Below, one piece after another: positions 1 through 64,000 of a stretch of DNA of 64,000 nt (its first letter is position 1; each line of letters opens with the position of its first letter). Both the position numbers and the translations under genes were made by a program. Origin of the DNA: Octopus vulgaris (taxonomy: Eukaryota); NCBI GenBank assembly GCA_951406725.2, contig OX597839.1:26040001-26104000 (forward strand), given 5' to 3'. A model generated the notes under the pieces. It worked only from the letters and a program-made list of their open reading frames with translations, made no database searches and had not been told where the DNA came from.

Positions 1-103
1 ATATGTACTGGAGACAATTTGTTTGAATAAAAGCCTTCAAAGAATTACTCCAGCATGGTCGCAGTCCAGTGACTGAAACAAGTAAAAGCTAAAAGATAGT
101 ATA

Positions 104-613
104 TCTATATATATAAAACTGTAGTTGTGTGAGTGTCTGTCCCCTTCGATTTAGATTCCTAACTACTCCCACATTTTGCGGTGCAGTTTAACCAAATTCG
201 GGTATCTTATAGTCGTGATTCATATCGAGCCCTTCTGGGTATTAGCGCGTGTCTACGATGAGTCTACGATTTTAAAAATAATTTAACATCATTTTTTATT
301 CCATTTTAATGCATAATTTTTCGTGTGTCGATGGCGGCGGAGTTGGCGTCCATGGTCTCACCTGCACCTGTTTGCTTCTCCCCCTTCTTCCCTCCCTCGT
401 GAAGCTGTGGGGAAGGGAGTGTAAGGAAATCAACGTCGCAATGCGTTGTCAAGGAGACCAGCGTTCTTTTAGAACGACTTCATGGCTTGAAGACACCAAA
501 ACAGAAATGGCTAAGAAAGCCCGAATTGGCATCTATAAGGGAAGTAACTCTCTAAAAATGCTTATATAGATATTTCCCTTACAAACCCAAGCAACGCTGG
601 GCGATACTGCTAG
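104..613 (+). mobile_element. Non-autonomous Helitron
   Basis: Begins A|TC(TATATATAT) and ends with a GC-rich hairpin (cccaagcaacgctggg) plus CTAG|T. Homologous copies at 41472, 42075 and 43250. Confidence 0.85.
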
Positions 614-1074
614 TCCTTGATAAAAATCAATGTGGATCTGGCTAGATTTGAACCCAGAACTTCCAAGTTGGGCACTGTTAACTGCAGCACATCATGCAGC
701 TGTAAGCTTCAATCTCACTGCCCACTCAACAGACTTGTCTGTTTAATTACAAAGTGTAGAAGAACTATAAAACGGATTCTCTGAGATGTGGATTGCAGAA
801 AAAAATGGCTTTAGGCTTGTTGCCTGTGAAGCACCCTCTTCTGGCAGAGTATTAATAACAGGATTGGTTTGAAGTCTTTCATAGCAAGAATGGCTGAGAT
901 GGGAATCTGCAACGGTGAAGCATCTAATTAAAGCTGTTTTTATTTGTAGAATTGTCACACAAGATAACGATGCGTGTGTGCACACTTGCAGATGTGTGCA
1001 CGCGTATGCACATCTACTTGCATACGTATGGGTGTCTGTAAGTATAATAGCTAAATATAAATGTATGAATATCA

Positions 1075-1478
1075 GGCGCAGGAGTGGCTGTGTGGTAAGT
1101 AGCTTGCTTACGAACCACATGGTTCCGGGTTCAGTCCCACTGCGTGGCATCTTGGGCAAGTGTCTTCTGCTATAGCCCCGGGCCGACCAATGCCTTGTGA
1201 GTGGATTTGGTAGACGGAAACTGAAAGAAGCCTGTCGTGTATATGTATATATATATATATATGTGCTTGTGTGTCTGTGTTTGTCCCCCCAACATTGCTT
1301 GACAACCGATGCTGGTGTGTTTATGTCACCGTCACTTAGCGATTCGGCAAAAGAGATCGATAGAATAAGTACTGGGCTTACAAAGAATAAGTCCCGGGGT
1401 CGATTTGCTCAATTAAAGGCGATGCTCCAGCATGGCCACAGTCAAATGACTGAAACAAGCAAAAGAAAAAGAAAGAGA
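1075..1478 (+). mobile_element. tRNA-derived SINE, family A (about 400 bp)
   Basis: A box TGGCTGTGTGG, B box GGTTCAGTCCC, central TA/TG tract, A/G-rich tail. More than 15 copies in the window. Confidence 0.85.
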
Positions 1479-1639
1479 GATATACAGGGGGGGGGCGCTG
1501 AAAAATTCCTGGTTTTAAGGGTATCGTGAAAGGCCTGGCTGGAGGCTCAACCTTCCAAGTTCTTTTACAGGGCTTAGAAAAACTGAAGGACCCTGCAATA
1601 AGTGTGTGAATCTGAGAGGGGAATATGTTGGATAGTGTG

Positions 1640-1755
1640 TATATATGAATGTATGTATATATACATACATATACATACATATATATGTATATATACATAC
1701 ATATATATATAAACATACATACGTATATACATATATAAACATATATATGTATAAA

Positions 1756-1799
<44 letters not shown>

Positions 1800-1945
1800 T
1801 ACATATATAAAGATATATATATACATATATAAAGATACATATGTATAGACATATATATACATATATAAAGATATATATGTATATAGACATATATATACAT
1901 ATATATATATATGTATATATATACAAAGATATATATGTATGTATA
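1640..1945. repeat. (TA)n/(TACA)n compound microsatellite
   Basis: Direct inspection. Confidence 0.95.
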
Positions 1946-2599
1946 TTTACCTTCTCTGGGATGTTACTATAGCCCTGGGCCGACCAATGCCTTGTGAGTG
2001 GATTTGGTAGACAGAAACTGAAAGAAGCCCGTCGTGTATATGTATATATATATATGTGTTTGTGTGTCTGTGTTTGTCCCCCCCAACATTGCTTGACAAC
2101 TGATGCTGGTGTGTTTATGTCACCGGCAAAAGAGATCGATAGAATAATTATAATTTGAGAACTTTACATTGTTGGAAAACATATATGAACTTAATCTTGG
2201 TTTGCTTGGCATCCTACTTCAAGTTCCTGGTACTCACATCTACAACTTTATCGGTATATTTACACTCTCTAGGATGTTACTAATTGATTTGAGAACTTTA
2301 CATTATTGGAAAACCTATAAGAAATTAGCTGAAGATTACTTGACATATTATATTTGCTGTAATATTTACAGCTTTTAATAAATTGTTATAGTATGAAACA
2401 ATTGTACTAAACTACTGATCCATTCTTGTTGCTTATTTTTTGGTTATAATCACCCCACATAATTTTATGGGTAATACCATAAAAAAATATTCTGGTGCAT
2501 CTAAGTTAAGTACCATATTAATTTGAATCTAAATTGTTTTGCTGAACTTATAATCCCATACATTGTGTATGTTTTCTGGTACTTAACTTCTCAACAAGA

Positions 2600-3774
2600 A
2601 TGGAAAAAGTAAATATAGAGTTTTCCCCTAAGGATATCCCCTTACATAGTAAGGATGAATACATTTGGCTACTGATCCATAGAATCAACGATTTCATTAG
2701 AAGAATTAGATGGATGACCTACCACTATGATATTAAACAGAATAAGGACCCTCAATCAGCACATATGGATAAGAACTACAAAGGGATTTTTAGAAGCAGA
2801 AAAAGCCCACCTCCGAATCCACTCCTTGAAAACTTTGAAAAAGATCCGCTGGATCTTATCGAGAATATAGAATTTAAGGAGCATCCACTGAGATATAATC
2901 CACACCTTAAACATCTTAAGGATTTTGTTTATTCGATTCGGAATAAACAAGGTATCTTAGTACCAGCAGACAAAACGGGAAATCTTTATAGATTGGATTA
3001 TACGCTTTACAGCAGACTCACTAAGAAGGAGTTTAACTCAAAGTATAAAATAACAACCAAGAATAACTTGAAAAAAATTAATCTAGAAATCAAAGAAATT
3101 ATGGAAAATTACAATTTGACCGATAGAACAGAGCCTCTTATACCTTGTGAACCCAGGATTAATCTTAAGGGCCACAAGAGAAATTTCCTAGAAAACCCCT
3201 CGGTAAGACTCATTTGTCCAACTAAGTCGGACATTGGCCGACTTAGTAAATCTATCTTGGACAATGTTCTACCCCACCTTGTGAACCTTAGGATTAATCG
3301 TAAGGGCCACAAGAGAAATTTCCTAGAAAACCCCTCGGTAAGACTCATATGTCCAACTAAGTCGGACATTGGCTGCCTTAGTAAATCTATCTTGGACAAT
3401 GTTCTACCCCACCTTGTGAACCCAGGATTAATCTTAAGGGCCACAAGAGAAATTTCCTATAAAAACCCCTCGGTAAGACTCATTTGTCCAACTAAGTCGG
3501 ACATTGGCCGACTTAGTAAATCTATCTTGGACAATGTTCTACCCCAAATAACCCCTATCCTTCCCCTAAGTCTGTGGTTTAATACTGATGAAGTAATAGA
3601 TTGGTTTAATTCTCTAGTTAACACTAGCAGCTTCTTTTTTATTCAATTTGATATCAATAATTATTATTCTAGTATATCCCCCATTTTGCTAAGTAAATCG
3701 CTTATTTTTGCCATAAATCGCTCCCTTATATCTAGAGAAGAAATTGACATAATCATACTAGCTAGAAAAACTAT
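2600..3774 (+). pseudogene. Penelope-like retroelement ORF, N-terminal region and first part of RT (Naiad-like)
   Basis: Motifs FSPKDIP..EYIWLLI..FIRRIRW, LVPADKTGNLY, VRLICPTKSDIG and IQFDINNYYSSI are typical of invertebrate PLE RTs. Contains an internal triplication. Confidence 0.8.
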
Positions 3775-4374
3775 AGTTATTCTTGTTTACGTAGTTTATA
3801 TTCTCTTCCTTGTTTGGAAGATATAAACTATCCTTATCGAGAAAGGTAATTACATGGTCATATCCTGCTTTAGATAATGCGGTATTATAATGTTTAGAAT
3901 GAGAGTTGAATATATCACTATTAGATGACAGTTTGAAAATTCTTAGGGAGATATTTTTAACTAATGATTTTATTATATTTGGGGGATGATTAGATAACTT
4001 ATTTACATATCTAGTGATTTCGCCTTCCTTTCTAAATGGGTAATGTAGCTAAGAATTAAGGTTTAAGGTAATATCTAGGAAATTGACTATCTTAGTGCCA
4101 GGTTCATAAGTAATGCTAAGGTTAAAATCTTTAAAGAACTTATTAATTTTCTTTTCAATCCTTTCAATGCTTGATTTACTATTGTTAGGAACAACAAACA
4201 GAGCATCATCCCTATATAGACCACCCTGTAATTCAGGGATTTCCCTTTTTTATGCACTTTAATAAGTATGCACCTACTAAATTCGTTATCTCAGCCGAAT
4301 CACTGGAGCCCATGGGTATATCAAAATTATTAGGGGTATCTGCTCTAGTCCATAATTTACCTTCAAATTCTATG
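3775..4374 (-). pseudogene. Inverted continuation of the same PLE RT (catalytic YRDD and thumb)
   Basis: Minus strand reads [27 protein letters not shown], then after frameshifts GGLYRDDAL, VNFLDITLNL and SNHPPNIIK. It continues directly from ..ILARKT of the plus-strand ORF. Confidence 0.8.
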
Positions 4375-4536
4375 ATATATATATATGCATATACATATAT
4401 AAAGATATATATGTATATATACATATACACATATAAAGATATATATGTATATATAAATATACACACATATATAAAGATATATATGTATATATAAATATAC
4501 ACACATATATAAAGATATATATGTATATATACATAT

Positions 4537-4579
<43 letters not shown>

Positions 4580-4706
4580 TATATATACATATACACACAT
4601 ATATATATACATATACACATATATACATATACACATATATACATATACACATATATATATATATATATACATATACACATATACACATATATATATATAT
4701 ACATAT

Positions 4707-4737
<31 letters not shown>

Positions 4738-5043
4738 CATACACACACACACATATATATATATACATATACACACACACACACATATATATATATACAT
4801 ATACACACACACACACATATATATATATATACATATACACACACACACACATATATATATACATATACACACACACATATATATACATATACACACACAC
4901 ACACATATATATACATATACACACACACACACATATATATATATACACACACACACATATATATATACATATACACACACACACACACATATATACATAT
5001 ACACACACACACACATATACATATACACACACACACACACACA

Positions 5044-5115
<72 letters not shown>

Positions 5116-5180
5116 TATACACACACACACACACATATATATATACATACACACACACATATCTATGTATATATATACAT
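4375..5180. repeat. Long (TA)/(CA) compound microsatellite
   Basis: Direct inspection. Confidence 0.95.
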
Positions 5181-5414
5181 ATCCATGATGACGATGATGA
5201 TGAATCAACTTCAATATTTCCATTTGATGTTGCACAATGATTCATTTAATTTTACATCATTATGACAAAATAAACGTGAGCCATGATCTTATTCTGTGTC
5301 TGACCAACTCATTCTCTCTCCTGGACACACACAAGCATCAAACACACAAATAACAAAAAAAAAAAAACGTAAAAAAGAACAACGAAAACCAAATATAAAT
5401 CCAACTGTTTTGAC

Positions 5415-5620
5415 TATGATGATGATGTGATAATAATAGTGATGCTTTTGATAACAATGATGATGATGATGATGATGATGGCGGCGGTGGTGGTTTTGAT
5501 GGTGATGGCAGTGATGATGATGATGATGATGATGACAGTTTTGGTGGTGATGGTAGTGATGATGATGATGGTGGTGGTGGTTTTGATGGTGATGATGATG
5601 ATTGTGATGGTGATGATGAT
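5415..5620. repeat. (GAT)/(GGT) trinucleotide repeat
   Basis: Direct inspection. Confidence 0.9.
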
Positions 5621-5922
5621 ATTCCATTTTGGTAATAGAAACTAGCCAGTGGCAAGAGGTTTGCTTCCCAAACACATGGTTCCAGGTTCAAGTCCCACTG
5701 ACACTCCCCCACCATCGATTGATAACCGGTGTTGGTTTGTTTAAGGCCCTGAAACTTAGTAGTATGGCAAAAGAGACCAACAAAATAAGTACCAGGTTTA
5801 TACAAAAAAAAAAATAGAATGAAAGAAAAAAAAGAATTACTTACAGTCGATCTGTGTAACTAAAATGCTTCTTGGTGGTGCTCCAGTTTGGGCAATGACA
5901 AACAAGTAAAATGTAATAAACA

Positions 5923-6850
5923 CAGAGGTTGGACAAAATAATGGAAACACCTTAAAATTTCAAACAAATTTATTTTAATATGGGGTAGGACCACCTTTGG
6001 CAGTAATTACAGTTTGAATTCTACAAGGTTTGGACACGTACAAAGTTGAAATTGTTTCCAAAGGAATTTGTGTCCATTTTTCAGCTAAAACAGTCTCCAG
6101 TTCTTGCAGTGATGATGGTGAAGGATATCGACTCCTTACTTGTTGGAGTAAAGGTTGTTTGCCAATATGACATGGCAGTCCTGGTTTAGGACGAATGTTG
6201 CTGTAATTTATAAGATACAGATCGTGTCATATAGCCAGCTGGAGACAATGTCTCCTGGGACTAAATTACAGCAACATTCATCCTAAACCAGGACTGCCAT
6301 GTTATGTTGGCAAATAATCTTTTCTCCAAAGTATTGTTGCTAAATATCTCTCGTGAGATTTAAAAATAGTAATTTCCTTACTTGTTTTCCTAAAATGTAC
6401 CATAAATGTTCAATAATATTGAGATCTGAGGACTGTGGTGGCCAGATAAGGTGTTTAACTTCCCTAGAATGTTCCTTGTACCATTCAGTAAGAACTTTAG
6501 CTGAGTGAATTGGTGCATTATCATCCTGAAAGATTGCGTTCCCATCTGGAAACAGTTCCGCAACCATACGATGAATTTTATCAGATAAAATGCTTAAATA
6601 GTCTTGACTATTAATTCTGCCATGAAGAGAAACCATTGGGCTGGCAGATTTCCAAGATATGGCCCCTCCTCCTGATCATCACAGATCCTTCTACATGTTT
6701 AACAGTTGGAAGAAGGCAGTCCGGGTCACATGCTTCTTTTGGCTGTCTCCACAGGTATACTCGGCTGGTGGTTGGAAATAAGGTAAAGGATGACTCATCC
6801 AAGAAAATATTTGCTGAACTGGAAAGACTACATGAATTTTTATCATATCA
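5923..6850 (-). mobile_element. Tc1-family DNA transposon relic (DD34E transposase fragment)
   Basis: Terminus CAGAGGTTGGACAAAATAATGGAAACA. Minus-strand peptides DESSFTLF, FQDDNAPIH and WPPQSSDLNIIEHLW. Frameshifted and interrupted at 6145-6374. Confidence 0.85.
6145..6374. mobile_element. Fold-back insertion with 12-bp target-site duplication
   Basis: TCCTTACTTGTT at 6133-6144 and 6375-6386. Inverted arms of about 68 bp at 6143-6210 and 6262-6329. Confidence 0.75.
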
Positions 6851-7334
6851 CTAGCAGCATAGCCCGGCGTTGCCCGGGTATGTAAGAGCCCCTAGTAGGC
6901 AATGGGCGTACCGACTTTTAACTTCAGGATGTGTGGCGGCAGGCCTGGCGGTTCAAGTGAATTCAGGAATTCAACAGGATAATCGGCAAGCTCGGCGGGG
7001 TCTGCTGTCCTATCAATAGATTTGTAGACGTGGACATCACCAGGAATAGCTTCAAGTAGCTGGATATTGATGGAGTTGAGAGTTAAAAAGGTCGAGTTGC
7101 GTCCCCTAGACAGTCTCTAGCTTGTGTTTCTGATTCTCGACCCCATGTCGAATTTATCGATTTTTTTCAGAACTGGGGGAACTTTTCAAAATTTTCGCTG
7201 CGTTAGTTTTGAATTATGACATTGGGCTATGTGTGTGTCAAGTTTCATCAGAATCGGTTGAAAGCTGTGGTCAGGGTGAGGGTACAACCTGACAGACACA
7301 CAGACACACAAACTGCCGTTTATATATAGAGAGA
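6851..7334 (-). mobile_element. Internally deleted Helitron retaining a Pif1-helicase fragment
   Basis: TC start and hairpin+CTAG end on the minus strand. 6901-7083 translates without stops to ..YKSIDRTADPAELADYPVEFLNSLEPPGLPPHILKLKVGTPI, a RepHel helicase motif. Confidence 0.9.
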
Positions 7335-7369
7335 TATATAGGCACAGGAGTGGTTGTATGGTAAGAAAG

Positions 7370-7588
7370 AAGGTGGCGAGCTGGCAGAAATACTTAGCAG
7401 TACTTCGTCTGCTGTTATGGTCTAACTTCAAATTCTGCCGAGGTCAACTTTGCCTTTCATCCTTTCGGTGGGGGTCAATAAATTAAGTACCAATTACGCA
7501 CTGGGGTCGATCTAATCGACTTAATCCCTTTGTTTGTCCTTGTTTGTCCCCACTCTGTTTAGCTCCTTGTGGGCAATAAAGTAATAAG
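7370..7588 (+). mobile_element. SINE family B nested in a family A SINE head
   Basis: Core GCCTTTCATCCTTTCGG..AAATTAAGTACC, with family A sequence on both sides. Confidence 0.7.
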
Positions 7589-7640
7589 AAACTTTTTTCC
7601 TAACCACATGGTTCCAGGTTCAGTCCTGCTGCTTGGCAAT

Positions 7641-10600
7641 TTTCTAATAGACGTTCATAGTCTCTTCCCTTTTTTTAAAGTGGGCGATCCCACTAAATGC
7701 CTCGTCCATCGCGACGCGCACAGAACACAGGCATTTTTGTCATAGCCAGCACGGACCCACTGTCCCTTAAAATATTAATATGATAGTTTTTAAAAAAAGT
7801 TAAAAAATCTTAATGAATGGGGTTTTTAAATTGTCTAATCCGGTTTTCTTTTTAATTTTTCTTTTCTCATTTTAGGTCCCATCCCTACCGAAACAAGACC
7901 TTAAAGCTTTGCTACCCCTCGCAGAAAATTTCTAAAATAAAATAAAGTAAAAAAAAAAAAAAAAAGTACTGCAGGGTCTCCAACAAACCAACCTCTCGGT
8001 CTTCAAAAAAAAAGAAATAAAAAGAAGGTTGAAGACTTCATTGAGGGGGTATTGTATGTTGAAGTTGGTAGGGACACTTGTCTTTTATTTCTATTTTTTG
8101 TTTAGTCCTAACGTCTATGTACCGGGTTTAAGACCCTTATACCGAGGGCTAGTCCCTCAGCATATTATAGGTACAAATGAGAGCCGTCCAGCTAAGAAGT
8201 CGTCGAAATGACTTGTCTTTTATGCCCAAGACGTCCAGTGCCTGACTCGCAGGTCGGTACCAGGCCCCACAGGCACTGATTGGGAGTCCATGCACCTCTA
8301 CTGGCCGGTCGAACTCCTGCAAAAGCAATTGTACGAGCAGTTGGTATTTGCGCACTTTCTCGAGGGCAGCCTCTTTCAAGGCGTCCCCCTGCTCCAATCT
8401 GACAGTCACGTCGACGACCACTACCCTTTCTGGACGGCTAAAGACCAGGTCAGGTATCAGCCTGGAGCCGCTTATGATATAAGACGGCCCCACACTGACG
8501 CTCCAACCATGGTCTACAGCTTCCTTCGCCACCAGGCCACATATTTTATTATGCCTGGTGAGTCATGGCCCTTTAAGAGCACCACCTACTCCGCTGACGT
8601 GAGAGATAGTCTCTGCTCCTAATCTACATCTCGGACACATGGAATCATCACGGAGACCACATGTCAGAGTTTCACGGGTAGGAAATACGTTGGAGCGCAT
8701 CTTGAGCAAACTCAAGAAGCACCCCTCCGTAATCCTACCCAGCCTACTTATCCAACTATTGCCTATTGCGTCCCCACAGTACGCCACCGCACACACACCC
8801 TGCACCGGCTGGGCCGCCCATCTATGGGTGTGCACCAGCCGGATGTCAGGGTCGTATTCAGCCGCGCCCGCAGGTAGCAAAGGCAAATCATAAGATGCTA
8901 TCAGTTGCTGGTTCTGTTTGGCTAATCCTGCAGAATCAGCAACCTTTCTCACAGAGACATACTCCGACGTCAACAGGCGAAGGCTTTGGCGGACGACGGA
9001 TTTTGGTATCAGTCTCACCATCTGGTGAAGACCTAACCCTCCATCCCGCCGGCTGCTATATAAGAAGGAAGAGGACGTAGACTCGGGGAGATGCAGCATT
9101 CTTCTATCCCCCACGCGGATGGCCCTGTCAATCCTCTCAAGTATCCCTCTTGGCGGCAGTACCTGCACTAGACTATAAAAAAGCCTAGCCAGGTAATATT
9201 GCTGGAGCAAGAGGAATTTTTGTCGGGGTTTCAGCGGAGCCCTGCACATTTTATTTATGTCCAGGGACACCTGCTCCACTGAATCTAAACCAAACTCCCA
9301 ACTTGAGATCGAAGTCCACGTGGGGATGTTTACACCTAGATAAGATACTCTCTCCCCCGGCTCTACCTTTTTAATAGTGACACCATCGACATTCGGCGGG
9401 GTGTTCTCATTGACGAGGTAGGACTTGCCCCAGTCGCGGATGGAGTACCACGCACACTTACCGACATTAAGCCCCAGTCCAACCGCGCGATAGAACTCCA
9501 GGCATCTATCTATAAGAGCCTGGAGACCATCGCGCGATTTCGCAACTAGGGCCATGTCGTCAGCGTATGCGATTCCATCCATCCGGATCCCCTCAACCTG
9601 CAAATCCCCACTGCCGGATAACATATCTAGCAGTGGGTCAGTTGCAATGTTGAAGAGGATCGGTGAGAGCGCATCCCCCTGTCTAACACCTCGACGAATC
9701 TCTATGGGTTCACTAAGTTGCCCACCAACTGAGAATCTGGTAGTGCTGCCTACGTAGATCCCCTCTACAAGTGCTATAATGTGCTCATGGAACCCAAGTC
9801 TCCACAGTCCCGCATACACCAATGAGTGCGAGACTGTACCAAAGGCCTTGGAGAGATCCAAGAAGGCAACCTCCAGCCGCGGTATTCTCAGTTGTGCTGG
9901 CCTCCCCATCGCGCAACTAACGAGCTGCCGAAGGAGAAATGAAGTCTCACTGCAGCCGTCAGCGTGGATAAAGCCTCTTTGGCTTGAGTTAAGGGGAGTT
10001 ACCTGAAGCATGCGCTTGGCGACAATTTTCGAAAATAAACGATATGCCACAGAACATATCGTAATTGGTCGCCAGTTTGCAAGATCGTAGGGGTCATCTG
10101 CCCTCTTTGATACGAGGACAGATCTACCCTGCTTCAGGATATCAAGTACCTTACCTGCCAGCAACATGCAGTTGCAGATATTTGCGAGGATAGCTGGGTC
10201 CATTGATTTAATCTCACTAATTGTGAGACCCTCCGGACCCCCGCTGAGGAGATCTTCATTTTACGACGACTAATTTTAACCTCCTCCATGGAGAACGGTC
10301 TCAAAATAGGGCCGTTCTCAACCTGGGAGGAGGAAGGGTAGTCCATTAGATCGACTTCAGGGCCTGGAGCAGAAAGCCTCCCTTTATAGAAGTCCTCTAT
10401 AGCGTATAGTGGGATTGGGCATTCCTGCTCCTTATCCTCACCTAAGACAATTGCAAGGACCCTCTTCCTATCTTTCTTATATAAGTCTTGGTGGTGGGTG
10501 TGTGCAAGACGCCTACCCCACCGCCGAAAATTGGCACTATTCTTAGCAGATCTAACACTAATTCTCCTGGTGGTCTCTTCCCTACGCGATTTGTAGTGCT

Positions 10601-12440
10601 CCACCCAGTCCTCTACTCTTCTCTCAAAAGAGCCCCTGGCAGCCGAGGTCCTGTCTTCTACGAGTTCCAATAGGGCCTCAGAGAAGACCGCAGACCAACG
10701 GGTGTGCCCGGGACATGCAGCATCGAGGAAGCGATCCTAAGTTAGACTGGGATCCTCCCTCGATGTGTGGTTGGGAATCGGCTGCGGACTGCTCTGACCC
10801 TTGATACTCACATGAGCCCTTTTGGCCAGAGCAACCCTCTTAGATTCTACCTGTTTGGCAGTCTTGCCAGGTAGGAACCGTGCGATGGCTGCATTTATCT
10901 GCCTTACCCCTGCCTTTGAAAGCTCTGCCTCCTTCTCGATGAGGACCGCTACTTCCTCGTCAGACCAACAGCCTCTGCGTCTTCGGCCCGATGCCTCAGC
11001 AGTGGTTGCCTGATCGGCATGCTTTTTCGCCACTTGCTCTAAGCGAGCAGCAATCCTGCGTGCATTAGCAACCGCAGGATGCTTGTGACATACGTGCTGC
11101 GATCGGCCTACAGCTATCAAAAAAGAACAGCTGTAGTGGTGGTCGCATTGGAAAGAAAACAGAGCAGGACTAGGGGTAGGCGCTCCAGATGCGCCATCAC
11201 ACAAGCCGGCGTGGCACCTCATTGAATGGAGGTGTCCACTTTCCCTACCACATTTACTACATCTGTAGACAGGCCTCACGCCATGTTTACATTCTAAATG
11301 TTCTCCCCATCTAGGGGGAGAAGAGAGGCACAGAGGACATAGCGGACAGGCTATGGAGCATGACGTGCAGGGAATAGTCAGCGTTAATTCGCTCCCTGCT
11401 GGAGTGAGGCTTGATACCCTCACTACCTCCTCTCGGTCCATTTCTAAATCAAGAGAATGGACGTCACGGGGGAGGTCCCTAGCAACCCCATCTCGGTCCG
11501 TCTCTAAAGAAAGAGACTAGACGTCATCGACAGGGTCCTGTGCTAGGTCCAGTGGGAGCTGAAAGCCTTTAACCACCAGGGAATAATGTCCGTAATCTAA
11601 GCTAAAGATACAATGTCTTTTCCTGTGATACATCAGTGTCGGGCGCAAAAGAGAGCGCCCGACACTGGTCCTGTCTTTGTTATGTGAGCCACAAGTATTA
11701 CCATGCAGAGGAGATGACTCATTGTCCCCTGCAGGGGAAGGTCGCAGTGCGGCCGAATGCAACTGGGCAGTACGTTCAGCCTAACTTGCGGGCCCCGTCC
11801 CGGACCCGCAGGCCACCAGTTTGGCAGCGCCTGGCTGCCATTTGTTTCTTATCTTATTGTTCATTGTCATCTATCTGTGCGGCAATTTCCATGGGTTCAT
11901 GGCTGAAACGATTAATTTGAACTTAAAGAAGGCGCAAGACCAACCCCACCGTGTAAGGCAAGCCAAACCACTATCCCAACCACCTAGTGTACCCTCCGGC
12001 CCACTAAATCGACTCCTAACAGCAGACCACGAGTGGCTCTGCCCGTCAGTGACTTCACCCCAAGGGTGAGGCCTGGCAGCGCATCCACCTGCCGAGTAAA
12101 ACCCAGCGGAAAAACCACAGGGTCTTGACAGGTCATAGGATACCAGACCTCCCTGCTAGTGTACTCAAGCCTAAGCACAACCAGCCAGATCCCAAGGGGG
12201 TCATCAAAGCTAGGCAAGGCCTGTCAGTGCATCCACCCCAGATCAGCAGTGGTTTTTCGATAGTAAAGGGGTCATAAAAGACAGGCCCCTTTACTCGGGC
12301 CCAATAGGGATCCGGTGGCCCCCACAAGGAACCACCCAAGACCCCCCAGACCCGCCAACGACCAAACAAAACAATGCAAGGACCCTTCCAGTGACCCTTC
12401 AGGTAACCCCAAAGTATAACAAGAGAGGGCCCAACCGACA
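7641..12440 (-). mobile_element. R2-clade non-LTR retrotransposon (three zinc fingers, lineage A type), near full length
   Basis: CCHH/CCHC/CCHH zinc fingers, Myb-like (CWSDEEVAVL), RT (WRPITI, QRGF, FLDLSKAF, GVRQGDALSP, AYADD), zinc-knuckle remnant, RHNKI, restriction-like endonuclease PDLV..VDVTV..KVRKY. Confidence 0.9.
8149..11441 (-). pseudogene. R2 ZF-Myb-RT-RLE polyprotein, disrupted
   Basis: Four ORF pieces joined by in-frame stops at 10737 and 8563 and one frameshift near 10200. Confidence 0.85.
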
Positions 12441-12680
12441 GCCAACCACTCTGTGAGTGTAGTGGGTGCTTTTTTCGTGCCGCTGGCACCGGTGCCAGGG
12501 GGGGGGGCCTTGCAGCGGCAACGATCGGTTGGTGCTTTTCACGTGCCACCGGCACAGAAGCAAGTCAAGGCGGCGCTGCAATCGGCCACGTTCGGATGCT
12601 GCTTTTTACGTGCTGAAAGGAAGCAACAGAAAGTAACAACGACACTCTTGCCTGCGCGTAGAGCAGGTCACCTTCAGCTA

Positions 12681-12734
<54 letters not shown>

Positions 12735-12954
12735 GTGTGTGTCTTTGGGTCTGTGTTTGTCCTGCCCACCTCACCATCACTTGACAACCAATGTTGGTGT
12801 GTTTATGTCCCTGTAACTTAGTGGTTTGGCAAAACAGACTGATAGGATAAGTACCAAGCTTACAAAGAATAAGGCCTGGGGTCGATTTCTTCAGCTAAAA
12901 GGCAGTGCTCCAGCATGGCTGCAGTCACATGACTGAAACAAATATATATATATA

Positions 12955-13350
12955 GGCGCAGGAGTGGCTGTGTGGTAAGTAGCTTGCTAACCAACCACAT
13001 GGTTCCAGGTTCAGTCCCACTGCGTGGCATCTTGGGCAAGTGTCTTCTGCTATAGCCCCGGGCCGACCAATGCCTTGTGAGTGGATTTGGTAGACGGAAA
13101 CTGAAAGAAGCCTGTCGTATATATGTATATATTTATATATATATGTGTTTGTGTGTCTGTGTTTGTCCCCCTAGCATTGCTTGACAACCGATGCTGGTGT
13201 GTTTACGTCCTCGTCACTTAGCGGTTCGGCTAAAGAGACCGATAGAATAAGTACTGGGCTTACAAAGAATAAGTCCCAGGGTCTATTTGCTCGACTAAAG
13301 ACGGTGCTCCAGCATGGCCGCAGTCAAATGACTGAAACATGTAAAAGAGA
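12955..13350 (+). mobile_element. SINE family A
   Basis: Full-length match to the copy at 1075. Confidence 0.85.
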
Positions 13351-13351
13351 G

Positions 13352-13383
<32 letters not shown>

Positions 13384-14132
13384 CAGACAGACAGACAGAC
13401 AGACAGATAGATAGATAATATGTAGCTTATAAAGTATACATACGCACACACTTACACAGAAACATATTCGCTCATACACACATGCATTTATATTTATATA
13501 CATTTTAATATGTATGTTTAATTAGTGTCAACCAACAACCAATCTATATATGTTGAACTGAGGACACTAGGGTGTTGCTTTGCTTCTCACACACACAGAC
13601 ACACACACACATACACACGCACGGGGGGGGGGGATTGAATCATTAAATCTCTTATCTTCTTTTTCTTCTTTTTATCTCTTGTTAATCTGACATTTCCAAC
13701 AACAGAAACTATTTTATTTTGCATTTTTTATTTTCACCTGAATATCTTTCACCTCGTCATGGAAAATTACAGGTATTTCCTTTTTTGGTTTCCTTCTGCT
13801 TACCTTTACAGTGATCAAATTTAGGTCATCCAACACACAAACACACAGATTAGGTCACCATCACTTACACAGGTATTCACTGTTGTTGTTGTCATTGTTG
13901 CTGTCATTGCTTGAGCTAATTGCCTGATCTGTGATACTCTGAATGGAGGTGTCATTGCATAAATTGTGATTTAGAGCAGGGAGAAATCATTGAATTGCGA
14001 TTCTCAATTACTTCATATTGCATTCCAACACCATTTCACTTTTTCGCACTGTCTGTCTGTCTGTCTCCCAACCTCTATCTCGTTTTCCTTTTCTTTCCTT
14101 TCCTCCTGGGGTAGCCAGGTATCTCCTCCATA

Positions 14133-14550
14133 AAGGTGGTGAGTTGGCAGAAACGTTAGCATGCCGGGCGAAATGCTTAGCCGTATTTCGTCTGCGTTAC
14201 GTTGTGAGTTCAAATTCCGCCAAGGTCGACTTTGCCTTTCATCCTTTCGGGGTCGATAAATTAAGTACCAGTTACGCACTGGAGTCGATGTAATCGACTT
14301 AATCCGTTTGTCTGTCCTTGTTTGTCCCCTCTGTGTTTAGCCCCTTGTGGGTAGTAAAGAAATAGGTATTTTGTCTGCCACTACATTCTGAGCTCAAATT
14401 CCGTTGAGGTCGACTTTGCCTTTCATCCTTTCGGGGTCGATAAATTAAGTACCAGTTACGCACTGGGGTCGATCTAATCGACTTAATACCTATGTCTGTC
14501 CTTGTTTGTCCCCTCTGTGTTTAGCCCCTTGTGGGTGGTAAAGAAATAGG
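14133..14550 (+). mobile_element. SINE family B, one full copy plus a 5'-truncated tandem copy
   Basis: tRNA-like head (GAGTTCAAATTCC B box). Core GCCTTTCATCCTTTCGGGGTCGATAAATTAAGTACCAG occurs twice. Confidence 0.75.
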
Positions 14551-14799
14551 TATCTCCTCCATTGTAAGACCCTTGTCTCTATTTATCTATTATGCTTCAA
14601 TCTCTCATCCAGCACAAACAAAAGCCACCTCCCTCAGTTTCATTCCCTCTCTCAGTCGTAGGGGCCTTTGTCTTCCAAGTTATTTAGTGACCCCATTGGT
14701 GTTGGTGTTACAAAAAAAGAAAAGCACTCAGTACATTCTGTTAAATGGTTGCTGGAAAGTTCCTGGCTTTAAGGGTATCACAAAATGCCTGGATGGAGG

Positions 14800-15430
14800 C
14801 CCGAGCCACTCTCCGGCTATCTATCTGCGGCTTTATATAGCTATGGTAAGACCTCACCTGGAATTTGCATCACCGCTCTGGAACCCCTATCTTGCCCAGG
14901 ATATCAATCGTCTGGAAGCTGTTGAGCGACGTGCAACCAAAAGAATACCCTCCATCAGGCATTTGCCATATCCTGAACGCCTTACTTCCCTGGGCATGGA
15001 CACATTGAAACTCCAACGTCTGGCAGCTGACTTGGCAGACACCCATAAAATTATCAACCATCGTACAAACAATAACTCTGAGCACCTTTTCAAACTCCAC
15101 CCGTCTAACACCCGTGGACATATTTACAAAGTAAGAAAACAGCACAGCTCCCATGATTTCAGGAAACATTTTTTCACGCTGAGAGTTGCTGAAGCATGGA
15201 ACAAACTGCCGGCATCAGTTGTTAGTTGTCGGAGCACTGCATCCTTCAAACTTCCATGCTTCCTGAGATTCGCCAACACTACACTTGATTTTCTCCCCTC
15301 CATACACACGCAAGCATGTATCTGACTCATACATTGTTCGCTTTCCAGACATTTTTACATTACTGCATGTGCTTTATATGCACAAGTTGTGGTGCACCTG
15401 AGCACTGTATACAATAATTTCATTATTATA
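14800..15430 (+). mobile_element. CR1-group LINE 3' fragment
   Basis: LYIAMVRPHLEFASPLWNPY..RRATK..YPERL..TRGH..FF..RV..WNKLP. The 3' tail CACCTGAGCACTGTA(ATT)n also occurs near 20410-20460. Confidence 0.85.
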
Positions 15431-15646
15431 TACATACAGATGCACACACACACATATATGCATACATACACATACACACATACATACATATGTACATACA
15501 TATGTACATACATGCATAGGCACACACACTGACCCACACACATGCACACAAACAAACAAAAAGGGAACGCAGTGTAAATAACGGTCAGAGTCAAGACTAT
15601 TGAAAAGGTTGCAAGACGCAACAAAAATTTTAAGAAAGTAAAGATA

Positions 15647-16610
15647 GGCGCAGGAGTGGCTGTGTGGTAAGTAGCTTGCTTACCAACCACATGATTCCGG
15701 GTTCAGTCCCACTGCGTAGCATCTTGGGCAAGTGTCTTCTGCTACAGCCCCGGGCCGACCAATGCCTTGTGAGTGGATTTGGTAGACGGAAACTGAAAGA
15801 AGCCCGTCGTATATATATATATATATGCATGTGTGTGTGTGTGTGTCTGTGTTTGTCCCCCTAGCATTGCTTGACAACCGATGCTGGTGTGTCCCGGGGT
15901 CGATTTGCTCGACTAAAGGCGGTGCTCCAGCATGGCTGCAGTCACATGACTGAAACAAGTAAAAGAGTAAAGAGTATATTCTTTTATTCTTTTACTTGTT
16001 TCAGTCATTTGACTGTGGCCATGCTGGAGCACTACCTTAAGAGGTTTTAGTCGAAGAAGTCAACCCCAGGAATTTTTCTTTGTAAGCCTAATACTTATTC
16101 TATCGGTCTCTTTTGCCGAACCACTAAGTAACGGGGACATAAACACACCAGCATCGGTTGTCAAGCAATGCCAGGGGAACAAACACAGACACACAAACAC
16201 ATATATATATATGTGTATACTCTTTTGCTCTCTCTTTCACTTGTTTCAGTCATTTGACTGCGGCCATGCTGGAGCACCGCCTTTAGTTGAGCAAATCGAC
16301 CCCGGGACTTATTTTTTGTAAGCCCAGTACTTATTCTATCGGTCTCTTTTGCCGAACCACTAAGTAACGGGGACATAAACACACCAGCATCGGTTGTCAA
16401 GCAATGCTAGGGGAACAAACACAGACACACAAACACATATATATATATACATATATACGACAGGCTTCTTTCAGTTTCCATCTACCAAATCCACTCACAA
16501 GGCATTGGTCGGCCCGGGGCTATAGCAGAAGACACTTGCCCAAGATGCCACGCAGTGGGACTGAACCCGGAACCATGTGGTTGGTAAGCAAGCTACTTAC
16601 CACACAGCCA
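15647..16610. mobile_element. Cluster of three family A SINEs (one plus, two minus)
   Basis: Matches to the family A consensus in both orientations. Confidence 0.8.
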
Positions 16611-17219
16611 ATCCTGGCTTCTTTCAGTTTCTGCTCACAAGGCTTTGGCAGATCTGAGGCAAATGCTCAGGCACTGGACTGGGATTGAACCCAGAACCAA
16701 GTGGTTGCAAAGCAAGCTTCTTTCTTCTAATAGCTACAGAGAATTGGATATATTAATATGCATATTATAAGTTAGAAAATGGTTGATAAGCATTGATAAT
16801 CTCAGGATTAAATAAGCTCTGTGTCTGAAAGGTAAGCACGGGGGAGCAGGAAACTTGAAGGGTTGACTGTAAATAAACCAGTCAAAGGCTACAGGAAAGC
16901 TTTGCTGTTTGTTTCTCAAAGAAACTCCTGAATCTTCAGAGTTTGGTATGGAGATGCATGATTACTAATGGAGAGAGAGGGAGAGAGGGAGAGAGAGAGG
17001 GAGAGAGAGAGAGATTATGAATAAACTGTAAATAAAGGCAGCAGGAAACACCGTTATATCTTTCTCCCCACGAAAAAAAAAATCATGAATCATGGATGGG
17101 CATGGAGTGCTGACGCCTGGAGGAATGGCACATGGAGAGAGAGAGAGAAAGAGAGAGAGAGAGAAAGAGAGGGAGAAAGAGAGAGAGAGGAACAAATTAT
17201 GAATAAGATGCCCTTTATA

Positions 17220-17635
17220 GGCGCAGGAGTGGCTGTGTGGTAAGTAGCTTGCTTCCCAACCACATGGTTCTGGGTTCAGTCCCACTGCGTGGCACCTTGG
17301 GCAAGTGTCTTCTGCTATAGCCCCGGGCCGACCAATGCCTTGTGAGTGGATTTGGTAGACGGAAACTGAAAGAAGCCTGTCGTATGTATGTATGTATATA
17401 TATGTATGTGTGTGTGTATGTTTGTGTGTCTGTGTTTGTCCCCCTAGCATTGCTTGACAACCGATGCTGGTGTGTTTACGTCCCCGTCACTTAGCGGTTC
17501 GGCAAAAGAGACCGATAGAATAAGTACTGGGCTTACAAAAGAATAAGTCCTGGGGTCGATTTGCTCGACTAGAGGCGGTGCTGCAGCATGGCCGCAGTCA
17601 AATGACTGAAACAAGTGAAAGAGTAAAAGAGTAAG
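17220..17635 (+). mobile_element. SINE family A
   Basis: Full-length copy. Confidence 0.85.
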
Positions 17636-17749
17636 ATGTTTTTCTGTACATGAGTGTACAAGGCTTTGGAAAATCCATATCTATGAGACATGGATTTTCT
17701 AAAACCTTAAATTATATTTTTAAGAATCTTTGCTGCATCTCAATATCTC

Positions 17750-18885
17750 TTTGTGGTACTGCCCTGTGGTACACCTAAACACCCTTTGTTTTGCTCCTAG
17801 ATACACCTTTGTGGTGCACCTTGTTACCCTCTTGTCGTACTCCCAAATTCCACTTTGTGGTGCTTCTAAATCCACTCTTGTGGTGCTCCTAGATCTTACT
17901 TTGAAGTGCTCCTAGATCCACCCTTGTGGCGCTCCTAGATCCACCCTTGCGATGCACCTTGCTACCCACTTGTAGTGCTCCTAGATCCACTCTTCTGGTG
18001 CTTGTAGATCCACCCTTGCACTGCTCCTAGACCCACCCTTATGATGCACCTTGATACCCCTTTGTGGTACTCCTAGATCCACCCTTGTGGCGCTCGTAGA
18101 CCCACCCTTGTGATGCACCTTGATACCCCTTTGTGGTGTTCCTAGATCCACCCTTGTGGCGCTCGTAGATCCACCCTTGTGATGTACCTTGATACCCCTT
18201 TGTGGTGCTCCTAGATCCACCCTTGTGCTTGTAGACATCACCTTGTGGTATCCCTAGACCCACCCTTACATTGCACCTATATCTCCAAGTGTTGCATCTA
18301 GATATCCTTGAAGTGCCTTCAGATCCCTTCCTTATGGTACACCTAAAGACACCCCTAGTGGTGCCCTTACATTCCCCTTGTGTCGCCCCTTATACCTGCC
18401 TTGTTGTATACCTCGACATCCCCTTGTGGTGCAGCTAGATTCCCTCTCTGTGATGCCCCTAGATGCCCTTTTGTATTGCATCTAGATGCCTCCATGTGTT
18501 GTGGTGCAGCTAGATTCCCTCTCTGTGATGCCCCTAGATGCCCTTTTGTATTGCACCTAGATGCCTCCATGTGTTGTGGTGCAGCTAGATTCCCTCTCTG
18601 TGATGCCCCTAGATGCCCTTTTGTATTGCACCTAGATGCCTCCATGTGTTGTGGTGCAGCTAGATACCCTCTCTGTGATGCCCCTAGATGCCCTTTTGTA
18701 TTGCACCTAGATGCCTCCATGTGTTGTGGTGCAGCTAGATTCCCTCTCTGTGATGCCCCTAGATGCCCTTTTGTATTGCACCTAGATGCCTCCATGTGTT
18801 GTGGTGCAGCTAGATTCCCTCTCTGTGATGCCCCTAGATGCCCTTTTGTATTGCACCTAGATGCCTCCATGTGTTGTGGTGCATC
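17750..18885. repeat. Minisatellite of about 23-bp monomers with 69-bp and 75-bp higher-order units
   Basis: Monomer approximately TTGTGGTGCTCCTAGATCCACCC. Six near-identical 75-bp units at 18425-18882. Confidence 0.9.
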
Positions 18886-19256
18886 GTTTGTAAGCCAATG
18901 ACCTCAGCTGATGTGATATTGATTTAGTGCAGTCATTGACCTTGTCTCTCAGAAGGATGACCAATGGCGGCAGTGGCTTGGTCAGCATCGAAGGTAGAAA
19001 CACAATTCTTATGTCATGGGCAAAAGAAGATGATGAGGTTGTGGAAGAGGAAGAAAATAATGAAGTCAAAAAAGTCGAGGAGGGAGGACAAGGGAGATAA
19101 TGAGGGAGGAGAAGGAGAATAAGATGAAGATGAAGAGGACAAGATGATGAAGAAGACAGTGAGAGGGGGGAAGAGGAGAAGAAAAAGATGGAGACAAGAA
19201 GAAGAAGAAGAAGATTGTATGTAGAGTCTCAACCACTGTTCTCATGGACACATGTG

Positions 19257-19352
19257 GCCCCCAAGCCTCCTTCTGGCGGCCCCCAAGCCTCCTTCTGGCG
19301 GCCCCCAAGCCTCCTTCTGGCGGCCCCCAAGCCTCCTTCTGGCGGCCCCCAA
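19257..19352. repeat. 22-bp GC-rich tandem repeat, 4 copies
   Basis: Unit CCAAGCCTCCTTCTGGCGGCCC. Confidence 0.9.
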
Positions 19353-20433
19353 ACTTGTGTTTTCCCTTTTTTTTTGTGTGCCCTCTGCCCCTAAAAAAAT
19401 CCAAGTTTTGGATCTGGTCCAGATATTAAAAAGGTCAAGAACCAATGACCTATTCTTGCTTGAAATAGCAGCCAAGTCTCCCTCAATCAAATGCATTTGT
19501 CTTTAACTAGGAAGGACATGTTAGGTAGTGTCCTAGATAGCCCTAAAAAGATGATGGGATGATCACTGCAGGACTGCTTCTGATCATAGGTATACTCCAT
19601 CGAGGTTGGCCTGGGGCTAAACAGCATTTAGCAACAGCTGAGAAAAAATTTGGAATCGATGCCAAGGAGGAAGCTTCTATGTGGTTGATCAATTTGCTAG
19701 AAATAGCAGCCAAATTTAACCCAGTCTTTAAAAAAAAAGAAATATTGGATGATATGGTCCTGTGTATACAAAACGATGGGAAGGTCAAGGCCAGAACGTC
19801 TTTTAGTTGAGGTGGGGTGTCAAAGTACAACCTTTGAGAGGTCACCACACTCAACCCCCATCACCACCACCACCATCCCCACCACCGCTGCCTTCATCAT
19901 CATCATCACCATCTTAACACTAGTGTGGCACCCACCCTCCATCACTACAGCTATCCCAACTACCCCCTGCTCTGCTATGCCACCAATGCTATCACTAGTG
20001 CCACCACCACCACCACCCCTACTCATTCAACTCCACCGCCACCCTACACATTCCACCCACTCCCACCCTACTATTTCACCACCACCCTCCTCAATCCACT
20101 ACCACCACCACCACCACCCTACCATAAACCACCTAGAAAACAGTTTCTTAGCAACAGACATAATATAGATTACCATTAAACAGGACATTACCCCAACCAA
20201 CAATGAGTGAGTCAACCAAGCCGCTAGAAACAGCAACCAAATCACCTCCTACTGTCTTAAGTAGAGCAAGACACATTTTAAATATGTTGTCCCTGGTGCT
20301 TGCATCAGTTGTTGACTGCCATGACACTGCATCCTTTAAGGCCCTCATGCTTTCCGAAATCCGCCGAAACTACACCTGATTATATATACACTTTAGATGA
20401 GTTGTAGTGCACCTGAGCACTGTACACAATTAC

Positions 20434-20464
<31 letters not shown>

Positions 20465-20599
20465 ACACACACACATTTTGAAGAGGTCTTAGCCCAACAG
20501 GTTCTGGGGTCTGATGATATGCCATAAACCTAAACCCTTTATGGAGGGGAGACCCAGGGTAATTCCATAAACTGGCTTTCCCCATCTTTAAAATATATT

Positions 20600-20994
20600 A
20601 CTCTTTTACTTGTTTCAGTCATTTGACTGCGGCCATGCTGGAGCACCACCTTTAGTCAAGCAAATCGCCCCCGGGACTTATTCTTTGTAAGCCCAGTACT
20701 TATTCTATCGGTCTCTTTAGCCTAACCGCTAAGTGACGGAGACGCAAACACACCAGCATCGGTTGTCAAGCAATGCTAGGGGGGACAAACACAGACACAC
20801 AAACACACACACACACTTATATATATATACATATATACGACAGGCTTCTTTCAGTTTCCGTCTACCAAATCCACTCACAAGGCATTGGTCAGCCCGGGGC
20901 TATAGCAGAAGACACTTGCCCAAGATGCCACGCAGTGGGACTGAACCCGGAACCATGTGGTTGGTTAGCAAGCTACTTACCACACAGCCACTCC

Positions 20995-20996
<2 letters not shown>
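20600..20996 (-). mobile_element. SINE family A
   Basis: Reverse-complement full copy. Confidence 0.85.
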
Positions 20997-21036
<40 letters not shown>

Positions 21037-21770
21037 ACATAAAAGAATAGATACGTTTATTAGCACTCTGATATAATCCAGATCTGGCTAACCACTCTGA
21101 ATGATAAGAAACATACAGAATTGGTTAATAGAAACAACTGGACAATACTTTACTCGACAGAGTAAAAGAGTAAAAGAGAGAGTATATCTGCACAGGAGAA
21201 TTAAAAATTACTGCCGATTTTAGCAATTTTGTAACTTCTTGCGGAAGCCCTGGACTGTACTGGCGGAACCCTAAGGTTCCGGGGGAACCCTGGTTGAAAA
21301 CCACTGCTATAAACAGTAAAGAAAAGAAAAGGAAAAAAAAAGCCCCACCCTTTACCCAAACAAAGCCTGGGTGAGTTGACAGGTTGTCTTTGCTGTTGTT
21401 TCGCTCCCTCACCAGATTGTCTCTGGGCCAAAAACCTATGGCATGTAGGTGATCGTTGGAGCCACTGGAATGCTTGGGTGTGACCCGCAGATTTAATATT
21501 CCAATTTATGGTGCTATAAATCACTTTACCAAGTAACAACCAAACACACACACACACACATATCGATTAATCTTATGAGAAGTTGCTTGTGTGAGTGTGT
21601 GTGTGAATATAACAGTTGGAATGTTAAGTCAACCCATTTCACCTGTCTTCATACAAAACTGTTGTGACTAACTGTGGGGTCAACGAAACAAATCTCTGCT
21701 TTTAAAGGGGTCCAAATTAAAACCTTCCATTGAAATTTCAGGTTAATTTATGTTTCAAACACCAGTTTAA

Positions 21771-21989
21771 TCCTTTAGTATTTAAACCGGCCATATCCAG
21801 CCAAAATATTTAATCTGTTTTATGCTCAAACTGACCAGATCCAGGCTCTCACACCTACCCTACAATGTTATTCTACATTAGGTAATTACACCATCAAGAT
21901 CTTGAAGATATGAGATAATGCATGAATAATTCAAATCAATGGGAATCAATAGGCATTATGTTTGATTGAATAATCTAAACACTAAAGGG
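21771..21989. mobile_element. piggyBac-type MITE
   Basis: TTAA on both sides, termini TCCTTTAG and CTAAAGGG. Related to the copy at 45386. Confidence 0.7.
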
Positions 21990-22091
21990 TTAATAATGGT
22001 GAAGTTATTTCACTAAATTCCTCATAGTAATAAAAAGGGTTAAAGAGATCTAAATTTCAGGTTAATTTATGTTCCAAAATCGAGATTAATA

Positions 22092-22434
22092 GGCGCAGGA
22101 GTGGCTGTGTGGTAAGTAGCTTGCTAACCAACCACATGGTTACAAGTTCAGTCCCACCGCATGGCATCTTGGGCAAGTGTCTTCTGCTATAGCCCCGGAC
22201 AGACCAAAGCCTTGTGAGTGGATTTGGTAGACAGAAACTGAAAGAAGCCCGTCGTATATATACGTATATATATATATATGTATGTGTGTGTTTGTGTGCC
22301 TGTGTTTGTCCCCCTAGCATTGCTTGACAACGGATGCTGGTGTGTTTACGTCCCCGTCACTTAGCAGTTCGGCAAAAGAGACCGATAGAATAAGTACTGG
22401 GCTTACAAAGAATAAGTCCCGGGATCGATTTGCT
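22092..22434 (+). mobile_element. SINE family A, 3'-truncated
   Basis: Consensus match up to the fold-back insertion at 22435. Confidence 0.8.
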
Positions 22435-22490
22435 TGTTACTCAGAGTTTCACGTTCCTGTTTGTTGGACAGTTTTGGTTCTCCGCCCAAA

Positions 22491-22528
22491 TTGTCCGACG
22501 AACGGGAACACGAAACTCTGAGTAACAG
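22491..22528 (+). ncRNA. Hammerhead-like motif (variant core CCGACGA) in a fold-back stub
   Basis: TTGT-CCGACGA-stem II region-GAAAC-TCTGA-GTA-ACAG. Stem I is TTGT/ACAG. Confidence 0.5.
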
Positions 22529-22991
22529 GTTTTGTGATATTTTTTAATAAAGCATATTACTCTGCCTCTGGTATTTGAGTACTCCTTTTTCCACCTGGTT
22601 TCACATTTATGTGCTTACTCCACTATATAAAAATATTTGATTTACACCTGCATTAAACTCCATTTATTTATTCATATATTATACAAAAAATTCCATGTAA
22701 ACCCGGAGTTTATTGGGTCTACAGTTGAATGCAGGTATCATTACAGGTGAATTGATTTGCTGCACTTGATTTGCGTTTCTATATTCATCTAACGCCTCAA
22801 ATTCGAATGTCCTGAGCACTTCACAGTGCAGTCTATACATGGAAAAGAAAATCTTTTTAAATTTCTTTTTCTCTTTTAAATATAATTATTTATATATATA
22901 TCTATACACACATATGTATGTATACATATGCATATTCTTTTATATATGTTTTTCAGGTGTGTGTGTGTATATATATATATATAATTATATA

Positions 22992-23204
22992 CAGTGTGGC
23001 CGAAAAGCAGTTTACAGTTATCACGTAGGCACTTTACATTTCTTTTAAAACATTTCATTACATTTAAATTCCTGTCTTACAATTAACTAAATTAGCATAG
23101 AATAATGGTTTCATATCTATTTTTATAATTAAGATCTAAACTGTTAATATATTAATGAGAAAGAGATAATTGAATGACTGTAAACCTACTTTTGGGCCAC
23201 CCTG
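22992..23204. mobile_element. Tc1/mariner-type MITE
   Basis: About 28-bp imperfect TIRs: CAGTGTGGCCGAAAAGCAGTTTACAGT and ACTGTAAACCTACTTTTGGGCCACCCTG. Confidence 0.7.
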
Positions 23205-23208
23205 TGTT

Positions 23209-23260
<52 letters not shown>

Positions 23261-24366
23261 TACATATATATACACATATATACACACACATGCATACACA
23301 CACACACACACATATAGGTGTGGCTGTGTGGTAAGAAGCTTGCTTCCCAACCACATGGTTCCAGGTTCAGTCCTACTGCGTGGCACCTTGGGCAAGTGTC
23401 TTCTACTATAGCCTCGGGCCAACCAAAGCCTTGTGAGTGGATTTGGTGGATGTGTATATCTGTGTGTGTGTGTGTGTGTGTGTGCATTGTCGTAGAGCTG
23501 AAAAAGAGGTAATTTCTACTCTTCTCCTCTGGAAGCCATCTACTCGCAATACCAGAGGGCGCACACTCTCCTACCCTGATGTAATCTCCAGGGATACAGG
23601 CATCCACCAACAGGACCTCCGTAATGCTATGATGGACCGTGAAGTCTGGCGTAGCATGGTAAATTCCATTGTCTCGACCACGGTCGAACAATGATGATGA
23701 TGTGTGTGTGTTTGTCCTCCACCACTTGACCACAGGTGTTGGTGTGTTTATGTCCCCATAACTTAGCGATTCAGCAAAAGAGACCAATGGAATAAATACT
23801 AAGCTTAAAAAAATAAATCCCAGGAGTCAATTTCTTTGACCAAAACCCTTTAAGGCGGTGCTCCAGTATGGCCAAAGTCGAATGATGGGAAACCATAAAA
23901 TAATACTTTCTATCCATTGACAAGGTTGCAAAAGCAACAAAAATTTTGGAAGACACATCATCATCATCATCATCATCATTGTTTAACGTCCGCTTTCCAT
24001 GCTGGCATGGGTTGGACGATTTGACTGAGGACTGGCAAGCCAGGAGGCTGCACCAGGCTCCAGTCTGATCTGGCAATGTCTCTACAGCTGGATGCCCTTC
24101 CTAACGCCAACCATGCCGAGGGTGTAGTGGGTGCTGTTTATGTGCCACTGGCACAGGAGCCAGTCAGGTGGCACTGGCATCAGCCACACTCAAATGGTGC
24201 TTTTTATGTGCCACCAACATGCACACAAAAAGAAATAATAATAATAATAACAATGAGTGGAAATTGAACCAGTGAGTGTGTTAGATATTAAGGCATTAAG
24301 ATAATATGACCCACCCCAGACAACTAAATAAAACATATATACAGAAACTATAAAAAAAATACTGGT

Positions 24367-24368
<2 letters not shown>

Positions 24369-24432
<64 letters not shown>

Positions 24433-24465
24433 GAGAGAGAGAGAGAACGAGAGAGAGAGAGAGAG
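24369..24465. repeat. (GA)n microsatellite
   Basis: Direct inspection. Confidence 0.95.
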
Positions 24466-25933
24466 ATGTCGAGTGATGTGAAGTGTAAGCTATAGAAATT
24501 GAGAAACCATGTGACAGACAAAAATGAAATGTTCTGAAGTGTCTTTGCTTATCAAGAAATAATCTAGCAATGGAAGAGAAATCTAATCCTTCTTAAGATT
24601 ATCTAAACTGCAGATTCATTATCAAAATGTGTGGTTTTCTTAATGTCTGAGACGAGCAAGTCTCTCTCTCTCTTCATCTGTGAACTCTAATTGACCAACG
24701 CCTTGGTCGTGGAAATCAAGCAGACACCTCCTTTGTTTTAATTAATTTTTGGAAATAACGAAGAATTAAGTAGAATAATTGTCATAATTAAGTTGGCTTT
24801 TTTTAATAATATAAATGAACAGGAACCGTTTACCAGGCACAGCACAACACAATGGCAAAGAGATAAAGACGCAGAGCAGAGACAGAGCGGTACCATTGTA
24901 ACAAGATACCCCGGTACTATTCATTAGTAAGAATACCAGTGGTGGTGGTAGTAATGGTAGAGGTCATGGTGGGAGAGAGGGATACCCAGGAGGGATGGTA
25001 GTGATGGTGGCGGGGTCTTTCAGAAGACTAGAAGAAAATTATCAAGAAATCTCCTCTCTCACCCCACAGGCTCAAGATAATTTAATAACGATTTTATAGC
25101 CGTTAGAGATAATTACTGCTGGAATCATTAGTGCTTTGGATAAAATACCTTGTGGTGTTTAGTTTTGGATCTTTCTGGTCTGTGAAGTTGCATGGCCTAG
25201 TGGTTAGGGCATTCGGCTCACAGTCGTAAGTTCAAGAGTTCGATTCACAGCGATTCAGATTACATTCTGAGTTCAAATTCCACTGAGATTGACTTTGCCT
25301 GTTATCCATTTGGGGTCGATTAAATAAGTACCAGTTACACACTGGGGTCAATGTAATCAATTCAGTCCCTCCCCCAAAACTGCTGCCCTTGTGGCAAAAT
25401 TTGAAACCATTATTATTATTATTATTGAGTGAGAGAGCAATGCATGCCTTCAAAGTGACACTAGGGTACAAGTATTCAAACCCCAAAGAATCCCTATTAA
25501 CACATGGCTATGATGCTCTGCCACTACTTCTGCTCATGATCAGAGATGCACATATCGTCAGCCACTAAGGGACATGATCAACTGGTTAAGGTCAAACAAC
25601 TGACAAGCAAATCTGTGGTATTGAGCAGAATATTTGCTGTAGTCCATCTTTTATACCAAGACGAAACAATGTATATGATAACACTTCCAATCAGTTAAGA
25701 TCAGAAGCCATGAGAGCCACTGCCTGGAATTGCTTCAAGGTATTTATGATTATGATTATTATTATTAAATCTCCGAACGAGATGTAAACAGTAACCGCTC
25801 GACAACGTAAAGTGTACTGGAGATTTATTAATGCTTTCAGACAGTTTTTCTAAATCAGTGACAGTAGTTACTGGGAAAAACATTAAATAGATATTTGCAA
25901 ACAGGTCTCTCCAATCGAAAACCGGTGATTACT

Positions 25934-25976
25934 GTACGTTGACAAGAGGCAAAAACCTCGAAACTATAGTCCGTAT
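25934..25976 (+). ncRNA. Degenerate minimal hammerhead motif
   Basis: GTACG-TTGACAA-GAGG caaaaa CCTC-GAAAC TATA GTC-CGTAT. All three stems are intact; the core is two transitions away from CTGACGA. Confidence 0.55.
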
Positions 25977-27631
25977 GTATCACGTAGGTTTTTGAGAGGG
26001 GATGACCTCCCTTTGTGAATATCAGAAGAGCACAGAAAGTGTGTCTAAGCCAGCTGGAGACGACGATCTCCTGGGGCTAAAAGCTTCAGTAACACCCACC
26101 CCCAGTGGCTAGCCACATTCAGATGGCTAGTACACTTTACATTATTATTATTATATGGGAAATAGAGTTGAAGGTATGTCTATAATAGAATTAGCATTTA
26201 ACTATATCTCTTTAGGTTCTGGGTTCAATTTCTGCAGGGCTTGGCTTTGCTTTTCATCCATTCTTGGTGTCAATAGGTAGGTGAAAAACATTAACCAGTA
26301 ATATCCTAGGGTTAATCTAATAGCGTATTCTCTTTCTCTAACCAACATTCTCTCTTGAATAAAGTAATGGTTTGCTGTCCAAATGAAAAGTTGTAATCAT
26401 TGTTTAGTCTCCATTTTTCCATGCTTGCATAAACCGGAATCATGTCTTTTATTTGTTTCAGTCTTTAGACTGTGGCCATGCTGGGGCACCACTTTGAAGA
26501 ATTTTTGTCAAGTGAATTGGCCCTAGTACTTATTCTTTTTCTTGTTTCAGTCATTTGGCTGCAGCCATACTGGAGCACCGCCTTTTTAGTTGAATGAATC
26601 GACCCCAGGACTTATTCTTTGTAAGCCTAGTACTTATTCTGTCGGTCTCTTTTGCCAAACTGCTAAGTTACAGGGACGTAAACACATCAACATCAGTTGT
26701 CAAGCAATGGAGTGGGGACAAACACAGACACAAATATATACTTATATACATGACAGGCTTCTTTCAGTTTCCATCTACCAAATCCACTCACAAGGCTTTG
26801 GTTGGCCCGAGGCTATAGTAGAAGACACTTGCTCAAGGTGCCACGTAGTGGGACTGAACCCAGAACCATGTGGTTGGGAAGCAAGCTACTTACCACACAG
26901 CCACTTTTATATTTTTCAGAGCCTGATACTTATTCTATCAACATCTGATAAGTTATGGGGATGTAAACACACCAACACTGGTTGTCAAATGGTTGTGGAG
27001 GTGGGGGGAGAAACAAAAAAGAGAATCAAAGACACACACACACAAAAATATAGATACATGATGGACTTCATTCAGTCTTCTACTGAATTCAATCACAGGG
27101 CTTTGGTCAGCCTGAGGCTGGAGCAGAAAGACACTTGCCCAAGATGCCATGCAGTGGGACTGAACCTGGAACCATGTGGTTGGGAATCAAACCTCTTACC
27201 TCACAGCCTCACCTCGACCCATATACATCCTCATGATCATGTTCTCTTACCTGATGCAGCCAGCCATTGGGGTACCATTCTTGATGCTTTTGCAATCAGC
27301 CATCTCCTCCGGGTGGCATCGTTGTGACATGTCCATTCCTGGATGCTGTCCTGATGCAGCCAGGATTTTCTCTGCTTGCTTCTCTAAGACGAGCTTATTG
27401 CGCTTTCCATCTACCTAATCCACTCACAAAGCTTTGGCCCAGGACTGTTGGAGAAGACAGTTGCCTGAGGTGGGACTGAACTCAAGACATACTTTTTAAT
27501 CTTACAGCCACACCAACTCAACAGGATTTTGGTTTCCACACATTGCCTTCTATCTTCGTAATGTGGTGGGGATAGAAAACCAACCAAATCTCTAGATATG
27601 CAGTCATACATCACAACCAAGCCACACTAGC

Positions 27632-28135
27632 CATTTAAGCTGCCAGTTTAGCTACCAACCTATTAAACTGCCAATTAAGCTATCAGCCTTTTAAGCTGCC
27701 AATTAAGTTACCAGCCTATTAAACTGCCAATTAAGCTACAAATTAAGCCACCAGCCTATTAAATTGCCAATTAAGCTATCAGCCTATTAAACTGCCAATT
27801 AAGCTATCAGCCTATTAAGCCACCAGCCTATTAAGCTGCCAATTAAGCTACCAGCCTAATAAACTGCCAATTAAGCTATCAGCCTATTAAACTACCAATT
27901 AAGCCACCAGCCTATTAAATTGCCAATTAAGCTACCAGCCTATTAAACTGCCAATTAAGCTACCAGCCTATTAAACTGCCAATTAAGCTACCAGCCTATT
28001 AAATTGCCAATTAAGCTATCAGCCTATTAAACTGCCAATTAAGCTACCAGCATATTAAGCTGCCAATTAAGCTACCAGCATATTAAGCTGCCAATTAAGC
28101 TACCAGCCTATTAAACTGCCAATTAAGCTACCAAT
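27632..28135. repeat. 28-bp AT-rich minisatellite
   Basis: Unit AAGCTACCAGCCTATTAAACTGCCAATT. Confidence 0.9.
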
Positions 28136-30069
28136 CATCATGAAGCCATTTCATGATTCCATCTTCTTGAAACCCTCCAAAAAGCTGTTCTTGATGCTAA
28201 ACACTCTTTGCCGAGTGTTGAGAGCAGTCGACTCCTTCATTTGTCTCACCTGTTGCCAGGTAGAATGGTTAGGCACAAGATTGAAATTGACAGAAGAGAC
28301 TTAATTCCTTAAGGCACATGGCTTAGTGGTTAGGGTGTTTGCCTTACAGTCGTAAGGTCCTGAGTTCGATTCCTGGCAACACATTGTGTCCTTAAGCAAG
28401 ACACTTTATTTCACTCAGCTGGCGAAAATGAGTTGTACTTGTAATTCACAGGGAGCTGGCTTTGTCACACTGAATCACATTGAGAACTATATCAAGGGTG
28501 TGTCTGTGGAGTACTCAGCCACTTACATGTTAATTTCACAAAGAGGCTGTTCCATTAATCGGATCAACCGGGACTCTTGTCATCCGATGGAGAATCAGGC
28601 CACGTCTGAGGACTTTTGTTAGAAATCCTTACAATTCTTGTACGTAAAACACCGATTTGTGAAGTTGTATAGCCTAGTGGTTAGGGGGTTGGGCTTACAA
28701 CCATAGCATCATGGGTTCAATTTCTTAAGCAAGTAGCACATTGTACTGAGTTCAAATTCCACCAAGGTTGGCTTTACCTTTCATTCTTTCGGGGCTGATA
28801 AATTAGTGTCCAATGAAGGAAAGGCACGCATAAGTGGACGGGTTACACTTGGGCAAGGCACTTCATTTCACATTACCCCAGTCTACTCAGCTGTAGCCAA
28901 TTATAACTGGTGCAGGCCCTCTTTTAATCCAGCTGTCACATTTTGTATGTTCTACTTGAACAGGGGCAGGAGGGCTTATGAGGGTGCCTAAGTCTATCTG
29001 GGACTCCATAAACACCTAAAACAATTAGTCAAAGAATGGTACATGCTACCAAGTCACACCAAGTAGCTTCGAATCAATCAACTTGAAGCTTTTCCAGGTA
29101 ATCTTGTCCGTCAATCAGCCACTCAGATTAATTGGAGATACCTTAATTAACGATGTTGTCAACTCACCCAGGTGATGTTTCTTCTGTTACCACACAGTGA
29201 TGTCTCCACTTCCATCAGCTAACCCTGACTCGCACTGATTTTACTTGATTATGTGAAAGGTATATGTCTGTGGAATACTCGGCCATCTGCTGGCTAATTC
29301 AGCTGAAAACAAAGTTGAAACTAGCAAAGATCCATTCCATATCATCATCGTTTAACATCCGCTTTCCATGCTGGCATGGGTTGGACGGTTCAACTGGGGT
29401 CTGGGAAGCCAGGAAGCAGCACCAGGCTCCAGTCTTATCTGGCAGTGTTTCTACAGTTGGATGCCCTTCCTAACGCCAACCACTCCATGAGTGTAGTGGG
29501 TGCTTTTTACGTGTCACCGGCACAGGTGCCAGACAAGGTTGGCAAACGGAGGCCAGTACATATATATATTTATAGGCTTACCAACCACATGGTTCCGGGT
29601 TCAGTCCCACTGCGTAGCACCTTGGGCAAGTATCTTCTGCTATAGCCTAGGGCCGACCAAAGCATTGTGAGTGAATTTGGGATACAGAAACTGAAAGAAG
29701 CCCATCATATATATATACATGGTTCTGGGTTCAGTCCCACTGCGTGGAATCTTGGGCAAGTGTCTTCTGCTATAGCCCCAGGCCGACCAATGCCTTGTGA
29801 GTGGATTTGGTACATGGAAACTGAAAGAAGCCCGTCGTATATATGTATATATATATAAATATATATGCGTGTGTGTCTGTGTTTGTTCCCCTAGCATTGC
29901 TTGACAACCGATGCTGGTGTGTTTACGTCCCCGTTACTTAGCGGTTCGGCAATAGAGACCAATAGAATAAGTACTGGGCTTACAAAGAATAAGTCCTGGG
30001 GTCGATTTGCTCGACTAAAGGCGGTGCTCCAGCATGGCCGCAGTCAAATGACTGAAACAAGTAAAAAGA

Positions 30070-30121
<52 letters not shown>

Positions 30122-30129
<8 letters not shown>

Positions 30130-30935
30130 CCCAGTGTAAGCTATGGACACATAAGGGGTGCAGCAATATCAAAGGTAGGCTAACTGGGAGGATAGTTTTT
30201 ATATGTGGCAGATGCTCGGGAGCAATAAATAACACTGAAAATGTGCAGAGAACAACTTCTGCCACATTCCAGGGAGAAAAACTAGAAGTTGATAGCTTCC
30301 GTTACCTAGGTGACCAAGTCAGTAGTAGTGGAGGGTGCACTGAAAGTGTAGCTGCTAGAATAAGAATAGCCTGGGCTAAGTTCAGAGAGCTCTTACCGCT
30401 TCTGCTGGTGACAAAGGGGCTCTCGCTCAGAGTAAAAGGTAGACTGTATGACGCATGTGTATGAACAGCCATGCTACATGGCAGTGAAACATGGGCTGTG
30501 ACTGCTGAGGACATGTGTAAGCTTGCAAAGAATGAAGCCAGTATGCTCCGCTGGATGTGTAATGTCAGTGTGCATACTCGACAGAGTGTAAGTACCCTGA
30601 GAGAAAGGTTGGACCTAAGAAGCATCAGATGTGGTGTGCAAGAGAGACGACTGCACTGGTATGGTCATGTGGCGAGAATGGATGTGGATAGCTGTGTGAA
30701 AAAGTGCCACACCCTAGCGGTTGAGGGAACCTGTGGAAGAGGTAGACCTGGGATGAAGTGGTGAAGCATGACCTTCAAACACTGTGCCTCACCCAGGCAA
30801 TGACTAGTGACCAGGACCTCTAGAAATATGCTGTGCTTGAGAAGACTCGGCAAGCACAAGTGAGACCATAACCTTGTGGCCTACACCAGGGGTGTAAGCC
30901 GTCCACTTATGTGCGCCTTTCCTTCATTGGACACT
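30122..30935 (+). mobile_element. RTE-clade LINE 3' fragment
   Basis: DSFRYLGD..AWAKFRELLPLL..KGRLYDACV..MLHGSETW..MLRWMC..RLHWYGHV..GRGRP, with stops. Confidence 0.8.
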
Positions 30936-31065
30936 AATTTATCAACCCCGAAAGGATGAAAGGTAAAGCCAACCTTGGTGGAATTTGAACTCAGAACTTA
31001 GTGACAGGTGAAATACTGCTAAACATTCTGTCCGGCGAGCTAACGATGCTGCCAGCACACCACTC

Positions 31066-31460
31066 CTTTTACTCTTTTACTTGTTACAGTCATTTGACTG
31101 TGGCCATGCTGGAGCACCGCCTTTAGTCAAGCAAATCGACCCCAGGACTTACTCTTTGTAAGCCCAGTACTTATTCTATTGGTTGCTTTTGCTGAACCGC
31201 TAAGTGAGGGGGACGTAAACACACCAGCATCGGTTGTCAAGCAATGCTAGGGGGACAAACACAGCCACACAAACATATATATATATATACATATATACGA
31301 TGGGCTTCTTTCAGTTTCCGTCTACCAAATCCACTCACAAGGCATTGGTCGGCCCGGGGCTATAGCAGAAGACACTTGCCCAAGATGCCACGCAGTGGGA
31401 CTGAACCCGGAACCATGAGGTTGTTTAGCAAGCTACTTACCACACAGCCACTCCTGCGCC
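31066..31460 (-). mobile_element. SINE family A
   Basis: Reverse-complement full copy. Confidence 0.85.
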
Positions 31461-31937
31461 TATCATAATAATTAGCATATTTGTACATTGATAATCGAAG
31501 CAGATAAATCCAATAATTGGAAGGCTTCAAATTGATCTAAAAATTTCTCTACACATTCGTTTTGGTGACTAAGTTTTTCAAAGCATTTTCATTGCCCTAC
31601 ACAAATTTTAGGGGGTGCGCTTGCACCACCTGCACTCTCTATTCCCCAGGCTTACGATGCCTGTGCTTCCAAGAACAATAAAATAGGGTTTTTCCAAACC
31701 TTGGTCCCAAAGCATCAACATCATCATCATCATCATCGTTTAACGTCTGCTTTCCATGCAAGCATTGGTTGGATGGTTTGACTGAGGACTGGCGAACCGA
31801 AAGTCCACACCAGGCTCCAATCTGATTTGGCAAGGTTTCTATAGCTGGATGCTCTTCCTAACACCAACCACTCCGAGAGTGTATGGGTGCTTTTTACATG
31901 CCAGTCAGGCGGTACTGTCATTGGCCATGCTTGACTG

Positions 31938-33132
31938 GTGCTTTTTACATGCCACCGGCACAAGAGCCAGTCAGGTGGCACTGGCATCGAGCCCGCTCGA
32001 ATGGTTACTTTTTACGTGCCACTGGCACAAGAGCCAGTCAGGTGGCACTGGCATCGAGCCCGCTCGAATGGTTACTTTTTACGTGCCACTGACACAAGAG
32101 CCAGTCAGGTGGCACTGGCATCGAGCCCGCTCGAATGGTTACTTTTTACGTGCCACTGGCACAAGAGCCAGTCAGGTGGCACTGGCATCGAGCCCGCTCG
32201 AATGGTTACTTTTTACGTGCCACTGACACAAGAGCCAGTCAGGTGGCACTGGCATCGAGCCCGCTCGAATGGTTACTTTTTACGTGCCACTGGCACAAGA
32301 GCCAGTCAGGTGGCACTGGCATCGAGCCCGCTCGAATGGTTACTTTTACGTGCCACTGACACAAGAGCCAGTCAGGTGGCACTGGCATCGAGCCCGCTCG
32401 AATGGTTACTTTTTACGTGCCACTGGCACAAGAGCCAGTCAGGTGGCACTGGCATCGAGCCCGCTCGAATGGTTACTTTTTACATGCCACTGGCACAAGA
32501 GCCAGTCAGGTGGCACTGGCATCGACCATGCTCGAATGGTTGCTTTTTACATGCCGGTGGCACTGGCATCGACCATGCTCGAATGGTTGCTTTTTACATG
32601 CCACTGACACAAGAGCCAGTCAGGTGGCACTGGCATCAACCACACTCGAATGATGCTTTTTACATGCCACTGGCACGAGAGCCAGTCAGGTGGCACTGGC
32701 ATCAACCACACTCGAATGGCTGCTTTTTACATGCCACTGGCACAAGAGCCAGTCAGGTGGCACTGGCATCAACCACACGCGAATGGTGCTTTTTACATGC
32801 CACTGGCACAAGAGCCAGTCATGCAGCACTGGCATCAACCACACGCGAATGGTGATTTTTACATGCCACTGGCACAAGAGCCAGTCAGGTGGCACTGGCA
32901 TTGACCACGCTCGAATGGTTGCTTTTTACATGCCACTGGCACAAGAGCCAGTCAGGTGGCACTGGCATTGACCACGCTCGAATGGTTGCTTTTTACATGC
33001 CACTGGCACAAGAGCCAGTCAGGTGGCACTGGCATCAACCACACTCGAATGGTGCTTTTTACATGCCACTGGCACAAGAGCCAGTCAGGTGGCACTGGCA
33101 TCAACCACACTCGAATGGTGCTTTTTACGTGC
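31938..33132. repeat. 67-bp tandem array (about 17 units) expanded inside a family C SINE
   Basis: CAAGAGCCAG recurs at 31961, 32028, 32095, 32162 and onward. Family C sequence flanks it from 31720. Confidence 0.9.
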
Positions 33133-34761
33133 CAATCAGGTGGGACTGTCACCGGCCATCAACTAATAATCTAGCCACCATTTGAACCCATAGCATGGAC
33201 ATGTAGTCTCGTAGTAGCCTAGTGTCCTATATGCCCTTGGCCAGTGGTCAGCACTCTGCCCACCTCCTGCTGCTGGTTGTCATCATCAACAGATTCCTTG
33301 ACAATTCTGCAAATATAAAATAAACGGCAAAAACAAGACAGGAATGGAATTGAGATATTTTTACCAATAAACACAGTTTGTTCTTTAGATTTATTTCCAA
33401 ATAACTCCGAGGTATCTCACTTGGCGTCACCATTTCTTCTTGGCTTTCAAAAAAAAACGGCTACTTTTCTTCTTTTTTCTACCTTTCTTTTTCCTTTTTT
33501 TTTTTTTACATTCGTTAGCTGTAAAAAAAAAAAAAAAAAATCCAAAAACCGTTCTGTAGGCCCATTTGTATAGTCCAAACTTTTCCCCCAGTTCTTTGAA
33601 TTCAAAAACATTAATTTGAAAATAAAAAAAAATAAAAAAAAAAAAAACGAAAAAAAAAACTGCCCTAATTAAAAATGGCAATGTATGTATAATGTGTAAC
33701 ATATATATACATATATAAATATATTTATACATATGTATATATATATATATAATCATTTGTATATATAATCAGAAATATGTAATATCTTATGATCAATAGT
33801 TTGACTTGCTTTCTTCTTCTTCTGTCGAGATAAAGTGGAACTTATTCGGACAAGACTGAAACAAGCAAACCATTACAATATAAAAGAGAGAGCGAGAGAG
33901 AAAGGGTAAGAGAGAGAGAGAGAAGTTGTTGGTTTGTTGGGGGGAGTAGTTTAGGGGTTTTTTTTTGTTTGTTTTATTGTTAAAATTAAATAGAACTGTT
34001 AACATAGTGAGATTTTGCTTGTCTTCTTTTTGTATCGTATTCAGAGATGTGGAGCAGAAGAAATAAAAAAAAAAAAATAACAGTCAGGTCTTCCGTTCGA
34101 AATAATCATAACCCCCTTTTTTTTTTTTTTTTTTTTTTCCGTTTCACAACTTCAGCGAACTTGGTTGAGCCAAGACGAGGAGGGGAAGAAGAAGAAGAAA
34201 AAGATGAGAGAGAGAGAGAGAGAGAGAGGGAGATCGAGTCAGACAGAGTGTCATTGCTTCCAAAGAGAAGAGGGGGGAGAAGTGGGTAGTTAAAAAAAAA
34301 AAACAAAAAAAAAACCTGAAAAAAAAAAACAAAAAAACACTATGTCCATTAAAAAAAAAAATTTAGGTTCCGTTTCCAGTAAGTCTTTGATTCCTTATTT
34401 CATGGTTTGGTTTATCTTCATTTTTGTTTTTTCGTTCTTTTTTTTTTAAACATGGTCACTTGAAAGTTTAATTCCATATTTTCAGTTGATAAATTCTAGA
34501 CGTTTTTTGTTGACAACATTGGTAAAAGTTTAAAAAAAAAAAAAAGGTGGGGGGGTGGGGGTGAGAAAAAAAGGAAAGAAACCAAAACACAACCTGTACC
34601 ATTCAAGATACATACATCCATATATATATATATATATATATGTACACGCACACATACATACATACACATGCATGCATATACAAGCACTTGCATGCGCACA
34701 CATGTATAAATACACATTTGTGTGTGTGCGAGTGTGTATACAGACATACATATAAATATAC

Positions 34762-34798
<37 letters not shown>

Positions 34799-35075
34799 CA
34801 CACACATATATACATGCGTGTTAATACATAAGATTGGTTGCTAAACTCGATACGAGTATGGCAACAAATATATACACCCCAACACTTACATACATACATT
34901 TATATATATATATATATATACATACATACATATATATATACATACATATACATACATATATATATATACATACATATATATATACACATATATATATACA
35001 TATACATATACATACATACATATATATACATATACATACATATATACATATACACATATATATATACACATATAC

Positions 35076-35106
<31 letters not shown>

Positions 35107-35129
35107 CATATATACATACATATATATAC

Positions 35130-35195
<66 letters not shown>

Positions 35196-35738
35196 CATAT
35201 ATACAAGAGGGTATAGAGGAGATACTAATGCAGAATAGAAGAAGAACGCAGGAGCTGGGGGGGTAGGCAGGTGTGGTGGAAAATTACTCAGAAATAAAAA
35301 TTGTCCAAGATATTCCCTAAAAGATTTTCTCACCAAATTTTGCTACAGAACTAACAATGGTAAATACTGTAGCAGTCAAGGGGGAGTGGTACTGGATATA
35401 CATACACACATATATATAAATATATACATATATATATATATGGACACACGCACACACACATATATATATATACACACATACATACACACACACATATATA
35501 TACAGGTACACACACTCATGCACACAAATGCATCTACACAGAATATATACATATACACACATACACTCGCGCATATATACAAAATATGATGCATATATAT
35601 GCACACACACACACACGCACACAAACTTCAGTGTATAGCAATAAAAAGGAGAGGGAGAGAGAGAGGGAGAGAGAGATAGAGGGAGTGTGTATGTGTGTGT
35701 GTGCATTTTTGGAGTGCGCATTTCAAGATGCAATCTGC

Positions 35739-35937
35739 TCAATTAGAAGATGCACCAGCGGCTGCAGCAGCTGCTACGAGTGGCTGTTCAAATGCGAAAA
35801 AACCATAGTTATCTGGAAAGGAGTTCTGTAGCTTTGGTAAACAGCTGCGGCAGACTCTGGCTGGTTCTAGCAGTTGTTGGTGAGGAATTGGCATGTAAGT
35901 GTTGGCACATTTACCACAGAACACCTTACCACAATTT
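35739..35937 (-). CDS. MTMR3/4: Myotubularin-related protein 3/4-like, terminal coding exon (C-terminal half of FYVE domain)
   Basis: Acceptor tttttgcag. Reads (R)NCGKVFCGKCANTYMPIPHQQLLEPARVCRSCL..stop. Phase matches the exon at 47785-47981. Confidence 0.9.
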
Positions 35938-36045
35938 CTGCAAAAATCAGAAAAGAAAGGAAAAGAAAATTAAATAATAAATACATTCAATGTATTTGGA
36001 AAACAACAAAAACTACTTAGTCTCATAAGGGTTATATATATATAT

Positions 36046-36300
36046 CATCATCATCGTTTAACGTCCGTTTTCCGCGCTAGCACGGGTTGGGCGGTTTGAC
36101 CGGGGTCTGGGGAGCCAGGCGCTGCTCCAGGCTCCAGTCTGATCTGGCAGTGTTTCTACAGCTGGATGCCCTTCCTAACACCAACCACTCCGCGAGTGTA
36201 GTGGATGCTTTTTACGTGCCACCTGCACACATGGATGTCTGGCATCGGCCACGATTGGTTGATGCTTTTATGTGCCACCGGCACAGAAGCCAGTCGAGGC
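36046..36300 (-). mobile_element. SINE family C (V-domain-like core, (GAT)n tail)
   Basis: Core TTAGGAAGGGCATCCAGCTGTAGAAAC and tail GGACGTTAAACGATGATGAT on the minus strand. Copies near 23957, 29342, 46500, 47315, 48841 and 62105. Confidence 0.7.
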
Positions 36301-36306
36301 GGTAAT

Positions 36307-36359
<53 letters not shown>

Positions 36360-36868
36360 TATATGCATACATACATACATGTATGTACGTACCTACATCT
36401 ACATGCATATATATATATATATATATATGAATACAGGACACCACAAATAGATGTAGAACGCAACGAGAAACGGAAACATAAAAACAAACAAGGAAACGGG
36501 CTTTTTTTAACAACGAAAAAACAGAGTACAAAACAAAAAATACAAGGAATATTCCCCTTCATCAGCTGCCCCTGGTTCGACTCAATGCGTGTTTCGAAGG
36601 TTAGGACAGAACACGGCCAGGCCGAACCAGTCCTTCCTGCAAAAGAATTAAATAAAATTCCTTTGCAGAGGGGTAAAATAAGGAAAAAAAAATGTGACAA
36701 GAACAGGACGTAAAAGCAAAAAAAATAAAAATACAAATACAAATACAAAAAATACAGTACACATAATGAAACCAACATTGAGGGCTATTTTTTAAGCCAA
36801 GACGATGGAAAAATTCAGAGCGCAAGAAAAAGTCGTGTTGACTTGTAGAAAGCTGCGAGTGAAAGGAA

Positions 36869-36909
<41 letters not shown>

Positions 36910-37937
36910 CAAGGAGGAAGGACATACATACACACACACACACACACATATATACACAGTAATCCCTCGCCATATTGCAGTTTATTATTTAAGCTTACGT
37001 TGATTCCTCTCTGGTGTTGTTTTGCATTTGTAATAAAATAAATATAAAGAAATTATAAAAATGAGAAAGAATATACCGTACAGTACTGTTTATATTTTGT
37101 GGATTTTCACCTATTCTGGGGTTTTTTGGAATGCAACAACTGCGATAGTCGAGAGATTACTGTGTGTGAGACTGCTGCAGCCTTCTGGCTCATCAGCCCT
37201 CAGTCAAACCGTCCAACCCATGCCAGCATGGAAAGTGGATGTTAAACAATGGCAGCGATGATGATAACAATAATAACATCCAATTACCTCCCTTTACTTG
37301 TCAACTTGTAAAATCATTCACTCGTGAATCTCATTATAAACAACATGGACCCATTTTCTTCTTAAGAAAAAATATATTTTCATATAAGTTAAACATTGTA
37401 TCATGAATAGCGATTGCGAAACCGGTCGATACATTAAAAATTATACTATAACCATGTAAGTGTGCGTATTTTCCGTTTTTATTTTTCTTATATACATTAC
37501 AATCCACCACGTGGGGACAACCAAAATTCCCCTTTTCTGTTACTACACACATATATATGTATATATATATATATATATCTATCATTGCTATTATGTTAAA
37601 CTATCAAATGTCCAAATATAAAATTTTTTTTCAATATCTAATTTTGCTTGTAGTAGCCATTTCTTTTTGGTCAAACTATCGTATCTCCAGCTGCTTCAGA
37701 TGCCAAGATACAAAAATTCTCTAAGCGTAGTACAACAGTTTAGCATTTTGCAAAAGTGTAGTAAGTCCCACATACGACAGTTTTGCAAAAATATTTCTGA
37801 CTGAAAATATCATACATGCATGGAGTTAGGATTTTATACATCCAACAAAGTATTATTGTTAAGCTGAAACTGTTGCTAAGGTAATAAGAAATGGAAGGGT
37901 GAAACTATTTTATCCTTTTCTGAAAAAAAGCAATGCA

Positions 37938-37979
<42 letters not shown>

Positions 37980-38119
37980 CTGCGGCAATGCTGGAGCACC
38001 ACCTTTAGTCAAACAAATCAACCCCATGACTTATTTGGTATATTTTGCTTTATGAGTTCAATAAAGGCAACAATACAATGAAAAGAATAAGGAATATTAA
38101 TACAGTATATGGGAATTGG

Positions 38120-38490
38120 ATAATATGCATAAGCGGTGGTCCCAGAAATTCTGAGCCGTAAACTACAGCCGAGATGAGCCTCGTCCTGGAAGATTTGTAG
38201 AGCTTAACGAAGATGTCCTGCAAACCCTGGTGGAATAAAATCCCATGGTAACTGTTGAGGACCTAGCAGAGAAGCTTGGATTTGGTCATTCAACCATTGA
38301 TCAACACCTGCGTGCCAGCAGAAAAGTCAGCAAATTGGGTCCATGGGTCCTTCCCAAATTTTCCAAGTCTAATCTTATGCAGAGATTGAACGTGTGCTCT
38401 TCTTTGCTGTCACATTCTCTATAAAAATGTCAAGCGCCGAAGACAGTGGGTAGGGAAAGGAGAAACACCAGTACCCCAGGCTAAAGAACT
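38120..38490 (+). mobile_element. mariner transposase relic
   Basis: Degenerate EDLAEKLGFGHSTI..KVSKLGPWV..YKNVKRRRQW (helix-turn-helix and WVPHEL region). Confidence 0.65.
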
Positions 38491-38604
38491 AACTATATAT
38501 ATATATATAGGGAAACTTTATGAAAATAAACAAAAGACGAAGGCAGGTGGAATATAAACAAACAATTGTATTAGTATGGCGCCCAGGAATATAAATAAAA
38601 CAAG

Positions 38605-38642
38605 TCTTTAACGTTTCGAGCCTACGCTCTTCAACAGAAAGA
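38605..38642 (-). ncRNA. Minimal hammerhead-like motif in a (TA)n-embedded stub
   Basis: TCTTT-CTGTTGA-A-GAGC gtag GCTC-GAAAC GTT-AAAGA. Palindromic stem III AACGTT. Confidence 0.6.
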
Positions 38643-38974
38643 TACACAGAAAAAAACACAGAAAGAAACAAGGAGAGAAAAAAAAAATGCGTGCAGAAGC
38701 TAGCGAATCAACATGGCGATCTATATATATATATATCGTTATCATCATCATCATTTAGGGACTGCTTTCCATGCTGGCATGGGTTAGACAGTTTGAGTGG
38801 AACTGGTAAGCTAGGGAACTGCACCAGGTTCCAGTCTGATTTGGCATGGTTTCTATGGCTGGATGCCCTTCCTGATGCCAACCACTCCAACAATGTAATG
38901 GGTGCTTTTTACATGCCACAGGCGTAGGTACCAGTTATGTGTCACCAATATTGGCCATGATTATGATTTCATTC

Positions 38975-39555
38975 GGTTTGACAAGTCTTCTTGAGCAGAG
39001 CATATCACTAAAGGTCTCGATCACTTGTCATTGCCTCTGTGAGGCCCATTGTTCAAAGATCAAGCTTCACCACCTGGTCCCAGGTATTCCTCAGTCTACC
39101 TCTTCCACAGGTTCCCTCCACAGAGATTGGCACTTCTTTACATAGCTACCCTCGTCTACCCATCACGTGACCATACCAGAGCAGTTGTCTCTCCTGCACA
39201 CCCCATCTGATGCTTTGTATACCCACTTTTTCTCTCAAGATGTTTACATGGTCATACAGCTGCACACTGACATTGCACATCCAGCGAAGCATACAAGCTT
39301 CATTTCTTTCAGGCCTACACATTTCCTCAGCAGTCACAGACCATGGTCCACTGCTTTGTAGCATGGCTGCTTGCACACAGGCAGCATACAGTCTTCCTTT
39401 CACTCTGAGTAAGAGGTCCTTAGTTACCAACAAAGGCAGAAGCTCTCTGAACTTTGCCTATTCTTATTCTAGTGGCTACACTCTTGCAGCATCCACCTCT
39501 GCTGCAGATTTGGTCACCTAGACAACGGAAGCTATCAACTACTTCTAAGTACCCT
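38975..39555 (-). mobile_element. RTE-clade LINE 3' fragment
   Basis: Diverged homolog of 30122-30935 (KGRLYAACV, MLRWMCNV, WYGHV). Confidence 0.75.
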
Positions 39556-40249
39556 CTTGGTCACAATTTATGTTCCTAACACTAGCTTAATGATAACTAA
39601 GTTTTGTTATATTCAAAATGAATTGAAAGAAACCCAGAGCATCTCAACAGAAATACAGTAATGAAAAGGGCTAAAGACAGTCAGTCAAATGCGTCTTCAA
39701 TTTGCACAAAATTTGGCTGCTATTTCTAACAAGTCAAACAACTATGTGAAACAAAATCTAAAAATTAATCCTTTTCATACCAACCAACCTGGCTGAATCC
39801 ACCTCTGGCTCTCTGTAGTACAAATGCCTTGTTTTCAAAAGTTTTGAAATTAAAATCTTCCACCAAACCTTAGTCACAATTTATGTTCCTAACACCAGCT
39901 TAATGATAACCAAGTTATTTTACTAAATTCTTTGTTATATTTAAAATGAATTGAAAGAAACACAGAACATCTCAACAGAAATATGACAAAAGGTTTAATA
40001 AACTTGGTAGTGTATTATGGTGTCCCTACCAGCAATTAATATAAGACTCCTGTCCGTTTGTAGCATGAAAATGGCCTTGAAATATCTCAGAGAGAAGCAG
40101 CTAAAGTGTCATTTCTAAACAGAACTAACAAATTTATAATCACACACACACACACACACACGTCAGTCAAATCATGAAAACTGTAATTAAAGGGAGACAA
40201 CTTCAAAACAGCCTGGAATTCAACTGAGTGAAGACAAATTGACAACTCT

Positions 40250-40652
40250 TTCTCTTTCACTCTCTTTTACTTGTTTCAGTCATTTGACTGCGGCCATGCT
40301 GGAGTACCGCCTTTAGTCGAGCATATCGACCCCGGGACTTATTCTTTTTGTAAGCCCAGTACTTATTCTATCGGTCTCTTTTTGCTGAACCGCTAAGTGA
40401 CGGGGACGTAAACACACCAGCATCAGTTGTCAAGCAATGCTAGGGGGACAAACACAGACACACAAACATATACACACACATACATATATATACATATATA
40501 CGACAGGCTTCTTTCAGTTTCCATCTACCAAATCCACTCACAAGGCATTGGTCGGCCCGGGGCTATAGCAGAAGACACTTGCCCAAGATGCCACGAACCT
40601 GGAACCATGTGGTTGGTTAGCAAGCTACTTACCACACAGCCACTCCTGTGCC
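40250..40652 (-). mobile_element. SINE family A
   Basis: Reverse-complement copy. Confidence 0.85.
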
Positions 40653-41067
40653 TTCTTTCTCTTTGTTAGAAAAACACTAATTCAAAAAAAATATTTTAAA
40701 AATGAATAGGTGCACACATGGCTGTGGGGGTAAAGAAAAAAGGCCTGCTTTGTAAGCATATGATTTCGGATTCAGTTCCACTGTCTCACACCTTGAGCAA
40801 TATCATCTACTGCAGTCTAATGCTTTGTGAGTGAATTTGGTAGATGGAAACTGTGTGGAAGCCTATTGTGTGTGTATGTGAGTATGTGTGTGTATACACA
40901 CACATGCAACAGACTTCTTTCAGTTTCCATCTACCAAATCCACTTACAAAAATTGGTTGGCCTGAGGCTATAGCAGAAGACACTTGCCCAAGGTGCCGCG
41001 CAGTGGGACTGAACCCAGAACCACGTGGTTGAGAAGCAAGCTTCTTGCCACACAGCCACACCCATGC

Positions 41068-41105
<38 letters not shown>

Positions 41106-41471
41106 ACTTTTTATTTTGGAACAGTGGAGCTTGAAGCAGATAAAGTTATAGATGATAGCATATAAATATTGTGTTGAAAAACAGTTTCAGATAGAAAAAG
41201 GGAAAAAAGTAGATATTCTGCCATTGGGCAGAAGCAATCCTTCAAATTTTTCCTGGTCATTTAGAAACCATTTTTCTTAACAGTGAGAATTTTGTTGTTG
41301 ATTCTACATCAAATACATTTGAATATTTCAGCTTAGAAAGAAAAAACAGAAGAGAAAAAAAAGGGGGCAATCTCTTACTTGGCTTCACACATCCCAGATA
41401 CAACACAGACAACTATTGGTGTATTAACGAGGTCGTCAAGTCATATATTTCATACAAATATTTAGTTGGGA

Positions 41472-41778
41472 CTAGCAGTATCGCCCGGCGTTGCTCGGGT
41501 TTGTAAGGGAAATAACTATATAAGCATTTTTAGAGAGTTACTTCCCTTATATAAAACCGAGCGAAAAATGCATTAAAAATGCGGAAAAATGATGGTAAAT
41601 TTTTTTTAAATCGTAGACTCATCATAGACGCACGCTAATACCCAGAAGGGCTCGATATGAATCACGACTATAAGATACCCGCTTTTGGTTAAACTGCACC
41701 GCAAAATGTGGGAGTAGTTAGGAATCTAAATCGAAGGGGACAGACACACACACACAACTACAGTTTTATATATATAGA
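41472..41778 (-). mobile_element. Non-autonomous Helitron
   Basis: TC and hairpin+CTAG termini in an AT site. Homologous to 104-613. Confidence 0.85.
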
Positions 41779-42074
41779 TTTCGTACAAACAAAATGGAAA
41801 AGCTTTTAATTAGGAGGAAACTCATTAAGGAGAAAGCAGACAGAAGAGAAAGCAGACAGAAATCCTCAGAAGAACTCTCACCAAACAAGTGTTTCGGCCT
41901 AGATTACAATTCCTAAGTGTCCTCTCACCGTTTTCAAAATGCTACCTTTAGAGCAGATTGAACCCAGAGATGATCTTATTTCCTTGAACTAGTGATTACT
42001 ACCATCTTTTACAAAAAATATTCCATAATTCTTCAACAATGGAACCGGTAACTACTAATATCCTTTATAAGGGA

Positions 42075-42273
42075 CTAGCAGTAACTGATGGTAAATTTTT
42101 TTTTAAATCATAGACTCATCGAAGACGCGCGCTAATACCCAGAAGGGCTCGATATGAATCACGACTATAAGATACCCGGTTTTGGTTACACTGCACCGCA
42201 AAATGTGGGAGTAGTTAGGAATCTAAATCGTAGGAGACAGACACACACACAACTTCACTTTTATATATAAAGA
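42075..42273 (-). mobile_element. Non-autonomous Helitron, internally deleted
   Basis: Same termini, but the 3' hairpin region is missing. Confidence 0.75.
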
Positions 42274-43249
42274 TGTTCGTTAATTCTTTATCACTGATGA
42301 TGAAAGATAACTTGCAGGAGATCTGATTGTAAAAGGTAACACGGGATCCCTTGACGACAACGTAATTCTTGTTTGATTAAGGTATCTGTGGCCCAATGAG
42401 TTGGCTTGTATGGAAATATTTGTTCACTGACCTATGCACAATATGCACAGCTATTCTAGAAACAGCTGTAAGAGAATTTATGCAGTATTTCTTAATCCCT
42501 AATTTGTGTATACCCCATGGCCACCACAAAGACCACTGAAAGAACTTGCTGTAAGACAGTGTGTGTAACAAGGCTGAGTGAGTTACTCTTTTACTTGTTT
42601 CAGTCATTTGACTGCGGCCATGCTGGAGCACCGCCTTTAGTCGAGCAAATCGACCCCCGGGACTTATTCTTTGTAAGCCCAGTACTTATTCTATCGGTCT
42701 CTTTTGCCGAACCGCTAAGTGACGGGGATATAAACACACCAGCATCGGTTGTCAAGCAATGCTAGGGGGACAAACACAGACATGCAAACACACACACACA
42801 TACATATACTTTATTTAAAGCAGCAGAAAATTCAACAAAACCTGTTACTCTGAGTAACATGTTTTGTTGAATTTTCTGCTGCTTTAAATAAAGCATATTA
42901 CTCTACCACTGGTATTTGAGTACTCATTTTTCCACCTTGTTTCACATTTATGTGTTTACTCCGGTATATATAGATAGATTTATATATATATATGGGCTTC
43001 TTTCATTTTCCATCTACCAAATCCACTCACAAAGCTTTGGTCGGCCTGAGGCTGTAGGAGAAAACACTTGGCCTAGGTGCCATGCAGTGGGGCTGAACCC
43101 GGAACCATGTGGTTGGTAAACAAGCTACTAACCACACAGCCACTCCTGCACCTGTTGTATATAAAAATAAATCAGCAACCTTTTATTTCATCTACAGTCA
43201 ACGGAAATACAATTCAACGGTTGATTGGTAACCTGTCCGATATGGATAT

Positions 43250-43627
43250 TCTTTATATATAAAAGTGAAGTTGTGTGTCTGTCTCCTACGATTTAGATTC
43301 CTCACTACTCCCACATTTTGTGGTGCAGTGTAACCAAAACCGGGTATCTTATAGTCGTGATTCATATCGAGCCCTTCTGGGTATTAGCATGAGTCTACGA
43401 TTTAAAAAAAAATTTACCATCATTTGTTTCCATTTTAATGCATTTTTTTCGCTATTATATAAGGGAAGTAACTCTCTAAAAATGTCTACGATGAGTCAAC
43501 GATTTAAAAAAAAATTTACCATCATTTTTTTTCCCATTTTTAATGCATTTTTTGGCTATAACTCTCTAAAAATGCTTATATAGTTATTTCCCTTACAAAC
43601 CCGAGCAACGCCGGGCGATACTGCTAG
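43250..43627 (+). mobile_element. Non-autonomous Helitron with internal duplication
   Basis: TCTTTATATAT start, CCCGAGCAACGCCGGG hairpin, CTAG|T end. Confidence 0.85.
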
Positions 43628-44286
43628 TTTTTTATAAAAGTTAAGCATATTTGAAGAAGGCAGAGGTTTGGAAAACATTATCATGGAAGGAAGCGCAGAG
43701 GGTAGGAGAACAAGAGACAAGCAAAGAATGCAATGGATGGAGAATATTAGGAGCTGATTGGACAAGAGCAGTAAAGCAGATTTGTGCTTCATGAGGAAGC
43801 TTCTCATTTCAGTGTCATCAATGTTCTGCAGGGGTACATCGTTATCATTTAGCATCCGCTTTCCATGCTGGCATGGGTTAAACTGGAACTGGTAAGCTGG
43901 AGAGCTGCACCACGTTCCAATCCGATTTTGGTTTGGTTTCTACAACTGGATGCCCTTCTTAACATGCCAACCACTCCAAGAGTGTAGCGGCTGCCTTATA
44001 CACGTCACCAGCATGGATGCCTTTTATGGGTCACCGACACTGGCCACAGCTACAATTTCACTTGGCCTGACAAGTCTCCTCAAGAACAGCTTATCACCAA
44101 CTCTTTTACTCTCTCTTTTACTTGTTTCAGTCATTTGACTGCGGCCATGCTGGAGCACCGCCTTTAGTCGAGCAAATCGACCCCAGGACTTATTCTTTGT
44201 AAGCCCAGTACTTATTCTATCGGTCACTTTTGCCGAACCGCTAAGTGACGGGTTTTTATATATACATACATATACTGAAAAGTGGG

Positions 44287-44325
<39 letters not shown>

Positions 44326-44402
44326 CTTTATGAAAATAGACAAAAGACGAAGGCAGATATATATATATATATACACACACACACATTCATATACCATAAA
44401 GC

Positions 44403-44441
<39 letters not shown>

Positions 44442-45385
44442 TATATAAATATACATACAATGTGTGTGTGTGTGTGTGTATATATATGTGTCTTTGTGTC
44501 TGTTCCCAATCACCACTTGATAATTGGTGTTGCAAGGTGGTGCCCCAGCATGGCCACAGTCTGACGATTTAAACAAGTAAAAGATTGATTTTTATTATAC
44601 TACATTTAATCTATAAAATTCACATTAACCTTTCAGCATTGAGATTACCCTGTCACATGTAACACAGGCAGAGACTACTTTGGGGCCAGATCCAACTGGC
44701 TTCTATGCAAACAGGGTTCAACCAGGGACTAGACCCAGGACAGCAAAGACTTTAAGTATTTATCATTAAGTTTCTCTACCAGCCACCAAGGCTGACAAGC
44801 AATTCCTATAATTCATGAACCCCCTCCAACTCTCTCTCTTGTTATTATTATTATTATTATTATTTGAAGTCTTAAAACTTGTGTGTCGTTTTGGAACCAA
44901 TCCTCTAAGTGTAATAACAACATAGAGGAAATTCCAGATAATAGTCAGTTCCTGAATTCCAGAGACGGAGAAAGAAAATTGAGAAGACATACAGAGAGAG
45001 TACTACATGCGCACACACACACACACACAGAGTCATAAATGACAAAAATAGTTTGACGAAATTTTGTTTAACGATAAGAAAATAGAAATATCACAACAAA
45101 CTGTTTCATAACTTAAAAACATGAAAATAATTTATATCATTATTACGAAAGATTTTATGCATTTTGCATTAATGCAGACATGTAAGAAACTGAGTATTAA
45201 ATATGATATAAATTACTTACATGCTTTTCAGTTACGAAACAATTTGTCATGACATTAGAATTTACTTATTGTTAAATAGATCCTCATCAAAATGTTTCAC
45301 TGTCATTCATGGCTTTATACACTCCTTATTGCTTTCTCTTCTTTCGTACGATATATTCTACACGTTTTGTAGAATGATACATTAA

Positions 45386-45600
45386 CCCTTTAGTGTTCAG
45401 ATTATTCTGTCAAATGTCATGTTTGTTTATTTATATTGTTTTGAATTAATCATTAATCATTGAATAATCATTAGAGATTTCAGTGATGTGATTTCTTAGT
45501 TTTAGAATGACATGGTAGGGCTGAGGTGAGAGGCGAGATCTGGTCAGTTTCAATATAAAACAGGTTGAATATTTTGGCCGGATATGGCCGGTTTGAAGGG
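45386..45600. mobile_element. piggyBac-type MITE
   Basis: TTAA|CCCTT...AAGGG|TTAA. Confidence 0.75.
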
Positions 45601-47784
45601 TTAAGGAGCTTCTTTTATGAGTAACATCGGATTACTTGGATCCTTATATCCATGGCTTAGTGGTTAGGGTATTGCACTCACGATTGCAAAATCATGGGTT
45701 TGATTCCCAGACTGGGCATTGCGTTGTGTTCTTGAGCAAAGCACTTCATTTCACATTGCTCTGCGATCATTTTGACATCTGACATGTGGCATCCAGGTGC
45801 ACCTGTACAGGTAATATCAATCTGATGGAGGGAGTGAGCTTATCTCTACACAAACATTTGATCACTATAAACAAATCATCTTTGTAGTTGTTTGGTAAGA
45901 AATTGTCAAACCCTCATATGTCAACTAATAATGGAAGAGTCCATTATTATATATTCTCTTTTACTCTTTTACTTGTTTCAGTCATTTAGTCGAGCAAATC
46001 GACCCTGGGACTTATTCTTTGTAAGCCCAGTACTTATTCTATCGGTCTCTTTTGCCGAACCGCTAAGTGACAGGGACGTAAACATACCAGCATCGGTTGT
46101 CAAGCAATGCTAGGGGGACAAACACACACACACACATATATATATATATACATATATACGACAGGCTTCTTTCAGTTTCCGTCAACCAAATCCACTCACA
46201 AGGCATTGGTCGGCCCAGCAGAAGACACTTGCCCAAGATGCCACGCAGTGGGACTGAACCCAGAACCATGTGGTTGGTTAGCAAGCTACTTACCACACAG
46301 CCACTCCTGCGTATATATCACCATAATCATCATCATTATTATTATTATTTAACACAGTTTGATTTGGCTCCATGTAACAAAGTTTCACAAGCTTCTGACA
46401 GAAAGCTGGCTCGTTCAGGCTTAGATGACTGAATGGAACCCCACCCCACCAAAAAAAAACACGGAGTCCAAAATGGCTACTGTATGTATGTGTGTAATTG
46501 TAGTTGTGATCCCCATGCCAGTGACGCGTAAAAAGCACCATCCAGACATAAGCCGATGCCAGCGCTGCCATGACAGGCTTCCATGCCAGTGGCACGTAAA
46601 AAGCATCAACCGATCGTGGCCATTGCCAGCCTCCTCTGGCTCCTGTGCTGGTGGCACATAAAAAGCACCCACTACATGCACTCTCGGAGTGGTTGGCGTT
46701 AGGAAGGGCATCCAGCTGTAGAAACACTGCCAGATCAGACTGGAGCCTTGTGCAGCCTCCTGGTTTCCCAAACTCCAGTCGATCCGTCCAACCCATGCTA
46801 GCATGGAAAATGGACGTTAAACGATGATGATGATGAATTTAAATGATCTGAAATATATTTTACTCATGAAAACTTGGGGATTTCAAAGAGATTAACTTCA
46901 GATATTTTCCCAAGAAACTACGTGGCCAATATTTTAGCTTTGGCTTCCTGTAGCATTAAATAAGATGAGAGATAAATCTCCCCAGGGTAGGATGTTAATC
47001 CCTCACAGATAGCTTCCCTGCTTGTCAGCAGAAAGAGGAAGAATTGAAGTTTACAGAAACCTATAAAGACAGCTCCGAGCATGAAATATAGTTAGTTTAT
47101 GATTAAAGCTGATGGAGATTTAACTCATAACAACTTGCTGAAAATTTTCAAAGTCAAAATCTGTCTTGTAATGGTATCAATACAGAACGGGTAATGAATG
47201 ACAGAAGGGACAAGGGTTGTCTCCCTTGCATGAGAAAGTTTTTTTTTTTCTCTCTTATTTTTTAAAACTTTCTTTGAAATGAATGTCAACAAAGTTAGTA
47301 TGATTCTTGTGATATCATCATCATCATCATCATTTAGCGTCCGCTTTCCATGCTAGCATGGGTTGGACGGTTCAACTGGGGTCTGTGAAGCTGGAAGGCT
47401 TCGTCAGGCCCAGTCAGATCTGGCAATGTTTCTACGGCTGGATGCCCTTCCTAACGCCAACCACTCCGTGAGTGTAGTGGGTGTTTTTTTACACATTTCA
47501 GAATTGACTGACTGGTGAGCAGAGCGGTCCTGTGTCACACGAAAAGTTAAAGAGAACAGACAAAAGAAAAACTAGCAAGAAAGGATTGAACGACTCTAAA
47601 AAAATCAAAGCATTACCTATTTTCTTTGTGTTAATTGCAATATGGTGTGTGTACTTATCCCGAACAGAAGCAAAATACATTTAAAAACAAGTGAGCTGAG
47701 TTAGTTATTAACCAAAGGCAGACACAAACTCCTGGATTAGGTTCGTAGAAATTGTTGAATAGCATGGCAGGTAACATAGCTTAC

Positions 47785-47981
47785 CGACAGTGGTGTTTAC
47801 GCCTCACAAACCAGAAGGCAGCTTCACACCCAGCACAGTGGGTCACTGCATGGTCTGGCACCCAAAGGGTCATTTTAGAGTCCTTTTCATCTATATGCTC
47901 CCAGCTGACGTCAGAAGCTGCATTGCTGCAGTGTCCCAGCGAGTGAGGCTCCCCACTCCCAGACGATTCAGGCAGGGATGC
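47785..47981 (-). CDS. MTMR3/4: Myotubularin-related protein 3/4-like, penultimate exon (N-terminal half of FYVE domain)
   Basis: Acceptor tttccag, donor gtaag. 197 nt reading ASLPESSG..VSWEHIDEKDSKMTLWVPDHAVTHCAGCEAAFWFVRRKHHCR, with the WxxD and RKHHCR FYVE signatures. Missing from the ORF track. Confidence 0.92.
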
Positions 47982-48808
47982 CTGGAAACAGACAACAAAA
48001 TGTTTATTATCAGTTAGGTATTTAACGAGGTAAGTCGTTTAGCAAGAAACTTGCAAATTCCTTAATAGAAACGATACAACCTTAGACAAAGAGAGAAGCG
48101 GTAGAGTTTCAAATGAGCTTTGAGAGAAAGAGAGAGTGAAAACAACAACAAAGGTTAACAACAACAACAAAACTGTATCTTGTCAGCCCCTCCACCCTGT
48201 CCCACCACTGTGGAAATTCATACAACTCGTCTGCTGGTATTTTTCACTGAAAATAACACAAGACCTTTTGGTATTGTTGGATCTTGGACAGTTCCGTATA
48301 TGATGCAAACAACAAAAATAACAAACAACCTTCACCCTTTAACTGTAAAATTAAATTTCATGATTATTCTGGTAATTATGCTAAAATATTTACCAAAAAT
48401 TAGAATTGGAATTTTCTGCAAGCCATGTTGCATCAATAAACTGGACATATTTCAATAGAAAATGGTTTCAAATTTGGATTCCTCAACAAAAGACAGATTG
48501 GTAAATTGCCCCGCGACAGTTAAGGGGAATGAAATTTGGAGAGGGACATATCGGATTCCCACAGTAAAAGACTGGAGGAAACTATGTGTGTCTGATATCA
48601 GTTTCAAATTTAGGCACAAAGCCAGCAACTTCAAAGAAGTATAAAAGTTGATTACCCCACCGCTTAACCGATACGTATTTTATCAAAGCCCCAAAAGGAC
48701 AAAAGGCAAAGTTGGCCCTGATGGAATTTGAACTCAGAATGTAAAAACGGACAAAACACCACTAAGCATTTTGCCCAGCGTGCTAACAATTCTGCCAGAT
48801 TCCCATCT

Positions 48809-48840
<32 letters not shown>

Positions 48841-49671
48841 CATCATCATTTAGCATCCGTTCTCCATGCTAGCATGGGTTGGACGGTTCAACTGGGGTCT
48901 GGGAAGCCTTAAGGCTACATCAGGTCCAGTCAGATCAGGCAGTGTTTCTACGGCTGGATGCCCTTCCTAACGCCAACCACTCCGTGAGTGTAGTGGGTGC
49001 TTTTTACATACCACCTGCACAGGTGCCAGACGGAGCTGGCAAACGGCCACGAATGGATAGTGCTTTTATGTGCCACCGGCACGAGGGCCAGGCGAGGCTG
49101 GCAACGGACACGAGCGGATGGTGCTTTTACGTGCATAATAATAATAATAATAATAATCTTTTCTACTAAAGGTACAGGGCCAGAAATTTGGTGGGAGGAG
49201 ACTGGTCAATTACATTGACCCCACTGTTTCACTTGTACTTAATTTATCGACCCCAAAAAGGGAGAAAGGCAAAGTCGACCTTGGCAGAATTTGAACTCAG
49301 AATGTAAGGACAGACAAAATACGGCTAAGCATTTTACCCGGTGTGCTAACGTTTCTGCCAGCTTGCCGCCTTAGCATGGTTATATAATATCATTTAACCC
49401 TTTAACTGCAAAATTAAATTTCCCGATTGTTCCAGTAACGATGGTGAATATTTACAAAGGAGAAAAGGGGAGGGAATTGGCATCTTCTGCAAGTCATGCA
49501 GCCTCCATAAACTCAACACATCTCAACAGAAAATAGTTTCAAACATGATATTTCTCAACAAAAGATAGATTGATAGATAAAACTGCCTTCTGCAGTAAAA
49601 GGCCAATGAAATTTGGATTGGATATATCTGAGTTCCACAGTAAAAAAAAACATAAACATCCCAATATACGA

Positions 49672-50055
49672 GGCACAGGAGTGGCTGTGTGGTAAGTAGC
49701 TTGCTAACCAACCACATGGTACCGGGTTCAGTCCCACTGCGTGGCACCTTGGGCAAGTGTCTTCTACTATAGCCTCGGGCCGACCAAAGCCTTGTGAGTG
49801 GATTTGGTAGACGGAAACTGAAAGAAGCCCGTCATATATATGTATATATATATATGTCTGTGTGTGTTTGTGTGTCTGTTTTTGTCCCCCTAGCATTGCT
49901 TGACAACCGATGCTGGTGTGTTTATGTCCCCGTCACTTAGCGGTTCGGCAAAAGAGACCGATAGAATAAGTCCCGGGGTCGAGTTGCTCAATTAAAGGCG
50001 GTGCTCCAGCATGGCCACAGTCAAATGAAACAAGTAAAAGAGTAAAGAGTAAGAG
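49672..50055 (+). mobile_element. SINE family A
   Basis: Consensus match. Confidence 0.85.
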
Positions 50056-50072
50056 TATAAACATCCCAATAT

Positions 50073-50460
50073 ATGAGGTCGGATCAATAAGTATCAGGAC
50101 TGTTGCCATAGTAACGAAGCTAAAGCACACAGAGTGAAGCTGCTTGGCAGAAATTGACCTTCAACACTGTTGTCCATGCACACCAAGTTTTAACATTCTA
50201 CCTCACTTCTGCTGTTTACAGCAGTGCCTGGAAGGAAGGTGTGTAGCGTGTGATCATTGCATTGGCCAGGACAGAGAAAGATACCATGATGATACCTGCT
50301 CAGAGGTCGACACAAAGTTGCAGAAAGTGTTTGGAGAGGAGTGTATGAGACGCACACAAGAGCACGAGTGGTTCAGATGTTTGCAAGACGGCTGAAAAAA
50401 ATGTCAGTATTGTCAAACGTTCTGGGAGACCCGCAACCAGCAGAACTGAGAAAATGAACG
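50073..50460 (+). mobile_element. mariner 5' relic
   Basis: TIR-like GAGGTCGGATCAATAAGTAT and peptide KLQKVFGEECMRRTQEHEWFR..RSGRP. Confidence 0.65.
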
Positions 50461-52156
50461 ACACCGCTTGTATAACAGTGACACTCATTTACAATGATCA
50501 TGTGATATTAAGACAAAGAGACAGCAACATGATTAAACAAATCAGCACCACCGAAATACTGGAACTTTTGATCACCATCTTTTTCACGTCTTTAGAATTC
50601 AGTTTCCCACTGAATCCATCTCCACACACACCATTAATACCCATTTCTTTACTACCCACAAGGGGCTAAACACAGGGAGGACAAACAAGGACAAACGGAT
50701 TAAGTCGATTATATCGACCCCAGTGCGTAACTGGTACTTAATTTACCGACCCCCAAAGGATGAAAGGCAAAGTCGACCTCGGTAGAATTTGAACTCAGAA
50801 CGTAGCGGCAGGCGAAATATCGCAAAGCATTTCGCCCGGCGTGCTAACGTCTCCACCATTAATATCGTCATTTAACATCCGTCTTCCATGATGAGCCAGA
50901 TGGTTTGAATAGGATCTGGTGAGTCAGAGGATTGCACTGAGCTCCAGTATTCATTTCCATGTGGTTCCTACAGCTGGATGCCCTTCCTAGAGCCGACCAC
51001 TTTATAGAGTATACTGGGTGCTTTTTACGTAGCACCAGCACCAGTGAGGTTGCCAAGTAAACTGACAGCCCAGCTTTACGTGAAGACAAATACACGAGCT
51101 TAGAAATCCAGGTAAACTTCAGTACTTGGATATTAAGCAACACACACACACACACACACAGAGTTTAAAAATAAAAAAAAACATTATCGTTTATATTAAA
51201 TGTCTAAAACAGGAAATACTGTTATTACATTTAATTGAAATAAAGGGTGGGGGGCAAAACGGTATTTAGTTTCTGCAAATAATTCTTATTTATCAAGGAA
51301 ATCCTTGAGAAAGATTTGGTCAAAAACAATATGGAACTGATCCAACCGGCTGGCTGGAGCTAGTAAAAGCATCAAGACAAGGGTACAATATAAATATATA
51401 AATCTACCAAAAAAAAACAACAAAAAACCCCCCAAAAAAACAGCAGTTTATATAGATGTGTGTGTGTGTGTGAGAGTTAGAATTTGGCTGATTCTCAACA
51501 TTTGAGATGTTAAAAAGGCCTTGAGAGTTGTTTACCATCAGTTCTATTTCGAGATTTAACTTTTAACATTGAAAAATTCCTCTTCAGTTTACAGGTGAAT
51601 TCCTCATCACATGGTGCCATCACCAAAGTTACTTTTATAGAAAAGACAATTGGGTAGGCGTCAAGTACATCAAAATATTTCCAAAATTTTCCCAAGTGCC
51701 ACTACCATCATCACCACTGTCTTCATCATCATCATCGCTATATACCATCCAGATTACTCTATCAAATGTAATATTTCTTCACATTGTTTTGAATCCCACA
51801 TTATTTCAATAATGTAATTTTTTACTTTTAGAATGACATTGTAAGGATAGCGTAAGAGGCCAGATCTAGCTGGTTTAAACATAAAACAAGCAGAACATTT
51901 TGGCCAGATACGGTTGGTTTAACCCTCCACCGTTCAGGCTAATCCATTAAACATAATCCTTGTTTATTCCCATCGTTTTCAATTGATCATGCATTATCTC
52001 ATGGCTTTGAGCTAATTGCTTTATTTTCACAATGAGACACTAAACGATATGTAGGACAGGGCTGGATCTGTCTGGTTTGAACATGGGGCCAGTTTAAATG
52101 CCAAAGGGTCAACCCTTTACCATCCAGATTATTCTGTCAAACGTAATGCTTATTGA

Positions 52157-52528
52157 TTACCTCCACCTTAGCAAAGGCGCAGGTATTGTTTTCAGTCATG
52201 TTTGTGTGTTTGTTTGTCTGTAAACAAGATATCTCAAGACCCCCTGGATGGATTAGGATGAAACTTTCAGGGATGTTTGGCCTTGTGACTGGCACAAACT
52301 GATTAGATTTTGGGGGATCGATCTGATACCAGACAAGGATTCTGGATTATTTTTCCTGTTTTTTTTTTCACTTAATTTCTGAGAGCAGCCGGGTTCACTT
52401 TTAGTATTCTCGTTTGTGAGAGCAATCGAGTTTATTTCAGATATTCTCATTTTAAAAATAATCTCCAGCTAATCATTGAGAGGATGTTGGTGTTGCCTTG
52501 GCAGAGGTTTGTGCTCTCTGAGTGCTCT
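52157..52528 (+). mobile_element. Helentron-associated non-autonomous element (HINE/DINE-1-like)
   Basis: Subterminal inverted repeats ACCTCCACC and GGCAGAGGT, a GTTT/GTCT microsatellite, and a 3' hairpin GTGCTCTCTGAGTGC. Confidence 0.7.
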
Positions 52529-52730
52529 TACTCTTTACTCTTTTACTTGTTTCAGTCATTTGACTGCGGCCATGCTGGAGCACCGCCTTTAGTCGAGCAA
52601 ATCGACCCCGGGACTTGTTCTTTGTAAGCCCAGTACTTATTCTATCAGTCTCTTTTGCCGAACCGCTAAGTGACGGGGACGTAAACACACCAGCATCGGT
52701 TGTCAAGCAATGCTAGGGGGACAAACACAG

Positions 52731-52783
<53 letters not shown>

Positions 52784-53783
52784 TACGACAGGCTTCTTTC
52801 AGTTTCCGTCTACCAAATCCACTCACAAGGCATTGGTCGGCCCGGGGCTATAGCAGAAGACACTTGCCCAAGATATGGATTATCTCATAGCTTTGAGACT
52901 TTGATGATGTGATTGTATATTTTTAGAATGATATTGTAGGGTAGGTGTGAGAGGCTGGACATAGCCAGTTTGAACATAAAACGGGAAGAATATTTGGGCT
53001 GGATATGACCGACTGACCCCCTTGACCATTCAGATTACTTTCTTTTAAATGTAATACTTATTTATTCTGATTGATTTTTAATTAATCAAGCATCATCTTG
53101 AAACTTCAAGATGCTGACAATATGATTGCTTATTTCTAGAATGACATGGTTGGATCGGCTTTAATCAAATAGAGCGACATCATTAACTTAAACTGTATTC
53201 AATTAAAAAAAACGGTTAATAATGAAAAATGCAGCAACGAAAACCGTGTTAGTGGCCAAACTTTGTAGTAGCCAAACTGGGAGAAGAAACAAAGTAGGAG
53301 TGAATTTGGATCAGCCTGAAGCGAAGAACTGGTGGGTGGGTAGCTGGGTGTTGGGTGAAAATGTTATTTCTCTTTAAGAAGCAAGGGAAATGTAACAATA
53401 TCATCTGGTTATAATGGAGGGAAAAATAAAAACAATATAAACGGAAAGCCCCAAAGCAAGAACATAATGGCAGTGAACCTGTCCTGTAGCTGATCTGGTT
53501 TGTACGTTGGTTTAAAACAAAGAATCTACTGTTGTAACACACCTCTAATCTCATATACACTCTACTGATAGCATTCTACAAGGTTTTTTTTACCAAAATC
53601 TTATTTACATTTGACGGATATCTGTCCTCATCTTGTTTGTTGTTAACACATTTTGGCTGATATACCCTCCAGCCTTCTTCAGGTGTCTTGGGGAAATTTC
53701 AAACCTGGGTTCTCATTCCTAAGGTATTCTTCGATGTTGCTATTATTATTATTATTATCATCATCATTATTATTATTGTTCAG

Positions 53784-53860
53784 CTCACTGCTTGGAATCG
53801 AACTCGGAATCTTGGGGTTAGTAGCCCGCACTCTTAACCACTACGCCATTTGCCTGCAAC
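53784..53860 (-). other. tRNA-derived head (A and B boxes) in the loop of a fold-back element
   Basis: Minus strand TGGCGTAGTGGTTAAG...GAGTTCGATTCC. Acceptor stem is poor, so not called as a tRNA gene. Confidence 0.7.
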
Positions 53861-53941
53861 CTGAACAATAATAATAATAATAATAATAGTAATATCGAAG
53901 AATACCTTTGGAATGAGAACCCAGGTTCAAAATTTCCCCAA

Positions 53942-53987
53942 GACACCTGATGAAGGCTGGAGGGTATATCAGCCGAAACGTTGTGTT
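53942..53987 (+). ncRNA. Type I minimal hammerhead ribozyme
   Basis: GACAC-CTGATGA-A-GGCTG gagggtatat CAGCC-GAAAC GTT-GTGTT. Confidence 0.75.
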
Positions 53988-54360
53988 AACAACAAACAAG
54001 ATGAGGACAAATATCTGTCGAATGTAAATAATGTACATAATTCCTCATCTCTTAAATATAGAACTGTATAAATCTGTATAGAATAATATATCAGTTGAAT
54101 TAAGTTACAACATGGTCTGGTTTTCACATTTTTTATTATTGTATTTAAAAAAAAAAATTTTTTTTACAATGCGTTAAACATTAAAAACAATATTTAGTAA
54201 TGTTCATAAAGTTCAATTAGCACTGCCATACGCTTGTAGAAATCATCAAATTTCAAAGTGAAAACCAGACCATGTGGGAATTTTATGGAACTGATATTTT
54301 TTTCATTTCTTTTTTGTGAAGTTTCAGCTCAGAGCTGCAGCCATGCTGATGTACCACTGT

Positions 54361-54485
<125 letters not shown>

Positions 54486-54829
54486 TCAAAAAGGTGAATG
54501 AATTATCCTAGTATGGATAATTCGGTTAACCGATACCCGGGTAGCAAATTCACGTCAAAAAACACGGTTGAAGCTACATGCCAAGGGCAGAAATCCCGTG
54601 TTCTCGTGTGGAAATTTGTGTGTTTTTTTTTAACTATGAATAAATGAAAGAATGGAGTTGAACGACGATTTTAACAAAATTCCTTTACTCTCGACACATG
54701 TTTCGAAGGCTGCATATTCCTAATTCCGAAGGAATAGAGGGTGCATTATGCCACCATCTCATCAGGAAAGACAAGGAACTTATGTCAGCACCATGAAGAG
54801 CAAAAACTTTTAGATGACTGCCCACATGA

Positions 54830-54909
54830 TTTCCTGATGAGATGGCGGCATAATGCACCCTTTATCCTTCGGAATTAGGAATATGCAGCCTTCGAAACAT
54901 GTGTCGAGA
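54830..54909 (+). ncRNA. Type I hammerhead ribozyme with extended stem II (mirror copy on the minus strand in 54640-54769)
   Basis: TTTC-CTGATGA-[GATGGCGGCATA...TATGCAGCCTTC]-GAAAC ATGT GTC-GAGA. Confidence 0.75.
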
Positions 54910-56094
54910 GTAAAGGAATTTTGTTAAAATCGTCGTTCGACTCCATTCTTTCATTTATATTTATATATATATATATATACACACACACACATCCTCCCCT
55001 TATATATATATTTCTTTACTGCCCACAAGGGGCTAAACATAAAGGAGACAAACAAGGACAGACAAAGGGATTAAGTCGATTATATCGATCCCAGTGCGTA
55101 ACTGGTACTTTATTTATCGACCCCGAAAGGATGAAAGGCAAAATTGACCTCAGCGGATTTTGAACTCAGAATGTAACAGCAGACAAAATACCACTAAGCA
55201 TTTCCCCTTATATGAAAAAAAAGGGGGAAAGACCCCCTTCGGTCATGAATGACCATGGAATTGCACCTAGAAAGTTTCCTTCCAAGGCACAAGTCATTTG
55301 ACTGTGGCCATGCTGGAGCACCAACTCCAAGGGTTTTAATTGAACAAATCAACCCCAGGACTTGTTTGTTGTAAGTCCAGTACTAATTCTATTCTTTTTT
55401 TTCTGAACCGCTAAGTTATGGAGGGGATGTAAACACACCAACATTGGTTGTCAAGTGATGGTGGTGGGACAAACACAGACACAACACGCACATAAATATA
55501 TACACGATGGGCTTCCTTCAGTTCCTTTCTACCAAATCCACTTACAAGGCTTTGGTCAGCCCTAGGCTACAGTAGGAGACACTTAGCCAAGGTGCCATGC
55601 ATTGGGACCGAACCCAGAACCATGTGGTTGGGAAGCAAGTTTCTTATCACGCAGTCATGCTTGCCAACATATAGACTAATACAGGTATGTCAAATACCAT
55701 AAAAGACAAACGCTCAATTTATCAAAATTATCAAACAGCAGTTGCGCTTAAGAAGGGGGAGATAATCACAAGGGTTATAGTGCGTGCAAGTGCATATAAT
55801 TAATAAGCCCCTACTGGAGCAGTTGCTATCTAGATGAGGTGCAACAACCAAAGAAATTATGAACAGGTGGGTGAGTATAGAATATTTCTTAAAATTGCAT
55901 TTAACAAATAGTTGATGTGCATTTGTTAAGGTGTGGACCAGAAAAAAAAAAATGTCACTCATCACTCGTGAGTTTTGTGGCTTTCCCTAAGTATTTTAGG
56001 AGGTGGGGAGGTGTGTGTGTGTAGTCACAAGCAGACATGGTTACCCAGTCAGCCCTCTCATCCAAGACCTAGCTGAACATAAAGGATGCAACAG

Positions 56095-56560
56095 ATAGAA
56101 TGGAGGGATGAAGGGTGGAAGAGAAAGGGAGGGTGGGAGGGAGAGAAAGAAGGGGAGGGAGAGAAAGAGAGTGAGGGAGAGAAAGAGAGTGAGGGAGAGA
56201 AAGAGGGTGAGGGAGAGAAAGAGGGTGAGGGAGAGGAAGAGGGTGAGGGAGAGGAAGAGAGTGAGGGAGAGGAAGAGGGTGAAAAAGAGAGTGAGGGAGA
56301 GGAAGAGGGTGAGGGAGAGAAAGAGGGTGAGGGAAAGAAAGAGGGTGAGGGAAAGAGAGAGAGGGAGAGAAAGAGGGTGAGGGAGAGAAAGAGAGTGAGG
56401 GAGAGAAAGAGGGTGAGGGAGAGAAAGAGGGTGAGGGAGAGGAAGAGATGGGGAGGGAGAGAATGAGGGAGAGGAAGAGAGTGAGGGAGAGAAAGAGGGT
56501 GATGGAGAGGAAGAGATGGGGAGGGAGAGAAGGAGGGAGAAAGAGAGAGGGAGGCAGGGA
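56095..56560. repeat. Purine-rich 18-bp minisatellite
   Basis: Unit approximately GAGGGAGAGAAAGAGGGT. Confidence 0.9.
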
Positions 56561-58777
56561 CACACAGCTGGTACTCATTTACAAATGAGTAAAGTGGGGC
56601 AATGTAAAATGGCCAAACCATCCCACAATCCTTCTTGAGCCTGAGAGGCTACAATAATGCAGGGCAAGCTGTACAAGCTTGTCCAACTACTTTACTATTG
56701 GAACATGAAACTTAAAGTAGCTCACGTTTAAATCTTGTGTATATCATACTAACATTTAACTCTCATTGGATGGAATACTTTTTGTGGATCTTCTCAATAA
56801 CAGAACAGTGTATGAGACACAGACATACACACACATACATACACCTATGTGATTATTGCAATAGGGAACTAGGTCTCTCCAAATTTTATCAGAAACATGT
56901 CTAAGCTAACTGGAATAAAATGTATAAATATTCATTAAATTAATGCATTTTCTATATTATTCTGTAACGTACCAATTTTACTTGATGACCAAACCTTGGA
57001 TTTACAAATTGGATTGGTGAGTTTGTTAAATTCGGATTACCTGGATTTTTAAATCTATCACAGAACAAATTTGTTAGCTTGGTCTACGTCCCTATACAGA
57101 GAAAATATTAAATATTTCACCCGGATCGTTAATCATTTAAAAAAATATTTGATATATATGTTTCATGTTATGTTAAGAAGCAGTACATGGTACCACAATT
57201 GTTGACTTAAGTCAAATACTGCAAATTGTTGTTAGAATATCTGCGTAAGTGGCGCCCAGACTGGTTAATTTGTATCAGCGTAAAGTCGTGTAAGTTGTAA
57301 CAACAAAGTAAAATGAAAACAGTGATATTTTGAAAGCATTTAGTATGTACATTTCGGGTTTGCCTAATATGTAATAGGAACTGGATCCATTACGTAAACC
57401 GTCTTCAGTTAAAACATTACAAAATGTGAAGAAATTGATAGAAATATTTCAATATATATATATGATTAGAGCAGAAGGAGAATAGATATGCATATGGGTG
57501 GAGGAGGGAGAAAAGGGAAGAGAGGGAGAGAAAAAAAGAAGAGAAAGATATTTAAAGAAAGATAGAAAGAGCACCCGGTTGTAAAAACTCTGCCAAAACA
57601 GACACAGAAGTCTGGTGCAGGTTCAACGTTAACCGATCATGATGATGATAATGGGGAAGGGAAGAAAATATGAATTTCTTCATATTCTGAGATGCTTTAA
57701 CTGAGGACGGTTTACATAATAGATGCATTTCCTATTATACGTTACGAAAACTTGAAATGTGCATATTAAACAATTCCAAAATATCGCTATTTGGCTTGAC
57801 TTTGTTGTTACAACGTATATTTTCCCCACACCAGAAGATATATCTTAAAAGCAATGAAATTGTATGCAGAAGCATTTGGAACAACAAACTAATGAGTTAT
57901 TCAAACGAAGCATTAATTAAATGTTAAATATTATTTTAGATTTTTAATTAAAAACATTAACTGAAATTTAACAAATAGAACAGGAATGAGGAGCATAATG
58001 GTTAGTTTAATGGCTAAGTGCTTAATATTAATCAGGTGAGATGGTAGTAGTGGTAATAGCAACAACAACAATAATAATAATAATAATAATAATCCTAAGA
58101 GATGATATCTAAATGCAGAAAAGATACATAAAAAAAAATTCTCCCAGACCTTTTCCTTATCGTCCAGATAAGACAGCAGAGGGATCTCGTAGCAACATCT
58201 CTAAATGCAAGGATGAAAACAATTTGTGAAAATAAAATTAGGCATCCAGGTGGGGTGGGGGGAGAGCTGGTACTTAGCTAAGGATTTAGTAGTTTTTTAA
58301 TAAGAATTTCACGAAATGAGAGTTGAGATGTGTATATGCATACGCACACAAATATATATATACGCAAACACACACAGAGTCCATGGTGTAAAGTGGTTGG
58401 TGTTAGGAAGGGCATCCAGCAGTAAAAAACCATGCCAAAGCAGACATTAGAGCTCAGTGCAGTCCCTTGACCCCATTGGTTCCTGTCAAACCATCCAACC
58501 CCTGACAGCATGGAAACAAGGACGTTAAAATGATGATGTATTAGTTTGTTACGCCACGTGGGTAGTGTCTGATGACTGTGCCACGCAGGACACAGTCTGG
58601 CATGCTCTCAGCACATGAAACTAATAGTAACACAGAAAAACGTGTCTTTATTAAATAATATTTATCTCTCACCAGATGGAGTACTTTTTAAGTTGATCTT
58701 GCCATTGCAGAACAGTACACCATATATATATATATATATATATCATGAAGTATATTTGCCACCTAAATGTGGTAGTC

Positions 58778-58838
<61 letters not shown>

Positions 58839-59036
58839 GTTGGATAAAATTTTTATCGAAAAAAAATTTCTTTTCGGAAAAGATTTTATCAATGGCCAGC
58901 ATATTAAAAAATACCTTTAAAGGTTAAATTTATAAACAATTCATAAATAAGGGCAAACAAAAAAATTTCTAATGCCAAATATGCCGAAAAATTGGACATA
59001 TTGTCCATTAACCATATAATTGTTTATATATGAATT

Positions 59037-59079
<43 letters not shown>

Positions 59080-59388
59080 CAAGTGGCAGAGAAATAGTTT
59101 GATGAAGTTTTATTTAATAATTAAATCCTAATTTCACAACAAATTGTTTCATAACTTAATAACATGTCAATAATTTACATTATCACATTTAATAAATAAA
59201 TTACCGGATTACTTGAATCCATATATTGTGACTTAAATTTATATATATTTAATAGATACATAAACGATAGCAAATGGAATAGATAGCATTATTTACAATC
59301 ACTATAATTGTTTTTGCACCTTTTTTGCACCTGTAGTACATTGATGAGATGGAACCAATAACTGTATTTTACACACCAGTGTACTAGA

Positions 59389-59452
<64 letters not shown>

Positions 59453-59619
59453 GGTCCCGGGTTGAGTCGGGGTTAACCACAGTAAATAAGGTACTCAATA
59501 CATAGCAGAGTAAAGTAATTTATTTTATAGAAGGAGCTTCTACAGGACTAGAACTGTTTCATTCAGATGAAATCTTCAGGAAGCTGGCTGTTAAAATACC
59601 AGAACTTATTTTGACAGCC

Positions 59620-59670
59620 AGCTTCCTGAAGATTTCATCTGAATGAAACAGTTCTAGTCCTGTAGAAGCT
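59620..59670 (+). ncRNA. Type I hammerhead ribozyme (mirror copy on the minus strand in 59518-59598)
   Basis: AGCTTC-CTGAAGA-TTTCATCTGAAT-GAAAC AG ttctagtc CT GTA-GAAGCT, with a 6-bp stem I and 4-bp stem III. Confidence 0.8.
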
Positions 59671-59701
59671 CCTTCTATAAAATAAATATATATATATATA
59701 T

Positions 59702-60109
59702 ACTCTTTTACTCTTTACTCTTTTACTTGTTTCAGTCATTTGACTGCGGCCATGCTGGAGCACCGCCTTTAGTCGAGCAAATCGACCCCGGGACTTATTC
59801 TTTGTAAGCCCAGTACTTATTCTATCGGTCTCTTTTTTGCCGAACCGCTAAGTAACGGGGACGTAAACACACCAGCATCGGTTGTCAAGCAATGCTAGGG
59901 GGACAAACACAGACACACAAACACACACACACATATATACATATATACGACAGGCTTCTTTCAGTTTCCGTCTACCAAATCCACTCACAAGGCATTGGTC
60001 GGCCCGGGCTATAGCAGAAGACACTCGCCCAAGATGCCACGCAGTGGGACTGAACCCGGAACCATGTGGTTGGTTAGCAAGCTACTTACCACACAGCCAC
60101 TCCTGCGCC
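59702..60109 (-). mobile_element. SINE family A
   Basis: Reverse-complement full copy. Confidence 0.85.
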
Positions 60110-62104
60110 TATATATATGTATATATATAGTAAGAAAAAGAGAGACGCATATATATATAAAAGATTATTCCACTTAATTGCAATTAATTGAGGTACTATT
60201 TCTTGGTTATATACAAATACTGGGTTGCCAGATAAATTTGTGTCTTTTGGGGGGTTTTCCCTCCCGTTTATTTTAATCCTTTCCAAAGCCATTTGAATTA
60301 ACCAGAAAAGTATTTTTATTGTAGCATTTTTTTGTTTTTTTGTAGCTTTTATCATTTCTGAAATTTGAACACACTTTTCTGACACGACAATGGAGTGTCA
60401 AATAGGTTAAAGAAAAAAAAATGACAAAGAAGGAAAAAAAAGAACAACAGGCACAGGAGAAGCTGTGTGCTAAGAAATTTGCTTCCCAACCACATGGTTC
60501 TGGGTTCAGTCCCTCTGGCTGACCAAAACCATGAGTCGATTTGGTAGATGGAAACTGAAAGAAGCCTGTCTTGCATATGTGTGTGTCTTTCTGTCCCCCA
60601 CCACTGCTTGACAACTAATGTTGGTGTATCTACGACCCAGTAACTTAGCAGTTCAACAAAAAATTCCGACAGAATAAGCACCAAACTTGAAAAGAAAAAG
60701 GAACAAACACAGGTACCAGGGTAGATTCATTTCACTAAAACTTCAAGACAGTGCTCCAGTATGGCCGTAATCTAATAACCGACACAAGTGAAAGAAAAGA
60801 GATAAGATTTATCTGACAACTGAATGGTCTTCAAATCTGCCCAAGTCAATTTTGATTTCTTTCAGAAAATCAAAGGACCTTGTCATACTTTATATATAAA
60901 CTGATTAAGGAATGATAGCATCCCTCCTTTCACCTAATCACCATACTTTTCTGTACACTAAAAACTTTATTCACACACACACACACAATTTCATAAATAT
61001 AGGAGTAATACATGAACTATGTCAAGTTGCTCAGGTAGTGCAGGAATTGAACAGGTGGGTACAATGTACACTGCACAATCTGGTAAGCAATCAGGCTCAA
61101 ATTTGGTATGGTACACAAGCCTGTCCAATTACTGCACTATCAGAGCATGAAACTTGCAGTAGCTCATGTATAACTTAGTGTATTCATTACATAACACTCA
61201 TCTCTCACTGAGTTGAGTAGATTTCTGCTGATCCTACTGACATGTGGACAGTACACTGTATATATAATGAAAAGAATTGATAATTTCTCTCTCCCTGCAG
61301 TGAATTGTAGTGAAAAATATAGAAAGGAAAATGTAGACAAATTTTATATTGGACAATATATATATATATACACACACGTATTGTTGTGCCTGGGGAGAGT
61401 CATTCTCTTTTAGTGCCTTATTTAACACACTCACCAGCATTAAGAGAGAATGATCCTCCCCAGACAGAACAAAATATGCTTCAATACACAAACTTGCATA
61501 AAGAATCTTGCAAACCAAATCCAAAAATGAAGTATACATACCTACACACATATATGAAGGAAATAAAATAAATATTTACATAGTCAACTGGTTTCACTTG
61601 TGCTAATCATGACTAAGGAGATACTGATAATGTTACAGCTTCATGCTATTGTAAGAAGTTTTCATTCCATATTTCTTCCAACTAATTTGTAATGAAAACT
61701 GTAATTTTGTAAAATTACCACAAGTGAAACTAGCTGACAGTGTAAATGTCTTATTTCATAAAAAATATATATTTTGTCCAACATAAAATTTCAGTGTATT
61801 TTCGTTTCTATATATATAGATATGATGCACCAAGTCAGAGAGAGAACTATTATTTGTATTGTGGTTATTTATATTGATGATATGTATACTGATGATTATA
61901 ATAGCATTTTACAATATATTAACAGAAATAATGAAAAAAGCAAAAAAATATATGTAAATTAAAAATTAAATGAAAGAAATTGCCAAAATTGTTGGTCATA
62001 TTCTCTGATGTCAAAAATGTATAAAACTTCATCCAAATTAATCTCAACCAAAATCTAAATAAAATTTGTAAAACAGAGACTTGCAAGAGTTTTGTAAGAA
62101 AGAA

Positions 62105-62447
62105 GCCGTTCGCCAGCCTCGTCTGGCACCTGTGTCGGTGGCACATAAAAAACACCATCCAAGCGTGGCCGTTCGCCAGCCTCGTCAGGAACCTGTGTCG
62201 GTGGCACATAAAAAACACCATCCAACCGTGCCCGTTCGCCAGCCTCGTCTGGCACCTGTGTCGGTGGCACATAAAATCACCCACTACACTCTCGGAGTGG
62301 TTGGCGTTAGGAAGGGCATCCAGCTGTAGAAACACTGCCAGATCTGACTGGAGCCTGGTGCAGCCTTTGGGCTTCCCAGACCCCAGTTGAACCGTCCAAC
62401 CCATGCTAGCATGGAAAGTGGACGTTAAACGATGATGATGATGATGA
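62105..62447 (+). mobile_element. SINE family C with a triplicated internal unit of about 62 bp
   Basis: CCGTTCGCCAGCCTCGTC..GGCACATAAAA three times, then the core and (GAT)n tail. Confidence 0.75.
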
Positions 62448-63597
62448 AGCTGATTAAATAAACAACAGTAGTTGATTGTTTTTTAATCATCAGTGTAGTA
62501 GTAGTAGTAGTAGTATGAAGGAATGTGCTGTAATAGTGCATCGCTGCATCCATCATATGTTGGTGATTCCTTATTACTCCGGGCAGACGAGGCCTTTGTG
62601 CCAATCAAGTGACAACCCTCCAACCTTTGGGTCTGTTTGGGAAGCTGTTGTTGGTGAGAGTTTTACGAGACCAGAGGGCAAATCCTTCCTAAACCTCTTT
62701 CAGTTGCCTTTCAAATCCCACTCCCAAGGAAACATTGGAGCTGCTATTTTGGGGATTTGTACTTGGAACATGCAGAGGAAGGAAATGCTGCAAAGGATTC
62801 TGCCCAGATGTGCCAACCATTCTGCCAGCTCGACACCCTAATAATAATCCTTTCTATTAATGGCACAAGGCCTGGAATTTTGGGGAAGGGGACTAACTGA
62901 TTACATTGACCCCAGAGTTTCACTGGTACTTAATTTATATACCCTGAAAGGATGAAAGGCAAAGTTGACCTTGGTGGAATTTGAACTCAGAACGTAGTGA
63001 CAAGCAAAATCATTAATAATAATGATGATGATGATGATGCCTCGAGTAACAAAAATACTGGTACTGTGCTCAATCTGCATACCAATATTCCAGTGATTAC
63101 GACAGTGTGTGTGTGTGTGTGTGTGTACACAAACACTAAAGTGTGTTGTGTGTGTGAGGAGAAACAGGATTGCGAACATGAAACCAATACTGATAAGTAA
63201 CAAAACAGTGACCGATTGAAACAAATTCAGACAGTAATTCTCTTTTACTAACTAAACAAATATAATAAAGTAGAAAAGCAAAAAAAAAAAAAAAAAAAAA
63301 AAAAAAGATCCGAAATGATTTAAAAGGAAAAAAAAACTGTGAAAATTAAAAATAGAATTAAACAAAAAAAAAAAATGAATAAAAAAATAAATAAAAAGAG
63401 TCACATGCACACAAACCCCACTATGGATGTCTGACAAGCAAAAATACACGTCTATTATTTGAGTGAAAAAAAAAAATTTACTTTAATAGCATAAAAGCTG
63501 ATCTATAATTTTCAACATTCCAAACATTTTTGCTGTGGTTTTATGCTAAACAGATAATACACAGACTGTCTACTATGGAATGAAAAGGAAAAAACCC

Positions 63598-63678
63598 CCA
63601 CACACACACACACACATATATATATATACACACACATATATATATATATATATACACAACACATACATATATACACAT

Positions 63679-63709
<31 letters not shown>

Positions 63710-63836
63710 TACATATATATATATACACACACACACACATATATATATATACACACACACATATATATATATACACACACATACATATATATATATACAC
63801 ACACACATATATATACACACACACATACATATATAT

Positions 63837-63867
<31 letters not shown>

Positions 63868-63892
63868 CACACACACATACATATATATATAT

Positions 63893-63923
<31 letters not shown>

Positions 63924-63965
63924 CACACACACATACATATATATCACACACACATACATATATAT

Positions 63966-63999
<34 letters not shown>

Positions 64000-64000
64000 C
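63598..64000. repeat. (CA)/(TA) compound microsatellite
   Basis: Direct inspection. Confidence 0.95.

Follow-up and report, generated by a model that had tools for sequence, protein, structure and literature searches.

Antisense blocks in the 3′ UTR of octopus R2 retrotransposons may fold back onto a read-through 28S tail

Introduction

R2 retrotransposons are co-transcribed with rRNA, and the 3′ end of their transcript is expected to run into 28S sequence. According to papers from 2024 and 2025, it is not known in what way native R2 RNA acquires its 3′ end or whether downstream rRNA is present on its templates, and tails of 20 nt have been reported to perform worse than tails of 4 nt in cells. 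In reviews, little of the R2 3′ UTR beyond a small core is considered conserved. In the A-lineage R2 elements studied so far (R2Tg/TaGu, PlaMe and GeFo; PDB 9nl2, 9dou and 9nl3), the protein layout and the 28S site are the same as in the octopus elements described here, and a conserved structured core occupies the last 55–67 nt of the UTR (PMC12180492, PMC12222951, PMC11371274), where the octopus ends have a conserved hairpin. By eye, the UTRs of these elements likewise carry antisense blocks just upstream of the core; the accessible text of the corresponding papers describes the core and a 4–5 nt sense tail, not antisense blocks.

The nearest report concerns 28S-like UTR sequence in seven fish R2 families, five of them in one lineage, for which a role in RNA:rDNA pairing was proposed (Kojima 2016, PMC5035012). 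That segment is tied to a replacement of 110–130 bp of upstream 28S, and the available text of the report does not state an antisense orientation; the octopus blocks, in contrast, are antisense to downstream 28S, come in pieces and occur in several lineages. A further likeness is offered by the 5′ HDV-like ribozymes of R2 (PMC12203849), in which the other end of the element pairs in cis with flanking co-transcribed rRNA. These ribozymes are catalytic folds that use upstream 28S bases, whereas the octopus blocks sit near the 3′ terminus, cover ~60 nt of rRNA and contain no known catalytic motif. The EBS-IBS pairings of group II introns (bioRxiv 10.1101/2023.04.07.536001) also involve separate RNA segments complementary to the sense strand of the target, but EBS pairing is required for targeting, whereas R2 targets by protein and works without the blocks. 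A full-text literature search, which covered the work of 1995–2015 only in part, returned no description of antisense blocks in R2 3′ UTRs, and we consider an earlier mention unlikely, if by no means far-fetched. Here, we analyze such blocks in an R2 copy found in a 64,000-nt stretch of Octopus vulgaris DNA (contig OX597839.1; hereafter, the window), in its relatives within the same genome and in R2 ends from other sources.

Results

A broken A-lineage R2 copy outside the rDNA

The window carries an R2 copy on its minus strand (Table 1), with similarity to other copies spanning positions 7633 to 12385. Its ORF matches RVT_1 (E 4e-28), and motifs read from the translation delineate zinc fingers, a Myb-like domain, RT, a CCHC knuckle and a restriction-like endonuclease. 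This reading frame is broken by one stop and two frame changes, the third zinc finger has decayed and the Myb match is weak (E 0.024). An intact relative residing in the rDNA array of the genome (L117, 1276 aa) encodes the succession of RT, CCHC knuckle and restriction-like endonuclease in one ORF, the arrangement that identifies R2, and its best matches are A-lineage R2 structures (E 4e-157, versus 4e-91 for silk moth R2). A published R2 entry from octopus opens with identical residues. The N termini of L117 and of a second copy, L118, display by eye the CCHH, CCHC and CCHH finger patterns typical of lineage A R2. Insertion at the canonical 28S site is equally evident for the family as a whole: many 3′ ends join 28S +1, and L051 sits in the rDNA array with upstream 28S, which matches up to the base that immediately precedes the canonical site. 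The copy in the window is, however, dead and ectopic. Rfam searches revealed no rRNA in the window, and no match to a 5′ HDV-like ribozyme at gathering score within it.

In the last ~65 nt, where A-lineage elements form a pseudoknot-hinge-stem, the octopus UTR has a conserved hairpin and an AGGGAA motif, the folding used here being limited to nested pairs; these two elements are likely the protein-binding core. Further upstream, the AT-rich middle of the UTR (7860–8090) holds short block III-like motifs on both strands (near 7885 and 8070) along with long T tracts.

Table 1. Features of the R2 copy in window coordinates; 28S positions are counted from the R2 site.
Feature	Position	Strand	Remarks
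R2 non-LTR retrotransposon, A lineage, broken copy outside rDNA	7640..12400	(-)	5′ limit approximate
R2 ORF in four pieces	8149..11516	(-)	11516-10737, 10736-10134, 10260-8563, 8562-8149
3′ UTR, 509 nt	7640..8148	(-)	stop at 8149-8151; 3′ end from the 28S junction of L002
Seven target-like bases, 28S +1..+7 with one mismatch; ectopic 3′ junction	7633..7639	(-)	followed by a dispersed repeat
Terminal hairpin (7693-7680) and AGGGAA motif (7670-7665)	7665..7693	(-)	shared by R2 3′ ends throughout the genome
Block I, antisense to 28S +6..+17	7695..7706	(-)	exact match; abuts the terminal hairpin
Block II, antisense to 28S +29..+36	7713..7720	(-)	exact match
Arm identical to 28S +6..+13	7729..7736	(-)	sense 8-mer
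Block III, antisense to 28S +56..+67	7756..7767	(-)	exact match

Three UTR blocks match downstream 28S in antisense

The first-pass annotation of the window had read into the 3′ UTR three exact, collinear blocks antisense to the 28S flank downstream of the R2 site. Comparison with the genome's own 28S, taken from rDNA array loci L045–L050, confirmed this arrangement. Alignment of the UTR to this reference scored 56.0, versus 23.8 ± 3.7 for shuffled sequence (z 8.7 over 200 dinucleotide shuffles, the best of which reached 37.5), and this score was matched by none of 214 other 28S windows on both strands. Similarly, the duplex energy of the window copy was better than that of all 36 control windows. 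The block match is therefore not a chance event.

The placement of the blocks near the 3′ end of the element also proved correct, as they lie 55–127 nt from it. In L002, the same tail is joined directly to 28S +1; the element therefore ends at 7640 with the blocks inside it, and an element end upstream of the blocks is rejected. The further description of the blocks as exact and of the spacers as unrelated held for the window copy only: elsewhere, the match extends into the spacers and substitutions are present. Block II, for instance, reaches +24/25..+37 in other copies, partly via G-U pairs.

Blocks are kept across three lineages and lost in mobile sister subfamilies

We retrieved R2 3′ ends from the genome with the hairpin-plus-AGGGAA motif, which yielded 45 pattern matches versus three for the reversed control; own-genome counts exclude one motif match in the rDNA itself (L117) and two of the three ends in L119. 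Alignment to 28S exceeded z 3 in 19 of the 44 distinct ends. Nine ends, all belonging to the intact rDNA lineage, show a compact form (z 0.6–2.2) made up mainly of block II and part of block I, and the remaining 16 range from z −1.4 to 1.8; the 12 of these that were folded are devoid of blocks I–II.

A DNA tree included 23 of the 45 ends, namely those for which 500 nt or more of the ORF end was available, and omitted three ends whose nearest ORF is that of a neighbour. The blocks are present in all three lineages of this tree, among which ORF DNA identity is only 56–60%. Between the lineage of the window and that of the rDNA, the sole alignable part of the UTR consists of 58 nt comprising block II, block I and the hairpin. 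The retention of the blocks across three lineages while the rest of the UTR has become unalignable supports the earlier proposal of selection rather than decay, and their occurrence in many copies and in three lineages leads us to reject a one-off inverted scrap or an assembly artefact. Conservation in other copies, a check named in the first-pass annotation, has exceptions, as mobile sister subfamilies have lost the blocks. The five block-less copies that bear an ORF fall within the subfamily of the window copy. Block-less ORF-bearing sisters are 85–93% identical to the window copy, and two of them (L021 and L044) exhibit clean 28S junctions; these elements therefore moved without blocks I–II. 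If the midpoint root of the tree is right, block loss would be the derived state.

Substitutions within the blocks were scored on the RNA strand. A>G changes affect 41 of 194 cells, versus 1 of 105 for T>C; counted as shared column events, which are few and related, they amount to six and none, respectively (11 A and 6 T columns). An excess of A>G over T>C is predicted by G-U pairing of the RNA strand. The reciprocal comparison of C>T with G>A revealed no bias (3/7 versus 5/14 columns).

Some ends of the genome display peculiarities of their own. In L078, L084, L123 and L119_2 (the second end in L119), which are otherwise block-less, the hairpin is immediately preceded by 9 nt that match 28S +63..+71 exactly in antisense; these ends form one related group, and the match is marginal by chance. 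An ORF-less element of ~1.7 kb occurs at the R2 site in L014, L032, L054, L055 and L074, with the hairpin kept and blocks I–II missing; in L014, 1743 nt separate the end of upstream 28S from the hairpin. A cluster of block-less subfamilies, comprising at least seven R2 3′ ends, lies among rDNA fragments at G000:C18:79.80-79.84 Mb (L119–L122). Lastly, the ORF-less R2-type ends of L019, L119_2 and L123 adjoin a diverged version of 28S +33..+111 instead of 28S +1. This diverged copy lies ~2.2 kb past the R2 site within the rDNA unit and is possibly a second target-like landing site.

The blocks are predicted to pair with the 28S tail

Each 3′ end was folded together with 100 nt of downstream 28S, using 26 other 28S windows as controls. 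The predicted gain of the window copy (L001) with 28S +1..+100 was −23.3 kcal/mol, and no control was as good (0/26). The same held for L110, L103 and L025 (0/26 each), with one control as good for L051, two for L036 and 17 for L044; block-less L014 also outperformed all 26 controls, at −10.0 kcal/mol only. Predicted gains ranged from −11.8 to −37.8 kcal/mol in 18 full-block copies and from −10.4 to −24.8 kcal/mol in the nine compact ones, eight of which reached −17 or better. The 12 block-less copies gained −4.2 to −18.5 kcal/mol, the stretch +6..+37 staying almost unpaired. A duplex with read-through 28S RNA, one of the options raised in the first-pass annotation, is hence predicted by these co-folds both strongly and specifically.

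In 16 full-block copies, 34 element:28S pairs are conserved with a mean probability of at least 0.6, covering +9..+17, +25..+37 and +55..+66, a count that is partly circular, since the presence of blocks decided which copies entered the alignment. In the free RNA, internal pairs all stay below 0.4 across the same 16 copies, a null result to which this circularity does not apply. Conservation in these copies is 84% for paired columns versus 63% for the others.

Block III of four full-block copies is predicted to bind +45..+70 at −29 to −32 kcal/mol, versus −20.5 kcal/mol for binding by the native upstream strand, the two segments being unmatched in length (40 and 20 nt). Its target strand has a predicted native partner ~145–165 nt upstream of the R2 site, that of +52..+70 mapping to −146..−164, on the far side of the insertion. 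The 40-nt segment found at the position of block III in the intact rDNA lineage binds weakly (−10.5). Bases +1..+5 remain unpaired with a predicted probability of 0.58 in the window copy and of 0.18–0.98 overall.

The sense 8-mer AGGCATTT had been put forward as a competing intramolecular partner of block I. It is indeed present, but the implied switch is not general: the competing stem dominates the free fold (P≥0.9) in only 5 of the 17 copies scored. We thus reject a general internal fold-back switch, and the modeled folds render it a subfamily-specific trait. In the subfamily of the window, the arm is predicted to partner block I in free RNA and an upstream GGC when 28S is present.

28S tails of dispersed copies vary in length

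The 28S tails of dispersed copies range from a few bases to more than 1500, and their lengths reveal neither a sharp 3′ processing site nor a common end. This variation is consistent with read-through templates, and the long tails may stem from DNA-level moves. L007, L010, L058, L074, L080, L099, L103, L110, L111 and L113, all outside the rDNA array, bear short 28S tails of 6–48 nt. The short tails of dispersed copies are possibly a fossil record of native templates with read-through rRNA.

Antisense blocks occur in R2 elements of other animals

To extend the comparison beyond this genome, metagenomes were scanned for 28S +1 preceded by non-native bases. The scan delivered 55 loci, from which 12 were dropped (8 near-duplicates, 3 with <200 nt upstream and 1 plain 28S), leaving 43 ends, 30 of them with an R2-like ORF. 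Ten of the 43 ends (7 of the 30) pair best with +1..+80 among 18 windows, versus 2.4 expected (binomial p 1e-4), the 17 control windows being those of octopus 28S, not of each host's; in the other 33 ends, +1..+80 did not rank first. Alignments above z 2 were 12 in antisense versus 3 in sense, and those above z 3 were 3 versus 2, with k-mer matches barely above background (15 versus a maximum of 14 for 8-mers; 6 versus 7 for 9-mers). Positive ends distribute over several branches and are richest near the octopus elements.

Published UTRs were inspected by eye. Among 17 UTRs in one part of a supplement, six have clear blocks (three from finch or sparrow, and those of medaka, stickleback and silk moth), one is partial and three are cut; in the remaining seven, including all four from Drosophila, no blocks were seen. 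UTRs of Helicoverpa, a turtle, a chimaera and several fish have them too. The silk moth UTR contains four collinear blocks, corresponding to +49..+60, +40..+47, +24..+31 and +8..+17, and 17 of 18 bases of a zebra finch block fit +60..+77 in its vertebrate form. At +41, the moth has A opposite U and three octopus subfamilies have G opposite C; at +69, the finch has G opposite the vertebrate C. These two positions hint at tracking of host variants, although G would also fit by wobble. Both this reach far beyond molluscs and the loss in mobile sister subfamilies go beyond what the first-pass annotation had noted.

Ten of the 43 metagenomic ends (among L139–L190) contain a box-C-like RTGATGA within their terminal 250 nt, versus 1.4 in shuffled sequence and none on the other strand. 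In moth and fish UTRs, a ATGATTAC-like motif follows the antisense block, and may be a k-turn or a protein-binding site. L140, L151, L157, L168, L180 and L181 constitute a distinct metagenomic R2-site group that ends in a TGAG-containing motif; most of its members share a CCCTA...ATGATGA...AGGGTCGGAA segment, and the group has no antisense blocks.

Discussion

We favor, with modest confidence, the reading that the blocks of the R2 3′ UTR fold back onto the 28S tail that the transcript reads through. The fold predicted by our models would be a three-segment duplex over about +6/9..+17, +25..+37 and +55..+66, with a gain of about 12–38 kcal/mol, which would loop out the terminal hairpin core and leave +1..+5 roughly half free. 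Such a clamp could keep a long tail from pairing with the upstream 28S half or from over-annealing to the primer strand, and would expose to the melted target no more than the initial bases of this tail. A co-transcript left unprocessed, or only roughly trimmed, might thereby become usable as a template. The collinear layout, with block I beside the core, suits a cis fold-back that loops out the core. In the silk moth structure, the melted part of the target spans −6 to +5 and pairing resumes at +6; the fold-back would start at or just after this base, at which block I begins. Furthermore, a 98-nt insert of the silk moth UTR is dispensable for TPRT with a tail of 0–10 nt, and the silk moth blocks fall inside this insert by count on the published sequence; being unneeded at short tails is what would be expected of a part that acts on long ones. 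Because some mobile subfamilies have lost the blocks, these would be accessory rather than essential.

Complementarity and G-U bias would look the same if the blocks paired in trans with nascent or pre-60S 28S, thus anchoring the R2 RNP to active nucleolar rDNA or recruiting it to ribosomes, much as a snoRNA guide arm would. The box-C-like motif of the metagenomic ends, which also follows the block in moth and fish UTRs, speaks for this reading, but it is absent from the block region of the window, and the collinear layout fits a cis hairpin that should outcompete trans pairing whenever the tail is present; we regard trans pairing as unlikely. The target 28S region is, besides, folded in mature ribosomes. 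A captured box C/D snoRNA is rejected, as no snoRNA figured among the six weak Rfam matches (E≤5) for 7500–8300; nor does a CTGA (D box) follow block I or II in the window. The first-pass annotation had also envisaged that the blocks pair with the top DNA strand beyond the nick, giving an R-loop in which they would help to recognize or open the target as a built-in guide. What speaks, weakly, for this proposal is the G-T wobble, which would give the same substitution bias, and that block I begins at the first paired base after the melted bubble. However, with the full 248-nt silk moth UTR, blocks included, DNA +6..+21 is still paired; a 43-nt tag works as well; and finch UTRs cut to 65–68 nt, without blocks, support TPRT and insertion. 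Since block-less octopus subfamilies are still found at the exact site and many block-bearing copies are ectopic, a DNA guide seems quite unlikely.

The blocks could alternatively be the relic of an old inverted 28S capture, originated by snap-back at the 3′ junction and maintained without any 28S pairing, either by chance or only as a component of the internal UTR fold. R2 is known to give rise to snap-back products, blocks I–II can make a small hairpin of their own, and both the loss in mobile subfamilies and the absence from most metagenomic ends would be compatible with this origin. Nevertheless, it is rendered very unlikely by the lack of any internal pair conserved across 16 copies, by the survival of the match in otherwise unalignable UTRs, by its recurrence, as judged by eye, in both A- and D-lineage elements of distant phyla, and by the close fit of the zebra finch block to vertebrate 28S. 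Most improbable of all, in our opinion, is an action at the cDNA level, whereby new cDNA would fold back on its own primer strand into a branched intermediate that helps to finish integration. The element end and downstream 28S do form an interrupted inverted repeat, and a branched intermediate has been proposed (PMC6895275), but RNA-strand changes of the types T>C and G>A would be tolerated by such folding, whereas the blocks accumulated A>G and T>C is almost absent. Pairing with the cis tail, with rRNA in trans or with the top DNA strand is inseparable by sequence alone.

Judged from its sequence record, the feature is real, selected and widespread but dispensable in a known element, and its role is a prediction. 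We tentatively propose, short of an even expectation, that the antisense clamp is an ancient, overlooked module of R2 RNA, present in mollusc, insect, fish and bird elements of both the A and the D lineage, which would fold the tail back and offer its first bases to the nicked target as a 3′ counterpart of the 5′ ribozyme, and which would also be contained in the finch UTR employed for human gene insertion. RNA-only gene insertion relies mainly on R2 as its scaffold. In the finch UTRs, a conserved segment with complementarity to human-type 28S could influence how templates fold, bind rRNA or tolerate tails of different length. The octopus genome provides natural full, compact and deleted versions of the blocks for comparison. 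The blocks offer a concrete handle on how native R2 RNA gets its 3′ end and, if the proposal is true, the clamp would be the missing answer to how that end is handled.
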